This document shows, piece after piece, positions 1 to 54,998 of a stretch of DNA of 54,998 nt. Position numbers and translations under genes: made by a program. Positions within the stretch are counted from its first letter, which is position 1, and each line of letters begins with the position of its first letter. The stretch covers positions 1-54,998 of the forward strand of contig CAZVMT010000001.1 of NCBI GenBank assembly GCA_964628765.1, written 5' to 3'. The DNA comes from an uncultured Candidatus Bathyarchaeia archaeon (lineage in GTDB: Archaea > Thermoproteota > Bathyarchaeia > TCS64). The notes under the pieces are model-generated. The model was not told where the DNA came from. It saw only the letters and a list, made by a program, of their open reading frames with translations, and made no database searches.

Positions 1-55
1 AAGCCTGCCAGTGAGTGGAGATTTTACGTAGCGCACAACAGCGCGTCACCGAAGT
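1..55. repeat. Terminal overlap: 1-55 is identical to 54944-54998, indicating a circularly closed or terminally redundant contig with a unit length of 54943 bp
   Basis: The first and last 55 nt (aagcctgccagtgagtgg...gtcaccgaagt) are identical. Confidence 0.97.
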
Positions 56-165
56 CGGCAGCACGCGCTGAGCACGCCGCCGACCAGTGGCACGCCAACC
101 GGCTGGCGATGCAGCGTGCCGGACAACCACAGCGGCACGTGGTCGATGTGGTCGCCAGACTATAG
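1..165 (+). CDS. 3' part of a 94-aa hypothetical protein whose ATG is at 54824; the ORF crosses the artificial window junction
   Basis: The reading frame from 54824 continues through the 55-nt overlap to TAG at 163-165. Confidence 0.6.
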   Translation, partial: KPASEWRFYVAHNSASPKSAARAEHAADQWHANRLAMQRAGQPQRHVVDVVARL

Positions 166-218
166 CAGTAGTGCCCGCCCCGTCAAAACCAATATCACTA
201 CACCGGGGCGGTTTATAC

Positions 219-295
219 GGGCCTGATAGGTATCGACGGGCGTTAAGGCGCGCAAGCGCAGCGCTCGGAACCGGGTTCGACTCCCGGCAGGTCCA
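219..295 (+). ncRNA. tmRNA-like tRNA-like domain (TLD) without an mRNA-like domain, or an alanine-type tRNA mimic
   Basis: Acceptor GGGCCUG/CAGGUCC with G3:U70 and A73. The 5' GAU-AGGUAUCGACGGG and 3' UCGGAA-CCGGGUUCGACUCCCGG-CAGGUCCA closely resemble both ends of E. coli tmRNA as I recall it. The middle is only a short capped hairpin (247-265). No canonical D or anticodon arm is present. Confidence 0.6.
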
Positions 296-298
296 CTA

Positions 299-447
299 GG
301 GGCATCCGCGTAAATGGAGATACGCAGAAGTCGTGTGTAATGTAGGTGGAAACTCTTATGGTAAGAGTTTGGCGGTTAGTTGGCGTTCAATACGTCCCCA
401 CCCCCACACGATAAAACCGTCACCCGGTTCGAATCCGGGATGCCCCA
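299..447 (+). ncRNA. 149-nt tRNA-like RNA with canonical acceptor, D and T arms but an 86-nt multi-helix domain in place of the anticodon arm
   Basis: Acceptor GGGGCAU (299-305)/AUGCCCC (440-446) plus A447. D arm GCGU-AAAUGGAGAU-ACGC (308-325). T arm CCCGG-UUCGAAU-CCGGG (423-439). Internal helices are 331-337/405-411, 345-349/398-402, a 9-bp hairpin at 350-370 and a hairpin at 382-396. Confidence 0.55.
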
Positions 448-449
448 CA

Positions 450-473
450 AGCCCGACCGATTGCGGGCGGCAA
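450..473 (+). repeat. 24-nt direct repeat copy 1 (agcccgaccgattgcgggcggcaa) containing the hairpin GCCCG-N8-CGGGC
   Basis: Exact match to 649-672. Both copies are followed by a cggaagc box. Confidence 0.9.
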
Positions 474-648
474 TACGAAAGTTGCAACCGGAAGCCGAGT
501 AGTACCAGCCGCAAGCCGTGCGTACCGACGGCGATATACTGGCGGGCTGATGGCGAAAGCCGTGAGACGCTGCCGTAAGGTAAAACTACCAGTGTGTCAA
601 TCGTGGTATAGGGAACAAAGTGGCTTGCCGAAACGCCCCCTACTAACT

Positions 649-672
649 AGCCCGACCGATTGCGGGCGGCAA
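649..672 (+). repeat. 24-nt direct repeat copy 2
   Basis: Exact match to 450-473, 199 nt downstream, in an ORF-poor region. Confidence 0.9.
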
Positions 673-771
673 CACCCTGCACAATCGGAAGCTGTAAACT
701 TGGTTGTAAGAGTGCTCAGCAACCTCGGAATAAAAGCGGGCACCGGCTGGCCCACGATACGGGCCACCCAC

Positions 772-843
772 GCCAACCTAGCTCAATGGCAGAGCGGCGG
801 ACTTGTAATCCGCAGGTTGCCGGTTCAAGCCCGGCGGTTGGCT
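772..843 (+). tRNA. tRNA-Thr (anticodon UGU)
   Basis: Hand-folded cloverleaf. Acceptor GCCAACC/GGUUGGC. D stem GCUC/GAGC. Anticodon stem GCGGA/UCCGC with loop CUUGUAA. T arm GCCGG-UUCAAGC-CCGGC. Confidence 0.9.
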
Positions 844-936
844 TGTGTTGGCTCAAGACTGGCGGCACGTATCGCCCGTTTTGATACGCCGGGGCGCGGC
901 TCCTCCTCTCTGCGCCCCGGCTGCCCTGCTACCGTT

Positions 937-961
937 CGCCCGCACAGCGCGGGCGTTTTTT
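937..961 (+). terminator. Rho-independent terminator closing the RNA cluster
   Basis: CGCCCGC-acagc-GCGGGCG followed by T6. It is preceded by a 10-bp GC hairpin at 888-921. Confidence 0.8.
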
Positions 962-985
962 GATCCCGTAGACAAGGAGTGAGAT

Positions 986-1171
986 ATGCCTGACGATGTG
1001 CCGCGTTGCCCCTGGTGTAAAAGTCTGATGGTCAAGCAGCACTACGCCGACAGCGACCAGCGCGGCAAGCTGGTACGTGCGGTGTGGGTGTGCCTACGCT
1101 GCGAAACTGAGCGCGTCGGCAGTGCCCTGTACCGCGAACCCGTAGCGACCAAAGAAGAGCGGGCGCGATAG
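986..1171 (+). CDS. Small zinc-ribbon protein
   Basis: AAGGAG RBS. Contains CPWC...CLRC cysteine pairs. Confidence 0.7.
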   Translation: MPDDVPRCPWCKSLMVKQHYADSDQRGKLVRAVWVCLRCETERVGSALYREPVATKEERAR

Positions 1172-1364
1172 CAACAGCAACACCGCCGCCGGGGGCTACC
1201 CCCTGCGAGGGCCGGGACCACGCCAGCAATGGCAATGTCCCTAGCATACCCGTGACGTGCGTGAGGCTGTGTGGGTATCAGTCTAAAGCGCCCTCAACTG
1301 GACGGCCCCCGGTGGCAAGACATTATCTGTATCTAACCCAATCACACAATCATAGGAGCTTTCA

Positions 1365-1574
1365 ATGAGCAATACTAAGCAAGTCATCACAATGCGTGAG
1401 GGCACGTTGGCGCTAGACGAAAACAACATCTGGCGCGTTGTCGGACTCGGTAAACTGGTCGCCATTGAATGCATCGGCGGCGAGTGGGAATATCGGTGTG
1501 GTATGCGTACCGTGCCGCTGGGAACAAGTCAGCACGCGGCGTTCGTTGCCGCGTTGAATCTGGCGACGGCGTAA
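1365..1574 (+). CDS. Hypothetical protein
   Basis: ORF with a TAGGAG RBS. Confidence 0.6.
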   Translation: MSNTKQVITMREGTLALDENNIWRVVGLGKLVAIECIGGEWEYRCGMRTVPLGTSQHAAFVAALNLATA

Positions 1575-1730
1575 AGTGAGCGGCAACCGGGCGGCGTGGT
1601 GTCGCCCGCGCATCATACATTCCGCTTGGTTCAATATAAGACGTGGCATTCACGGCGGCGCTAGACTACATCACCGGACTGACTGACAAGTTTCCGCGAT
1701 AGGCCCTGACAATCTCACTTGGAGGAAAGC

Positions 1731-2579
1731 ATGAGCAACAAATTGACTGCAACAGATTGGCACGTGAGCATTACCCCGACAACCCGTGGCGACTTCCAAA
1801 CGCCTAATGGTATCCGCTACAACGTGACTTACCATAACGGCGGAACCCGCGCCATGTTGGAAGACTTGATCGCCGAACTGGACGCCAGCGCCGACTTGCT
1901 GACTCCTGCTGTGCCCGTGCAAACGGTGACGACTTCGGCGGCACACGCGCCAACCAACACACCAGGAGTCAACGCGCCCGCCAATCCCGACGGACTGCCG
2001 ACGCAAAACGTTTTTGGCATTGGCGACCTGCCCATCGGCTCACGGTTTACCCACATGGTAGATCGTATCGTTATGGGTGCGACTACCAATGGCAACACGA
2101 AGGGTGACGTGTACCCGGTGAATGCTAAGTGGCCGCTTGGTACCGTGTTTGCTGGCCGGGAAGGCGCGAACTTTGCCGCCATCCAGCAGGCGACCGGCAT
2201 TGACCTGAGCACGGCCACCGGCGCAATTGAATTCAACCCACCGGTGCCCATGCAGTTTGAAGTGGGAACAAAACAGAAGAAAGACAGCCCGAACTATTAC
2301 ATTAACTGGGTTGGCATGGCAAGCGCCGATGACAAGCAACCCGCCACCACCGCAACCACAACCGGCAGTGAGACATGGGCGCAGGACGACAAATCACGAC
2401 AGGGCTTTATCGCCTGGGCGAATAAAACGCACGGGATGACCGAAACGCTGCTGCAAGACTGTTTCACCGTTGACGACTTGTCCAGGTTGACATGCAGCAA
2501 GAGCGAGGCTATGACGGCAGTCGCTGCTTATGCCAAGCGCAACGCCAATAGTGAGGCTAGCGGCGACATCCCTTTTTAG
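1731..2579 (+). CDS. SSB-like protein with a C-terminal DIPF tip
   Basis: GGAGG RBS at 1721-1725 before ATG 1731. The C-terminus ...EASGDIPF matches the conserved SSB tail tip (DDDIPF in E. coli). Confidence 0.55.
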   Translation: MSNKLTATDWHVSITPTTRGDFQTPNGIRYNVTYHNGGTRAMLEDLIAELDASADLLTPAVPVQTVTTSAAHAPTNTPGVNAPANPDGLPTQNVFGIGDLPIGSRFTHMVDRIVMGATTNGNTKGDVYPVNAKWPLGTVFAGREGANFAAIQQATGIDLSTATGAIEFNPPVPMQFEVGTKQKKDSPNYYINWVGMASADDKQPATTATTTGSETWAQDDKSRQGFIAWANKTHGMTETLLQDCFTVDDLSRLTCSKSEAMTAVAAYAKRNANSEASGDIPF

Positions 2580-2605
2580 CGCGCGCCCCCTCGTGGGGCG
2601 CTGAC

Positions 2606-2872
2606 GTGATAGACGCCATCATTGAGCGCGTGCCACGCTACCGCAGCGCGCACCCCCGGCGCGTGCTCAATGCCCTGAAAAAACTCGAAACCTCCAACCG
2701 CTACAATATCATTATCGATAGACGGCAAACGGTTGGCGCGATCCTGTTTGCCGTCAACCAATACGCCGCCATTCGTGACGCGGAGGATGATTGCGAATAT
2801 GACAGTGACGACGAAGGCGAGATGCAGGAAATCCTCGACGAAAACAATTGCTGGGGTTTCTGGGAACGATAA
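2606..2872 (+). CDS. Hypothetical acidic protein
   Basis: GTG-start ORF in the co-oriented gene array. Confidence 0.5.
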   Translation: MIDAIIERVPRYRSAHPRRVLNALKKLETSNRYNIIIDRRQTVGAILFAVNQYAAIRDAEDDCEYDSDDEGEMQEILDENNCWGFWER

Positions 2873-2887
2873 CCACAGGATGAACCT

Positions 2888-3736
2888 ATGACCGTATCAG
2901 AATACACGATCATTGACCGGGCAACTGATGCAAACGGGCGGGTGATCATCCCGCCCCACCTTGCCCTTGAGTTCACCAGCGATGACGAAGCCGACGCAGC
3001 GCTGATCGACCGCGCAGCATCGCGGCGCATTATCGCATGGCAGGAATCAGACATTATCGCGGGCAGGATATTGCTGGCGCTCAACCGGTGTTCAACCGCG
3101 ACCGACCGACGCAGCACAATGGACGCGAAGCTGCGCCACTATGCGCACCTGTTCGGAGACATCCACCGGGAAACCGCACGCAAGCGCTTCAAGTGCGGCT
3201 ACTGGTTTCCGCCGACAACTGCCGACGGCCAGCTTGTGCGTGTGCCGGACAAACCGATCACGCTCTATGAAAACGCGCTGGTCGCGCTGCGGTACGACGA
3301 TGACCCAGTGGCCTGGGTGCTGTGGGCCATCGACAACGACATCCCGGCCCACAAGGTGCGCCAGTACATCGAGGCGGCGCACAGCGAAGGCCCGGCGGTG
3401 ATCACCACGCGCCCGCTATTGTTCGACGGCTCGCTGCCGGTAGACAGTTTACGGGTGCCGCACGTCAACGAGAGTCTGCGGGTTGCGCTGGTCTCAATGG
3501 CGACCGACCCAACGCTGACACACGTCACGGATCACAACGTGCTCCTGGCGGTTACGGTGGTCGCGCATGTTGCCGACGCCGTGCATACCGCGCTGCTGAG
3601 CGGCACGCTGGACAGACACGGCGACCTGACAGCGCTCACGGTTCGTGTGCTGGCTGAGTGCGAACAGGCCGCGCCGGAACGTGACGAAATGCCGGTGGCT
3701 GAAAACGCCGCCCTGGCGGTGTTGGAGGCGGTCTGA
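2888..3736 (+). CDS. Hypothetical protein
   Basis: 282-aa ORF with GGA-rich upstream sequence, tightly packed with its neighbours. Confidence 0.65.
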   Translation: MTVSEYTIIDRATDANGRVIIPPHLALEFTSDDEADAALIDRAASRRIIAWQESDIIAGRILLALNRCSTATDRRSTMDAKLRHYAHLFGDIHRETARKRFKCGYWFPPTTADGQLVRVPDKPITLYENALVALRYDDDPVAWVLWAIDNDIPAHKVRQYIEAAHSEGPAVITTRPLLFDGSLPVDSLRVPHVNESLRVALVSMATDPTLTHVTDHNVLLAVTVVAHVADAVHTALLSGTLDRHGDLTALTVRVLAECEQAAPERDEMPVAENAALAVLEAV

Positions 3737-4185
3737 TGGTAACTACAGCTACCATATCCACAACGCCCCGCAGCGGGCGCGTTACAACATGTAACGGCAT
3801 ATTCGAGCGGACTTTGTCCGAGCTAATGGCGCTGCGTATGCGCGGTTTATCGTATGAGCAGATCGCCACGCGCTACAGCGTCAACCGGGCCACTGTCTAC
3901 CGTGCAGTAAATGGCGCATGGTCCGACGCGCTGGTGAGTGCCGTCACGGGTGAACACTGGCGCACGGTCCCGGCGCGCGTCAAGCTGCCGGGCGACTACG
4001 CACCGCCTGATGAGTTGGTGTTGGAGTTGCGGCGGTGTGACGTGAGCGATGAATGGTTCACGCCATGCTGCGCCTCACAGCGGTTCGCGCCGGGACTGAG
4101 TGAGGCCGTCAAACGTGCGGCGCGCCGGGACATCGACAAGGCGCGGGATAAGTATGCCCGGATGGGCGGAGACTGGGGGAAGTGA
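3736..4185 (+). CDS. HTH DNA-binding protein
   Basis: Helix-turn-helix-like segment LSYEQIATRYSVNRATVYRAV. Confidence 0.6.
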   Translation: MVTTATISTTPRSGRVTTCNGIFERTLSELMALRMRGLSYEQIATRYSVNRATVYRAVNGAWSDALVSAVTGEHWRTVPARVKLPGDYAPPDELVLELRRCDVSDEWFTPCCASQRFAPGLSEAVKRAARRDIDKARDKYARMGGDWGK

Positions 4186-4191
4186 TCCCGG

Positions 4192-4220
4192 TTGCAATTG
4201 AGCGCGTGATCTGGTAAAAT
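4192..4220 (+). promoter_or_regulatory. Sigma70-type promoter (TTGCAA-17-TAAAAT) upstream of the replication module
   Basis: Hexamers and spacing read directly from the sequence. Confidence 0.5.
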
Positions 4221-4229
4221 AGGCGTAGT

Positions 4230-4307
4230 CCTGACAAGACACTGTGCAAAGTTTTTGTTTGCCCCAAAAGGCCCGGTCATCTGTGACGCTTTGCATGTCT
4301 TGTCAGG
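4230..4307 (+). promoter_or_regulatory. Long imperfect inverted repeat in the leader of the replication operon
   Basis: cctgacaagaca(ctg)tgcaaag at 4230-4251 pairs with ctttgcatgtcttgtcagg at 4289-4307. Confidence 0.6.
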
Positions 4308-4394
4308 ACGGCAAACACACAGGTGGGCGGGCTTTTTGTTACCCCGCCACCAACGACCTCGCCGCCACCCGGTGGCCAGATGATGAGGATCACA

Positions 4395-5255
4395 ATGAGT
4401 AAGCTCCTAATTGATGAACACCCCTTGCAGGTTCTTCCGTCGTTGGCTGTTGCCATCGGACTCAATGAAGCCATTATCTTGCAGCAAATCCATTATTGGC
4501 TGAAATTAGCCGAGCGCGGAAATTCTATAGATAAATACCATAGCGGCAAATGGTGGGTTTACAACAGCTATGAGCAATGGCAGGTTGATAACTTTCCATT
4601 CTGGTCTGTAAGCACCATTGGGCGAGTTGTTCGAAGCCTTGAGAAAGCCGGCCTTATCATTAGCCGGAAGATAAAAAGTAACCAATGGGATCATCGCAAG
4701 TGGTACACGATCAATTATGAAACACTGAAGGTGTTAGAATGCAACGATCGATCGTGTCAAAATGACACGATCGGAACAGGTCAAAATGACACGATCTTAC
4801 AAGAGACTACTACAGAGACTACTACAGATACAAAAGACTCTACCGCTGGCGCGGTGCAGCCACCTCAACCTGATGGCAAAAAAGCAACACGCCCCCGCGA
4901 TCTGCTGTTTGATGCGATAGCCGAGCATTCATTTGGCATCAAGCCCGGCACGACCATCGGCGCAGCTACAGCCAAGCGTATCGGCATGGTGAAAAAAGAG
5001 ATCGCCACGTTTGACCCGCCAGTTGAACCAGATGAGTACCGTCTGGCTTGTGTGGCATATCAACGCCAGAAGATAACCCCGGCCCGTGACCCGGTGAAGG
5101 TGCTGGCGATGCTTAACGAGCACCGCAACAAACACGACCGGCTGATGCGTGAAGTCCCCCCCGCCCCGCCAGCGCCTGACGACGGCGTGTATTTCCCGGT
5201 AGACGACTATCGGCGCGTAGACTCTGACGGCAACTGGATAGGAGAGACGGCATGA
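4395..5255 (+). CDS. Putative replication initiator or origin-binding protein
   Basis: GAGGA RBS before ATG 4395. The N-terminal segment is winged-helix-like. The gene lies immediately upstream of, and overlaps, the primase-helicase gene. Iterons lie inside its linker-coding region. Confidence 0.55.
   Translation: MSKLLIDEHPLQVLPSLAVAIGLNEAIILQQIHYWLKLAERGNSIDKYHSGKWWVYNSYEQWQVDNFPFWSVSTIGRVVRSLEKAGLIISRKIKSNQWDHRKWYTINYETLKVLECNDRSCQNDTIGTGQNDTILQETTTETTTDTKDSTAGAVQPPQPDGKKATRPRDLLFDAIAEHSFGIKPGTTIGAATAKRIGMVKKEIATFDPPVEPDEYRLACVAYQRQKITPARDPVKVLAMLNEHRNKHDRLMREVPPAPPAPDDGVYFPVDDYRRVDSDGNWIGETA
4744..4826. repeat. Iteron cluster (candidate origin of replication)
   Basis: Palindrome acgatcgatcgt (4744-4755). 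Inverted repeat cgatcgtgtc-aaaat-gacacgatcg (4749-4773). 17-bp direct repeat gtcaaaatgacacgatc at 4756-4772 and 4780-4796. Tandem gagactactaca x2 (4803-4826). Confidence 0.7.
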
Positions 5256-7237
5256 CGCTAGAGATACTGAGGCAGCGCGGGCTACTGGACGCGGCGCTGG
5301 CGGCGGGATGGGTTGTCGATGGCAACGGGTGGAGCTACCCGGTGTTTAACGCACGCGGCCAGCCGTACATGGTAGACGGCACGCCGGTTCGCCGCTGGAA
5401 GTCGGCGGACGGCAGCAGCCCGAAGTACTTGTGGAAACCACGCAAACCGGCGGGCGTGCGCTACTACCTGCAACCCGACACGGTGGCCGCGATTGATGAT
5501 GCCAGTGTGTTATTCCTTGCCAGTGGTGAACCGGATGTGCTGGCGTTTCGAGCGGCAGGTACCACGAACACGCTGTGCTGGTTCGATGGCGAAGGCAGCG
5601 TGCCGCCTACGCTGGTAGCGGACTTGCAGCGGCTGAATGTGGCGGCGGTAAAGTATTACCCTGACCGCGACCGGACGGGACTGGAAACAGCCGCCAAATT
5701 ATTGGCGGTGTTTGCTGGTAGCGGAATCAGTTTTTCCGCCTATGAACTGCCCGCCAGTATGGGAAGCAAATACGACATCAACGACCTGTGGTGTGATTGT
5801 GACTGTGACGCCGAGCGGTTTGCGATTCGGCTGATGCAGCTGCCGCAGGTGAGCACGACCGACTTGTACTTATACGGCAGTTCGGCCAATGACGCACCGG
5901 CACCGCTTGGCAGCGGCGGTATCACGCGGATTGATGCGAAAGCGCTGCATCGTGAGTGGATAGGCAAGATTATCGATGCGCTAGGCCAACCGGTTAAACG
6001 TGAGGGAAATGTGGACCGGTGGCACTGTCCAACCGGGCGGCACGTCAATGGTGACCGCAACCCTAGCTTGCGGATAGCCACCGATAAGAATCCCGACTTC
6101 CCCTGGCCGGTGTGTTCGTGCGAACTACACGAGGAAGCCGACGCGTGGAGTATCTTAGGCGCGGCGTTAGGTGTGGATAGATGGCAGGAATTCAAGGCAC
6201 GAAAACGCGCCGAAGGTTACGAGGTGGCAGACGACATCGCACCGCCAATGGTAGCTAGAGTCTCTGGTGGCGAAGATGAGCATGGCGCGAATTTTGTTAC
6301 CAGTTCTAGCGCAATTAAAAACGTGCGCTTGTTGTTGCGCGGTGAAATTGAGATTGATATTCCGCCGATGATTTTCCCGTTTAACAGGCTGCATCAGTTT
6401 GACGGTAGTGCATGGATTTCGATGCCGCGAAAGCTGACGTATGTTCTCGGCGTGTCGGGCGGCGGCAAAACATTTTTCTCGGAGCAGCTTGACGCCAATA
6501 TGCGAAAGGATGGATATGACAGTTTGTATTGGGGGCCTGAGTGGTCGCCGGAAGAAATGGTTTACCGATCTATCCAACGGGCGGGCGGGTCCAGCCAGCA
6601 GCGTGTTTTGCTGCATCATCTGTGGACCGCCGATAAGCAAGCCGGTGTCCCCGATCATCTAAACCGGGGCGAACAGATCGGGGCGGCGGCTATTGAGCGC
6701 GACGAGAGTATATTAAACAGCATCGAGCGGTGGCCGGGTATGACTCACTATATCGACGAAAGCGACCTGCCGCCCACCGCGTTAGTCGTTGAAATTCGCA
6801 AGCATGTTAAAAATTTGCGGAGTGAGGGCCGTAAGGTTCAGTCGCTGTTTATCGACTACCTGCAACTATGGAACAACAGCGGCGGCAACGAAGAGGGCGC
6901 ACTAGGCCCTGAGCGGGCGGTTAACCAGATCAAGCTGCTTATCCAGTCATTGGGATTGTTCGGGTTTATCGTTCTGCAACCGCGCAAGGGTGACAGTGAG
7001 CAGGCCCGCGAGGGCGAAGTGCTCCACCACGCCAGCGCGCAGGGATTAAGTGATCAACGTTGTAACCTGATGCTTGGCTTGACGCCCATCTTTGATGAGG
7101 ACGGTTGCAAGTTGAACGAGGCAAAGATAGCCGTGCTCAAAAATTCGATGGGCAACACTGGCAGCATTCGAGTCCCGGTTGATTGGCCGAAACTGCTGTG
7201 GCATGACGTGCAGCACAGTACCGCACCGAAACTTTAG
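5252..7237 (+). CDS. Bifunctional DNA primase/replicative helicase (Toprim, CHC2-like zinc finger and DnaB-like domains)
   Basis: Toprim-like SGEPD...YYPDRDRTG. Zinc motif HCPTGRH...CSCELH. Walker A GVSGGGKT. DnaB-type Walker B LFIDYLQL. Confidence 0.85.
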   Translation: MTLEILRQRGLLDAALAAGWVVDGNGWSYPVFNARGQPYMVDGTPVRRWKSADGSSPKYLWKPRKPAGVRYYLQPDTVAAIDDASVLFLASGEPDVLAFRAAGTTNTLCWFDGEGSVPPTLVADLQRLNVAAVKYYPDRDRTGLETAAKLLAVFAGSGISFSAYELPASMGSKYDINDLWCDCDCDAERFAIRLMQLPQVSTTDLYLYGSSANDAPAPLGSGGITRIDAKALHREWIGKIIDALGQPVKREGNVDRWHCPTGRHVNGDRNPSLRIATDKNPDFPWPVCSCELHEEADAWSILGAALGVDRWQEFKARKRAEGYEVADDIAPPMVARVSGGEDEHGANFVTSSSAIKNVRLLLRGEIEIDIPPMIFPFNRLHQFDGSAWISMPRKLTYVLGVSGGGKTFFSEQLDANMRKDGYDSLYWGPEWSPEEMVYRSIQRAGGSSQQRVLLHHLWTADKQAGVPDHLNRGEQIGAAAIERDESILNSIERWPGMTHYIDESDLPPTALVVEIRKHVKNLRSEGRKVQSLFIDYLQLWNNSGGNEEGALGPERAVNQIKLLIQSLGLFGFIVLQPRKGDSEQAREGEVLHHASAQGLSDQRCNLMLGLTPIFDEDGCKLNEAKIAVLKNSMGNTGSIRVPVDWPKLLWHDVQHSTAPKL

Positions 7238-7252
7238 GACAGGGAGAGTACA

Positions 7253-7510
7253 ATGGCAAGCAGTGATAGTTATGACGTGTTGGAATGGGCAATTAACCAG
7301 ATGCAGGTTTGCGGGTATCTTGACGATGATACTGATTTTTACGACGCGATTCAAGCGTGGTATCAGGACGCTTACGACGACGCATGGCCGCAGGACGAAA
7401 GCCGAACACCGCGCCCGACTGAAAGCGAGATTGATTTTCTGATTGCGCTGGCATCGTTATCGATTGAGGAAGTCAGCGACCTTAAGGATTCCTATTGGTT
7501 GCTGAGGTAA
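7253..7510 (+). CDS. Hypothetical acidic protein
   Basis: GGGAGAG RBS and a compact ORF. Confidence 0.6.
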   Translation: MASSDSYDVLEWAINQMQVCGYLDDDTDFYDAIQAWYQDAYDDAWPQDESRTPRPTESEIDFLIALASLSIEEVSDLKDSYWLLR

Positions 7511-7531
7511 CGGAGAACAGGGAGGTATTTT

Positions 7532-7792
7532 ATGACCACAAGTGAGCGGGTTGTGCAGCGTTATATCCTGGCTATCGTGAAACACACACGCTCCTACCGC
7601 GCCATGTTACACGCGGTAGACGGCGGCGGCGCTATTGTCGAGGAACTCACCTTCGATGGCGGCAAGTTGGCGGCGCTGACGTGGTTACGGGAGCAGCGAG
7701 ATAAGCGCAGCGGCCAGGGCGTGTCGTTCGATGTGTATCTGCCGTGGAGCGGTGCACCGGGTAATTGGTATGATGATTGGCCGGAGACATGA
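7532..7792 (+). CDS. Hypothetical protein
   Basis: GGGAGG RBS. Confidence 0.65.
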   Translation: MTTSERVVQRYILAIVKHTRSYRAMLHAVDGGGAIVEELTFDGGKLAALTWLREQRDKRSGQGVSFDVYLPWSGAPGNWYDDWPET

Positions 7793-8148
7793 CGCGAGAT
7801 TACACCGACATGTTGTCTGGGCTTCTCGGCTGCTCAATATCAATGACGCCTCACAGCGAGTACCGAATCAGTATTGAGCGCGACATCTGGGGCCGTCCGG
7901 CGGTAACGCTCTGGCATCTGTTCCCGTTCGTGAATCACGGCAACGCTTCCCTGCTGCGTTGTCATGTGCCGCTCAAAGGTAGGAATACTACCTTTGAAGC
8001 AGCAAACGACGCATGGCATTTGCTGTCTCAGTGGTGGCAGCATGGCCCGACTGAGATGTTGATCGAGGCGTATGAACTGCGCCAGACGCAGGACTTTACA
8101 AAGCCTGCGTCAATCGGGTATGAACCACAGCAGCTACGGTTGCTGTAA
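7789..8148 (+). CDS. Hypothetical protein
   Basis: ATGA start/stop overlap with the upstream gene. Confidence 0.55.
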   Translation: MTRDYTDMLSGLLGCSISMTPHSEYRISIERDIWGRPAVTLWHLFPFVNHGNASLLRCHVPLKGRNTTFEAANDAWHLLSQWWQHGPTEMLIEAYELRQTQDFTKPASIGYEPQQLRLL

Positions 8149-8165
8149 TTCCACATTATGCGGAA
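8149..8165. promoter_or_regulatory. 17-bp palindromic motif TTCCRCA-N3-TGYGGAA, site 1
   Basis: ttccacattatgcggaa. The same 7-3-7 inverted repeat recurs at 12075, 43841 and 54264. Confidence 0.6.
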
Positions 8166-8168
8166 ATG

Positions 8169-8192
8169 GGGCGGGCAACCGCCCTTTTGTTT
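8169..8192 (+). terminator. Intrinsic terminator
   Basis: GGGCGG-GCAA-CCGCCC followed by TTTTGTTT. Confidence 0.7.
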
Positions 8193-8204
8193 AGGAGGCT
8201 GAAC

Positions 8205-8435
8205 TTGACAACGTGGGATCGTATACGGATCGAGGCGGTGGCACTGAAGTTGTGCGAGGAACAGGGGAGCCGCAACGCCATTGTGTACGTCGATGGCGTG
8301 CAGGTGATCGTACAGGAGGGGCGTGTCCTGAGCGACATGGAAGCCGATGAACTTGTGATCGCCGGGCGCGACGTGGGAGCACACTGGAAGATGTTCCATG
8401 CGAATTCGGAAGGGAGCAGTGATGATGACTGGTAA
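8205..8435 (+). CDS. Hypothetical protein (TTG start)
   Basis: AGGAGG RBS at 8193-8198 followed by TTG 8205. The upstream ATG 8166 lies inside the terminator. Confidence 0.5.
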   Translation: MTTWDRIRIEAVALKLCEEQGSRNAIVYVDGVQVIVQEGRVLSDMEADELVIAGRDVGAHWKMFHANSEGSSDDDW

Positions 8436-8697
8436 CACGGTAAGTCCAGACATGCACAGGACAGAAGTAGTTGACGCGGTATGCGAGTGGGTTGCTGCTG
8501 CACAAAACGATCCATTCGATCCAGACGTGTATTGCGGGTTGGTGCTCTCAATTCGTAATGCGCAGGGCGTCATGCGCAAGGAACGGTATTCAAAGTTGCG
8601 GACTTGGCTGACGCGGGTTCGGTTTGCCAGCGCGGTGCGTGACGCGGAATCAAACATTGAGTTTAAGCAGCGACTAGTGAGGGGTGACGATGACTAA
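8422..8697 (+). CDS. Hypothetical protein
   Basis: GGAAGGGA RBS before ATG. Confidence 0.55.
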   Translation: MMTGNTVSPDMHRTEVVDAVCEWVAAAQNDPFDPDVYCGLVLSIRNAQGVMRKERYSKLRTWLTRVRFASAVRDAESNIEFKQRLVRGDDD

Positions 8698-8872
8698 CGG
8701 GAAATGTCTATATTGCCACAACACCGGATGGCACAACGGGCAGCCATGCCCGGCATGCGGAGGCACGAAAATTCGCAACGACCGGCAAGAATCAATTGTG
8801 AGAGGGACCGCTGATGATAGCACTCGTGGCACAGACGACACAAGCACCGCCGCCGACAACACCAGTAGTTAG
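8690..8872 (+). CDS. Small DnaJ-type zinc-finger protein
   Basis: CLYCHNTG...CPACGGTK (CxxCxGxG-like). Confidence 0.55.
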   Translation: MTNGKCLYCHNTGWHNGQPCPACGGTKIRNDRQESIVRGTADDSTRGTDDTSTAADNTSS

Positions 8873-9119
8873 CGCGGGGGTTACGAATTACGGGTGGACT
8901 TATGGCTCACGGGATCACCGCTGTATCAAGTGGTGCGGTCCTGGTGAGTATCGCCGGGGGCACGGCAACAGCTGGTGGCCCGCCGAAACAGTCACGGTTG
9001 AGGGTGAAAACGGTTCGGTGAGCCGCTGGCTTGCGGTTGTTGATGGGATGTTGTGCCGGTTTGAAACGCCCAGGCAGATTCTATTTGTTGATCAGGAGGT
9101 TGGCTGTGTCCGAAGTTAG
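8814..9119 (+). CDS. Hypothetical protein; overlaps the 3' end of the previous ORF
   Basis: GAGAGGGA RBS before ATG 8814. The 59-nt overlap lowers confidence. Confidence 0.4.
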   Translation: MIALVAQTTQAPPPTTPVVSAGVTNYGWTYGSRDHRCIKWCGPGEYRRGHGNSWWPAETVTVEGENGSVSRWLAVVDGMLCRFETPRQILFVDQEVGCVRS

Positions 9120-9354
9120 CACACTTGCGCTCGTGTTGCAGGCGCTGGCAATCGCACGGCGTGAACGCCAGCGGGCAGAGTACGCTGGTGATGTCGCCAA
9201 TAGTCGCCACTGGCAGTCGATCATCCAACTGCTGTGGACCGAGGACGTTGACACCGCGCAGGGCGTGCTGGATGACGAGGCCAAAGCGGGCTGCTGTCAG
9301 GCATGTAACGGGATGGGCTGCCACGCTTGCGGATATGTTGGGGTAGCAGAATGA
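9106..9354 (+). CDS. Small DnaJ-type zinc-finger protein
   Basis: AGGAGG RBS before GTG 9106. C-terminal CQACNGMGCHACGYVG gives two CxxCxGxG units. Confidence 0.6.
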   Translation: MSEVSTLALVLQALAIARRERQRAEYAGDVANSRHWQSIIQLLWTEDVDTAQGVLDDEAKAGCCQACNGMGCHACGYVGVAE

Positions 9355-9650
9355 AAACCGTACTCGGTACGGGCGGCGTGCTGCTGCTGGTGTTTATCGT
9401 GATGACGGTGGCGCTCGTTGGCGGCCATACGCTGATGCAAGCAACAGCGGACGCCAACCCAGGCAATGCGGTGCTGGCTCACTATGCGGACCTGACACGC
9501 ACGCTGGCGATAGTCACGCTGCTGTGTGAAGCGTTCGGGTTTCTGATGACGGCGCTGGTGTGGGCGGTGTTCGGGCGCATTGATCGGGCACCGTATCAAC
9601 GGCAGGTTGCGCACTGGGCAGAGGAACGTAACGAAACGAGGGAACAATGA
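9351..9650 (+). CDS. Small membrane protein (2 predicted TM helices)
   Basis: ATGA overlap with the upstream gene. Hydrophobic segments VLLLVFIVMTVALVGG and LAIVTLLCEAFGFLMTALVWAVF. Confidence 0.6.
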   Translation: MKTVLGTGGVLLLVFIVMTVALVGGHTLMQATADANPGNAVLAHYADLTRTLAIVTLLCEAFGFLMTALVWAVFGRIDRAPYQRQVAHWAEERNETREQ

Positions 9651-9886
9651 GGGGCAGAAAGAACACGGGGCGCGACGTGTGGAAAACCGTGCCCGTCCGC
9701 GCCTGCTGCTCGGTTTGTTTCTCTATGAGTGATGCCCGCACCTGCATATGGACGGGTAGCGAGTGGATATGCGCTGACTGCGTTGGGGTTGTCACCAGTG
9801 GCAGGATCACGCCAGCGACCAGCGCGGCAACACGCGGCGTTTATTGGCGGCGGCCCAAACGGGAGGAGGCAGAGTATGAATGGTAG
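9647..9886 (+). CDS. Cys-rich small protein
   Basis: ATGA overlap with the upstream gene. Contains CCSVC...C...CADC. Confidence 0.55.
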   Translation: MRGRKNTGRDVWKTVPVRACCSVCFSMSDARTCIWTGSEWICADCVGVVTSGRITPATSAATRGVYWRRPKREEAEYEW

Positions 9887-9910
9887 CGCGTGGAAAGTGA
9901 GGCTTAGCTG

Positions 9911-10297
9911 ATGAGTCGCGCGGCGAACAAACGGCACAATGCCCGACGCGACGCTAATGAACCGGGCATTGTTGAGGCCCTGCGTAAGTCGGGGGCGCTG
10001 GTAGACCGTATCGACGGCACGGGCACTCCCGACTTACTTGTTGGATACCAGGGCGAATGGTTTTTACTTGAGGTGAAAGTACCCGACAAAAAGCCGCGCT
10101 TGACGGAAGCAGAAGCGGCATGGCACGAGCGGGCTATCGGGTATCCGGTGGCTATCGTACAGACGCCAGAGGAAGCGCTAGCGGCAATTGGCGCAACCGG
10201 GCGGTATTGGGAGGCGTTGGCTGATATGCCAGCGGCGTTAACCGGCAGCGTGTATCGGTTCGTGCCGCCGGATAGCGACAACTGGTTCGGAGTGTAG
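9911..10297 (+). CDS. VRR-NUC / PD-(D/E)xK family nuclease
   Basis: GTPDLLV...FLLEVK motif spacing typical of VRR-NUC. Confidence 0.7.
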   Translation: MSRAANKRHNARRDANEPGIVEALRKSGALVDRIDGTGTPDLLVGYQGEWFLLEVKVPDKKPRLTEAEAAWHERAIGYPVAIVQTPEEALAAIGATGRYWEALADMPAALTGSVYRFVPPDSDNWFGV

Positions 10298-10387
10298 GCG
10301 CGGCAAACAAAAGCCCCCGGTGACGGGGGCACGGGGCGGCGACAGGTGTTCCGCTCCATACCTAAAGTATACCACAAAGGACGGGAT

Positions 10388-11341
10388 ATGGACAACGAAA
10401 CAGATACGTTAAACTGGATTGTTGGCGAAGAGGATACCGAGTTTGACATTGCAGAAATTCGGCTTGAGGCGATCAGCGCCGGGATCGACATCACGAACCA
10501 GCGTTATCTCGATCGCGTGGCAGCTAAGCGCCGCGCCGCCGTGCAAGATGCGCGCCAGAACATTGAGGCGGAGTCGCGTTTTGAACGCTTTACGGCACGC
10601 GCTGACGAAGTGCTTACCGCGCTCGGCCAGCTTGCCGCGTTGACGCTGTACTTGCTGATTGCGCGTATCGGTTTGCCGCTGGCGATCATCCCGCTATGGT
10701 GGGCAGAGATGGAGCGCGTCGGTGCGGGGATTGCCATGTTTGATACACAGCGGGCCGGGTTGCTGGCGGTGACGGCAGTGAGCGCGTACATGGTGCTGCG
10801 TATTGTGCGGGCAAGCAAGGCGACCTCAATGGATTCGACGTGGAAAGAAAATGGCGAAGGTTACGAGTGGTCGCTGCGCATTTGGTGGCAGCACTTTGCT
10901 TACTCGATGGGACTGTCGCGCCAGTGGCATCCGCGCAGCAAAAGCGAACTCAAGCGGCTTGATCAGTCTATCCGGGCGCTTGGCTGGATCATTATCCTGC
11001 TCGGCACGGTTGGCAGTATGCAGGCTGAGCTACAGGTCAACATCGGCGGGCTGAATCAGGCCTACATTGAGTCGCGGTCAGTAGCGTGGCTGTTGTCGAT
11101 GGCAGGCGGGTTTGTGTTGACGGCTGGCTTGCTGTCTGGTACGCACTGGCTGACCGGCTATCTGCACACGGTTTACAGCGATCTCCGGGGGCCTGAAGTT
11201 GAGCGGTCTTTTACCTCTCGATCTTCCGCGCTGGTTATCGAACAGGCGGAAGATCAGGCGGAGGCTCACTATCTGCGTTACCTGATGCGGAAGCGGCAGG
11301 AACTGCTAACCAGTGGCAATCAGAGTACATCGGGCGACTAG
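10388..11341 (+). CDS. Multi-pass membrane protein of unknown function
   Basis: AAAGGA RBS. The N-terminus is soluble and acidic, followed by about 5 hydrophobic helices. Confidence 0.6.
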   Translation: MDNETDTLNWIVGEEDTEFDIAEIRLEAISAGIDITNQRYLDRVAAKRRAAVQDARQNIEAESRFERFTARADEVLTALGQLAALTLYLLIARIGLPLAIIPLWWAEMERVGAGIAMFDTQRAGLLAVTAVSAYMVLRIVRASKATSMDSTWKENGEGYEWSLRIWWQHFAYSMGLSRQWHPRSKSELKRLDQSIRALGWIIILLGTVGSMQAELQVNIGGLNQAYIESRSVAWLLSMAGGFVLTAGLLSGTHWLTGYLHTVYSDLRGPEVERSFTSRSSALVIEQAEDQAEAHYLRYLMRKRQELLTSGNQSTSGD

Positions 11342-11359
11342 ACCGGATCATCGAGCTAC

Positions 11360-11397
11360 TGGAAGCGCAGCGGCAACCGCAGGGCGTGACGGTGAGT
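11360..11397. repeat. 38-bp direct repeat copy 1
   Basis: tggaagcgcagcggcaaccgcagggcgtgacggtgagt is identical to 11537-11574. Confidence 0.9.
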
Positions 11398-11613
11398 GTT
11401 CCCAAAAGCGGCGATTCTTCGGTTGGGAACAGTGTTCCCAGAGTTCCCAAGCTGGTCGCCACACCATCAAAAGCGGAGTTGTGCCGCCAGTGGTTTAAGG
11501 GGCACCCCGACGATCTGAAACTGCCGGGGCGTGACTTGGAAGCGCAGCGGCAACCGCAGGGCGTGACGGTGAGTTACAAATACTGGAACAAGATCAAGAA
11601 GGAATTCGAATAG
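11386..11613 (+). CDS. Hypothetical small protein; start uncertain
   Basis: GTG-start ORF with a weak RBS. It begins inside repeat copy 1 and contains copy 2 in the same frame. Confidence 0.35.
   Translation: MTVSVPKSGDSSVGNSVPRVPKLVATPSKAELCRQWFKGHPDDLKLPGRDLEAQRQPQGVTVSYKYWNKIKKEFE
11537..11574. repeat. 38-bp direct repeat copy 2 (177 bp, or 59 codons, from copy 1)
   Basis: Identical to 11360-11397. Confidence 0.9.
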
Positions 11614-11631
11614 GGGCGGCTTCGGTCGCCC
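11614..11631 (+). terminator. UUCG-capped GC hairpin (gggcggcttcggtcgccc); same sequence as 12056-12073
   Basis: 7-bp stem with a UUCG loop. Only a short T tract follows. Confidence 0.5.
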
Positions 11632-11651
11632 TTATAAGCAAGGGGTAATCA

Positions 11652-12056
11652 ATGGAAAATAACGATGCACGACTGGATCGCATGATTGAGATGTTTATCG
11701 AAATCGAGCGCCAGCGGACAGCATTGCAAGCGCTGATGGTCGAGTATGTCAATGATACCGGGGTCGATTGGGGCGGCACGTACCAATACGATCCGCCCAT
11801 CGATCCGCCTGATGATGCCGCTTTTGCGCGGGGTGATTCTGGATTGTTTCAGGGCGTCAGTGAGGACGACGATCAAGCTGTTGTGTTTGTCACAAAGGGG
11901 CGCAGTAATGGAAAGGTGTTGCGCTGTCCACCTGAGCATGTACGGGCAATTTACGTTGAGTACGATAATCTTGAGCGGCTTGCGGATGAGCACATGACAC
12001 GCAAGACTGAAGGACGTATCAGGAGTGTGGCACAAAGGCCACCTGATATTTATTAG
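11652..12056 (+). CDS. Hypothetical protein
   Basis: AAGGGG RBS and a 134-aa ORF. Confidence 0.65.
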   Translation: MENNDARLDRMIEMFIEIERQRTALQALMVEYVNDTGVDWGGTYQYDPPIDPPDDAAFARGDSGLFQGVSEDDDQAVVFVTKGRSNGKVLRCPPEHVRAIYVEYDNLERLADEHMTRKTEGRIRSVAQRPPDIY

Positions 12057-12073
12057 GGCGGCTTCGGTCGCCC
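12056..12073 (+). terminator. UUCG-capped GC hairpin, second copy
   Basis: Identical 18-nt hairpin followed by TTT. Confidence 0.5.
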
Positions 12074-12074
12074 T

Positions 12075-12091
12075 TTCCACATATTGCGGAA
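12075..12091. promoter_or_regulatory. 17-bp palindromic motif, site 2
   Basis: ttccacatattgcggaa. Confidence 0.6.
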
Positions 12092-12108
12092 ATGATGGAG
12101 GATGACAG

Positions 12109-12318
12109 ATGAGCAGAGATACCGATATGTCGTATACGGTTAGCTCGACCAGCGCGAGAGTTGATGTGACACCGCAAGGCATGGTTTGGCTTTCGTTTTT
12201 CGCTGGCGACCGGCTAACTACCAGAATATCGATGACTCCCGGTGATGCGGAGGGCATGGGTGCTAAGCTTATGGAAGCGGCGGTTATTGCCCGCGACATT
12301 CAAGGGAGTGAGACATGA
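12109..12318 (+). CDS. Hypothetical protein
   Basis: GGAGG RBS. Confidence 0.65.
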   Translation: MSRDTDMSYTVSSTSARVDVTPQGMVWLSFFAGDRLTTRISMTPGDAEGMGAKLMEAAVIARDIQGSET

Positions 12319-12599
12319 ATAAAGTATGGGTGCTAATGAAAGCGGACGATGAAGGCGAACCGGGAAAGACACTTGCGCTTTTTGCATCACTTGAAGATGC
12401 GAAATCATCTATTGAGTGTGAAAAGCCAGGGTTTATTACATCGTATTGGAAGGCTAAAAACGATCGATATGAGGGTGAATACTATGTGGGGTGGATTACG
12501 TCCCGCCCCCTTGCGCGTAAGACGCAATCCATGTATTACATCGTGCCATTGACGGTCGGCTATCACAATATGCAGACTAGTGACGGCGAAAAGGAGTGA
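12315..12599 (+). CDS. Hypothetical protein
   Basis: ATGA overlap and a GGGAG RBS. Confidence 0.65.
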   Translation: MNKVWVLMKADDEGEPGKTLALFASLEDAKSSIECEKPGFITSYWKAKNDRYEGEYYVGWITSRPLARKTQSMYYIVPLTVGYHNMQTSDGEKE

Positions 12600-12602
12600 C
12601 GA

Positions 12603-12833
12603 ATGATTGACAATATACCGGAATGGCAGGTGCTTTACAACGAAGTTGTTGAGGCATTTGGTGATGACTGGTTGGCAACGCCGGAACCCGTGCGGGAATA
12701 TATCAAAGTAATGGAGCAACTGCTCTATGATGCGCAGAGTGTGGTCAAGCTAATTCCAGAATGCCCAGAGCACGGATATTGTTGTCCACATGCCAGCGAA
12801 TGGGTTATTGCAGCGCGGAAGGATAACGAATGA
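12603..12833 (+). CDS. Hypothetical protein
   Basis: AAGGAG RBS. Confidence 0.65.
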   Translation: MIDNIPEWQVLYNEVVEAFGDDWLATPEPVREYIKVMEQLLYDAQSVVKLIPECPEHGYCCPHASEWVIAARKDNE

Positions 12834-13024
12834 TTGACAACATGACGGTGGCGCAGGACGGCACCTATAACCTGTGCGTTGCTGTGACTCTGAGCGGAGT
12901 CGTGGTGCTCACGGTAGTGCTGGAAGATGGCGGCGAAATTCGCGTGTCGATGCTGCCGGAAGAGGCCGAGCGTGTAAGCGGGATGATACGCGACGCGGCG
13001 CTGTTCGTGCGGGGCAGGGAGTAA
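12830..13024 (+). CDS. Hypothetical protein
   Basis: ATGA overlap with the upstream gene. Confidence 0.6.
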   Translation: MIDNMTVAQDGTYNLCVAVTLSGVVVLTVVLEDGGEIRVSMLPEEAERVSGMIRDAALFVRGRE

Positions 13025-13043
13025 GCGGCACAACGTTTGCCTA

Positions 13044-13071
13044 TTGACACGATCGGCAGCCGTGATACCAT
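13044..13071 (+). promoter_or_regulatory. Sigma70-type promoter (TTGACA-16-TACCAT)
   Basis: Perfect -35 hexamer and a 4/6 match at -10. Confidence 0.5.
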
Positions 13072-13077
13072 AGGGTA

Positions 13078-13192
13078 AGCGCGGACGCGAACGCCGGGCC
13101 AGCAGCTACAGGTCCGGCACCCTTCGTCTGGACACAAATTCACCTCTACGTAAACTAGAGCACCTGCGGCCACAGGTGCTCATCTTTTTTTT
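13078..13192 (+). ncRNA. Candidate ~115-nt small RNA (promoter-to-terminator unit with no ORF)
   Basis: Lies between the 13044 promoter and the 13158-13192 terminator. Internal hairpin GCCGG...CCGGC is enclosed by AGGGU...ACCCU. Confidence 0.45.
13158..13192 (+). terminator. Strong intrinsic terminator
   Basis: GAGCACCUG-cggcca-CAGGUGCUC followed by T8. Confidence 0.85.
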
Positions 13193-13197
13193 GCCAC

Positions 13198-13227
13198 TTG
13201 ACAGAATCTATTGAATGTTTGTATACT
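13198..13227 (+). promoter_or_regulatory. Sigma70-type promoter of the packaging/head operon (TTGACA-18-TATACT)
   Basis: Perfect -35 hexamer and a 5/6 match at -10. Confidence 0.6.
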
Positions 13228-13340
13228 AACAGTTGACAGGGTTCGCGGTGCATCCGTGTACTTTGCGAATCCTTTTTCTTTCGGCAAACGGACCTGACGC
13301 AGTGGGGGGCCTACCGCTGCTCAGGTTGTCGGGCCATCCG

Positions 13341-13389
13341 CAGGCGGCGGTATACGGGAGCGATTCCGTGTGCTGTCGCCTGTTTTTTT
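13341..13389 (+). terminator. Leader terminator 12 nt upstream of the first late gene
   Basis: 19 consecutive pairs (13341-13359/13364-13382, including G:U pairs), capped by a GCGA tetraloop and followed by T7. Confidence 0.8.
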
Positions 13390-13401
13390 GTGTGAGGGAC
13401 T

Positions 13402-13947
13402 ATGAGTATATCGCAGCGCATAACAGATTTATTGGCCTTGTGGTTTGACAAGGGCACGCCCGTCGGTGTTGAATGGGAGCCGGATGTCAAAGCGGGGACC
13501 GTTTATCGTGTATACTACCTGGTCCCCATCGGCGAAACATTGGCTGCTGGCGCATCTGCTAACCTGATCATTAAGGTAGGCTCTTTGCCTATTCAGGTTT
13601 TTGGCAGCTATTCGGTCGGTGGCGATTGTGACGTGATCACATATGCAGGCGCGGCGTATGCGGACGACGGCACTATACTCACAAATTACGGGATCAACCT
13701 GACATCGACGCATACGTCTGATACAGTGGTGCGGTTCAACCCCACGATTAACTCGGATGGGGCAATAATTCGCCATCAGTTTGTTCCTATCGCAAAAAAG
13801 ACCGGGCAGACGTTCCCGTCGGACCTGCTGACACTCTCAACCGTAGCACCTGCCAATTCCGTAATCATGGCGCGGATTACGAATTCGAGTGGCGCCGCCT
13901 ATCGATATGGCTTTGAGATATTTTGGCGGGAATATACTCGTGAGTAA
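13402..13947 (+). CDS. Hypothetical beta-rich protein (possible virion protein)
   Basis: GAGGGA RBS. First gene after the late leader. Confidence 0.6.
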   Translation: MSISQRITDLLALWFDKGTPVGVEWEPDVKAGTVYRVYYLVPIGETLAAGASANLIIKVGSLPIQVFGSYSVGGDCDVITYAGAAYADDGTILTNYGINLTSTHTSDTVVRFNPTINSDGAIIRHQFVPIAKKTGQTFPSDLLTLSTVAPANSVIMARITNSSGAAYRYGFEIFWREYTRE

Positions 13948-14176
13948 CGAACCGACCCGTATCACGTTCGCCGCCAGCCTGCCGCCAATTACATCGGCTA
14001 TCTCGCTGGATGGCAACGGGGACGGGGCGCGAATGAAGCTCGATATTCCGGCTTCCGATGTGGGAGCCATGCTGTTGTTGCAACATCACGGGGCGGGCAA
14101 GCTGCTTAAAGTGACAATTGAAGTGTTGGGTGAGAATGGGCAAAACACAGAAAACACAACAGAAATCAACATCTGA
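13940..14176 (+). CDS. Hypothetical protein (GTG start)
   Basis: GTG overlaps the upstream stop codon. Confidence 0.45.
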   Translation: MSNEPTRITFAASLPPITSAISLDGNGDGARMKLDIPASDVGAMLLLQHHGAGKLLKVTIEVLGENGQNTENTTEINI

Positions 14177-14576
14177 GGGAGTTTTCTCGCTGCTGAGTGA
14201 CAGCCAGTGGCGCTTTGTTGCTGTCATGGTGGCTAACCCTGACTTCACCAAAGCAGACGCGGCCCGCGCCCTCAAGATCAAACCAAACACGGTTTACGCA
14301 TGGCCTGATCATGTCAACGCCGCGATTGAGCAGGCCCGCATCGACGTGCACGAGGCGGCGGTGAATGCCCGCAAGCAGGCGCTGCTCGAAGCGATCCGAG
14401 TCAAGATCGCCGGGCTGCGTTCCAGGAGCGAAAGCATTCGGCAAAAGGCCGCTTCAGAGATCATCGAGTGGGAGCTTGGCAGGGCGTCAACGTCGGTTGA
14501 TGTTACCAGCGCCGGGCAGCAGATAAAGGGCTACATTGGTTTCAGTCCGGATGATTGGGACAATGACAGCGACTAG
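14136..14576 (+). CDS. terS: Terminase small subunit
   Basis: HTH-like segment FTKADAARALKIKPNTVYAW. Lies immediately upstream of, and overlaps, TerL. Confidence 0.6.
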   Translation: MGKTQKTQQKSTSEGVFSLLSDSQWRFVAVMVANPDFTKADAARALKIKPNTVYAWPDHVNAAIEQARIDVHEAAVNARKQALLEAIRVKIAGLRSRSESIRQKAASEIIEWELGRASTSVDVTSAGQQIKGYIGFSPDDWDNDSD

Positions 14577-15822
14577 GTCGGGCATTCTCGCACCGTACAA
14601 GCCGCTGCCCTGGCAGATCGATCCGCTGCGTGACAAGTCCAAGATCGTGCTGCTGAGTGGCAGCGCAGGCGGCGGCAAGTCAAGACTCGCAGGAGAGAAG
14701 TTGCACGCTTACTGTCTCAAGTACCCAGGCGCGACGGCGCTCATGATGCGCAAGACGCGCAAGTCGATGACGAACAGCACGGTGTTATTCATGGAGCGCG
14801 TGGTCATTGGCCTGGGTGCGCCCAACGTGCGGCATGTGTCGAGCAACAGCCGCTTTGAGTACAGCAATGGCAGTCTGCTTGTATACGGTGGCATGGCAGA
14901 CGAGGATCAGCGCGAACAAATCCGCTCGATTGGTATCCAGGGCGGCCTTGACATCGTGTGGATGGAGGAAGCGACTCACTTCCTCGAGAAAGACTTCCAA
15001 GAGATCGCGCCTCGTATGCGTGGGCGTGCCGGGGGGTGGGCGCAAATTATCCTGAGCACGAACCCGGACGGCCCGAAACATTGGATCAATCAGCAGATGA
15101 TCGTCGGGAAAAAGGGCAGCGTCTATTACAGCGGGGCGCTTGACAACCCGCACAACCCGCCGGAGTACATCGAGTGGCTGAACATGCTCACGGGGGTGCA
15201 GCGCCTGCGACTGGTCGAGGGCAAGTGGGTGCAGGCGGAGGGTGCGGTCTACCCGGACTTCGATCCGCTGTACAACGTGACCGAGGACGCCGAATACAAC
15301 CCGGATGTAGGACCGGTGTTCTGGGGTGTGGATGACGGTTATGCTTACGGCTCAGGGCCGGGCACGTCAGGCTATCACCCGCGCGTGATCCTGTTCGGGC
15401 AGATGACGGCGCAGGGCGGGCTGAACGTGTTCAACGAGTATTATCGATGTGGGGTAGCCGATTATTACCAGACTATCGACGATGCGTTTGACATGGGCTA
15501 CCCGCCGCCTGAGCTGTCCTTTGTGGATAGCAGCGCGGCCATGCTGCGCGGGGCGCTGTCACAGCGCAACGTGTACAACGCGGGCGCGACGCACAAGGTA
15601 ACCGAGGGAATCCGCAACCTGCGGCGAATGATATTGGACGGGCAGGGAGTGCGGCTGTTGAAAATACACCCGCGCTGTGTGCAGTTGATCGGGGAGTTGC
15701 AAAGCTACCTGTACAACGAGCGGTCAACGGCTGCGCAGAGTGGGGAGCCGGTTCCGCTCAAACTTGACGATCACGGGCCGGACGCGCTGCGTTATATGGC
15801 GTGGCACCTGAAAAATACGTAA
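14563..15822 (+). CDS. terL: Terminase large subunit
   Basis: Walker A GSAGGGKS, Walker B-like IVWMEEA, and a nuclease-half acidic motif. Confidence 0.85.
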   Translation: MTATRSGILAPYKPLPWQIDPLRDKSKIVLLSGSAGGGKSRLAGEKLHAYCLKYPGATALMMRKTRKSMTNSTVLFMERVVIGLGAPNVRHVSSNSRFEYSNGSLLVYGGMADEDQREQIRSIGIQGGLDIVWMEEATHFLEKDFQEIAPRMRGRAGGWAQIILSTNPDGPKHWINQQMIVGKKGSVYYSGALDNPHNPPEYIEWLNMLTGVQRLRLVEGKWVQAEGAVYPDFDPLYNVTEDAEYNPDVGPVFWGVDDGYAYGSGPGTSGYHPRVILFGQMTAQGGLNVFNEYYRCGVADYYQTIDDAFDMGYPPPELSFVDSSAAMLRGALSQRNVYNAGATHKVTEGIRNLRRMILDGQGVRLLKIHPRCVQLIGELQSYLYNERSTAAQSGEPVPLKLDDHGPDALRYMAWHLKNT

Positions 15823-15840
15823 TGGCTATTGGAGCAACCA

Positions 15841-18132
15841 ATGCCTGACGAAACACAGATCATGAAACGGCAGTCCGTGCAGGATTTGCCGGACGTAAAA
15901 AAGGACAGCGGCTTTTCGTCTCTTTGGGCGTGGTCGTATCGGGAGAGTGACGGCCTGCTGCCTGCGTGGGGCACGCGCCAACGTGAGGAGAAGCTGCGCC
16001 AGTACTACCGCAGCTTCTACGGCACGCTGATCCAGGGCGCGTTTGCCGGTTTGCTCAAGCGCATTGTGTCTACGCCCTGGGAAGTGGAGGGGCCGAAGGC
16101 GGGCGTTGAGCGTTATCAGGATTTCTTGCGTCACGCGCAGTTCGGGCAGGGCTGGCGGCAGTTCCTTATGCCCATGCTGCTTGACTACCTGCGGCATGAC
16201 ATCGGCGGCTTCGCTGAGGTTATCGGTCCCGGTAATCCGATGAGGGCTATGACCGGCCCGGCAACCGGACTCGCCTACCTCGACGCGCTGCACTGCTGGC
16301 CGACGGGCGACCCGGAATATCCGGTGATCTACGTGTCGCGCAAGGGGCAGAAACACATCCTGCACAAGACGCGGGTGCTGCGTTTTGTAGACATGCCAGA
16401 CAGTGACGAGGATCAACCCGGCGGGATCGGGCTGTGCGCGTTGTCGCGCTCGATGATGATCCTTGAGCGACAGATCTTGATGGGGCGTTACATTGAGCAG
16501 CGCCTTGACGACAAACCGCCGCCGGGGATCATGCTGGCGCGTAACATGACCGAACAGCAGCGCAATCAAGCCGCCGCCGCGTATCACAATGACCAACAGC
16601 GCGATGCACGGCCTATCTGGGGGCGCACACTATGGTTCTACGGCTTGCAGGTCGAGCACCCTATCGAATTGACACCGGTCGAATTCAGCAAGCCGCCGGA
16701 AGGGTTTGACTACCGCGTATACACGGTTGACATCGACGTTCCCATGTTGGCGTTGGCAATCGGAATCGATCCACAGGACATCTGGCCGCTGACAGGCAGC
16801 ACTACAGCGGGCACGGCTACGCAGTCAAGCATCCTGCACGCGAAGGGGCGCGGTAAGACGTTCTCAGACATCCTGTCAATGTTGGAGCGGGACTTAAACG
16901 ATGTTTTGCCTAAACGGTACGAGTTCCAGTTCAAATTCAGTGACGGCGATCAGGACAAGGAACGTGCCGACTTTGCCGCTACCTGGACATCCACCGTCAA
17001 TCAGATGGACAAATACCTGACACCTGACGAGGCGCGGCGCTTGCTGGCAAACCAGATCGAGCCAGTCAAAGACGTGATCACCGACGAGGACGGCACAGTT
17101 CTCCGATTGGGTGACGCCGATCCGAAAGACCCGGCGACAGCGGATGACATGGGCACACCGCCAATGTTACCGGGGCAGCAGGTAGATACCGCGCCCGCCA
17201 GTGAGACGATACCTGTCACGGGTGGCGAACCTGTTGCAGCAATGCCAACCGTGCCCGTCGCGGGCACTGCACCTGTGCGGGGAGGCGGTTCCGATACAGC
17301 CGCTCCGGTTAACATCGACAGTACCCAGGGATTGAACGGGGCGCAGATCGCCGCCGCGCTGCAAATTCTGGCGGGGGTTGTGGACGGCACGACCGTTCCC
17401 TCGGTGGCAATTGAGTTGCTTATGGCGTTGGGTATCGAGCCGGAACGTTCCCGCCGTATGGTAGAGGATACCGTGTCGGGTGCCAAGCCCAAGGAAGAAC
17501 CACCTAAGCAGGCACCACCGCAGTTTAACAAGCCTGCCCCTGATGACACCGAAGAGAAGGCGCTTAAGGATTTCGGCGGCACGCGCGCCGAATTCGTGGC
17601 AAACGTGGCTGACCTTGTGGCATCGGCGCAGGCAGGCAGCATCAACCGCCGTCGGTTCGGGATCGTGTTACGGGCACAGCTGCGGCGATTGGGGCAGTAT
17701 GCGTTTCTCGATGGGCGGGAGGACGGCGGGGTAGACCGTGACGAGCCGCTTGACGACCGGGAACAGCAGGCGCTGGCGGTGTGGCTGAGCGACCAGAATC
17801 AGTATATTGGCAACTTTGCGCAGCGGGTGTTTGGCAATGAGTTGTCAGGGTCGCAGATCGAGATGCATTCCGAAATGTGGGCGAACAAATCCTTACGTGG
17901 CGCGTTCCAGTTGGGGCAGGCATCAGCAGCCTGGAATGCCCCCTTTCGTTGGGTATATGGCGATACTGAACACTGCGCCGACTGCCTGCGACTCAATGGG
18001 CAGGTACACCGCATGAGAGACTGGCGCAAGCGGAATCTGTTACCGGGCAGCAGCGCGTTAGCCTGTCACGGCTACAACTGCAAATGTCAACTGGTGCCAG
18101 CACCGGGTGAAAAATCAAGGGGGCGATTCTGA
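15841..18132 (+). CDS. Portal protein fused to a MuF/SPP1 gp7-like head morphogenesis domain
   Basis: Lies after TerL. A P/A/T/G-rich linker of about 150 aa is present. The C-terminus CADCLRLNG...HGYNCKCQLVP is typical of the MuF family. Confidence 0.7.
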   Translation: MPDETQIMKRQSVQDLPDVKKDSGFSSLWAWSYRESDGLLPAWGTRQREEKLRQYYRSFYGTLIQGAFAGLLKRIVSTPWEVEGPKAGVERYQDFLRHAQFGQGWRQFLMPMLLDYLRHDIGGFAEVIGPGNPMRAMTGPATGLAYLDALHCWPTGDPEYPVIYVSRKGQKHILHKTRVLRFVDMPDSDEDQPGGIGLCALSRSMMILERQILMGRYIEQRLDDKPPPGIMLARNMTEQQRNQAAAAYHNDQQRDARPIWGRTLWFYGLQVEHPIELTPVEFSKPPEGFDYRVYTVDIDVPMLALAIGIDPQDIWPLTGSTTAGTATQSSILHAKGRGKTFSDILSMLERDLNDVLPKRYEFQFKFSDGDQDKERADFAATWTSTVNQMDKYLTPDEARRLLANQIEPVKDVITDEDGTVLRLGDADPKDPATADDMGTPPMLPGQQVDTAPASETIPVTGGEPVAAMPTVPVAGTAPVRGGGSDTAAPVNIDSTQGLNGAQIAAALQILAGVVDGTTVPSVAIELLMALGIEPERSRRMVEDTVSGAKPKEEPPKQAPPQFNKPAPDDTEEKALKDFGGTRAEFVANVADLVASAQAGSINRRRFGIVLRAQLRRLGQYAFLDGREDGGVDRDEPLDDREQQALAVWLSDQNQYIGNFAQRVFGNELSGSQIEMHSEMWANKSLRGAFQLGQASAAWNAPFRWVYGDTEHCADCLRLNGQVHRMRDWRKRNLLPGSSALACHGYNCKCQLVPAPGEKSRGRF

Positions 18133-19466
18133 TGCCTTACGATATTCGAAAGCGGGACGGCAAGTACTGCCTGTACAAGGAAGGCACCGACGAACTGGTA
18201 ACCGGTTCGTGCCATGCTGACCGTGCCGAGACTGAGCGCATGGCGCGGGCGATCATGGCGAACGAGAACAAGGCGACGGTGTACAAGGCGGCAGACGGCA
18301 CGCGCCACATGTTGATCGTCACCTCCAACAGTTACAAGGATCGAGAAGATCAGACGATCACGACCGACGCGCTGACTGGATACGTAGAGCGCCAGTGGCA
18401 GGGCGAACAATTCGCCGGGGACAATGTGCTGCTGTTCTGGCACGATGGGCCGCCGATTGGCGATATTGTGTGGGCTGACATGGAAGGGCCTTTCCTGGTC
18501 GAGGTCGCACGAGAACGCAAGTCGGGCTTACCGATGCTGGAACACTACACCCGCGCTATCTGGGACCACGTCGAACGTAATGACGAGGACTGGGGCGCGT
18601 CGCACGGGTTTGGGTATGATGTAGCGGACCTGGAACCCGACGAGGGGCGGGGCACATTCAAACAAATTCACAAAGTTGAGACGAGCGTTTTGCCGCGTGA
18701 ATATGCGGCCAATGCGCTGACATACTCAGGAGTGATCATGAGCGACAAACGAGACAAGACGTTAGATGCGATTGCCCCCGGTTGGGGCCAGCGCATCCGC
18801 GAAGCGTTGGGCATGGCGAAAGCCGAGCTTGACGAACAGGGCGTGCAGCATAAAGCATTGGGGCCGACTGTGACCAAAGCCGATCTGCTCGACGCCATTG
18901 AATACACGGTGAAGCGCATCAACGAACAGACGGTCACCAAAGCCGCAGGCGACGACTCCGCTCCGGTGGACGTTCGCGCCGAAGCCGAGGCCGTGCTTGA
19001 TGCGCTGATGGACGTGCCGACGGTGGATGTTGAAGCCGCCGCCGCCGTGTTTGCCGAAGGCGCTGAGCCGGTCGAGGAAGTTACGCCGGACGCTGACACC
19101 GACGCGCCGGAAGATGACAACAGCGCCGAAGTCAAAGCGCTGTTTGACAGCATGACGAAACAAACCGCACTGGTGACGCAGATCGTTGACGATCAGGCGG
19201 CATTGGTGGAGGCCATGCAAACCATCGGCAAGGGGCTTGAATCTGTGGCCCGGTCCGCTGGTAAGATCGAATCACTGGAAGTGACGGTCAAGGCGCTTGA
19301 AGCGCAGTTGAATGACCGCCCGCGCCGTGCGACTCGCGCACTTGAAACTGCTGTTGAAAACGACGACTTGCCCGAACCTGTGCTGGATGCGCTGAAAGCG
19401 GCGCAGGGCAAGGACGGCGACTTCTTCGGCATTCCGCTTCACAAATTGCCGCCTAATGGGGCGTAA
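18132..19466 (+). CDS. Prohead protease (HK97/S78-like) fused to a scaffold-like acidic coiled-coil region
   Basis: LLFWHDGPPIGDIVWADMEGPFLVEV resembles the S78 core. The C-terminal half is Ala/Glu/Asp-rich and helical. Confidence 0.6.
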   Translation: MPYDIRKRDGKYCLYKEGTDELVTGSCHADRAETERMARAIMANENKATVYKAADGTRHMLIVTSNSYKDREDQTITTDALTGYVERQWQGEQFAGDNVLLFWHDGPPIGDIVWADMEGPFLVEVARERKSGLPMLEHYTRAIWDHVERNDEDWGASHGFGYDVADLEPDEGRGTFKQIHKVETSVLPREYAANALTYSGVIMSDKRDKTLDAIAPGWGQRIREALGMAKAELDEQGVQHKALGPTVTKADLLDAIEYTVKRINEQTVTKAAGDDSAPVDVRAEAEAVLDALMDVPTVDVEAAAAVFAEGAEPVEEVTPDADTDAPEDDNSAEVKALFDSMTKQTALVTQIVDDQAALVEAMQTIGKGLESVARSAGKIESLEVTVKALEAQLNDRPRRATRALETAVENDDLPEPVLDALKAAQGKDGDFFGIPLHKLPPNGA

Positions 19467-19487
19467 CCGACAAGGAGACAGGCTACA

Positions 19488-20945
19488 ATGACCGACAAGA
19501 TCACGATCAAGGGTCAGGACTTTGACCCTGAAGTCATCCAGAAGATGATTGACGCGGGGCTGGCATTCGGCACCAAGAACGACCCGGCCTCGACCACGCC
19601 GACCAATGCGCAGTTGCACGGCCCGCTGGCTGACAACTCCGGTAACTGGGGACCGTTCGCGGAACCCGGTATCCGCCCGACGATGCTCAGCGCTATGCAG
19701 CGCCCGAAGTCGTTGTCTGCTGTGCTGCCGCTGATGCAGTCACGCGTGTACAATGAGAAGATCGCCATCATGACCGGCGTCACCGAAGAAGGCGGCACGA
19801 ACGCCGCCAACTGGTGTGGTGACCCGCCCGGCCCCGGTGCGCTGAAAAAGTGCACGCAGTGGTACAGCTTCGGCAAATACTACGTCAAGGACAATCTGGC
19901 GAAGCTGGCCGACATCGGCCTGAGCCGCGACTACAGCGACGTGCCGCGCCAGATTCTCAACGCGGGGCGGGGCGGTGGCCCTGGTGCCACTGGCAACCCG
20001 TTCATCCCCGAATCCGTGTTCATGTTGGCGGACACCTACAGCCTGCTGCGCTATCAGCAGTTCCTCGTGGGCGTGTCGGCTGAGCGCGACATCTGTCACG
20101 TGACCATCCAGGGTAATGCTGCAACGGCTTACACAGCGACGCAGCACGGCTGGATCGGCGAGTTTACTGGCCTCGACAGCCAGATCAAGACGGGCTACAC
20201 GGACCACGACACCGGCCTGACGTGCCCCGCCGCTGACTCGGTGGTTGAGACGTTCAACGCAGCGGTAACGGGCAACAACGACGCCGCCAACCGCACAATC
20301 GTGCAGGTGTGGCAGGACACGATGTTTGCACTCGAAAGCCGGGCAGACGCTGCCGGGCTGATGGGTGTCACGTTCGTCGCGGTCATGCGCAAGGACCTGT
20401 TCTACGCGCTGACGCAGCAGCTGGCCTGCAACTTCTACACCGCCCGCTGCACGTTCTCCAACAACAACGCGCAGAGCCAGGATGCCCGCGACATCGAAGG
20501 GCTGCGACTGGCGATGCTTAACGGCTCCTATCTGCTATACAACGGTATGCAGGTGCCGGTCGTGTTTGATGAATGTATGCCTCGTGAAACCCTGGGCAAC
20601 CAGTACTACAAGAGCGACATCTTCATTGTGCCGCTGTCGTGGCAGGGGATGCCGTTGACCTACTTCCAGTACTTCCCGATGAACAATCAGTACGCGACCG
20701 AGTTTGCGCAGATTCTCGGTTCCGGCGTGCAGTATCTCAACAACGGGTTGTGGCTGGTGGGCAAGCGTGATACGGGTCTGTGCCTCGAACATCACTACCA
20801 GATGATGCCTCGCGTCATCCTGGAAGCGCCGTTCCTGGCCGGACGTATCGACGATATCTTCTACAACTACTATGCTCAGAGCCGCGAGGCCCTGCCGGGC
20901 GAATCGATGTACGCTGACGGCGGCACCTCCTACTACGTGGCATAA
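19488..20945 (+). CDS. Major capsid protein
   Basis: AAGGAGA RBS. 485 aa. Lies directly after the protease/scaffold gene and is followed by a terminator-like hairpin. Confidence 0.65.
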   Translation: MTDKITIKGQDFDPEVIQKMIDAGLAFGTKNDPASTTPTNAQLHGPLADNSGNWGPFAEPGIRPTMLSAMQRPKSLSAVLPLMQSRVYNEKIAIMTGVTEEGGTNAANWCGDPPGPGALKKCTQWYSFGKYYVKDNLAKLADIGLSRDYSDVPRQILNAGRGGGPGATGNPFIPESVFMLADTYSLLRYQQFLVGVSAERDICHVTIQGNAATAYTATQHGWIGEFTGLDSQIKTGYTDHDTGLTCPAADSVVETFNAAVTGNNDAANRTIVQVWQDTMFALESRADAAGLMGVTFVAVMRKDLFYALTQQLACNFYTARCTFSNNNAQSQDARDIEGLRLAMLNGSYLLYNGMQVPVVFDECMPRETLGNQYYKSDIFIVPLSWQGMPLTYFQYFPMNNQYATEFAQILGSGVQYLNNGLWLVGKRDTGLCLEHHYQMMPRVILEAPFLAGRIDDIFYNYYAQSREALPGESMYADGGTSYYVA

Positions 20946-20965
20946 CGCAGCATAAGTAACAGCCT

Positions 20966-20994
20966 ATTGACAGAATGAAGATTTTGCAATAGGA
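20966..20994 (+). promoter_or_regulatory. Sigma70-type promoter of the glycosylation cassette (TTGACA-17-TAGGAT)
   Basis: Hexamers and spacing read directly. The upstream cctaTTGACA context is shared with the 13044 promoter. Confidence 0.55.
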
Positions 20995-21004
20995 TCGAAC
21001 TGAG

Positions 21005-21044
21005 AAACGCAGTCTCTCGCCCCGGTGAGGGGCTGCGTTTTCCA
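21005..21044 (+). terminator. Hairpin with a short T tract (weak terminator or attenuator)
   Basis: AACGCAG...CCCC-ggtga-GGGG-CTGCGTT followed by TTTT. Confidence 0.5.
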
Positions 21045-21065
21045 TATTCGAGGTGAATAAAACCA

Positions 21066-21446
21066 ATGAAACGATATAAAGAATACGACTATTGGCTTGT
21101 TTTTCCCATTGCCAACAATGATATACGCTGGCATTGGAATAAGCATACACACGACTTGTATTTGAATTACAGTACCTCCGATGAATTCTACAAAACCGCC
21201 ACTGTTTGGTATGAAGTATCTCCGCTTGTGCAACGGTTGTATCTTGAAAAGTGGGGCGCTGAATTGTGGCCCCTTATTAAAGATTATGTGTTGATTGTTC
21301 AGGATCACCTTAATCGCAAAACTCACCTCACGCAACCTCTAGGAGTAAAGCACGCTGAGCAGCGTTCAGCAGAGATAATCATCAATGAGATTGTTGATGC
21401 TTTTATGCTGTCGAAAACAGGTATGCACAACGGTTCTGGCCTATGA
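21066..21446 (+). CDS. Hypothetical protein encoded by a low-GC gene
   Basis: Clearly AT-richer than the flanking genes. GAGGTGA RBS. Confidence 0.6.
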   Translation: MKRYKEYDYWLVFPIANNDIRWHWNKHTHDLYLNYSTSDEFYKTATVWYEVSPLVQRLYLEKWGAELWPLIKDYVLIVQDHLNRKTHLTQPLGVKHAEQRSAEIIINEIVDAFMLSKTGMHNGSGL

Positions 21447-22537
21447 TGAATACTACCGTGATCATCCCTGTCGGGCCGAATCACCACGATCTGAGTGTTC
21501 GCGCCATTGCCAGCGTGCAAGATCAGACGACGGCGGCGGCGCTCATTGTCGTGCATGATACCGAGCGGCGCGGCCCCGGATGGGCGCGTAATCAGGGCAT
21601 CGAGCAGGCGGACACGCCGTTCGTGCTGTTCCTGGATGCCGACGACTGGCTCAATCCTGAAGCTGTGCAGCGCCTCGAAGCGGCGGCGGCGGGATGGGAT
21701 GGGTATGTGTATGGCGACTGGATCATCGGGAACGCTGTGCACAAGTCGCCGGAGCCGTGCAAAGCATGGCGGCACGGCACGCGCAACATCGTGACGGCGC
21801 TGGTGCCGACGGTGGCAGCGCGTAAGGTGGGCGGCTTTGATGAGACACTGCCCGGCGGGGAAGATACCGACTTCTACCTCAAACTAATTGCCGCCGGGAT
21901 ATGTGGCAAACACATTGATTACCCCGTCCTCAACTACCGGCCCGAAGGCGAACGCGGGCGGGAGTATGTGGCAAGCGGGGCACGCGACCGGGTACACGCG
22001 CTCATGGATGCGCGTTATGGAGTAAGGGAAATTGTAATGGGATGCTGTGGAAAACCTGATAAGCCGGACACCACGCCGGAGCCGATTGAAAACGGGGTGC
22101 TTGTCACTCCCGTCTGGCGCGGCAATCGAAGAGTTACAGGCGGGGTAACGGGGCGCGACTACGGACGGCAGTCAGCGCCAAAAACATTTTACATCGACAG
22201 GCGCGATCTTGATGCGATGCCGAACATGTATCGCCCTGTGCAGGTCGGAGATGCCGAACCGGAGTCGCTGCTTAACCCAGCCTTCCCGATTGCACGGGGG
22301 CTACCGGCGCTCGGCGACGCTATCTTTGGTGAACGGCGCGAGGCCCCGCAGGGCACGCGCTACACACCGCCAACGGCAGGGCGGCAAGCGCCAGACCTTG
22401 ACGCGGTGATTCGCATGGGGCGCGAAGCGTTGGAAGCGGCGCCAGCGTCGGAACCTGCGCCCAAGCCGAAACGCACGCGCAAACGTAAGGCGACGGCACC
22501 GAAAGCAGAGGTTATTGTCGAGGGTGAGGGTGCATGA
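21443..22537 (+). CDS. Family 2 (GT-A) glycosyltransferase with a C-terminal extension
   Basis: VIIPVGPNHH, LFLDADDWL (DxD) and GGEDTDFY motifs. Confidence 0.75.
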   Translation: MMNTTVIIPVGPNHHDLSVRAIASVQDQTTAAALIVVHDTERRGPGWARNQGIEQADTPFVLFLDADDWLNPEAVQRLEAAAAGWDGYVYGDWIIGNAVHKSPEPCKAWRHGTRNIVTALVPTVAARKVGGFDETLPGGEDTDFYLKLIAAGICGKHIDYPVLNYRPEGERGREYVASGARDRVHALMDARYGVREIVMGCCGKPDKPDTTPEPIENGVLVTPVWRGNRRVTGGVTGRDYGRQSAPKTFYIDRRDLDAMPNMYRPVQVGDAEPESLLNPAFPIARGLPALGDAIFGERREAPQGTRYTPPTAGRQAPDLDAVIRMGREALEAAPASEPAPKPKRTRKRKATAPKAEVIVEGEGA

Positions 22538-22860
22538 AAGTGTACATTGTGCGTGCACGAGTAGTCGATCATCTTTCGCCTATGCCGATAGGCGTGTTTG
22601 ATAATTTCGCGCTGGCGAAAAGCGAGCTTGTCAAATTTCTTGAGGCCATGTTTCCCGGTTACGAATGGCTGAACTGTGGAAACACGTTCCCTGCCCCCTG
22701 GCTTGCAGTGGAACGGGTGGGGCCCGGCACAGAAAGCACTCTAATAAGATATGGAGACATCAAGGGGGCAGTTATGAACGAGTTAATGTCCGATGCTGCC
22801 GATTGGGTGCGTCTCAAGCCAGAACTTGACAGCATGGCAGAAAGAGCGAAACGTGACTGA
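22534..22860 (+). CDS. Hypothetical small protein (lower GC)
   Basis: ATGA overlap with the upstream gene. Confidence 0.55.
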   Translation: MKVYIVRARVVDHLSPMPIGVFDNFALAKSELVKFLEAMFPGYEWLNCGNTFPAPWLAVERVGPGTESTLIRYGDIKGAVMNELMSDAADWVRLKPELDSMAERAKRD

Positions 22861-23665
22861 CGAAATCGTCTTTGTCCGCACGCGCCACGAATACGCCAGC
22901 TATGCCGACCTATGGCGGCTTGTCGAGCTAACCGGCTTCCCGCTGATCTACCCTGACGAGGTGCCCACTCAGGCACCGGATACCACGTTTATCATCACGC
23001 CCGCCAACGGCGAGTGGCGTGACTGGCCCGAAGATCACACGACCGGGCATATCGTGTTTTGGAATCTGGAATGGGGCAAGGGCGATCCAATCCCCTGCGC
23101 CAATGAGGTGTGGACTTCGGATGCATGGCACGCTGAGCGCATCGGGGCGCGGTTCGTGCCGTTTGGCAGCCACCCCGATCTATGCCCAACCGAACGCGCC
23201 GACGCGCCCGACTACGACGCGATCCTGCTGGCCTATCGCAACTGGCCCCGGCAGGTTGCGGAGGGCGCGCTTATTGACGCGGGGCTGACGGTTGCGCCGG
23301 ATGGGTGGGGCGAACACCGCCGGGATATGTTGGGCCGGACGCGCTGTATGGTGAACGTACACCAGCATCAGATCATGCCGGAACACTGGATTGAAGAAGA
23401 ATATCCCTGCGTAGCGGCGCAGCGGTTCGCGGTGGCGGCTTCGGCGCGGATTCCGCTGATCGGCCAGACCATGTACAACCCGCTGCCGTTTATTCCGGGC
23501 CTGCATTTTATCCCGACTGCCATGCCGTTTATTGCTAATGTTGTGGCATCCCTCACGCCACAGCGCGGCGAAGAACTGGCGCGGGCCATGCACCTGCTGC
23601 TGTGTGAGCAGCTTCGATTTGACAAGGTGGTCAAGGCTGCGGTTCGGGGAGGAGTAGAGGTATGA
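22853..23665 (+). CDS. CgeB-like/GT-B C-terminal-domain glycosyltransferase (putative)
   Basis: MVNVHQHQ...AAQRFAVAASARIPLI resembles the CgeB/Glyco_trans_1_2 core. Confidence 0.45.
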   Translation: MTDEIVFVRTRHEYASYADLWRLVELTGFPLIYPDEVPTQAPDTTFIITPANGEWRDWPEDHTTGHIVFWNLEWGKGDPIPCANEVWTSDAWHAERIGARFVPFGSHPDLCPTERADAPDYDAILLAYRNWPRQVAEGALIDAGLTVAPDGWGEHRRDMLGRTRCMVNVHQHQIMPEHWIEEEYPCVAAQRFAVAASARIPLIGQTMYNPLPFIPGLHFIPTAMPFIANVVASLTPQRGEELARAMHLLLCEQLRFDKVVKAAVRGGVEV

Positions 23666-23931
23666 AAGCAACAGTTAATCTGTTTTGGGTCGTGGTCAAG
23701 GCTGAGCCGAAAATTAAAGGCTCATACCAATTTTTTCGCGCTGGCCCGCTGTATTTTGATGAGGTATTCAGAACCCGCGCCGCTGCAATCGAGCGCCTTA
23801 GAAGCAACCGCGACGGCGATCTGCTCTTCAAGGAAGAGGAAATCGTTATTGTCGACAATACTGCCGCATTCCTCATGCTTTATGAAACAGGTGCATTTTT
23901 GATTAAGCCCCTGTTGGAGTTTTCAGAATAA
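23662..23931 (+). CDS. Hypothetical small protein (lower GC)
   Basis: ATGA overlap with the upstream gene. Confidence 0.55.
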   Translation: MKATVNLFWVVVKAEPKIKGSYQFFRAGPLYFDEVFRTRAAAIERLRSNRDGDLLFKEEEIVIVDNTAAFLMLYETGAFLIKPLLEFSE

Positions 23932-24683
23932 TGAAAATCATCGCTTTCACCGCTCTTCACTACGGTATGGACTACCTCGACGCGGCGATCCGGTCGGTCG
24001 CGCCATTCGTGCACGAGTGGTACTTTGCCTACTCTCCGGTTGGCAGTCACGGCACGCGCACCCACACGGTATGCCCGGAGTCAGAGTCGATGTTACGCGC
24101 CGAAGCTGAGCGGGCGTTTTCCCGCTCCCCGCTGCAACGTGGCTTCGATTACGCATGGTATACACAGGACTGGAACCACGAGGGCGAACAGCGGGACAGC
24201 GTGTATACCATGTGCCCCGACGCCGATCTGATCATCGTTGTGGACGCTGACGAGGTATGGGCACCGGAAGCGGTCGCGGATGCAGTCAGGGCAGGCGCGG
24301 CGCAAACGACGCATGACGGTCTGCTCCCGTTCTGGCACTTCTGGCGCTCGTTCGGGTGGTACTGCACAGATGGGCATCGCCCGGTACGGCTGATTCGCCC
24401 TGACATGCCTGCTGGCAACACGTACCACGACCTGCCGCCCGTATACCACTTCGGTTATGCGCAGCGCTTAGAGATTGTGCGCTACAAGATCGGGATACAC
24501 GGGCACCGGACAGAGTGGCGCAATGACTGGCTGGCGCGGTTCGAGGCGTGGACCCCGGCGGGGCCGCACAATGATCTGCATCCGGTGGTGTATGATTTCT
24601 GGACGGCGCGGCCATTTGCCAAAGAGCAGATGCCCGCCGTGCTTGCGGAACATCCGAACTATGGAAAGGGAATTGTTAGATGA
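23931..24683 (+). CDS. GT-A-like glycosyltransferase (putative)
   Basis: N-terminal beta-strand MKIIAFTALHYG and a DxD motif, IIVVDADEVW. Confidence 0.5.
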   Translation: MKIIAFTALHYGMDYLDAAIRSVAPFVHEWYFAYSPVGSHGTRTHTVCPESESMLRAEAERAFSRSPLQRGFDYAWYTQDWNHEGEQRDSVYTMCPDADLIIVVDADEVWAPEAVADAVRAGAAQTTHDGLLPFWHFWRSFGWYCTDGHRPVRLIRPDMPAGNTYHDLPPVYHFGYAQRLEIVRYKIGIHGHRTEWRNDWLARFEAWTPAGPHNDLHPVVYDFWTARPFAKEQMPAVLAEHPNYGKGIVR

Positions 24684-25210
24684 CTAGATTTGCCATATTC
24701 TTATATCTATCGGGGCAAACAAGGATTGTCGGTTATCCAGAAGGCTTTGAAGAAGTCTACACGACTGTGCCGACCGCAGAATTATCCAGGGGCGTCATTC
24801 TCGATCTAGATAGGTTTGACCAAAGCGCTGATGATTTATTCAATGAATTCAAGCAAGGGGCGCGGACCTTTGGCGGACCTTTGGCTGAATTGCCGTTTAT
24901 TCTGGATAATGACGGGCTGGATTTCGAGAAGCGTATTATGTGGTTTGACGGCTTGGCTTTCACCCTCATTCCTATGTGGGCTGATGAAGTTCCGGGCCTT
25001 AGTATCGACCATGAAAAATATCGTAGTGGGGATATTGAATCTCATCCTAAGGCCAAGATACACTTTGAGCGCCCGCTAACGCTCGAACGAGATGACGGCG
25101 AAACCATACTAAGAATGCACTCCGAGACACGATATATCGAAGCGGGTCCCAAAACAGACGCCTTTATCGCCGAGCAAAGGCAGCACAATAAAGAGAAGGA
25201 TAACGAATGA
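24680..25210 (+). CDS. Hypothetical protein (lower GC)
   Basis: ATGA overlap with the upstream gene. Confidence 0.55.
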   Translation: MTRFAIFLYLSGQTRIVGYPEGFEEVYTTVPTAELSRGVILDLDRFDQSADDLFNEFKQGARTFGGPLAELPFILDNDGLDFEKRIMWFDGLAFTLIPMWADEVPGLSIDHEKYRSGDIESHPKAKIHFERPLTLERDDGETILRMHSETRYIEAGPKTDAFIAEQRQHNKEKDNE

Positions 25211-26103
25211 CCGACATGAACATTCTAATCGCTGGATTACATCACCGCGTAGGCACTGCCCGCTACATGACCGACGCTTTTGAGCGCCTGGGTCATGACA
25301 CCCGACACATCGGCTACCTGCCCGGCAACGACAACCCCGCCGACTCTAACCGCTGGCTGCCACAGGGCGACTGGCACAAGGCGTGGGAGGGCTGGACGCC
25401 GGACCTCGTGCTCTACATCGACACGATCTACCACACGTACCAGCACAACGTATACGGCAGCGTGCCCCACGTGACCGTGTGCACGTGTAACAACGTCTGC
25501 AACATGAGCACGACCAAGCATGCGCATTATTTTGTCGCCCACAAGCACAGCGAAGAGTGGCCGCTCGAAGGGCCTGATATGTCATGGATGCCCTGCGGCT
25601 ACGATCCGGCGCTGCACACGCCGAGTCCGATTGCATGGAGCAAGCGCGAATATGACATCGCTGTCGTGGGAGCAGGCACGGACCCGCGCCGGGAATACGT
25701 GGCAGCGCTGCGCGAAGCCGGGTTGTCTGTGCTGTTCGAAAGTGGCGTGTACTTCGAGGCTTACGTAGACGCCTACCACAACAGCCGCATGAGCCTCTGC
25801 GTCAACGTGTACAAGTCGCCCATGATGCGCTATTTTGAGAGTGCGGCGATGGGCTGCCTGATCATCGGAGACAACAGCCCGGACCTTGTCGATCTCAAAG
25901 CGCGGGGCATGGTGGGCGTAGACAGCGCAGTGGAAGCGGTAGAGCAGGCGCAGTATTATCTGGCCCACGCAAAGGAAGCCAACGCCATGATCAAGCAGGC
26001 GCAGCGGTGGGCCGCACGCAAGGTAAACGGCGTCCCGGCGCATTCGTGGGATGCACGGGCGCAGCAGATTGTCGATTGGTACAAGGAGGCATACGGTGGC
26101 TGA
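25207..26103 (+). CDS. CgeB-like glycosyltransferase
   Basis: SLCVNVYKSPMMRYFESAAMGCLIIGD plus a C-terminal helix pattern as in the CgeB family. Confidence 0.55.
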   Translation: MTDMNILIAGLHHRVGTARYMTDAFERLGHDTRHIGYLPGNDNPADSNRWLPQGDWHKAWEGWTPDLVLYIDTIYHTYQHNVYGSVPHVTVCTCNNVCNMSTTKHAHYFVAHKHSEEWPLEGPDMSWMPCGYDPALHTPSPIAWSKREYDIAVVGAGTDPRREYVAALREAGLSVLFESGVYFEAYVDAYHNSRMSLCVNVYKSPMMRYFESAAMGCLIIGDNSPDLVDLKARGMVGVDSAVEAVEQAQYYLAHAKEANAMIKQAQRWAARKVNGVPAHSWDARAQQIVDWYKEAYGG

Positions 26104-26788
26104 TATTATCCGCTGCACATCAGTGCACGACGCGCTGGCGCAGATTAACGTGACGTTCGGGATCGACGGCACACCATACCCCGACGAGGATCATTACACT
26201 GGGTGGGATTACGGCAAGGGGCAATTCCACAGCGGGGCAATTTTCGGCGTCGAGGGGCAGGTATTGTATTCGCTGGTTCGGGCGCTAGAAGCTGATACGA
26301 TTTTTGAAATTGGCCCTGCTACAGGATGCAGTAGTACGCATATTTTGGCCGCGCTGAAAACAATCGATAGCAAGCGCTTGTATTCAGGGCTTACTAGCGC
26401 TGATTTGCGAGAAGATGCAGGCAGCGAAATTCCCTATGAACTGCGCGGGCATTTTCGATTAACAGTAGAAAGCGGTGTAACAATGTTGGACGAATGGGAA
26501 CAAGAATGTATTGGGCATAGACAACCATATCCCATTATCGACATGGTATTCGACGACAGTTCTCACCTTCGCCCCGACGTTGCCGCCCATGCCGAGTACA
26601 TCAAGCGCCTACTGCGCCCCGGCGGCGTCTACGTTGTGCATGACGTGGCCCACCCGATGCACCGGGACAACGTGCAAGGCGGGCTGGCTGACGCGGGCCT
26701 GCTGGATGCCATGCTGCTGCTGTTGATCGAACCTGCCGACACCGGGATCGGTGTGTGGCGTAAGCCGCTTGGAGAGTATGATGCCTAA
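26096..26788 (+). CDS. Class I SAM-dependent methyltransferase
   Basis: AAGGAGG RBS before GTG 26096. Motif I IFEIGPATGCSS, plus VFDDSSH and GGVYVVHD. Confidence 0.7.
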   Translation: MADIIRCTSVHDALAQINVTFGIDGTPYPDEDHYTGWDYGKGQFHSGAIFGVEGQVLYSLVRALEADTIFEIGPATGCSSTHILAALKTIDSKRLYSGLTSADLREDAGSEIPYELRGHFRLTVESGVTMLDEWEQECIGHRQPYPIIDMVFDDSSHLRPDVAAHAEYIKRLLRPGGVYVVHDVAHPMHRDNVQGGLADAGLLDAMLLLLIEPADTGIGVWRKPLGEYDA

Positions 26789-27080
26789 AATAACAGATAC
26801 ATCATATAAAATCTATTGTGATGAAATTCCCGGACATGAAATAATGACAAAACAAGAGATAAGAAGAGCTTGTTATAAACAAGCGCATCAAGAGATAGAG
26901 GGCTATCTTCGCGGCAGTTGGTGGCCCTTGCATTCTGGAAATAATTCACAAATAGATATAGGTTATTGCTTTCCGCTAGGTATGCCTATCCCCGCAGATG
27001 AATTGATAAGAATGGGGTACACGCAAGAAGCGAAGCAAAAAACAGAAGTAGAAATATTCTGGGGAAAAAGAAACTCATGA
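26778..27080 (+). CDS. Hypothetical small protein encoded by a low-GC gene
   Basis: Markedly AT-rich. Overlaps the end of the upstream gene. Confidence 0.55.
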   Translation: MMPKITDTSYKIYCDEIPGHEIMTKQEIRRACYKQAHQEIEGYLRGSWWPLHSGNNSQIDIGYCFPLGMPIPADELIRMGYTQEAKQKTEVEIFWGKRNS

Positions 27081-28786
27081 TCACTGTATCTATTGTGTCA
27101 GGCACCTACAATCGCATCAATCACCTGACCGCCATGCTCGACAGCGCCCGCCGCTCTCTGCCTGCCGGGGTGCCCTATGAATTCGTGATTGTGGATGGGG
27201 GCAGCACGGACGGCACGCTCGACTACCTGCGGCGCCAGTCGGACGTGGCGCTAATCGAGCACGGTGAACTGCGCGGCGCAATCCGCGCATTCTGCGACGG
27301 GGCACAGGCGGCAAGGGGTAAGTACGTGCTGCTGGCGAATGACGATGTGACATTCCGCCCCTACGGGATCGCGGCGGCAATCGCACACCTCGACGATAAT
27401 CCCCACTGCGGCGCGGTGGCATTTCGTGACAACCGGCCCGCGCCCGGCTACCCGCACGGCGTGTACAAGACACAGACGACGGCAGTCCGGCTGGCGAACG
27501 GCAAGCGGTCGCACGTGACGTTTGCTCAGGTCGGCCTGTTTCGCCGCTGGCTAGGCGATGCTGTGGGTTGGTGGGGGGCAGATGATCCAGTTATGGGCGT
27601 GTCGCGCACGTATGGCGGGGACAACTTCCTGAGCGCCCGTATTTGGGAGGAAGGCTACACAGTCGAGGAAGTGACATTCGCTGATGTGACCGATCATGTT
27701 GCCAACGACGACCTGCGGCACAACAACACGGCGCATACCGGCGGCATTCACCCTGACAGCAAGGCATTTCGGGACCGCTTCCCTGACGGCGCGATCCTGC
27801 CCGCTGTGTCAAAGGTCGCCAGTGACCCGCGCCCACTGCGCATTCTGTACCTGTCAATCTACGAGCCGCATACGCTGCAACACACAACCAAGCGCGGTTT
27901 GCGGCAGGCGCTCAAACTGATCGGCCTCGTGTGGGAGGTGGACTACCTCAACAGCAGTATGGACCTTGCTCACGTGGTCAAGGCATGGCAGCCGGACTTG
28001 GTGCTGAGCCAGTTCCACGATGGCAGAAATGTCACCGCCGATAAGCTGGCGTATATCCGTAAGTTGTCCCCACATTCGACCTGGGTCAACTGGTCGGGGG
28101 ACGCGCGGGGACTGTTGGAGCCGGAATATATTGACCTACTGACCCATGTCGATCTGCAACTGGTCGTTAATGCCAGCGTGTTGGGTAATTATGCGGAAAT
28201 GGCAATTCCTGCGTCATTCTGGCAAGTCGGCTATGAACTACCGCAGTGTGAATTGCCCGATGTGCCGCCCTATGATGTGGTGTTCCTCGGCAACAACACG
28301 AACGCCCACCGCGCCGAAATGGTGGCCCGACTGCGGGCGATCTCTGGCATCGCGTTCGGGCTATACGGGGCGGGGTGGCAGGATGCAGATGGGCAGTGTC
28401 TATATGACTTCGCCACCGCTTGCGCCCTGCATCGCTCGGCGCGGATTGTGATCGGTGATACATTCCCCGACACATGGGGTTTTGTCTCTAATCGTATGGT
28501 TCAAGTGTTGGGCGATGGGGCGTTTTTGCTGCATGAACGGATCGCGGGTCTAACGGAACGTATGGGGGTTGTACCGGGCGAACATTACGCCGACTGGGCT
28601 GACCTCGACGATCTTGAAGCGCAGATCGCCTACTGGCTACAACCCGAACAAGACGCGAAGCGCAAGCGTATCATGCTTGCGGGACAGGCGTTTGTACAGG
28701 AACGGTACGTATTCGACGCGCTGGTGCGGCAGTTGTTCGATGACCTGCTGCCGATGATCCGGCAAGGACAGAGGGAAACAGCATGA
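27077..28786 (+). CDS. Two-domain glycosyltransferase (N-terminal GT2, C-terminal CgeB-like)
   Basis: SIVSGTYNR...FVIVDGGSTDGT...LANDDV in the N-terminal half. VSNRMVQVLGDGAFLLHE...LEAQIAYWL in the C-terminal half. Confidence 0.75.
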   Translation: MITVSIVSGTYNRINHLTAMLDSARRSLPAGVPYEFVIVDGGSTDGTLDYLRRQSDVALIEHGELRGAIRAFCDGAQAARGKYVLLANDDVTFRPYGIAAAIAHLDDNPHCGAVAFRDNRPAPGYPHGVYKTQTTAVRLANGKRSHVTFAQVGLFRRWLGDAVGWWGADDPVMGVSRTYGGDNFLSARIWEEGYTVEEVTFADVTDHVANDDLRHNNTAHTGGIHPDSKAFRDRFPDGAILPAVSKVASDPRPLRILYLSIYEPHTLQHTTKRGLRQALKLIGLVWEVDYLNSSMDLAHVVKAWQPDLVLSQFHDGRNVTADKLAYIRKLSPHSTWVNWSGDARGLLEPEYIDLLTHVDLQLVVNASVLGNYAEMAIPASFWQVGYELPQCELPDVPPYDVVFLGNNTNAHRAEMVARLRAISGIAFGLYGAGWQDADGQCLYDFATACALHRSARIVIGDTFPDTWGFVSNRMVQVLGDGAFLLHERIAGLTERMGVVPGEHYADWADLDDLEAQIAYWLQPEQDAKRKRIMLAGQAFVQERYVFDALVRQLFDDLLPMIRQGQRETA

Positions 28787-29082
28787 CAATCACACTCCCC
28801 CTGCTTGACTTGCTGCTGCTGGTATTCGCCACGTGGCGGATATCTTACCTGCTCGTGCACGAGGCCGGGCCGGGTAACGTGTTCCGCCGTCTGCGGGACC
28901 GCTTCCCGGCAGAGGGGCGCGGTGGCATCGGTGACGCGCTGGCCTGCGTCTATTGCACATCGGTATGGGTAGGCACGGCGCTGTTCATGCTGTGGCTCAC
29001 GCCGCTGTGGTGGCTGATCATCCCGCCTGCTGTGTCGGGCATGGCGATCATGTTGAGCACGTATACGGGAGTGGATGTGTGA
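28783..29082 (+). CDS. DUF1360-like small membrane protein
   Basis: ATWRISYLLVHE...CVYCTSVWVG pattern and 3 hydrophobic helices. Confidence 0.5.
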   Translation: MTITLPLLDLLLLVFATWRISYLLVHEAGPGNVFRRLRDRFPAEGRGGIGDALACVYCTSVWVGTALFMLWLTPLWWLIIPPAVSGMAIMLSTYTGVDV

Positions 29083-29083
29083 T

Positions 29084-29320
29084 ATGAGATTCACAATTAG
29101 CAGAACGTCATTGGCTACCGGATTAGGCACAAAATGCAAGTCGCAACCATGCCCGGAAGCCATAGAGGGTACCGATGGCTTGTGGTATATTGACTTCCCC
29201 GCTGCTGAGGATGTATTGGCCTTTCTCCAAAAATATGATGAGTGTCTAGTCAAATGGGAGCCGAACCCCCACCTGTCACCATATCCGCTTATTGACATCA
29301 ACGACGAGCATTATTTTTAG
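29084..29320 (+). CDS. Hypothetical small protein
   Basis: Start lies adjacent to the upstream stop codon. Confidence 0.5.
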   Translation: MRFTISRTSLATGLGTKCKSQPCPEAIEGTDGLWYIDFPAAEDVLAFLQKYDECLVKWEPNPHLSPYPLIDINDEHYF

Positions 29321-29336
29321 GCGGAATAATTGCTGC

Positions 29337-29364
29337 TTGACAGCGTTACTAGTTGTGGTATGAT
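29337..29364 (+). promoter_or_regulatory. Sigma70-type promoter of the head-tail/tail operon (TTGACA-16-TATGAT)
   Basis: Hexamers read directly from the sequence. Confidence 0.6.
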
Positions 29365-29421
29365 CAGAGTGCGTTAGACAATTGAGCAAATGCCCCGCAC
29401 CGCCTGCGGGTAACACCGGAG

Positions 29422-29470
29422 GCCCCCGGTAAACCAGAGTATCGGTTTCGGGGGCTTTTTGTTTTGGGTG
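29422..29470 (+). terminator. Leader terminator just upstream of the first tail-module gene
   Basis: GCCCCCG..AAACC-loop-GGTTT-CGGGGGC followed by TTTTTGTTTT. The gene ATG is at 29475. Confidence 0.8.
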
Positions 29471-29474
29471 ATAC

Positions 29475-29972
29475 ATGCATCTAACTGTGACATACAACGA
29501 ACGCAAAGCGGCGATTTTCAACCTGACTGACAGCCGGGCGCTATCTCGCGCTGTGGCGAAACACGTCGAACGTACAATCGCGCCAGCGGTTGAGCGCCGC
29601 ATGAATCGCACGCTGCAATTTTTGCCCGGCAAGCCGAAGTATCCGATCCGGTGGGCCAGCGACAGACAGCGTCGTTATGTGATGGCGATGCTCAGGAAAC
29701 AGGGCAAAATACCATATAAGCGCAGCGGGAAATTGGCACGAGGCTGGCAGGTTCTATCGGCATTTGATGCCAAGACGGACGGCGGATCGCTGACCGTTGA
29801 CAACCCGGCAAGCATCGCCAAATACGTGTATGGCCCTGAGCAGCAGCCGTTCCACCAGGACACCGGCTGGCCCGATTTCGCCGAGTGGGTAGATCAGGAG
29901 CGGGAGCGCGCCGTCAATGACCTAATGGGCGTTTGGCCCGACATCCTGATAGACGCCCTGGATTTAGGGTAG
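29475..29972 (+). CDS. Putative head-tail joining/virion protein
   Basis: Assigned by position. No motif recognised. Confidence 0.5.
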   Translation: MHLTVTYNERKAAIFNLTDSRALSRAVAKHVERTIAPAVERRMNRTLQFLPGKPKYPIRWASDRQRRYVMAMLRKQGKIPYKRSGKLARGWQVLSAFDAKTDGGSLTVDNPASIAKYVYGPEQQPFHQDTGWPDFAEWVDQERERAVNDLMGVWPDILIDALDLG

Positions 29973-29981
29973 GGGGCTATT

Positions 29982-30839
29982 ATGGCCTATGCGACATTAA
30001 GCGACGCCAAGCTAGAGTTGGATACAACCGCGACCACCGACGATACAACGCTGCTGCGGTTTCTTGACATTGCTTCGCGGCGCATTGACAACATTCTCGG
30101 CTTTCCATTGGAGCCGCGCATTATGACACGCCGTTTTTTCCTGCGGTCCGATCTTGTCAATTCGCGGCTTGGCAATCTGTACCTGGACATGCCAATGCTG
30201 GCATTGACTGCCGTCACCGTCTACAACACGGCGCTGACAATCGGAACCAATGTCGAGTTGTGGCCGAGCGGCTTTGTGCCCTCAACTGTGCTGCACCTCA
30301 AAAGCACGGAATACGACTGGTATCGCACGTGGTACGACAGCAGCTACAGCGCCATTGTGACCGTCACGGGGCTGTGGGGGTATCATCCTGATTACGACTA
30401 CGCGTGGCAGACCGAGGACCTTGTTAAAGACGCAGCCGGAATCAGCGCCAGTGTCAACGAGATCACGGTTACGGACGCGGACGGCGCAGACTGGCTCGAC
30501 AGAACGCCCCGGTTCAGCGCCGGGCAACTGCTGCGCATCGAGGCCGAATACGTGCGGGTTACGGCAGTGGATACGACCACTAACAAGATAACCGTGCGGC
30601 GCGGGGTGAATGGCTCAACTGCCGCCCTCCATGCGCTTGACACGCCGATTTACGTCTATTCGTGTGATGACGTGATCCGGCATGGCGTGGCGCGACAGGC
30701 GGGGTTGCTCTACAAACGCCAGGGCGCGTTTGACCAGCCGCAGGGAGACTTTGGCGGGATCGCTTACCCGTCCGATCTGCTGGCTGAACTTCGCGACATC
30801 CTACAGGGTTATGCCATGCCGAACGAGGCGTATTTATGA
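29982..30839 (+). CDS. Head-tail connector (gp6-like N-terminal domain) protein
   Basis: N-terminus ATLSDAKLELDTTATTDDTTLLRFLDIASRRIDNILG matches the head-tail connector pattern. Confidence 0.6.
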   Translation: MAYATLSDAKLELDTTATTDDTTLLRFLDIASRRIDNILGFPLEPRIMTRRFFLRSDLVNSRLGNLYLDMPMLALTAVTVYNTALTIGTNVELWPSGFVPSTVLHLKSTEYDWYRTWYDSSYSAIVTVTGLWGYHPDYDYAWQTEDLVKDAAGISASVNEITVTDADGADWLDRTPRFSAGQLLRIEAEYVRVTAVDTTTNKITVRRGVNGSTAALHALDTPIYVYSCDDVIRHGVARQAGLLYKRQGAFDQPQGDFGGIAYPSDLLAELRDILQGYAMPNEAYL

Positions 30840-31300
30840 GCAATCATGGCGATTTGTTAGCGCGGATGGTAGCGTTGCAGCAGGAAGCGATAGTCGGATC
30901 GGTAGCCTACCCGCGCCGGTTTGCCAAAACACCAACGCTCCCCTACTGGTTGAACTGGCTAGGCCCGGCCACTTACGAAACTAACAGCGAGGATGAACTT
31001 GTTGAGACGCGCACGGTTACAACGCGGCTTGTCGTGGCCCATGCCACGCAGGGTTACGACGGGGAGCCGGAAGAATTACTCAACGGATACATCGAGGCGT
31101 GGATCGCAACAATAATCGACGCACCTGGTTTACAATCGACAACTTACCCAACCGAAGCGGCCTATATCATGCCCAATGCCATTCTGCCGGACAGTGATAC
31201 CGGGATCGAGTATCTGCTCGATACGGTCAGTCCGTTTGTAATGGTTGGCGTCGAGTTTTCGGTCGATGTCGAGTTGGTTTATAGGAGAACAGTCGCATGA
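30836..31300 (+). CDS. Putative head closure/tail completion protein
   Basis: ATGA overlap and position. Confidence 0.5.
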   Translation: MSNHGDLLARMVALQQEAIVGSVAYPRRFAKTPTLPYWLNWLGPATYETNSEDELVETRTVTTRLVVAHATQGYDGEPEELLNGYIEAWIATIIDAPGLQSTTYPTEAAYIMPNAILPDSDTGIEYLLDTVSPFVMVGVEFSVDVELVYRRTVA

Positions 31301-32136
31301 CCACAGAAGTAATTGCCGCAGGGTTTACCAATGTTTACATTGGCGTTCTTGATACGGATGGTATGAGCCTGGGGTTCACTACATCCCTGAACGCCGGTGA
31401 TCAGAATGGGGCTGGTATGCGCCGGTTTGAGGGTGCTAAAAATGGCCCGATCAGTGTGCCGGAACCGGATACAGTTACCCCTACCGGAGATGACGAACCG
31501 AAAGGTAACTTTACTTTTGAGAGTACCACGCTGGCAAGCGGCGTGCTGACTACTTCGATCAAGGACATGAACATTGAGGCTATGTGCATGGGCCTCGAAG
31601 TCGTTAACATGGGTATGATGCAGATCGTCGTGACCGGTCAGCCCGAAAATCCACAGCGGCGTGATATGTGCTTGATTTTACAGCGCCGATCAATCTCCCG
31701 AACAGCGGGCGAAGTTGGTGTCTCCCGTTGGTCCGGTGTCTACATCCCCAAAGCGACTATCACGCCAATGGGTGCGCCGTTCGAGGAACGAGCCGCCGCC
31801 ACATACAGCTACAAGATCACGCTGAACAAGTCGGACCGCATGTTGTGGGGTGAGACGTTCGGTGTATCTGTGCATGGCACCGAGCAGGCAGCGTTCTACC
31901 AGTTCATCAGTGAATACCCGATTGTGCAGCACAGCTTCAGGGGTGATGGGGCGGAAACCGTGTTCAATCTGGCTCTCACGCCTGCCGGGACGACAAGCAA
32001 CTACCTCCGCGCCTGGAAAGCAGGCGTCTATCAATCGTCTGGCGTGACAGTGAATGCCGCCGCTAAAACGGTGACATTTGCCGCCGCGCCTGCTGCCGAC
32101 CAGATCGTTAACGTCGCTTATCAGTACACAACCTAG
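31297..32136 (+). CDS. Major tail protein
   Basis: Lies immediately upstream of the G/T chaperone pair. Confidence 0.6.
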   Translation: MTTEVIAAGFTNVYIGVLDTDGMSLGFTTSLNAGDQNGAGMRRFEGAKNGPISVPEPDTVTPTGDDEPKGNFTFESTTLASGVLTTSIKDMNIEAMCMGLEVVNMGMMQIVVTGQPENPQRRDMCLILQRRSISRTAGEVGVSRWSGVYIPKATITPMGAPFEERAAATYSYKITLNKSDRMLWGETFGVSVHGTEQAAFYQFISEYPIVQHSFRGDGAETVFNLALTPAGTTSNYLRAWKAGVYQSSGVTVNAAAKTVTFAAAPAADQIVNVAYQYTT

Positions 32137-32157
32137 CCTGCGGATGGCAAATAACAC

Positions 32158-32538
32158 ATGACTCAAATAACGAGGGAAATCGTGCATGGTGACGTTAAGC
32201 TGACCATACGACGCGCCACCATGCGCGACGTTATTCAGCGGGAGCGCGTATACTGGCAGGTTCGGCAGGAATCCGATACCGATCCCGGCCACCACTTCGC
32301 GCATTACTTTTCTCGCGCCGTTGCACAAACTGATGTTGAAGGTGACATTGGATGGACGCCGCCGCCGTTTGACGCTATGCCGGAAGAGTTGCGGCAGTCG
32401 CTCGACCAGTGGCTCGACATCGATGTCGAGTTGGCGCAATTGTGGTTTACCGCGCTACTGCTGGCAGACACCGCGCCGCAACCGGTCGAGATGACGCCAG
32501 CGGGTAAAGACGCGGCAAAAAAATCAGAGGCGGGTTAG
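32158..32538 (+). CDS. Tail assembly chaperone (G-like)
   Basis: Lies upstream of the tape measure gene and contains a slippery site near its 3' end. Confidence 0.75.
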   Translation: MTQITREIVHGDVKLTIRRATMRDVIQRERVYWQVRQESDTDPGHHFAHYFSRAVAQTDVEGDIGWTPPPFDAMPEELRQSLDQWLDIDVELAQLWFTALLLADTAPQPVEMTPAGKDAAKKSEAG

Positions 32539-32849
32539 ACCGCCGCTTTGAGATGCAGGCCGATGTCCGAGAACAGATCGCCGGAATTGTCGATGCCGAT
32601 CTTGGAAACACCGCCGCCGGTACCACGCTCGATGATTTTGGCTTCAACAATCCGCCACATGTGGTTATACGGTGCTTCCAGGCACTACGCAATTTCGGGA
32701 TATTACCGGAGCCGGGCGGCTTGTTGGACCAAGATCAGCAGTTGTGGGATGACATCATGACGATGTTCGCCGTGTACAACGATGTCAAGCGCCAGATCGA
32801 TCCACCGGCGGAGGCCCCTGCCGGTGACATCTATACGGATATGTGGTAA
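32158..32849 (+). CDS. Tail assembly chaperone G-T fusion product (via -1 frameshift at 32517-32523)
   Basis: The -1 frame (ORF 32553..32849) has no stop between the slippery site and 32847. Confidence 0.65.
32517..32523 (+). promoter_or_regulatory. -1 programmed ribosomal frameshift slippery heptamer A_AAA_AAA
   Basis: Zero-frame codons are gcA AAA AAA tca. The -1 frame is open from here to 32849. Confidence 0.75.
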
Positions 32850-35200
32850 TGGCAAAAAAGAAAAGTGAACGCCTGAGCGAAGTTGTCCTTCGGTATGAGG
32901 TCGATTTCGAAGATACGCTCCAACGCCAGCAAGCCTATCAAGCGGCTGAAGAAGCGTCTTTGCAAGCGATCACGGCTAAGGCCAATTTATACAATTCCGC
33001 GATGCAGGATGTAGCCAACACACAATCCCGCGTCGCGTCAACCGTACAGGACACAACGCGGGATTTCAGCCGCGCCCAACAGATCATCGACAACAGCAAA
33101 AAGTCCGTTGATGAATACGGGGATGCCTACCGCCGAGCTTCGCAAGAGGTCGAATCATTTGGTGACGTTGCGACCAACATCTCGCAGGTAAGCGGGGTGT
33201 TGCGCGGTCTCGGAGCGGGCGGGGTTGCCGATGTCGCCATGCTTGGCGCTGACATTACCGACGCGGTCGAAGGCATCCGGCGCTTAGGGCCTGCTATCGG
33301 AGACGTGAGCGGCAAGGCGCTTACCGCCGTAAATGCGTTCACCGGGCTTGACCTGTCAATGGGCGAGCTTGTCGGGGCCGGGGCTGCTGTTGGTCTGGCG
33401 ATTGCCGCCGTCGGGCTGGCGCTGTCACAGTTGACACGCGCAGCGGCAGAGGCGGGCGAAGAAGCGCGACGCGAAGCCGAGGCCCGCGCCAATGCGATCA
33501 TTGACACGGAAGCCGCGCTCACCGATATGACGATCGACGAATATGAGACGCGACAGCAAGAGTTGCAGGACACGATCAACGAAAGCGGGAACGCCTACGA
33601 GCGGTTGCGGCAAGAGGTTTTGGATGAGGCGCAGGCGATGGTTGATGAGCGCGGCACAGGTCCACTGATCGGCGGCTTTGCCCCTGTTATGGACTCGCTT
33701 GAAGATGTTGATTATATGCTGAACCATGTGTCGATCAGCATTGACCGGAACCTTGACCCGTCGCTTGAAAGGTCAGTTAGTTCTATTGAGCAGCTTCAGG
33801 AAGGGCTTGACCAGGCGCGGGATGTGACGACAAAAGCAACCGCCAGCCTGACCGAACTCAACCTGGAATACGCGCAGTCTGACATCCTGGCGAATACACT
33901 GGCGCAGCGTGAACGCGAACTGGCGCAGGGTCGCAATGATTTGATACTGCGAACCATTCAGGATGAAATCGACCTGCAAAACGAACTGATGACCGCCAGC
34001 AGCGAACAGCTTGAGCAGCGCCGTCAGCAGCTTGAGATGGAACGCACCGCCTTGCAGAGCGGTATGGGCGGCCTCACCGGATCGGCGCAAGCGGAAGCGG
34101 CGGCGCGGTTTGCTGAGCTAGGCCGCGAATTGAACACGATCAACAACGAACTGCTGCCCGCTGTGCAGGCCCGCGAAGCGGAAGAAGCGGCGATCCGTGA
34201 AACCGCCGATGTTATGCTGCGTGCCATTGACATACAGCGTGATTACGCCGCTTTTCGTGAGCAGTTGTCGGACGTTGAAAAAGCCAACCTGACTCAACAG
34301 GAGGTGGCGGCGGCAGCCAGCGGTAAGAAGATCGACGACCTGACAGCAAAGTTTAATGAATTTGCGACAAACGCCGGGAAACAGATCACCGAAGCGGAAG
34401 CCGAGTCCCGCGCCGAACGCGCCAACGTTGACAAGCAGTACATGAAAGACACGCGCAAAGCCTACGAGGATTGGCGGCGTGAGGAACTGGAACAAGTCGA
34501 GGATTACCAGCGGGAACGCATTCGCCGGATCGAGGACCTGAACGAAAGCCTATTGCAAGCCGAAGAATCCAACGACGTGATCTCGTTTATCCGCACGCAG
34601 CGGGCCGGACAAACCGACTTGCGGCGCATGGATCAGGATGCCAGTATCGAGGCGCAGAAACGCCGTGAACAGTTCGAGGTTGAGCAAGACGAACGCGAGG
34701 ACGAGTATACCGAAGAACTTGTCCAGCTTGATCGGTCGAATGAAGATAAAATCGCGGCTATTCAAAAGAGTGTCGAGGAACAGCGCCAGAAGTTACAGGA
34801 AGGCATCCTGGCTGAACGCGCCGCGCTGCAACAGCGGCTAACCGATCTGCGGGCGGCGCTTGTTGCCGAATTGACACAGCGCCAGTTAGCCTACAAAACG
34901 AGCCTGATAATGGAGTCGGAATACGCCAAGCAGCGCCGGGCCATCGAGGAACAAAAGAACGCGGCGCTGGCAAGTGCCTCGCAGAGTTCCTATAACGCGG
35001 CGCTGTCCCGACTGAGTGGGGCCAGCGGTGGCGGCAGTGCGGCAAGCATGAGCGCAGGGACACGCCTGCTTGGTACCACGTTCAACTTCTCAAATATTCA
35101 GGTCGGCAGCAATCTCAGTCGGGCGGAGTTACAGGGGTCACTGCGCGACTTCAGTACCCAACTTGTGATCAGCAAACAGAAGGCGCTAAGGGGTAAGTAA
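32849..35200 (+). CDS. Tape measure protein
   Basis: About 783 aa, highly helical and rich in Q/E/A/R. Canonical position. Confidence 0.8.
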   Translation: MAKKKSERLSEVVLRYEVDFEDTLQRQQAYQAAEEASLQAITAKANLYNSAMQDVANTQSRVASTVQDTTRDFSRAQQIIDNSKKSVDEYGDAYRRASQEVESFGDVATNISQVSGVLRGLGAGGVADVAMLGADITDAVEGIRRLGPAIGDVSGKALTAVNAFTGLDLSMGELVGAGAAVGLAIAAVGLALSQLTRAAAEAGEEARREAEARANAIIDTEAALTDMTIDEYETRQQELQDTINESGNAYERLRQEVLDEAQAMVDERGTGPLIGGFAPVMDSLEDVDYMLNHVSISIDRNLDPSLERSVSSIEQLQEGLDQARDVTTKATASLTELNLEYAQSDILANTLAQRERELAQGRNDLILRTIQDEIDLQNELMTASSEQLEQRRQQLEMERTALQSGMGGLTGSAQAEAAARFAELGRELNTINNELLPAVQAREAEEAAIRETADVMLRAIDIQRDYAAFREQLSDVEKANLTQQEVAAAASGKKIDDLTAKFNEFATNAGKQITEAEAESRAERANVDKQYMKDTRKAYEDWRREELEQVEDYQRERIRRIEDLNESLLQAEESNDVISFIRTQRAGQTDLRRMDQDASIEAQKRREQFEVEQDEREDEYTEELVQLDRSNEDKIAAIQKSVEEQRQKLQEGILAERAALQQRLTDLRAALVAELTQRQLAYKTSLIMESEYAKQRRAIEEQKNAALASASQSSYNAALSRLSGASGGGSAASMSAGTRLLGTTFNFSNIQVGSNLSRAELQGSLRDFSTQLVISKQKALRGK

Positions 35201-35201
35201 C

Positions 35202-35657
35202 ATGGCACTCGTATCCGGGTATCGATGGCGGGCGGGCACGTGGGGACCGGGAGTTGTGTTGCCCGTGACCTACGCAATTGAGAACTTCCCCCGGCAAACT
35301 GACATGGGCTATGACAAGCAGTGGATGCGCCCCGGCAACGCAGCGGATATTGTCGCGCCCGCTGCCATTACGCAGGCGCTCGATGGCTCACAGGATGATT
35401 ACGGCGGCATACAGTTCACGTGGGAATTTGACTGGCTGTCGCCCGACATGGTGAGCTACCTGTTTACAACTATGTTCAGCAGCGCCTACAATGCTACCGC
35501 GACCGTGCGCACATGGAACCGGAGCACGGGGTTATGGGAACAGTACACCGCCACAGCGCTATGGCCTACCGCTGAGATGATCCGCGACCTGGATACTATC
35601 GGCGGGGGCTTCGAACAATTCCCGATCCGTTTCATCAAAGGAACAAAGATCGCATGA
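35202..35657 (+). CDS. Tail protein (distal-tail position)
   Basis: Lies directly after the tape measure gene. Confidence 0.5.
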   Translation: MALVSGYRWRAGTWGPGVVLPVTYAIENFPRQTDMGYDKQWMRPGNAADIVAPAAITQALDGSQDDYGGIQFTWEFDWLSPDMVSYLFTTMFSSAYNATATVRTWNRSTGLWEQYTATALWPTAEMIRDLDTIGGGFEQFPIRFIKGTKIA

Positions 35658-36565
35658 CCCGACGACTCGCCGCGCAGATTGGTTTCATTATCGGCTTGTT
35701 TGTCGCCTGCATCATGTTCGAGGGCGGCAGGGATGGCGTGTTGTGGTTCTGGCGGGACTGGTTCCCAGGCGCGACCGCGCCCGCGTATGCGTACCTGTTT
35801 ACCGCGCCCTTTGGCTGGCTGCCCTACCCCGCCAATTTTGCGCTGTTCGCCGGACTGTCTGCCATCTGCGTCATGTGGGCCTGCCAGCGGTTCGGTATTA
35901 CGTGGCTGATCATCCTGACGCCGCCTGTCCTGTCCCTGCTGTGGTTGGGGCAGCTTGAGGCGCTGGTCGTGTTGGGCGCTGTATTGGCGGCGGAGGTAGG
36001 GCAGGGGGATCGTGCCGCTGTGTGGGCGGGTCCGGCGTGGCTGCTGCTGATGGCTAAACCGACAGTCGGGATCGGGCTGGCGCTGTGGCTGCTGTGGCGA
36101 CTGTGGAAACAGGACGGCGCGGTAGCGGTCTGGGTTCCGGCGGTGGTTGTGATTGCCGCGCTGCTGCTGACGCTGGTACTGTGGGGGTCATGGGGTGCGG
36201 ACTGGCTGCACGTAATGACTCACTTCGACGAGCCGCTCAGTCATGACAATTTCGGCGGCTGGCCTTATGGCGCGATCCTGCTGCTACTGTTGGCGCTGCC
36301 CGGCGTATCGCCCAAGAAACAACCGGCATTGATCGCCGCGTTGACATTCTTTCTGGTGCCGTATACGCGCATCTACCACCTCACGCCGCTGCTTGTTTTG
36401 GCCGGTTCACCGCTGCTGATTGGTGTAACGTGGCTGGCTACCGCGCTCGGCGTGTTCTACAAAGCCCCGCTCTATATGTTGTGGCTGCCGGGGCTGGTGC
36501 TGGCGTTCGTTCTGTGGCGCGTGAATGGAAGGGGGCAAACGTGGCGATTCCAGCGGGCGATCTAA
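35654..36565 (+). CDS. Polytopic integral membrane protein (~10-12 TM; GT-C/Wzy-like architecture)
   Basis: Almost entirely hydrophobic helices rich in W, L and A. ATGA overlap with the upstream tail gene. Confidence 0.6.
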   Translation: MTRRLAAQIGFIIGLFVACIMFEGGRDGVLWFWRDWFPGATAPAYAYLFTAPFGWLPYPANFALFAGLSAICVMWACQRFGITWLIILTPPVLSLLWLGQLEALVVLGAVLAAEVGQGDRAAVWAGPAWLLLMAKPTVGIGLALWLLWRLWKQDGAVAVWVPAVVVIAALLLTLVLWGSWGADWLHVMTHFDEPLSHDNFGGWPYGAILLLLLALPGVSPKKQPALIAALTFFLVPYTRIYHLTPLLVLAGSPLLIGVTWLATALGVFYKAPLYMLWLPGLVLAFVLWRVNGRGQTWRFQRAI

Positions 36566-39500
36566 CCAAGTTACGCGGCCCAGGCATCATTGTAACCCCT
36601 CACCTCAATGTGACGCCTAAAGTGTCACTGGGCACGGCAACCGTTAGTGGGGGCACGGGAACAAGCATCGGCATTACCGGCGCGGCGCTGGTCGGTGGGT
36701 TGACAGTCGATGCGTTGCCGGTGGGCAGCATGGTCTGGGTTGGCACGGCGGCAGGCGGGCACGACGTATTTACCTCCTCAATCCGTAAGGTAGTCGCCAC
36801 AGTAACAGACGTCTTATACTGTCACGGCAGCACGGGCGGCGGTGATCCTGGCGTGGCTGTGCTGGAACCTGCCACAATTACAGCGGCGCAGAATGTCACG
36901 ATATTTGCCAACCTGCCGCTGTGGGCGCAGCTAAGCCGCGTCTACAACAACACGTTTTACAAGGCGTATGATGTCGCCTACACCGATCAGGGCAGTGACC
37001 CCGCGCCAGTCTGCAACATCGGCAAGTGGCGACGGTTGGAACTGACAATCGGCGGATCGGTTGACCTGACACTGACCGCGCTCACCAGCGTGACGTGGGG
37101 CGGCAAGGCCGTCGATAGTTGGGTATGGGACGCCAGGAACAGCGCCTACGCCACTATGACCGGCGTCACTGTTGTAGCCGGGGCGGGCACCAATACCGCT
37201 ACATTCCGGTTCACCGCTGCCGGGTTCTATATGCTATCCTGCACGATCACCGACGACGGGGCGGGCAATCACAGCCACATTGCCTATTGTTACGTGTGGG
37301 TGGTAGACGTCACCAATTACGACGACCTGCACGGCTGGCGCATTGAGAATGACCAGCAAGACCGGACCGGGCGACGCATGACCATTGTCATGGAAGGTGA
37401 CGTTGCCGAGTCGTCTGTGTTTCCCGGCGCGGCGTTTCTGTACAGCGAAACGTCCACTTACAACGGCAGCACGTTAACCGATGGATCAGTTGTGGACACC
37501 TTTGTCGGGTTCATTGATGAAGAAACCGGCATTCGTGAAATCGAAAATGGGCGCGTCCAATTTACGCTGATCAGCCCGTCCTATGTGCTCGACCAGCTGC
37601 CAATGGCATCGCAGTACATCGAGGAAACCGCCAGCCCTGCTGACTGGACGCAGGTGACAGGCGACCTCTCCAACCCGAACGGGATCGCGTGGTATGTGCT
37701 GGCGCATCACGCACCCAACATGCTTAAATTATTTGACTTTCGGGCCAGCCTGGGCGACACGCTGCGCAACCACATCTGGACGCTCAATAATTCGAGCGTG
37801 TGGGGCCAGCTCAAAGAAATCACGCCGGAACAAATCAATATTGGCTGCGCCAGCGAAGGCGCGTTATTTATTCGAGATGATCCGCTGATTGAGGATGACA
37901 CCTACCGGGCCGCGCTTGACGTGGCGATGACGTGGCTTGTGGGCGATCTGCGCGGCGACGATCCGCTCGAATACCGGAAGCGCTACCGACTCAAGGTTGG
38001 GCAGGTGGACGCTTACGCCTTCGCCTACAACGGATCGAACACGATCCCGCTTCGCGCCACCGCGCCCTGGATATTCCAGGTCGAGGGTACCGACAAGCGC
38101 GTCTATAACGGCCTTGTCACGCCATACACTACGGTGGGGGCGGACATTGCGCGGATGGCGGGCAACCTGTTCGCCCGCCTGAACAGCCCCTATCAGGACA
38201 TCGCCCTGCACGCCATGCGCAACTTTGACACGGCAGACCCGGCGCGTATGATCTGGCATAAACTCACGCTGGATGCCGCGTATGATCCACGCGGTACAGG
38301 CTGGACAGAACAGCGCGTGTTACCGCGCAGTGTTTCCCGGCGCTGGCAGCAGGTCAACGGTGAGTGGCTCAAAACGGTAGATGTTACCGTTGAGGTCGAG
38401 ACGGAGGGCAAGCCGGGGATATTTCGCCCGGTGGAATACAATCAGGATGGAGCATGGAACCCAATTTTTGACTGGCTCGATCAGGGCGACATCGTTGTGA
38501 CCGAACCCGATCCGCCCGCGCCTGAGAGTGGCCCGCTGTACCTGCTGGCTGCCGCTTACGGCGCAGCACAAATCGCCCGCGCCTATGACGGGGGTGGCTT
38601 CGAGGGCGAGACTCCCGTGTGGGAGAGCATCAGTACGGGACTCAGCGGCGCTATGCGCTGGATGACTTCCGATCCGTTTGAACCGAAACGATATTATGCA
38701 TGTGGCACGGCTGGCCTGTTTGTGTGCGAGGACATCACGGCTACAACGCCGCTGTGGGTGCAGATACTCGACACAAGTCGCTTGCCCTCGGAAACAGCCG
38801 CGCTTGGGTATCATCATGTCGTGACGACTCCACACCGGCAGGGCTGGATTGGGCTGTGCAACGGCTACGACTATGTTGATCTTTCTCTCGACGGCGGCAA
38901 CACGTGGCAGACGACATTCGGCGTCAATCCGATTGCCCTCACCGATTACCTGTGCAACTTACAAGTGTCGCCATTTTCTACCGAGTCAGACAACACGGTT
39001 TGGTTCCGGCGCGCGCGCGATCTGTTTCGTTCGACAGATTGGGGCCTGACCTGGACGGTGGGTGCTACTCAGGCCCAGATGGGCTTTACCGAGAACGGCG
39101 TGGGCATGGTGACTGTGCCGCTGTTCCGTCCTGATGGCACGATCAACCCCCCTGACGCGAATCAGCGGTTGTATGTTGTGTCCGGCTTGCGAACCATCTT
39201 TCCCGACAAGGGTGCCAACCTTGCGCTTTCGACGGCGCGGGGTGTGGTGGGTAGCTGGTCACAGTTACTCGCCCCAACCGGGTTGGGTGATTGGGGAGCG
39301 TGGCCGTCACCGGCGATCCGGTCACTGGTGACTTCGACGCAGAACGGTACGCATATCGGAATTGTGTTACGCCAAACGGCGGGCACATCATGGTTGACGC
39401 GGTTTGCCTACAGCACAAACAGCGGTGTAACGTGGACACTGAGCGCCAATCAACCGGCTTATCCAGCCGCCATCAACACTACCGTCGGCATGAACGGCTG

Positions 39501-39690
39501 GCCCTACGATGACAACATTTTTGTCACATGGTGGGCAACGTCGACATCAGGTCTCAGCGGCGGATTATACCTGACGTATGACAAGGGCGCGTCAGCGTGG
39601 CAAAACGCTATCGGCAACTTAATCACCGGCGGGATATTTACCAACAGCCGGATCGCCTACGCTGAATTGCTAACGGCAGGTGCGCAATGA
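36541..39690 (+). CDS. Large tail/baseplate protein with a C-terminal BNR (Asp-box) repeat propeller
   Basis: GGAAGGGGG RBS before GTG 36541. Asp-boxes SLDGGNTW, STDWGLTW and STNSGVTW. Confidence 0.7.
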   Translation: MAIPAGDLTKLRGPGIIVTPHLNVTPKVSLGTATVSGGTGTSIGITGAALVGGLTVDALPVGSMVWVGTAAGGHDVFTSSIRKVVATVTDVLYCHGSTGGGDPGVAVLEPATITAAQNVTIFANLPLWAQLSRVYNNTFYKAYDVAYTDQGSDPAPVCNIGKWRRLELTIGGSVDLTLTALTSVTWGGKAVDSWVWDARNSAYATMTGVTVVAGAGTNTATFRFTAAGFYMLSCTITDDGAGNHSHIAYCYVWVVDVTNYDDLHGWRIENDQQDRTGRRMTIVMEGDVAESSVFPGAAFLYSETSTYNGSTLTDGSVVDTFVGFIDEETGIREIENGRVQFTLISPSYVLDQLPMASQYIEETASPADWTQVTGDLSNPNGIAWYVLAHHAPNMLKLFDFRASLGDTLRNHIWTLNNSSVWGQLKEITPEQINIGCASEGALFIRDDPLIEDDTYRAALDVAMTWLVGDLRGDDPLEYRKRYRLKVGQVDAYAFAYNGSNTIPLRATAPWIFQVEGTDKRVYNGLVTPYTTVGADIARMAGNLFARLNSPYQDIALHAMRNFDTADPARMIWHKLTLDAAYDPRGTGWTEQRVLPRSVSRRWQQVNGEWLKTVDVTVEVETEGKPGIFRPVEYNQDGAWNPIFDWLDQGDIVVTEPDPPAPESGPLYLLAAAYGAAQIARAYDGGGFEGETPVWESISTGLSGAMRWMTSDPFEPKRYYACGTAGLFVCEDITATTPLWVQILDTSRLPSETAALGYHHVVTTPHRQGWIGLCNGYDYVDLSLDGGNTWQTTFGVNPIALTDYLCNLQVSPFSTESDNTVWFRRARDLFRSTDWGLTWTVGATQAQMGFTENGVGMVTVPLFRPDGTINPPDANQRLYVVSGLRTIFPDKGANLALSTARGVVGSWSQLLAPTGLGDWGAWPSPAIRSLVTSTQNGTHIGIVLRQTAGTSWLTRFAYSTNSGVTWTLSANQPAYPAAINTTVGMNGWPYDDNIFVTWWATSTSGLSGGLYLTYDKGASAWQNAIGNLITGGIFTNSRIAYAELLTAGAQ

Positions 39691-40571
39691 CAGACATGAT
39701 CCCGGTGGACGTACTTGACGAACTGGCAGACCTGGAAGCGGCGCATATCGCGGCGTCGGCATGGTCGGAGGTACAAACGGCCCGACTCGGCGCGACTGTC
39801 AACAATCAACAGATAGTGCGCGTGCCGGAAACAGCGCGGCAGTATCCCAATCAGTGTTATTACACGTCGCTGGAAAACGACCGGATCGGGCGGGTGATCA
39901 ATACCGTGACACCCTACCGCTACGGGCTGCACATCAAGATCGGCTATCCGCCGGGCGACCGAACACGCCTGCACGTGATGGCGTTGGCGTCTGACCCAAG
40001 CGAGAATCTGAGTGTTGACGAGGTAGGCACGGTGCCCCACGCTATGCAGCATAGTCTGCGGGCGGCGGGCCTGTTTCGCCACTGGCAGGGCAAGGTGGGC
40101 GAGGACGTGCTGTTGCTCGACGCCCGACAGATGTGGAATAGCAATATCCAGCCCTGGGCCGGGATGACGGTATACCTTACACCCGGCTGGATTACGTTGG
40201 GCAGTCTGATGCAATACTTCTCTGGCGAAGAATATGATATGACCGCCTACCAGCCGGGGGGCACGGGCTACGAGGGCCGGTTTGTGCTGCTGGAACTGGA
40301 CCGCGATCTGACCGTGATCGCAACCGGCGGCCCAGTGTTTTATTATGGCAGCGGCCATTTGCCCTATGTCGATTACTTGCCTGCACCCAATGGCAACCGC
40401 TATCAGTTAGGATATGTAGCGCTCGCATCCACACAGGACACCCTGACATGGTTCAACGTGTGGACGGGGATGCAGCAGGCGGCAATGGCGGACATGGCCC
40501 GTCAGCGGCAGGAAATTGATCTCGAACTGGACGAACTGCGCACGGCATTAGCTGTGCATACGAGGTATTGA
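39687..40571 (+). CDS. Tail-associated hypothetical protein
   Basis: ATGA overlap and position. Confidence 0.6.
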   Translation: MTDMIPVDVLDELADLEAAHIAASAWSEVQTARLGATVNNQQIVRVPETARQYPNQCYYTSLENDRIGRVINTVTPYRYGLHIKIGYPPGDRTRLHVMALASDPSENLSVDEVGTVPHAMQHSLRAAGLFRHWQGKVGEDVLLLDARQMWNSNIQPWAGMTVYLTPGWITLGSLMQYFSGEEYDMTAYQPGGTGYEGRFVLLELDRDLTVIATGGPVFYYGSGHLPYVDYLPAPNGNRYQLGYVALASTQDTLTWFNVWTGMQQAAMADMARQRQEIDLELDELRTALAVHTRY

Positions 40572-40574
40572 GAC

Positions 40575-41042
40575 ATGGCAATTACACTAAGCGACAACGC
40601 TACACCGGGCGTAGGCAATACTTACGACCAGACCGGCGACTCGCAGGGCACCGCTAACGTCAAACGTTTTGACGAGGGGCTGGCGCTGGCGGCAGCGGTT
40701 GAGATTACGGACGGCGACGCGCACGATTACAATATCGCAGCACGGGGCCGCGAATGTACGATCATCATTGACAACAATCTTGATGTAGCGTTGGATGTGG
40801 ATATTTTTATGCAGCCCGTGTCAGCACTGGAACAATCCACGACGATCTACAGCGCCGATGACGTGGTGGCAGACACAACCGGTCTGCTGACACTCAGCCC
40901 TTACGCGGGCGGTACCGGTGGCACAACCGATCATCTGCAAGTCGCAGCGCTGGCAAGCCCGGCGTATCGGTTCATCGTGCGCATTCAGGGCGCGAGTGCT
41001 GCCTCATCCGGCACCATCAATATTTACGCGGCGTGTTCGTAA
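40575..41042 (+). CDS. Tail-associated hypothetical protein
   Basis: Position in the tail module. Confidence 0.6.
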   Translation: MAITLSDNATPGVGNTYDQTGDSQGTANVKRFDEGLALAAAVEITDGDAHDYNIAARGRECTIIIDNNLDVALDVDIFMQPVSALEQSTTIYSADDVVADTTGLLTLSPYAGGTGGTTDHLQVAALASPAYRFIVRIQGASAASSGTINIYAACS

Positions 41043-41051
41043 AGGGCTAGC

Positions 41052-42368
41052 ATGGCTGACTTTTACACCAGACACTACCGCTCAGGTACAACTACTGAGC
41101 GAGCAGCATACGGAGTCACGCTTGCCAACGTTGCCGCTGACATTGGCCGCTTGTGGTGGGATACAACGCTGTCCGCGCTCTACTATTGGACTGGCGCTGC
41201 ATGGACGGCGGTAAGCGGCGGTGGTAGTTCGTATTACCAGACTGTAAAAGAGGCCGGTGTCGCGGAGACGCAGCGGGCCGCGATCAACTTTGTGGATGGT
41301 ACGGGTATCGACATCACAGCTACAGACGACGCGGGCAATGATGAAACAGACGTGCAGGCCGATCTCAACGTGCCGGGACTGACTGCCGAAGCGACCGCCG
41401 ATGATACCGACCTGGTTATCATTTACGACGACAGCGCTACAGCAGTTCGCAAAATGACCCGCGCCAATTTTCTGGCGGGCAGCGGCGGTGGCAGCGTCGC
41501 CTTTGCGTGTAACGGTCGCCTGACGCTTACCACCGGTGTGCCGGTCACAACTACCAACGTCGCGGGCGCGGGAACGCTCTATTTCACGCCATATCGCGGT
41601 AACATCGTCACCCTATACGGTGGCACGGCGTGGGAGGAGCACACGCTTACCGAGATTAGTTTGACGCTGTCAACCCTGACCGCGTCAACAATGTACGACA
41701 TTTTTATCTATGACAACGCGGGCACGCTGACACTGGACGCAGTAGCATGGACAAACACCACGACTCGCGCCACTGCTTTGGCAACACAAGACGGGCATTA
41801 CGTGAAGTCGGGATCGGCAACGCATCTCTACATCGGCACAATTTACGTAGATGCCTCAAAACAATGTAATGAGGTGTTGATCGGAACGCCAGCAAAACTG
41901 CACGTATCAAACCATTACAACCGCGAATCGAGACCGTTTCGCATTGTCGATACCACCGCCACGTGGATATACAACACGGCAACGTGGCGCGCACGAAATG
42001 GCACGGCCAACAATCAGTTGCAAGTAGTACGCGGGTTAGACATTGATCCCGTAAAAATGACATTTTTAGCTGCTGGATATTCGACAAACGGAACGGCGTT
42101 TAATGGATACATGAATATCGGGGTCGATTGGACAAGTGGCCTTCCGTCTGGCGCGAATTCGATAGCGCACCCAATTACAATTGCAGTTGTTTCAGTGTCG
42201 ATCATGGCCGAGGTCGAGTATGAGGGTTTCCCCGGCACAGGGTATCACACACTGACATTACTGGAACGGGGATATGGCACAGCGTCAAACTTAACGTGGA
42301 TTGGGCAACCCGCGAGTGGTGAAGCGGGATATTATGCGCTTGGCGCAGTTGGGGAGGCGTGGGCATGA
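41052..42368 (+). CDS. Tail fiber protein
   Basis: N-terminal GRLWWDTTLSALYYWTGAAWTAV motif, common in tail fibers, followed by a Gly linker. Confidence 0.6.
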   Translation: MADFYTRHYRSGTTTERAAYGVTLANVAADIGRLWWDTTLSALYYWTGAAWTAVSGGGSSYYQTVKEAGVAETQRAAINFVDGTGIDITATDDAGNDETDVQADLNVPGLTAEATADDTDLVIIYDDSATAVRKMTRANFLAGSGGGSVAFACNGRLTLTTGVPVTTTNVAGAGTLYFTPYRGNIVTLYGGTAWEEHTLTEISLTLSTLTASTMYDIFIYDNAGTLTLDAVAWTNTTTRATALATQDGHYVKSGSATHLYIGTIYVDASKQCNEVLIGTPAKLHVSNHYNRESRPFRIVDTTATWIYNTATWRARNGTANNQLQVVRGLDIDPVKMTFLAAGYSTNGTAFNGYMNIGVDWTSGLPSGANSIAHPITIAVVSVSIMAEVEYEGFPGTGYHTLTLLERGYGTASNLTWIGQPASGEAGYYALGAVGEAWA

Positions 42369-42844
42369 CGTTATCGCAAGCAGATATACAGGCAATCAGT
42401 GCTAATTTGGCATCTCGACTAGACACTGCCGGTATCGCCTACACAACCCTGCGGATTTTGCCGCCTGGTACACCGGTCGCGCCGGAGTGGGATTATGTGT
42501 TTGACACGCAGTATACCGGCTGGCGCATCAGCATCGACGGTACGCTGACTGCTGGACAGCAGGCGGCAATTGCGGCGGCGGCGCTCAATCTCGAGGTTAA
42601 GGACTATCTGGCAGAGGTTCTGGCAGAGGTTCTGGCATCATTCGCCGCGCTGCCCAAGTTGATGCGCACCGGAACGTATGAAGAAATCGAGGCGTATTAC
42701 GCCAGCGTACCGCACGCCACAGACGCGGCATGGAAAGCCCGACAGGAAACCTTTCTGCTGTTCCTTGTGCGCGGCTGGGTTATCAATCGGGACTGGGATC
42801 GGGCGCAATACCGCGCCGCACAACTCCGTGAGGATGCAGGGTGA
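42365..42844 (+). CDS. Hypothetical protein (possible fiber chaperone)
   Basis: Overlaps the stop codon of the fiber gene. Confidence 0.5.
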   Translation: MTLSQADIQAISANLASRLDTAGIAYTTLRILPPGTPVAPEWDYVFDTQYTGWRISIDGTLTAGQQAAIAAAALNLEVKDYLAEVLAEVLASFAALPKLMRTGTYEEIEAYYASVPHATDAAWKARQETFLLFLVRGWVINRDWDRAQYRAAQLREDAG

Positions 42845-42897
42845 TCAGCATCCTCAAATAGGGAAACATCGCCAAAGGGCAGAGGGAAAAGAGAATT

Positions 42898-43368
42898 ATG
42901 GAGATACTACTCGTTACTGTTGTTCTGGTCGTTGTTGTTATCCTGGCAATTGCGTTAGTTGCATTCGCTGTGATGTTTTGGCGCATGGCGAACGATCTGA
43001 TCTCTGCGCAGAATACGCAGCACCAACAGCAGGTGGATGCGGATAAGCAAACAGCACAAGCGCTGTTTGAGATGGGACTGTACGTCAAGGAATCGGTGGC
43101 AGCGTTTGCTAATTTGCAAGCAATTCTATCGTCGATCCATCGAGATATTAGTGAATTATCGGGCGATGCGTCCCGTAATCAAGTGTCACTTGAAAATCGT
43201 TTGGAGATCATCCATGACAAACAATCGGCGCTGTTGGATTTGATTGGCGAGATGTACCAACAAATCAACGGCGACAACGAACACATGCGCCACCTACTTG
43301 ATACACTGGCAACCGAGGTCCGTAACTGGATTGGCACTCGACTTGATTCGCGGGATAAAGCTGAGTAA
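42898..43368 (+). CDS. N-terminally anchored coiled-coil membrane protein (candidate lysis-cassette member)
   Basis: TM segment ILLVTVVLVVVVILAIALVAFAVMFW followed by a helical region. Confidence 0.55.
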   Translation: MEILLVTVVLVVVVILAIALVAFAVMFWRMANDLISAQNTQHQQQVDADKQTAQALFEMGLYVKESVAAFANLQAILSSIHRDISELSGDASRNQVSLENRLEIIHDKQSALLDLIGEMYQQINGDNEHMRHLLDTLATEVRNWIGTRLDSRDKAE

Positions 43369-43462
43369 AATGAATTCACTCCCGCATCGTGTGGGCTGCA
43401 TCGGCGGCGGCTTTCCCTCTGTCCCCGGTGTGGCCCACACGGCGCGGGAGTTTCGCACCGTA

Positions 43463-43476
43463 CACATTCGAATGTG
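43463..43476. promoter_or_regulatory. Perfect 14-bp palindrome cacattcgaatgtg upstream of the holin-like gene RBS
   Basis: Self-complementary. It is preceded by a long hairpin, 43379-43396 paired with 43433-43450. Confidence 0.55.
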
Positions 43477-43492
43477 ATAGGGAGGCTTTACC

Positions 43493-43840
43493 ATGTGGGA
43501 AAGTGTTGCAGTATTTTTAGAAAAGGCGATCGGGTTGCTGACCAGTCAGCGCACGATTACTACCGCGATTGGCGTGATTGTGATCGTTGTAGTTGCTCAG
43601 CAAGCGTTCGCCCTGATCGGCGGGTTCGAACCCTGGCAGGATGTTGACGAAGCCGGACTCGAACAGCAGATCGCCACCGTACTTGGTGCGATTGCGACTG
43701 TGCTGATCGCCTTGCAGAAGATCGTCGATCTGGTCAAAACACTGGTGATTAGTGTTGAGACTGCGCCGCCTTCGCTCAAATCCGACTGGAAAAACCGCGC
43801 CGTGAATGCTGTACTACTCGACGCAACGCACGATCGGTAA
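43493..43840 (+). CDS. Holin-like small membrane protein
   Basis: GGGAGG RBS, 2-3 hydrophobic helices and a charged C-terminus. Confidence 0.5.
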   Translation: MWESVAVFLEKAIGLLTSQRTITTAIGVIVIVVVAQQAFALIGGFEPWQDVDEAGLEQQIATVLGAIATVLIALQKIVDLVKTLVISVETAPPSLKSDWKNRAVNAVLLDATHDR

Positions 43841-43857
43841 TTCCGCAATATGTGGAA
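43841..43857. promoter_or_regulatory. 17-bp palindromic motif, site 3, followed by a UUCG-capped hairpin at 43858-43883
   Basis: ttccgcaatatgtggaa. Confidence 0.6.
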
Positions 43858-43917
43858 AGCGCCCCGGCTTCGGTTGGGGCGCTACGTAAACCTAGCCAGG
43901 GCAGGGGAGTCAGCAGC

Positions 43918-44286
43918 ATGACACGTGAGAGAATTGCAAACGCCGGGTTGTTGCTTCTGCTTGCGGTGACGCTTGTCGGGTTCATGATCGCCACCATTCG
44001 CGGCTTCTCCCCTGACAACCAAACGCCAACCGCCGCCGCCACACCTACGCCGACCGCGACCGCGCTGAGCAGTCCGACACCGGAGGCGTGGCAGTGGTGC
44101 CGCGTGACCGCGCCTCTGCGCGTCCGCAACGGTTACTCGCTACAGGCGGACGTGTTGCGCGTGCTGGCGGTCGACGACGTGGTAGCCATTGACGCCAATG
44201 TGCGCCCAGTTGTGACGGATGGGTTCCGGTGGTTCCCGCTAGTCGCGGGCGGGTGGGTGGCTGAGGGGTGGATGGTGTGCGGGTAG
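43918..44286 (+). CDS. Membrane-anchored SH3b-domain protein with a PT-rich linker
   Basis: Signal-anchor LLLLLAVTLVGFMIATI, linker TPTAAATPTPTATALSSPTPE, and an SH3b-like C-terminus (RVRNGYSLQADVLRVL...GWV). Confidence 0.6.
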   Translation: MTRERIANAGLLLLLAVTLVGFMIATIRGFSPDNQTPTAAATPTPTATALSSPTPEAWQWCRVTAPLRVRNGYSLQADVLRVLAVDDVVAIDANVRPVVTDGFRWFPLVAGGWVAEGWMVCG

Positions 44287-44296
44287 GGACGCAAAA

Positions 44297-44315
44297 AGGC
44301 CCCGGTGTGGGGCCT
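44297..44315. terminator. Bidirectional terminator between convergent genes
   Basis: AGGCCCC-ggtgt-GGGGCCT flanked by an A5 tract and TT. Confidence 0.6.
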
Positions 44316-44332
44316 TCGGTAGGGCGGGGCGC

Positions 44333-44677
44333 TCAGCGGCGGTCTTCAATCATTGGCGTCATTTCCAGCCAATAATCACGAACGCTATCTGGTCTCTTTG
44401 TGCCGTATCGTTTATTGAGCAGATTTTCTTGTGTTTCGTGTTCCATAATGTGGTCTGCTGTTTTGAGTGCGTGCCACTTAGCGCGTGGTATCCATGCCTC
44501 AATTCTGCCGCTGCCATCACAGGTATTACAACAGTACAAGTCAACAGCACCGTTACCGAAACATTCAGGACAGAGTATACGGGTGCGGATGCACACGCGA
44601 TACATATGAGTACGCTTAACTTCAAGCACGGGATATTTGTCTTCTGGTATTCTACATCTGATATGAAGTTCACTCAC
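44333..44677 (-). CDS. DnaJ-type zinc-finger protein
   Basis: CPECFGNG...CNTCDGSG (two CxxCxGxG units). Confidence 0.6.
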   Translation of the reverse strand: MSELHIRCRIPEDKYPVLEVKRTHMYRVCIRTRILCPECFGNGAVDLYCCNTCDGSGRIEAWIPRAKWHALKTADHIMEHETQENLLNKRYGTKRPDSVRDYWLEMTPMIEDRR

Positions 44678-44698
44678 GTTCTTTATCCTTTTGTTTGC

Positions 44699-45076
44699 TC
44701 AGCGGCGGCGGCGTCCCCAGTACGCCTCGGCTGAGGCGCGGTCGATGCGGTATTCGCGGCCCGGCTTCGTTGCGACGATACGCCGCTCCCGGCACGCTTT
44801 GGTGACGGTGGCGATGGCCTTGCCGTACATCGTGGCGCATTCGGCAACCGTGAGCTTCTCGGCCAGTTCGTTCTTGGCTTTCTGTACCGCGTCGATAAAC
44901 GCTGCGCCAAATGCCAATGTCTGGCAATATGCGTGGTTGATGTCAACGTCGATGTTGCCCCAGCCGGGAACATACTCGACGTTCCAGCCCTCGCTAATCA
45001 GGATTTTAACGGCGCGCTCGGTGACTGCGGGCGCCTCATCGGTCATAGTATCGTCGATACGGTATACGTTACTCAT
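44699..45076 (-). CDS. Excisionase/MerR-like HTH DNA-binding protein
   Basis: LTVAECATMYGKAIATVTKACRERRI...YRI pattern near the C-terminus. Confidence 0.5.
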   Translation of the reverse strand: MSNVYRIDDTMTDEAPAVTERAVKILISEGWNVEYVPGWGNIDVDINHAYCQTLAFGAAFIDAVQKAKNELAEKLTVAECATMYGKAIATVTKACRERRIVATKPGREYRIDRASAEAYWGRRRR

Positions 45077-45186
45077 TGTGTCGCTCCTTCGCCCGTGTGG
45101 GCATTCGTTGGGTGCCTCGTGCCCCCACCGCTACCCGCTGTTGCCAGTGAGCAGGGGTGGGGCCGCGTGTGCGGCCCGGTGGGTGG

Positions 45187-45399
45187 TTAGTTGCTCATGC
45201 TTTCGGCAACTTCGGCGGCGATTGTAGCCGCGTTCTTTTCAACAAAGTCGAGGAAGGCCATCAGCGCATTGACTTCACCGAGATTTTCTTCTACGAATTT
45301 CGCGGTAGCTTCGGTGCCAATTTCTGCAACCATTTTGTCGATAATCATTCCGCGAATTTTGATTCCGTTTTCTGTCAGTTTGTGTGTTTTGTTAGCCAT
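45187..45399 (-). CDS. Hypothetical small protein
   Basis: GGAGCGGGA RBS. First gene downstream of the consensus minus-strand promoter. Confidence 0.6.
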   Translation of the reverse strand: MANKTHKLTENGIKIRGMIIDKMVAEIGTEATAKFVEENLGEVNALMAFLDFVEKNAATIAAEVAESMSN

Positions 45400-45437
45400 T
45401 GTCCCGCTCCTGTGTGTTTGTTCCTGTCTATGATTAC

Positions 45438-45466
45438 ATTATAGTAGTTTTCGTGCTACTTGTCAA
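45438..45466 (-). promoter_or_regulatory. Consensus sigma70 promoter on the minus strand (TTGACA-17-TATAAT)
   Basis: The reverse complement of 45438-45466 reads TTGACA agtagcacgaaaactac TATAAT. Confidence 0.7.
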
Positions 45467-45488
45467 GTAGTTCTGCGCTACCTAAACT
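45460..45488 (+). promoter_or_regulatory. Divergent plus-strand promoter (TTGTCA-17-TAAACT) overlapping the minus-strand -35
   Basis: Hexamers and spacing read directly. Confidence 0.45.
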
Positions 45489-45531
45489 AAACCTTAACTA
45501 TCTCAACTATATGTCAACCAAAGGAGTCACC

Positions 45532-46659
45532 ATGTCCTACCGCCGCTCACCCATCGGTCTCCACCTGACCACGCGCTTCCCTGGCGACGACCTCAATCAG
45601 CCCGCCGGTCACGGCGTGTACCACTGGTTAGCCGCGCTGCAACCGGCGTGCATCGTGGTCAACAACAACGCAGAGATAGCGGCGCGGCTGGCGCGTGAGT
45701 ATCCGCAGATGACGGTCGTGTACAGGATTCACGAACGCTTCGACGGTGCGGCCACCGACGACGATTCGCACCGTCACGAAACCGCCGCGCAGACGGTGGC
45801 GCGCATGAAAGCGAAGGCGACGGCGTATGGGATACCGCTGGATGCCAACGTGTGGTTTGCGTTCAATAACGAGCCGACTTATACCAACGAGGCCGCGCCT
45901 TACGATGACTTGCAGCTAGTCGTCAACCATGCCATCGGTGTATACCATCTGGCAGCGGCGGCGGGGATGCACGTTGCAGGCCCCCATTTTGGCGTAACGC
46001 ATCCTGACACCAATGACCAGCGCACAATGGGTATTCTGGCCCCGATGTTTGCGGCGGCAATTGAATGTGGCGCGTTGGTTGGCCTCCATCTATACAGCCC
46101 TGGCCCGACAATGCCGCGCACGATACCGACACCGAACGGAGACTGGATTATCAATGAGACATGGTGGTCGCGCATCCCGGCGGCTATCATCGATCGGTAT
46201 CCTGGCATCAGGTTTGTGTTATCTGAAATAGGCGACGAAAACATTGCCAACGTGCCCGGCAGCGGTACGTACAAACAACTAGGTATCGATGGCGCTACCT
46301 ATGCCAAGCGCCTCACGGAATGGCTATGGGATATGGTGCTTGCGCCAATGGCTGATAATATTGTTGGTTGCTGCCTGTACTGTTTCGACGAAGATGGAGA
46401 CCCGACGACAAGCCGCTGGAACGCCTGGGATATTAGAGGCAGCGACGGCGTGCGCGATACGCTGGCGGCGTGGGTACCCGTGCGCGGGGCGGGGGAGTTG
46501 CCGGTGCCAGCGGGTGAGCCGGAACCGGTGCCGGAACCGGAACCGCCCGCGCCTGTTCCGGTGTGGCATGGTTGGGCGCGGGCATTGGCGGCTTGGTTGC
46601 GGCGGGCTGCGGATTGGTTGGAAAAACTAGCTACCAGTTATCCCAACCGTTTCGCTTAA
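45532..46659 (+). CDS. Clan GH-A (GH5-like) glycoside hydrolase with a Pro/Glu linker and a C-terminal amphipathic helix (candidate lysin or depolymerase)
   Basis: AAAGGAG RBS. FAFNNEPT (acid/base NEP), GLHLY and VLSEIGDE (nucleophile). Linker PEPVPEPEPPAPVP, then WHGWARALAAWLRRAADWLEKL. Confidence 0.6.
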   Translation: MSYRRSPIGLHLTTRFPGDDLNQPAGHGVYHWLAALQPACIVVNNNAEIAARLAREYPQMTVVYRIHERFDGAATDDDSHRHETAAQTVARMKAKATAYGIPLDANVWFAFNNEPTYTNEAAPYDDLQLVVNHAIGVYHLAAAAGMHVAGPHFGVTHPDTNDQRTMGILAPMFAAAIECGALVGLHLYSPGPTMPRTIPTPNGDWIINETWWSRIPAAIIDRYPGIRFVLSEIGDENIANVPGSGTYKQLGIDGATYAKRLTEWLWDMVLAPMADNIVGCCLYCFDEDGDPTTSRWNAWDIRGSDGVRDTLAAWVPVRGAGELPVPAGEPEPVPEPEPPAPVPVWHGWARALAAWLRRAADWLEKLATSYPNRFA

Positions 46660-46936
46660 AAACCTTTTCTATTTCAAAATCAGCGCCAACAGCCTCGATT
46701 TCTGATGTGACTGGAATATACAGGATGTTATCTTGTGGTTTGTGTTTGTGTTTGTCGAAGTCGTTAGCAAACATTAATCCCGGAATTGATGTCTCCCAGT
46801 ACCATGCCGGATAGTCGCCATACAATCGACGCACTACTGACACCTCGGTTTGCGGTGTAATCACGTTGGCATCTATTGCATCCCGTAAGGCGTCAATTAA
46901 ATCCTGTACCGTATTAATTGATGTATCTACTGACAT
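46631..46936 (-). CDS. Hypothetical protein
   Basis: AAAAGGGTAAG RBS. Convergent overlap with the hydrolase gene. Confidence 0.55.
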   Translation of the reverse strand: MSVDTSINTVQDLIDALRDAIDANVITPQTEVSVVRRLYGDYPAWYWETSIPGLMFANDFDKHKHKPQDNILYIPVTSEIEAVGADFEIEKVFKRNGWDNW

Positions 46937-47044
46937 CTTACCCTTTTCATTTCACTAACCCGCGCCTATGTGGTGGCAACGGGCGGCGTTAAGGCTGGCC
47001 GCGTGGTTCAGGTGGTGCGCGGCGTGGTTGGAGCGGGTGGCAGG

Positions 47045-47599
47045 CTAATCTATCAGCCCGGCAGATTTTTGATAATCGGTATAAGATACACCTCGCAAAA
47101 CCAGACTGATGGAGTTTCTGCTCACACTGTAACGTGCGCTTATTTCACAAAGAGACATGCCATTTTCTGAAAGCCTGTGTATGTTTTTAATATCTTCTGG
47201 TCTAAGTTTGCTTTGTGGCTTATCAAATTCAGTTGGTAACGCGGCTATTGCGTTAGTCCGTATTGGCTGTAGCCTAAGATTACACGGGCGCATATCGTCA
47301 CTACTGCCAATAAAAACGACCTCCATGTCGTCCGGGATTTTCCCGACGAACACTGTGTAAACAAGACGGTTGATTCCAATCTGCTTTTGTCCCCCGTCTT
47401 TGCATAATGTATGCGCCCACTTATTTGTTGGATTAGACGGTTTTAGTAAACGGCCTTTAAGTCTGTGACCATTAGCCGAAAGACGATCAAGTGATTTGAC
47501 ACGCCCAATATTGGATATAATGTATATACCCTCATAGTCGGGAATTGGTCGCCATACCTCGCCCGATATATACCCCTTGCGGCTTTTGAAGTTGCCCAC
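47045..47599 (-). CDS. HNH homing endonuclease (NUMOD4 N-terminus, C-terminal HTH)
   Basis: WRPIPDYEGIYIISNIGRVKS is a NUMOD4 signature. Low-GC gene. Confidence 0.75.
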   Translation of the reverse strand: MGNFKSRKGYISGEVWRPIPDYEGIYIISNIGRVKSLDRLSANGHRLKGRLLKPSNPTNKWAHTLCKDGGQKQIGINRLVYTVFVGKIPDDMEVVFIGSSDDMRPCNLRLQPIRTNAIAALPTEFDKPQSKLRPEDIKNIHRLSENGMSLCEISARYSVSRNSISLVLRGVSYTDYQKSAGLID

Positions 47600-47745
47600 A
47601 TTTGACTCCCCTCACTCAACTATGCCACACTATCGTTACATACTCGCCAAGCCTCTACCCTACCGGGCACGCTCAAATGTGGCGGGTTTTGCTCACCTAC
47701 CATGTGTAGGCAGAGCAACGGTTGCGCTGTTTGCGCCGCCAGCAG

Positions 47746-47775
47746 GCCCCCGCAAACGCGGGGGCTTTTGCTTTT
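47746..47775 (+). terminator. Plus-oriented intrinsic terminator inside the minus-strand block
   Basis: GCCCCCGC-aaac-GCGGGGGC followed by TTTTGCTTTTG. It shares cttttgtggcgtctgg with 48122-48137. Confidence 0.6.
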
Positions 47776-47786
47776 GTGGCGTCTGG

Positions 47787-48008
47787 CTAGCGCGGAATTT
47801 CGATCCAGCGCTTAACCGTATGCCTGCCCAGGTCGCGGGGCAGGCCGAAGCTGCCTGCCGGATGCGAACCGACACAAGTGCCGACTTCGGAGAACAGCGT
47901 TGTAGTATCGGTGTTGTTCTCGATTTCCTCAACCCACACACGCAGCGGGTTTTTGTGCGGACACTTTGCCAACTCACTACGATATACACCTACGAGATAT
48001 TTAAACAT
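47787..48008 (-). CDS. Hypothetical protein
   Basis: AAGGAGAG RBS. Confidence 0.55.
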   Translation of the reverse strand: MFKYLVGVYRSELAKCPHKNPLRVWVEEIENNTDTTTLFSEVGTCVGSHPAGSFGLPRDLGRHTVKRWIEIPR

Positions 48009-48089
48009 TTGCTTCTCTCCTTATATATGCTACACTCACTCTTGGCGAAAGTCGGCCCCGTGCCGTGCGCTCGGTAACCGAGCCTAGCC

Positions 48090-48126
48090 GCATCTGCCCC
48101 CGCGTTGTGCGCGGGCAGATGCTTTT
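48090..48126 (+). terminator. Plus-oriented intrinsic terminator, second copy of the module
   Basis: 10-bp stem GCATCTGCCC/GGGCAGATGC followed by TTTTG. Confidence 0.6.
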
Positions 48127-48137
48127 GTGGCGTCTGG

Positions 48138-48383
48138 TTAGGGTCCGTCGTAGAGATAAGATCGCAAGGGGTCGAGCAGGTTGTTTGCTTCTTTTCGGAT
48201 GCGCTTGGCGTTATCCTGAGGCTCTGCGTCACCCATACGTGAAGCGGCGCTATCGGCCATGTAAACCGCCGCCTCAAAGTATTGAGCCGCGCCAATAGGA
48301 TCGCCATTGCGTTGAGCTTGATACCCCAGACCGATTAACCAGTTCGCTAACCACATCATTCGCTTAAATTGTTCCATTTGCAT
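48138..48383 (-). CDS. Hypothetical protein
   Basis: GAGGAA RBS, preceded by a TATAGT -10-like box. Confidence 0.6.
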   Translation of the reverse strand: MQMEQFKRMMWLANWLIGLGYQAQRNGDPIGAAQYFEAAVYMADSAASRMGDAEPQDNAKRIRKEANNLLDPLRSYLYDGP

Positions 48384-48409
48384 TCCTCATTCAACTATAC
48401 TGCGCCACT

Positions 48410-48655
48410 CTAGATCGTTGGAGCGTTCGGCGGGTTTTGGGTTTCCTCCGCCGCCACTAGATATGCCACATGGCCGCGCCGCCGCAGTTCGTCAGCCAGT
48501 TGCTCGGACGTGAAAGCTTCAATCGCTGGCGTTACGTGGTGCCATGTGCCGGCATCATCGGTGCCGAAAACCGTATCGCGCACGTACTTCTCGATTGCGA
48601 TGTCGGTTGCTGTTGGCTGGTTTAACCAGCGCCAAAAACGCCTGAATATCGCCAC
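48410..48655 (-). CDS. Hypothetical protein (GTG start)
   Basis: GGAGGA RBS before GTG at 48655. Confidence 0.5.
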   Translation of the reverse strand: MAIFRRFWRWLNQPTATDIAIEKYVRDTVFGTDDAGTWHHVTPAIEAFTSEQLADELRRRGHVAYLVAAEETQNPPNAPTI

Positions 48656-48656
48656 G

Positions 48657-48965
48657 TCAATCCTCCATGTCGCTTTCAGGACCGCCGCCAACATCCAGGG
48701 CGGTCGGCGTATACGTAGCGCTGTCAGTAGCGACCATCTCAATATACGACCGCATTTGTTCTACCAGCGCCTCCAATTCACGGGCACTATCCAGCAGCAC
48801 TCGCCTGATCTGCTCGTCACCGACTTGCGCGGCGGCGTCCGCCTCTGCTACCAATGCGGCACGGAACATGACACCCGCTGCGCTGCGGTTGTAGGCACGG
48901 CGATAGATGTGTCCCTGCTCGGTCAGGAGCATGGCCAGATCGTGCAATCGCTTAGGTACGGTCAT
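48657..48965 (-). CDS. Hypothetical helical protein
   Basis: The ATG overlaps the end of the upstream gene. Confidence 0.55.
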   Translation of the reverse strand: MTVPKRLHDLAMLLTEQGHIYRRAYNRSAAGVMFRAALVAEADAAAQVGDEQIRRVLLDSARELEALVEQMRSYIEMVATDSATYTPTALDVGGGPESDMED

Positions 48966-49224
48966 CGTCGCTCCCGTTTCGCACCTTGTACAACAAATCC
49001 TCGGCCAGCGCAATCGCCGCTGTCAGCGCCTCACGCAGCGGTTCCACCAGCGCCGCGTCCGCTTCGGTTGCGCGAATGTCCAGAATGTCGATCACGTCTT
49101 GGATACTGTTGCGCACATCCTGTATCTCGTAATCGGTAATGCGGCCATCGTCGTCGGCATCGTACCGCGCCCAATCGCTGTCACTGCCGGGTGGCATGTT
49201 GTAGTACGAATCACGAATGGTCAT
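48952..49224 (-). CDS. Hypothetical acidic protein
   Basis: ORF in the operon array. Confidence 0.55.
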   Translation of the reverse strand: MTIRDSYYNMPPGSDSDWARYDADDDGRITDYEIQDVRNSIQDVIDILDIRATEADAALVEPLREALTAAIALAEDLLYKVRNGSDDDRT

Positions 49225-49493
49225 TGTTTAGACTCGCTTTCACTGGTATCAGGGGCAATCGCTCTTGCCGCAATATCACCGCAAAGATTCATCACAACAC
49301 TGTAACCGCCATTGCCAACCGACAATTCCGACAATTCGGCAATGTCGCACAGCGCACCAATCAGGCGCGAACGCTCTTTGCGTAACCAGTCGATTTCGTT
49401 CAAAAGCGTTTGCACATCATCGATACCAATAAAGGTACCGTTTTCGACAGACTCACGAAACCTATTGTAATCTCTGATACTTAGCTTCATCAT
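49221..49493 (-). CDS. Hypothetical protein (C-terminus ...SESESKQ)
   Basis: ATGA-type coupling to its neighbours. Confidence 0.55.
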   Translation of the reverse strand: MMKLSIRDYNRFRESVENGTFIGIDDVQTLLNEIDWLRKERSRLIGALCDIAELSELSVGNGGYSVVMNLCGDIAARAIAPDTSESESKQ

Positions 49494-49768
49494 TCACTCT
49501 CGCTTTCGTTAGCAGCGGACTGAGTAGGCGCGGGCATAAACTGACACTGGACGCGGAACAGCGTATCGTCGCCATCAGTCATCACTGCCAGCGGTTCCCC
49601 GGTTTCATCGTCCGCATTCAGGTAAATTCCAACCGTTACCGCGCCAGTGTCATACACATCGACATGAACAACCCCAAGCGGCGTGCGAATTTGCACACCG
49701 TCGCGGTGCATAAAGCAGTCCGGCGTGATCCTAACATCCACTACTGCAATCTGTGATTTAGCCATCAT
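49490..49768 (-). CDS. Hypothetical protein (C-terminus ...ANESESE)
   Basis: Coupled start. Shares the 23-bp junction repeat. Confidence 0.55.
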   Translation of the reverse strand: MMAKSQIAVVDVRITPDCFMHRDGVQIRTPLGVVHVDVYDTGAVTVGIYLNADDETGEPLAVMTDGDDTLFRVQCQFMPAPTQSAANESESE

Positions 49769-49995
49769 TCACTCTCGCTTTCGTTGGCGGCAACAAACTC
49801 GTTACCAGCCTCGTTACCTAAAATTCTACCAATCACCGCGCCGCAGCGCTCGTGAATAGCATCCATTACAATGCGGCAGGTTTCCTGTGTCGGGTACGGG
49901 CCATAGTACCGCCCGTTCCATAACAGCCACCATTTGCCGCCAGCCTTTGTGTAAGATGCACCGTTGAACATCCCGTGTGTGTATTCGTTCATCAT
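49765..49995 (-). CDS. Hypothetical protein (C-terminus ...ANESESE)
   Basis: Coupled start. Shares the 23-bp junction repeat. Confidence 0.55.
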   Translation of the reverse strand: MMNEYTHGMFNGASYTKAGGKWWLLWNGRYYGPYPTQETCRIVMDAIHERCGAVIGRILGNEAGNEFVAANESESE

Positions 49996-50394
49996 TCACC
50001 CCTTCAGGTACTCGTTTATGCGATGCGTGACCCAATATCGAATATCGTCAAAAACAAAGTCTTCTTGATCAGCATGATTATCATTGTCAAACCAACCAAC
50101 AGAAATGTTGAGGCACTGATACTGTTGACTGGACCAGAACTCTATTGGTGATGGCAGGCCGCTGTCGTAAACTGACGTTTGCTTGCTATCGTAAATGGTA
50201 ACGGCAAACGCGGGATTATCCTTATCCCGACTATCCCAAAAGTGATAGAGGCGGGTTACCTTTTTCGACTCTTTGGCGGCCAAAGGCACTCCGCCACCGA
50301 AACGACCAACAAAGTCGCACGGTCGAACGTAAAAGTGGCCAATTAGATATTTTGACGGTCCCGCTTGTTTGGTTTGCTGGTACGATCCCATCAC
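49996..50394 (-). CDS. Hypothetical protein
   Basis: AAAGGGG RBS. Confidence 0.55.
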   Translation of the reverse strand: MMGSYQQTKQAGPSKYLIGHFYVRPCDFVGRFGGGVPLAAKESKKVTRLYHFWDSRDKDNPAFAVTIYDSKQTSVYDSGLPSPIEFWSSQQYQCLNISVGWFDNDNHADQEDFVFDDIRYWVTHRINEYLKG

Positions 50395-50482
50395 TCACCC
50401 CTTTCAGGTGTTTATTGCATTTTTTGAATGCTTGTTTCTTATCCAACACGTTATAGGTAACATATTATGAAAGTGATACGAA

Positions 50483-51007
50483 TTATCTTACATAGGTTTT
50501 GCCGGATACGATGTTGTTTATGCAGGTAGGTGTAACTTCATACTCGCGTGCCAATTCCGCTTGGGTCACTTGAGGGTTTTGGATTCGGTTGCGAATATCA
50601 TCAGCCTGTTCCCAAGACAATTTTGCCGCGTAGTTGTCAGCCCCCCGCTGTCTCCGAAACTGCATATTCTGTTTACGAGTAAACAATCGCAAGTTCTCTG
50701 GTCGGTTATCATCACGCACTTTGTTGATGTGATCGATTTCCATTGGCGGTGCAATTTCGCCAATGAACGTCATGTATACCAGTTGATGAGCATAAAAATG
50801 CTGCCTCTCACCACCCCGGCAAAGGTTGTAACCGTGATATCCGTTGATGTTTGACGGCTTGAGAATACGTTCTTTCAGGTGGCGACCTACTGAGCTAACC
50901 CGCGTCAATGCTTTAACGCGCCCGGTGTTGGACACCTGATAGATACCCTCATAACCAGGCACGTCGCGCCATTCTTCCTGTAGCTCCTGGTATCGTTTTT
51001 CGTTCAT
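50483..51007 (-). CDS. HNH homing endonuclease (NUMOD4 N-terminus)
   Basis: WRDVPGYEGIYQVSNTGRVKA, an HNH-like H...N...H region, and a C-terminal HTH. Confidence 0.75.
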   Translation of the reverse strand: MNEKRYQELQEEWRDVPGYEGIYQVSNTGRVKALTRVSSVGRHLKERILKPSNINGYHGYNLCRGGERQHFYAHQLVYMTFIGEIAPPMEIDHINKVRDDNRPENLRLFTRKQNMQFRRQRGADNYAAKLSWEQADDIRNRIQNPQVTQAELAREYEVTPTCINNIVSGKTYVR

Positions 51008-51010
51008 TGG

Positions 51011-51478
51011 TTAGTCCTCCGCCAACTCGAACCCCAACACCCACACCTCGACGCCGGAGGCAAAGCTACCCGCGCCGTGAATTTCGTCCCACGTCATAGC
51101 GAATTCTTCAACTGGTGTAACCGGGTTACACCATGTTTCCCCGCTTGGACCATGCGAAATTACATCATACCCGGTAAACCCCTCCGACACCGCACCCGCT
51201 TCGGTGATAGCATTCACTGGTTCACGCTTGATGCTGGTGAGTTTGAAGCGCGCGACCGCCTTTTGCCCGCGCCCTGGTTGCACCGCGTAGGTGTTGCCAA
51301 CGCGCCACTTGACCCCATTGTTTGAGTAAAAGTGGACGGCGCGTATCACTGGGCTATCTACGAATACGCCAAAGTTATTATACGATGACATCTCGGCCCA
51401 CTCGGTTTGTTTAACCGGGCGGCGCGTTTCCGACTTGGTACCATTGAGTACCCACTGATATGTTTTTGCGAATTGCAT
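51011..51478 (-). CDS. ASCH (PUA-like) domain protein
   Basis: LNGTKSETRR, RVGNTYAV and ITEAGAVSEGF pattern. Confidence 0.6.
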   Translation of the reverse strand: MQFAKTYQWVLNGTKSETRRPVKQTEWAEMSSYNNFGVFVDSPVIRAVHFYSNNGVKWRVGNTYAVQPGRGQKAVARFKLTSIKREPVNAITEAGAVSEGFTGYDVISHGPSGETWCNPVTPVEEFAMTWDEIHGAGSFASGVEVWVLGFELAED

Positions 51479-51987
51479 TAGCTTCCTCCCTGCTCTGACA
51501 GGTCAAGATTTTTATTATGCAGCACAACCGACCACACCGCGCCGCCGATTGTCTTGGCAGCAAACTGCCCGACCATGATCGGTACCAACAATGGCAACCC
51601 AAACGCCAGCGCCGGAAACACGACGCTGTCTACTGCTGCGCTGGCGATGTTCGATCCGTTGATCTTCACTAATCGCGCACGGCTGCCCATCGCGGCGTAC
51701 ACAACAGTATCGACCACCCCCGCCGCCGCAAACGCTGCGAACGAAGCGACAGCAATCGACGCTGCATTCCAATTAAGCGCCGCCGACAGGATCGACCCGG
51801 CACCGATCAACAGCGCCATATTGCGCCACAGGTCTCGCCCGCTCCACTGCTCATGCAGTCGGTCACGGGCAGTCAGGTCGAGGCCGATGAACAGCAGCGC
51901 GTTGATCACGCTCATGCCCGGACCGAATGCAGCGGTGGTCAAATTCGCGGCAACGATGGCCGCCAGATACATCACAATCAAGTACAT
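51478..51987 (-). CDS. yhhQ: YhhQ/DUF165-family queuosine-precursor (preQ0/preQ1) transporter
   Basis: GGGAGGA RBS before ATG 51987. Six hydrophobic helices. Segments FIGLDLTARD, AGVVDTVVY and SAAVDSVVFPALAF are co-linear with E. coli YhhQ as I recall it. Confidence 0.65.
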   Translation of the reverse strand: MYLIVMYLAAIVAANLTTAAFGPGMSVINALLFIGLDLTARDRLHEQWSGRDLWRNMALLIGAGSILSAALNWNAASIAVASFAAFAAAGVVDTVVYAAMGSRARLVKINGSNIASAAVDSVVFPALAFGLPLLVPIMVGQFAAKTIGGAVWSVVLHNKNLDLSEQGGS

Positions 51988-52619
51988 AGGAATCCTCCCA
52001 TAGCGGGGTGAAATTGAGATAACCACCCCGTCCACGTGTGCACAACGCCAGGCTCATAAATTTCATTGGTACCATCGATGCTATCAGCGCCAATCAGGTG
52101 AAAATGGTTAGCCCGCTTTCGACTGTTGACGCGCCCGATGTGCACCCATTTCTCGCGCCGCTTAGCATCAACAATCAACCGGTCAGCGTCGGGTGACATT
52201 TTCCACTCGGTAGACCCGCCGATAAAAAGCGCTGCAATCTGCGGCCAGGGTACATCATCCGGTGTCATACCATCCTGAGCAGCCAATCCGACAGGGTACC
52301 CGTACCCGGTAATTGCCGGATACCAAAACGGGAATTCCGTCAACGTAGCTGCTGCATCGCCAACAACATCAGGCGCCAGGACAAACACGCACTTACTCCG
52401 CCAAGGCTGAAAATCACACAACATGCGAATGAAATCCGCGTCGCTGTAATGCGCATTAAAGCGATTGTTGTCGGCTGCCCACACATTGGTAATCTGCACA
52501 TCGCGCAATTGACCGGCCCGACTTTTTAATGACGGCGTAACTAATCGCCCCCAGACATCAGGTCTGTTTATTAGCGCGTCTGTAATGTGCTGATTAGCGA
52601 TGTTGGCAAGGCGAAACAT
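51978..52619 (-). CDS. dpdA: DpdA-like (TGT-superfamily) DNA transglycosylase (putative)
   Basis: Ordered motifs WAADNNRFN, LAPDVVGDAAATL, IGGSTEWK, HIGRVNS and GADSIDGT resemble the DSGAF/PDxxGD/GG/HxxG/DSxxW pattern of DpdA. The gene overlaps the transporter gene. Confidence 0.45.
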   Translation of the reverse strand: MFRLANIANQHITDALINRPDVWGRLVTPSLKSRAGQLRDVQITNVWAADNNRFNAHYSDADFIRMLCDFQPWRSKCVFVLAPDVVGDAAATLTEFPFWYPAITGYGYPVGLAAQDGMTPDDVPWPQIAALFIGGSTEWKMSPDADRLIVDAKRREKWVHIGRVNSRKRANHFHLIGADSIDGTNEIYEPGVVHTWTGWLSQFHPAMGGFLCT

Positions 52620-52831
52620 TACACTGTCCCTTTGTTGGACTCGTCCTCGACACCCGTGACGCGGATGTCGTCGGCAGCGGTGGAATACGGCCACCATGCC
52701 GCGATGTCGGCGCACACTACGGCGATAGCATCCTGCTCACTGGTAGCCCACACCCGCCATATGGTGCCCGGTGTCTGCGCGGCGGTGTCGAGGCCGTAAA
52801 ACTCGGTGACGGTGTAGAGCTTCTTAGTCAT
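52619..52831 (-). CDS. Hypothetical small protein
   Basis: TAATG coupling to the downstream gene. Confidence 0.55.
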   Translation of the reverse strand: MTKKLYTVTEFYGLDTAAQTPGTIWRVWATSEQDAIAVVCADIAAWWPYSTAADDIRVTGVEDESNKGTV

Positions 52832-53396
52832 TGGCGGCGTCCTGTTCTGGCTGCGCTTCGAGTGCAGTGCGAGCGGTTTTCAGTAGTACGAAAAAACTCC
52901 GCCCGGCATAAATAATTGCGTCATGGAGCCGTTGCGGTTCTGGGTAGTTCGCAATTTCTTCCAGCGCCGTCCGGTACCGTGCTGCCTCCGCCCGCAAATG
53001 CCCGATCTCGACATTCTGCACCTCATATGCGGTATTAAAGTCGGCGACTTGCTGGTTAAGTGCCGCTCGGTAGCGCCTGGCTTCCGTCTCGGCGCGTTCG
53101 GCGCGGGCATGCGCGGTGTTGCGCTCGGTAGTTACCAGTTTTGCCAATGACATCCAGTCATCAGCGACAGTGAACGCTTCCAGTGTCTCGGCGGACATAT
53201 CGTCACACGTCTCCTGTAGGCTTTCGGTCTGCGTGCGGTATTCCTGCCGCCATTCCTCAACTTCGGCCACCTGCCGGGTCAACTCTGCCACCTGCTCCGC
53301 CAGCGCGTCATACGCCGCCAGCAACTCTGTCGCCTCATGGCTGCGCAGCCCGGACGCGGCCCGCTGGTGTAACTGTTCGAGTCTAATGTCATTCAT
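52824..53396 (-). CDS. Coiled-coil protein
   Basis: AAGGAG RBS before ATG 53396. Heptad-rich, Ala/Glu/Arg-rich sequence. Confidence 0.6.
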   Translation of the reverse strand: MNDIRLEQLHQRAASGLRSHEATELLAAYDALAEQVAELTRQVAEVEEWRQEYRTQTESLQETCDDMSAETLEAFTVADDWMSLAKLVTTERNTAHARAERAETEARRYRAALNQQVADFNTAYEVQNVEIGHLRAEAARYRTALEEIANYPEPQRLHDAIIYAGRSFFVLLKTARTALEAQPEQDAAND

Positions 53397-53445
53397 CAGT
53401 CCCTCACTCCTTGTTAAGCAAAGCGCCCCGCTGGTGATTGTGTGA

Positions 53446-53512
53446 TGTCTAGGCACACGAGTCCGGCGGAGCGCTATGGTCACAATCATACCTCGTTTAT
53501 CGTGCCTAGACA
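53446..53512. promoter_or_regulatory. Operator-like nested inverted repeats in the divergent control region
   Basis: tgtctaggcac (53446-53456) pairs with gtgcctagaca (53502-53512). gattgtg (53436-53442) pairs with cacaatc (53481-53487). Confidence 0.6.
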
Positions 53513-53513
53513 A
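53485..53513 (-). promoter_or_regulatory. Minus-strand promoter (TTGTCT-17-TATGAT) for the leftward operon
   Basis: Read from the reverse complement. The -35 overlaps the right operator half-site. Confidence 0.5.
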
Positions 53514-53539
53514 TATCAATATACACCACATGGCGCATA

Positions 53540-53568
53540 TTGTCAAACAAGCCGTGATAGTGTACACT
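53540..53568 (+). promoter_or_regulatory. Plus-strand promoter (TTGTCA-17-TACACT)
   Basis: Hexamers and spacing read directly. Confidence 0.5.
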
Positions 53569-53600
53569 GGTTTCAATATAACACACTAGGAGAATTCGAC

Positions 53601-53876
53601 GTGACCGACATCACCCTACCCCGCACGGTACCAATCGATCCACAGGTGCCGCCTGAATTCCAGCAGCAATACATTACCGTCACTGTGGCAGCGAAGGCCG
53701 CCGGTGTGTACAGGTCAACAATCAAGCGCCACCTGGGCAACGGCACACTCAGAGGCAAGAAAATGGCGACTCATTTATGGTACGTGAGTCGCACCAGTAA
53801 TGAAGGCGAATCGCCGCCCGGCCTCGATTGGTGGACGCCAGGAACATCAGGCAATCCAAACTGGATCAAAGAATAG
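53601..53876 (+). CDS. Small HTH DNA-binding protein (Cro/excisionase-like)
   Basis: AGGAG RBS before GTG 53601. Contains ITVTVAAKAAGVYRSTIKRHLGNGTLRG. Confidence 0.6.
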   Translation: MTDITLPRTVPIDPQVPPEFQQQYITVTVAAKAAGVYRSTIKRHLGNGTLRGKKMATHLWYVSRTSNEGESPPGLDWWTPGTSGNPNWIKE

Positions 53877-53899
53877 TACCAAGGTACCACGCCGCTCTC

Positions 53900-53928
53900 T
53901 TGACATTGTGGGCTAAAAAGCCTATGAT
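53900..53928 (+). promoter_or_regulatory. Near-consensus sigma70 promoter (TTGACA-17-TATGAT)
   Basis: Hexamers and spacing read directly. Confidence 0.7.
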
Positions 53929-54263
53929 GTAAGTATGAAGTGAGCGGAGCAATAGGAACTCACGAGAACCTTAACAACTGCACACAAGCATCCGCCACCG
54001 CCACAAAAACGCGCACCCAGGCCGGGCTACCGGCAAACAACACAGCGCGAACGGCACCGGCGACAAATGCCAGCGCAGCACATAAAAGGCAAAGCAACCA
54101 TCCACCGTAGTGAGAGCAGGACGGGGGAAAGCTGATGAGTATCCCGGCGAGGGATTACATGGAGATGTACATACATCGGCAAGGGGCATCAGGGCTTCGG
54201 CGCTGATGTTCCCACTGTACCCCAAAACAGGCGACCGGTGGAGAGATGGGACAAGCCTACCAA

Positions 54264-54280
54264 TTCCGCAATATGCGGAA
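54264..54280. promoter_or_regulatory. 17-bp palindromic motif, site 4 (perfect: TTCCGCA-ATA-TGCGGAA)
   Basis: ttccgcaatatgcggaa inside the candidate ncRNA. Confidence 0.6.
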
Positions 54281-54549
54281 ACCTGATCGGGAGAACCGAG
54301 GCGCTGGAAACAGCGACCGGGACCGGCAGACAGTAACGAATATTACGGGGACCGCAGCGGGCGATTTTTCTTCGAGGACTTGTCGCGGGGGCGCAACTCC
54401 CCCACCCCGTACAAGGATAGGCACTAAATACATCTGGGCTTTTCGCTGAAGGCGATCCCCCACATGATAATTACTGCCTCTCCGTACATGCATCGGCGGG
54501 CGTTTACCTATCGATTGATACTCGTCCGGATTCCCCACCGATGCAGACT

Positions 54550-54586
54550 GGCACCGCGCTACCCTGACGCGGTGCCTTTTCATTTA
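54550..54586 (+). terminator. Intrinsic terminator ending the long noncoding unit
   Basis: GGCACCGCG-9 nt-CGCGGTGCC followed by TTTTCATTT. Confidence 0.8.
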
Positions 54587-54599
54587 TAGAGGAGGCGAA

Positions 54600-54824
54600 A
54601 TGACAACAATGGAATTTGCTATTATCCTGTTTGGTATCGGCGGCTTTTTGTTCACCACCGTCTACTCAAACCACAACGAGCGGCTGGCGCAGCAGTATAT
54701 AAGGGAGCACCGCACATACAAAGGCCGTCCGCTCGACAACGACCTGATCGACATGTTGTGCGCCCAGGACGACGCCGACCGCGCCGACCGCGCCGCAATT
54801 GCGGAAATTTACGGAGCGTGGTAA
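54600..54824 (+). CDS. Small membrane protein (1 TM)
   Basis: GAGGAGG RBS. TM segment FAIILFGIGGFLFTTVY. Confidence 0.65.
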   Translation: MTTMEFAIILFGIGGFLFTTVYSNHNERLAQQYIREHRTYKGRPLDNDLIDMLCAQDDADRADRAAIAEIYGAW

Positions 54825-54998
54825 TGTACCTGAAACAACGTGAGGATCAGCGGCTCACCGAAGGCGCGGCGCTCGATCTGCTGCGTACCGTGCGGCGCTA
54901 TTGTTGGCACGCCGACATTTATTTAGCGGAGCGCACCGACGGCAAGCCTGCCAGTGAGTGGAGATTTTACGTAGCGCACAACAGCGCGTCACCGAAGT
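54824..54998 (+). CDS. 5' part of the 94-aa hypothetical protein that continues at 56..165 after removal of the overlap
   Basis: TAATG coupling to the upstream ORF. The frame is open to the window end and matches the frame of 1..165. Confidence 0.6.
   Translation, partial: MYLKQREDQRLTEGAALDLLRTVRRYCWHADIYLAERTDGKPASEWRFYVAHNSASPK
54944..54998. repeat. Second copy of the terminal overlap (same as 1-55)
   Basis: Identical to bases 1-55. Confidence 0.97.

Follow-up and report, generated by a model that had tools for sequence, protein, structure and literature searches.

The interval at 53877–54599 lies near the end of a 54,998-nt stretch of DNA, which was analysed in full and to which we refer as the window. 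The contig is phage-like and circularly assembled, the first and last ~55 nt of the window being identical, and it encodes a large terminase together with a DnaD/O-like replication initiator and a DnaB-like primase-helicase. The same sequence is found in Logan as a contig from SRR8556705 (20 kb compared, all identical), which therefore offers no usable strain variation. No close relatives of the phage were found among GenBank phages, either by blastn or by tblastn of the flanking proteins. Its nearest helicase relatives are 33–55% identical, and since those that have been binned belong to Chloroflexota MAGs (Dehalococcoidia, Anaerolineae, Thermoflexus), the phage host is probably also a member of the Chloroflexota.

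About 13% of the genome is intergenic, and the 723-nt gap at 53877–54599 is among its two largest gene-free gaps; the other is an RNA island that starts two small genes further on. The upstream neighbor encodes a 91-aa ORFan protein whose single other copy, on a 23-kb JGI contig, is identical except for the called start residue (V for M). Within 53440–53570 there is also a divergent early control region with back-to-back promoter-like sites (minus strand 53546–53518, 11/12 consensus positions; plus strand 53540–53568, 9/12), adjoined by an 11-nt perfect inverted repeat, TGTCTAGGCAC/GTGCCTAGACA (53446–53456/53502–53512), that resembles an operator pair. Downstream of the gap are genes for a 74-aa and a 94-aa protein, the latter running from 54824 to 110 across the circular junction. 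Both are strict ORFans, with self-matches only among 1.84 billion representative proteins. An island with a tRNA-Thr, a mini-tmRNA and a tRNA-like element begins ~230 nt past these two small ORFs, which bears out the first-pass annotation of this DNA, where the interval had been placed upstream of two small ORFs and a tRNA-like cluster on the circular map.

The island has several features of its own. The mini-tmRNA (window 219–298, plus strand, 80 nt) matches the Rfam tmRNA model from end to end with a score of 58.4 bits (gathering score 47), with the 308-nt middle that holds the pseudoknots and the tag ORF swapped for 15 nt. It keeps the acceptor stem with its G3:U70 pair and the T arm, its 3' end is CCACUA, and it was missed both by the default gathering scan and by ARAGORN. 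Elements of ~80 nt with only the tRNA-like domain of tmRNA also occur in or beside large tRNA arrays on unrelated IMG/VR phage contigs, at 54–76 bits, and a pattern scan for mini-tmRNAs gave 40 loci; the mini-tmRNA appears to be a recurrent element of phage tRNA islands. A second tRNA-like element (window 298–447, plus strand), called by neither ARAGORN nor Rfam, has the acceptor stem GGGGCAU/AUGCCCC and the T arm CCCGGUUCGAAUCCGGG with a ~100-nt insert between them. Between this element and tRNA-Thr, a 24-nt direct repeat, AGCCCGACCGATTGCGGGCGGCAA, at ~449–472 and ~648–671 encloses ~175 nt of ORF-free sequence. Further on (window 848–961, plus strand), a hairpin with an anti-Shine-Dalgarno-like loop, CUCCUCCUC, is followed by a strong terminator at 937–955; this segment gave sub-threshold matches to the CCUCCUCCC-motif sRNAs ar14 (30 bits) and CcsR1 (23.7 bits). 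Pistol ribozymes were seen in phage contigs that carry a mini-tmRNA and a tRNA island (L051 13302–13377, 69.6 bits; L055 1621–1716, 54.8 bits).

Table 1. Positions of features in and around the promoter-to-terminator unit, with copies of the palindrome and mini-tmRNA loci elsewhere
Feature	Position	Strand	Details
Near-consensus sigma-70-type promoter	53900–53928	+	TTGACA-17-TATGAT; 11/12 consensus positions
A/C-rich, U-poor, G-poor tract, largely unstructured	53960–54110	+	A 35%, C 37%, G 21%, T 6.6%
Three-way junction (predicted)	54129–54180	+	Outer helix GCUGAUG/CAUCGGC around two small hairpins; in every fold computed
UUCG-capped hairpin, 12 bp	54183–54212	+	10-bp helix with two G-U pairs, a G/G mismatch, 2 G-C pairs
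Palindrome	54264–54280		TTCCGCA-ATA-TGCGGAA; four genome copies; likely protein-binding DNA site
Two small adjoining hairpins	54287–54315	+	UCGG-GAGAA-CCGA (in MFE fold) and CGCUG-GAAA-CAGCG
CUUGU/ACAAG helix around G5/C5 hairpin	54379–54415	+	In sequence and MFE fold
Long irregular hairpin directly 5' of terminator	54489–54545	+	12-nt arms UGCAUCGGCGGG/CCCACCGAUGCA, 92% complementary
Intrinsic terminator	54550–54585	+	9-bp stem, 8 G-C pairs, 9-nt loop, UUUUCAUUU tail
Downstream gene (putatively gated)	54586–54824	+	RBS AGAGGAGG; 74-aa ORFan 54600–54824; N-terminal hydrophobic helix
Palindrome copies	8147–8166, 12074–12091, 43839–43858, 54262–54281		Motif AATTCCRCAWTATGYGGAAA
IMG/VR mini-tmRNA loci	L070 1467–1547, L053 5334–5413, L055 3956–4036, L051 10544–10624, L067 2315–2395, L076 5238–5319		

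Promoter, terminator and coding capacity

The gap contains a unit that runs from a promoter to a terminator, and both signals are present where the first-pass annotation had put them (Table 1). In the whole 55-kb window we counted six sites that match at least 11 of the 12 promoter consensus positions, where a rough estimate for random sequence is ~0.7; five of the six are intergenic, each ahead of a gene string. Because such near-consensus sites are rare and mostly intergenic, the phage apparently uses promoters of this type and the site at 53900–53928 is credible. Transcription would start at about 53934–53936. The strong intrinsic terminator, ~650 nt past the promoter, has a perfect stem (54550–54558/54568–54576) followed by TTTTCATTT. 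No plus-strand terminator of the genome has a longer perfect stem or a higher G-C count, though it shares both maxima, and the z-score of the hairpin fold is −5.7. It is unidirectional, since on the minus strand no T run follows the hairpin. Our automatic terminator scan skipped 54550–54576 solely through its 8-nt loop maximum.

The stretch 53877–54599 is non-coding by all the tests run. The gene caller of the Logan contig called no gene between 53876 and 54600. Codon usage was scored as log-odds trained on 24 long genes of the same genome, for which true-frame scores have a mean of 0.33 (sd 0.13, 5th percentile 0.10); values for the small flanking genes are 0.15–0.40, and every 60-codon window of the stretch scores 0.06 or less in all six frames. 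Stop codons of more than one kind interrupt every frame, with all three kinds in five of the six, so that stop-codon recoding opens no frame, and we rejected it. The longest plus-strand ORF (54246–54449) has its GGAG only 2 nt from the ATG, no ORF longer than 23 codons in the stretch has both a start codon and, at the right distance from it, a strong Shine-Dalgarno sequence, and strong Shine-Dalgarno-like pairing is confined to two ORFs, at 54135 (23 codons) and 54159 (15 codons). ORF translations of the stretch had no match in Pfam or PHROGs. Six of them also had none among the 1.84 billion representative proteins searched with phmmer, where the two flanking proteins, used as controls, matched themselves only. 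Gene calling, codon usage, Shine-Dalgarno spacing and protein searches thus all back the earlier statement that no credible ORF lies between promoter and terminator.

The 23-codon ORF at 54135–54206 (plus strand, MSIPARDYMEMYIHRQGASGLRR) has an SD-like GGGGGA upstream, with a pairing energy of −8.6 kcal/mol. It spans the predicted three-way junction and stops within the UUCG hairpin. Although it could be a leader peptide, it is probably there by chance.

It seems to us very improbable that the unit hides a protein-coding gene, be it small, leaderless, low-complexity or recoded. The SD-like duplex of ORF 54135 would suit such a gene. So would the A/C-rich tract, whose translation is a low-complexity T/A/N-rich peptide (a candidate 56-codon ORF, 53940–54110), and in an unrelated phage locus (L063) a sequence of similar A/C-richness codes for a small Q/N-rich protein. 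However, codon-usage scores are negative for every ORF, the mixture of stop kinds leaves recoding no frame to rescue, the lone ATG near the inferred transcription start (53936) opens an ORF of 2 codons, and neither the protein families nor the representative proteins yielded a match.

Composition, predicted fold and the palindrome

The segment 53960–54110 is the most T-poor and also the most A+C-rich (72%) 150-nt stretch of the genome, so that the C/A-rich, G-poor 5' third remarked on earlier is confirmed as a compositional extreme. The 5' 170 nt of the unit are predicted to be unstructured (fold z −1.2), and the A/C tract appears to resemble a Rho-loading (rut) site. A/C-rich tracts at other loci, considered as analogues, proved to be either protein-coding or strings of N.

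The plus strand of 53935–54586 has a minimum free energy of −241 kcal/mol vs −212 ± 5 in dinucleotide shuffles (z = −5.6), and the minus strand gives z −3.3. For 58 windows of equal length elsewhere in the genome the mean z is −0.74 (sd 1.25, minimum −3.66), and the plus-strand value of the unit lies beyond all of them. Removal of the terminator changes z to −3.3 on the plus strand and −2.5 on the minus strand, so part of the folding excess is due to the terminator. The clearest strand-specific signal comes from 54106–54300, with z −3.5 on the plus strand vs −0.4 on the minus strand; in this segment the three-way junction and the UUCG-capped hairpin make use of G-U pairs. Ensemble diversity and positional entropy are ~2 sd below those of the shuffles; a control from the tRNA island behaved similarly, and three coding controls were worse. 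Since long-range pairings vary between fold calculations, only the local helices can be trusted.

The helices that had been read by eye are all present in the sequence. The UUCG hairpin (54187–54208) is in the MFE fold and can be extended to 54183–54212 via two G-U pairs, which make it specific to the plus strand. The G5/C5 helix nested in CUUGU/ACAAG is likewise present in sequence and fold, and the arms of what had been described as a long-range helix, 54489–54496/54538–54545, extend to 54489–54500/54534–54545. The GAAA hairpin at 54302–54315 can be read in the sequence but is absent from the MFE fold. The broader proposal of a large structured RNA is supported in part: an ORF-free unit does lie by the tRNA-like island and has an excess of well-defined predicted plus-strand fold, but its 5' 170 nt are unstructured and the palindrome within it looks unlike an RNA helix. 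By these predictions the unit is moderately structured on its plus strand.

Such a fold would suit a ~645-nt transcript that is itself the product, a stand-alone large structured RNA acting in trans and functionally analogous to GOLLD and ROOL or to the stable RNAs of the T4 tRNA region. Its folded 3' domain and flexible A/C-rich arm would then bind or sequester a host factor or RNA, and the terminator would merely set its 3' end. The discreteness of the unit, from strong promoter to strong terminator, its place beyond all 58 background windows, its plus-strand-specific helices with G-U pairs, and a diversity and entropy as low as those of the tRNA-island control are all in line with this. On the other hand, z without the terminator (−3.3) is only ~2 sd from the genome background, and the long-range folds vary between calculations. 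We regard a stand-alone trans-acting RNA as possible, though doubtful, and as the chief rival of the leader reading given below.

The palindrome at 54264–54280 had been described as a perfect 17-bp copy; it is present but not fully perfect, with 7-bp arms around a 3-nt centre. It belongs to a 20-bp motif, AATTCCRCAWTATGYGGAAA, that occurs four times in the window vs 0.19 copies expected, and the three other copies (8149, 12075, 43841) directly abut terminator-type hairpins at gene junctions. Read as plus-strand RNA, two of the four copies have an A·C mismatch in the stem. This variation fits half-sites of the form TTCCRCA and would break an RNA stem, which points to a DNA site for a dimeric regulator and not to an RNA helix. 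The family is probably a DNA site of a phage regulator (a roadblock, stoperator or centromere-like site). A search of IMG/VR for the palindrome returned single, unrelated matches only.

The palindrome raises the question of whether the interval matters only as DNA. The unit might be a decayed moron, once a cassette of promoter, gene and terminator, or a spacer, kept in either case for the regulator palindrome and possibly for further sites in the DNA (operator, roadblock, partition or origin), with an RNA that has no function of its own. The layout of promoter, 650 nt and terminator is that of a moron, the palindromes, with their half-site variation and positions at gene junctions, behave as DNA sites, and the collections searched show no conservation of the unit, which is an orphan. 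Against this, there is no residual coding signal in any frame, no fragment resembles any of the 1.84 billion proteins searched, and the extreme A/C tract and strand-specific folding would not be expected of decayed coding sequence. The interval also contains no iterons, AT-rich unwinding region or tandem repeats. Phage genomes shed useless DNA fast, which counts further against a leftover, and we consider this explanation unlikely.

Relatives and known RNA families

A blastn search with the unit found no homologue among GenBank phages, and an exact 39-mer of the unit is absent from IMG/VR. Degenerate patterns back-translated from pseudo-proteins of the unit gave no homologue in IMG/VR, JGI metagenomes or GTDB genomes, and scans with the flanking proteins led to none either. 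At the loci of the helicase relatives, several of which cover the syntenic region, nhmmer, blastn and tblastx detected no DNA similarity to the unit, its flanks or the island. Nothing comparable to the unit was present in other phage tRNA islands with a mini-tmRNA, and a covariance model built on the single sequence 54125–54216 found only itself in 705 kb scanned. In one distant relative (GCA_043956535.1, L005 7794–8398), a ~600-nt ORF-free gap follows a 70-aa RHH gene at the syntenic position; the gap contains a tRNA-like T arm and acceptor stem and has no sequence similarity to the unit.

With Rfam 15, the whole window at gathering score gave tRNA-Thr only, and 53700–54998 at E ≤ 10 with permissive filters gave three chance-level matches to unrelated small families. 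Membership in GOLLD or ROOL, which the first-pass annotation had raised, is thereby excluded, as are HEARO, OLE, raiA and group I/II introns; T-box, 6S, RNase P and tmRNA also had no match at E ≤ 10 and were rejected as identities of the unit. Some local resemblances were rejected as well. UGGCACCGCG looks like a T-box core but is the 5' strand of the terminator, with no competing antiterminator and no Rfam match. A hammerhead-like CUGAUGA at 54130 has no GAAA core and no Rfam match. For a type III toxin-antitoxin RNA, TRF finds no repeat in 53900–54590, and the downstream proteins have no match to a defence family.

These results also bear on a product acting in trans. The unit has a length in the range of GOLLD and ROOL and, like them, is a neighbor of a phage tRNA island (PMC12286853). 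Yet it matches no Rfam family, even at E ≤ 10, and the collections searched hold no homologue and hence no sign of a conserved class. In our estimate it is improbable that the unit is the first known representative of a new RNA class, large, structured, phage-borne and associated with tRNA/mini-tmRNA islands. Such an RNA would be the functional GOLLD/ROOL counterpart in Chloroflexota phages, and its A/C-rich arm and folded domain would act in trans, for example to sequester a host RNA-binding or termination factor or to partner the tRNA-like RNAs. If trans-acting, it would be one more orphan among the few very large phage RNAs beside tRNA islands. All of these readings rest on a single sequence, and the present value of the unit is that of a well-defined candidate, not a discovery.

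Transcription past the terminator and comparison with known systems

The terminator ends 13 nt before the RBS of the 74-aa gene, which has a coding score of 0.40 and a Shine-Dalgarno pairing energy of −12 kcal/mol. No plus-strand promoter-like site of at least 9/12 separates the terminator from the start codon that follows. Further sites of that quality on the plus strand lie only at 54600–54628 (inside the 74-aa ORF), 2685 and 4192, in a scan that covered sigma-70-like sites; weak or non-sigma-70 promoters might still lie downstream. The two small genes (74 and 94 aa), the island as far as the 937–955 terminator and the genes up to ~4185 would therefore have to be transcribed through the terminator at the end of the unit. 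The same rightward gene string is broken by further intrinsic terminators at 937–955 and 8168–8185, so some mechanism of read-through is needed, and another terminator lies near 12057. The absence of a promoter downstream, which speaks against a purely stand-alone RNA, and the position of the terminator 13 nt from the RBS lead us to read the unit as a gate acting chiefly in cis.

We propose the following scheme. Host RNA polymerase would start at the promoter at 53900–53928 and make ~645 nt of non-coding RNA, with a single-stranded A/C-rich arm of ~150 nt followed by a multi-helix domain of ~440 nt. Most transcripts would end at the terminator (54550–54585), and only read-through or terminator-resistant polymerases would express what lies beyond: the two ORFan genes, the tRNA-like/mini-tmRNA/tRNA-Thr island and, past the 937–955 terminator, the early genes. 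The A/C-rich arm might be the loading site for a Rho-like termination or anti-termination factor, and a phage regulator may bind the palindrome as DNA. The first-pass annotation had mentioned a long antitermination leader as its alternative. That layout fits at least as well, but a helix that competes with the terminator is missing: neither prefix folds nor constrained folds contain an antiterminator, and we rejected a riboswitch-type mechanism for that reason. Regulation would thus need a protein or a polymerase-modifying RNA, and a phage factor, not refolding of the RNA, would determine how much read-through occurs.

The neighbors and the subset of the phage proteins that was scanned include nothing recognisable as an N- or Q-like protein. 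Matches resembling boxA, CCUUAACAA included, number 30 vs 28 expected, and we rejected an rrn- or lambda-type boxA as being at chance level; small GNRA-like hairpins occur and are not specific. Further points weigh against a gate. A plus-strand fold comparable to the tRNA-island control and a position by the island suit a stand-alone RNA equally well, and a leader of 650 nt would be very long next to that of lambda PR', which has 194 nt. Our tentative view, held with a little less than even confidence, is that the main role of the unit is that of a terminated early leader through which the small ORFs and the tRNA-like island are gated. Most probably a noncoding RNA is produced from the unit and at the same time controls whether transcription reaches that island.

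Among known systems, GOLLD and ROOL are phage or prophage RNAs found near tRNA islands, each with a disordered linker (PMC12286853). The unit is like them in being phage-borne and ORF-free, 500–800 nt long, next to a tRNA or tRNA-like island, and composed of a structured part and an unstructured segment (PMC12286853, PMC5737381). It differs in that it matches neither covariance model at E ≤ 10 and has no conserved family and no evidence of a pseudoknot or of oligomerisation. As a noncoding RNA beside phage tRNA genes, the unit also recalls stable RNA species 1 and 2 of T4. Those RNAs, of ~120–140 nt and unknown function, are processed from the tRNA transcript, whereas the unit has a promoter and a terminator of its own. 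With ToxIN-like type III toxin-antitoxin loci it shares the order of promoter, non-coding RNA, intrinsic terminator and read-through ORF; it lacks their tandem 34–36-nt repeats and has no PADLOC match, and the downstream protein is a 74-aa membrane-type ORFan, unlike the ToxN/AbiQ-like endoribonucleases.

The remaining parallels are with systems that control elongation. The put RNAs of HK022 and the EAR element act in cis, making RNA polymerase resistant to terminators, and the unit resembles them as a structured RNA that follows an early promoter and precedes several intrinsic terminators in one gene string. It is far longer than their ~70–120 nt, and no similarity to them was detected, as far as Rfam holds these elements. 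The leaders of lambda, PR'-6S RNA-tR' and nutR-tR1, likewise have a strong early or constitutive promoter, an ORF-free leader and a terminator right before a promoter-less operon, and the unit has a C/A-rich, rut-like tract upstream of its hairpins as they do. In contrast to them, the unit is ~3 times longer, no N or Q homologue was found among the phage proteins scanned and no significant nut, qut or boxA sequence in the unit, its regulation is inferred, and its host is probably a member of the Chloroflexota. If the unit is a terminated leader, an early operon and an RNA island would be gated in the manner of lambda in a phage lineage that has no cultured member and whose host is probably a member of the Chloroflexota, and a further read-through mechanism would be implied.
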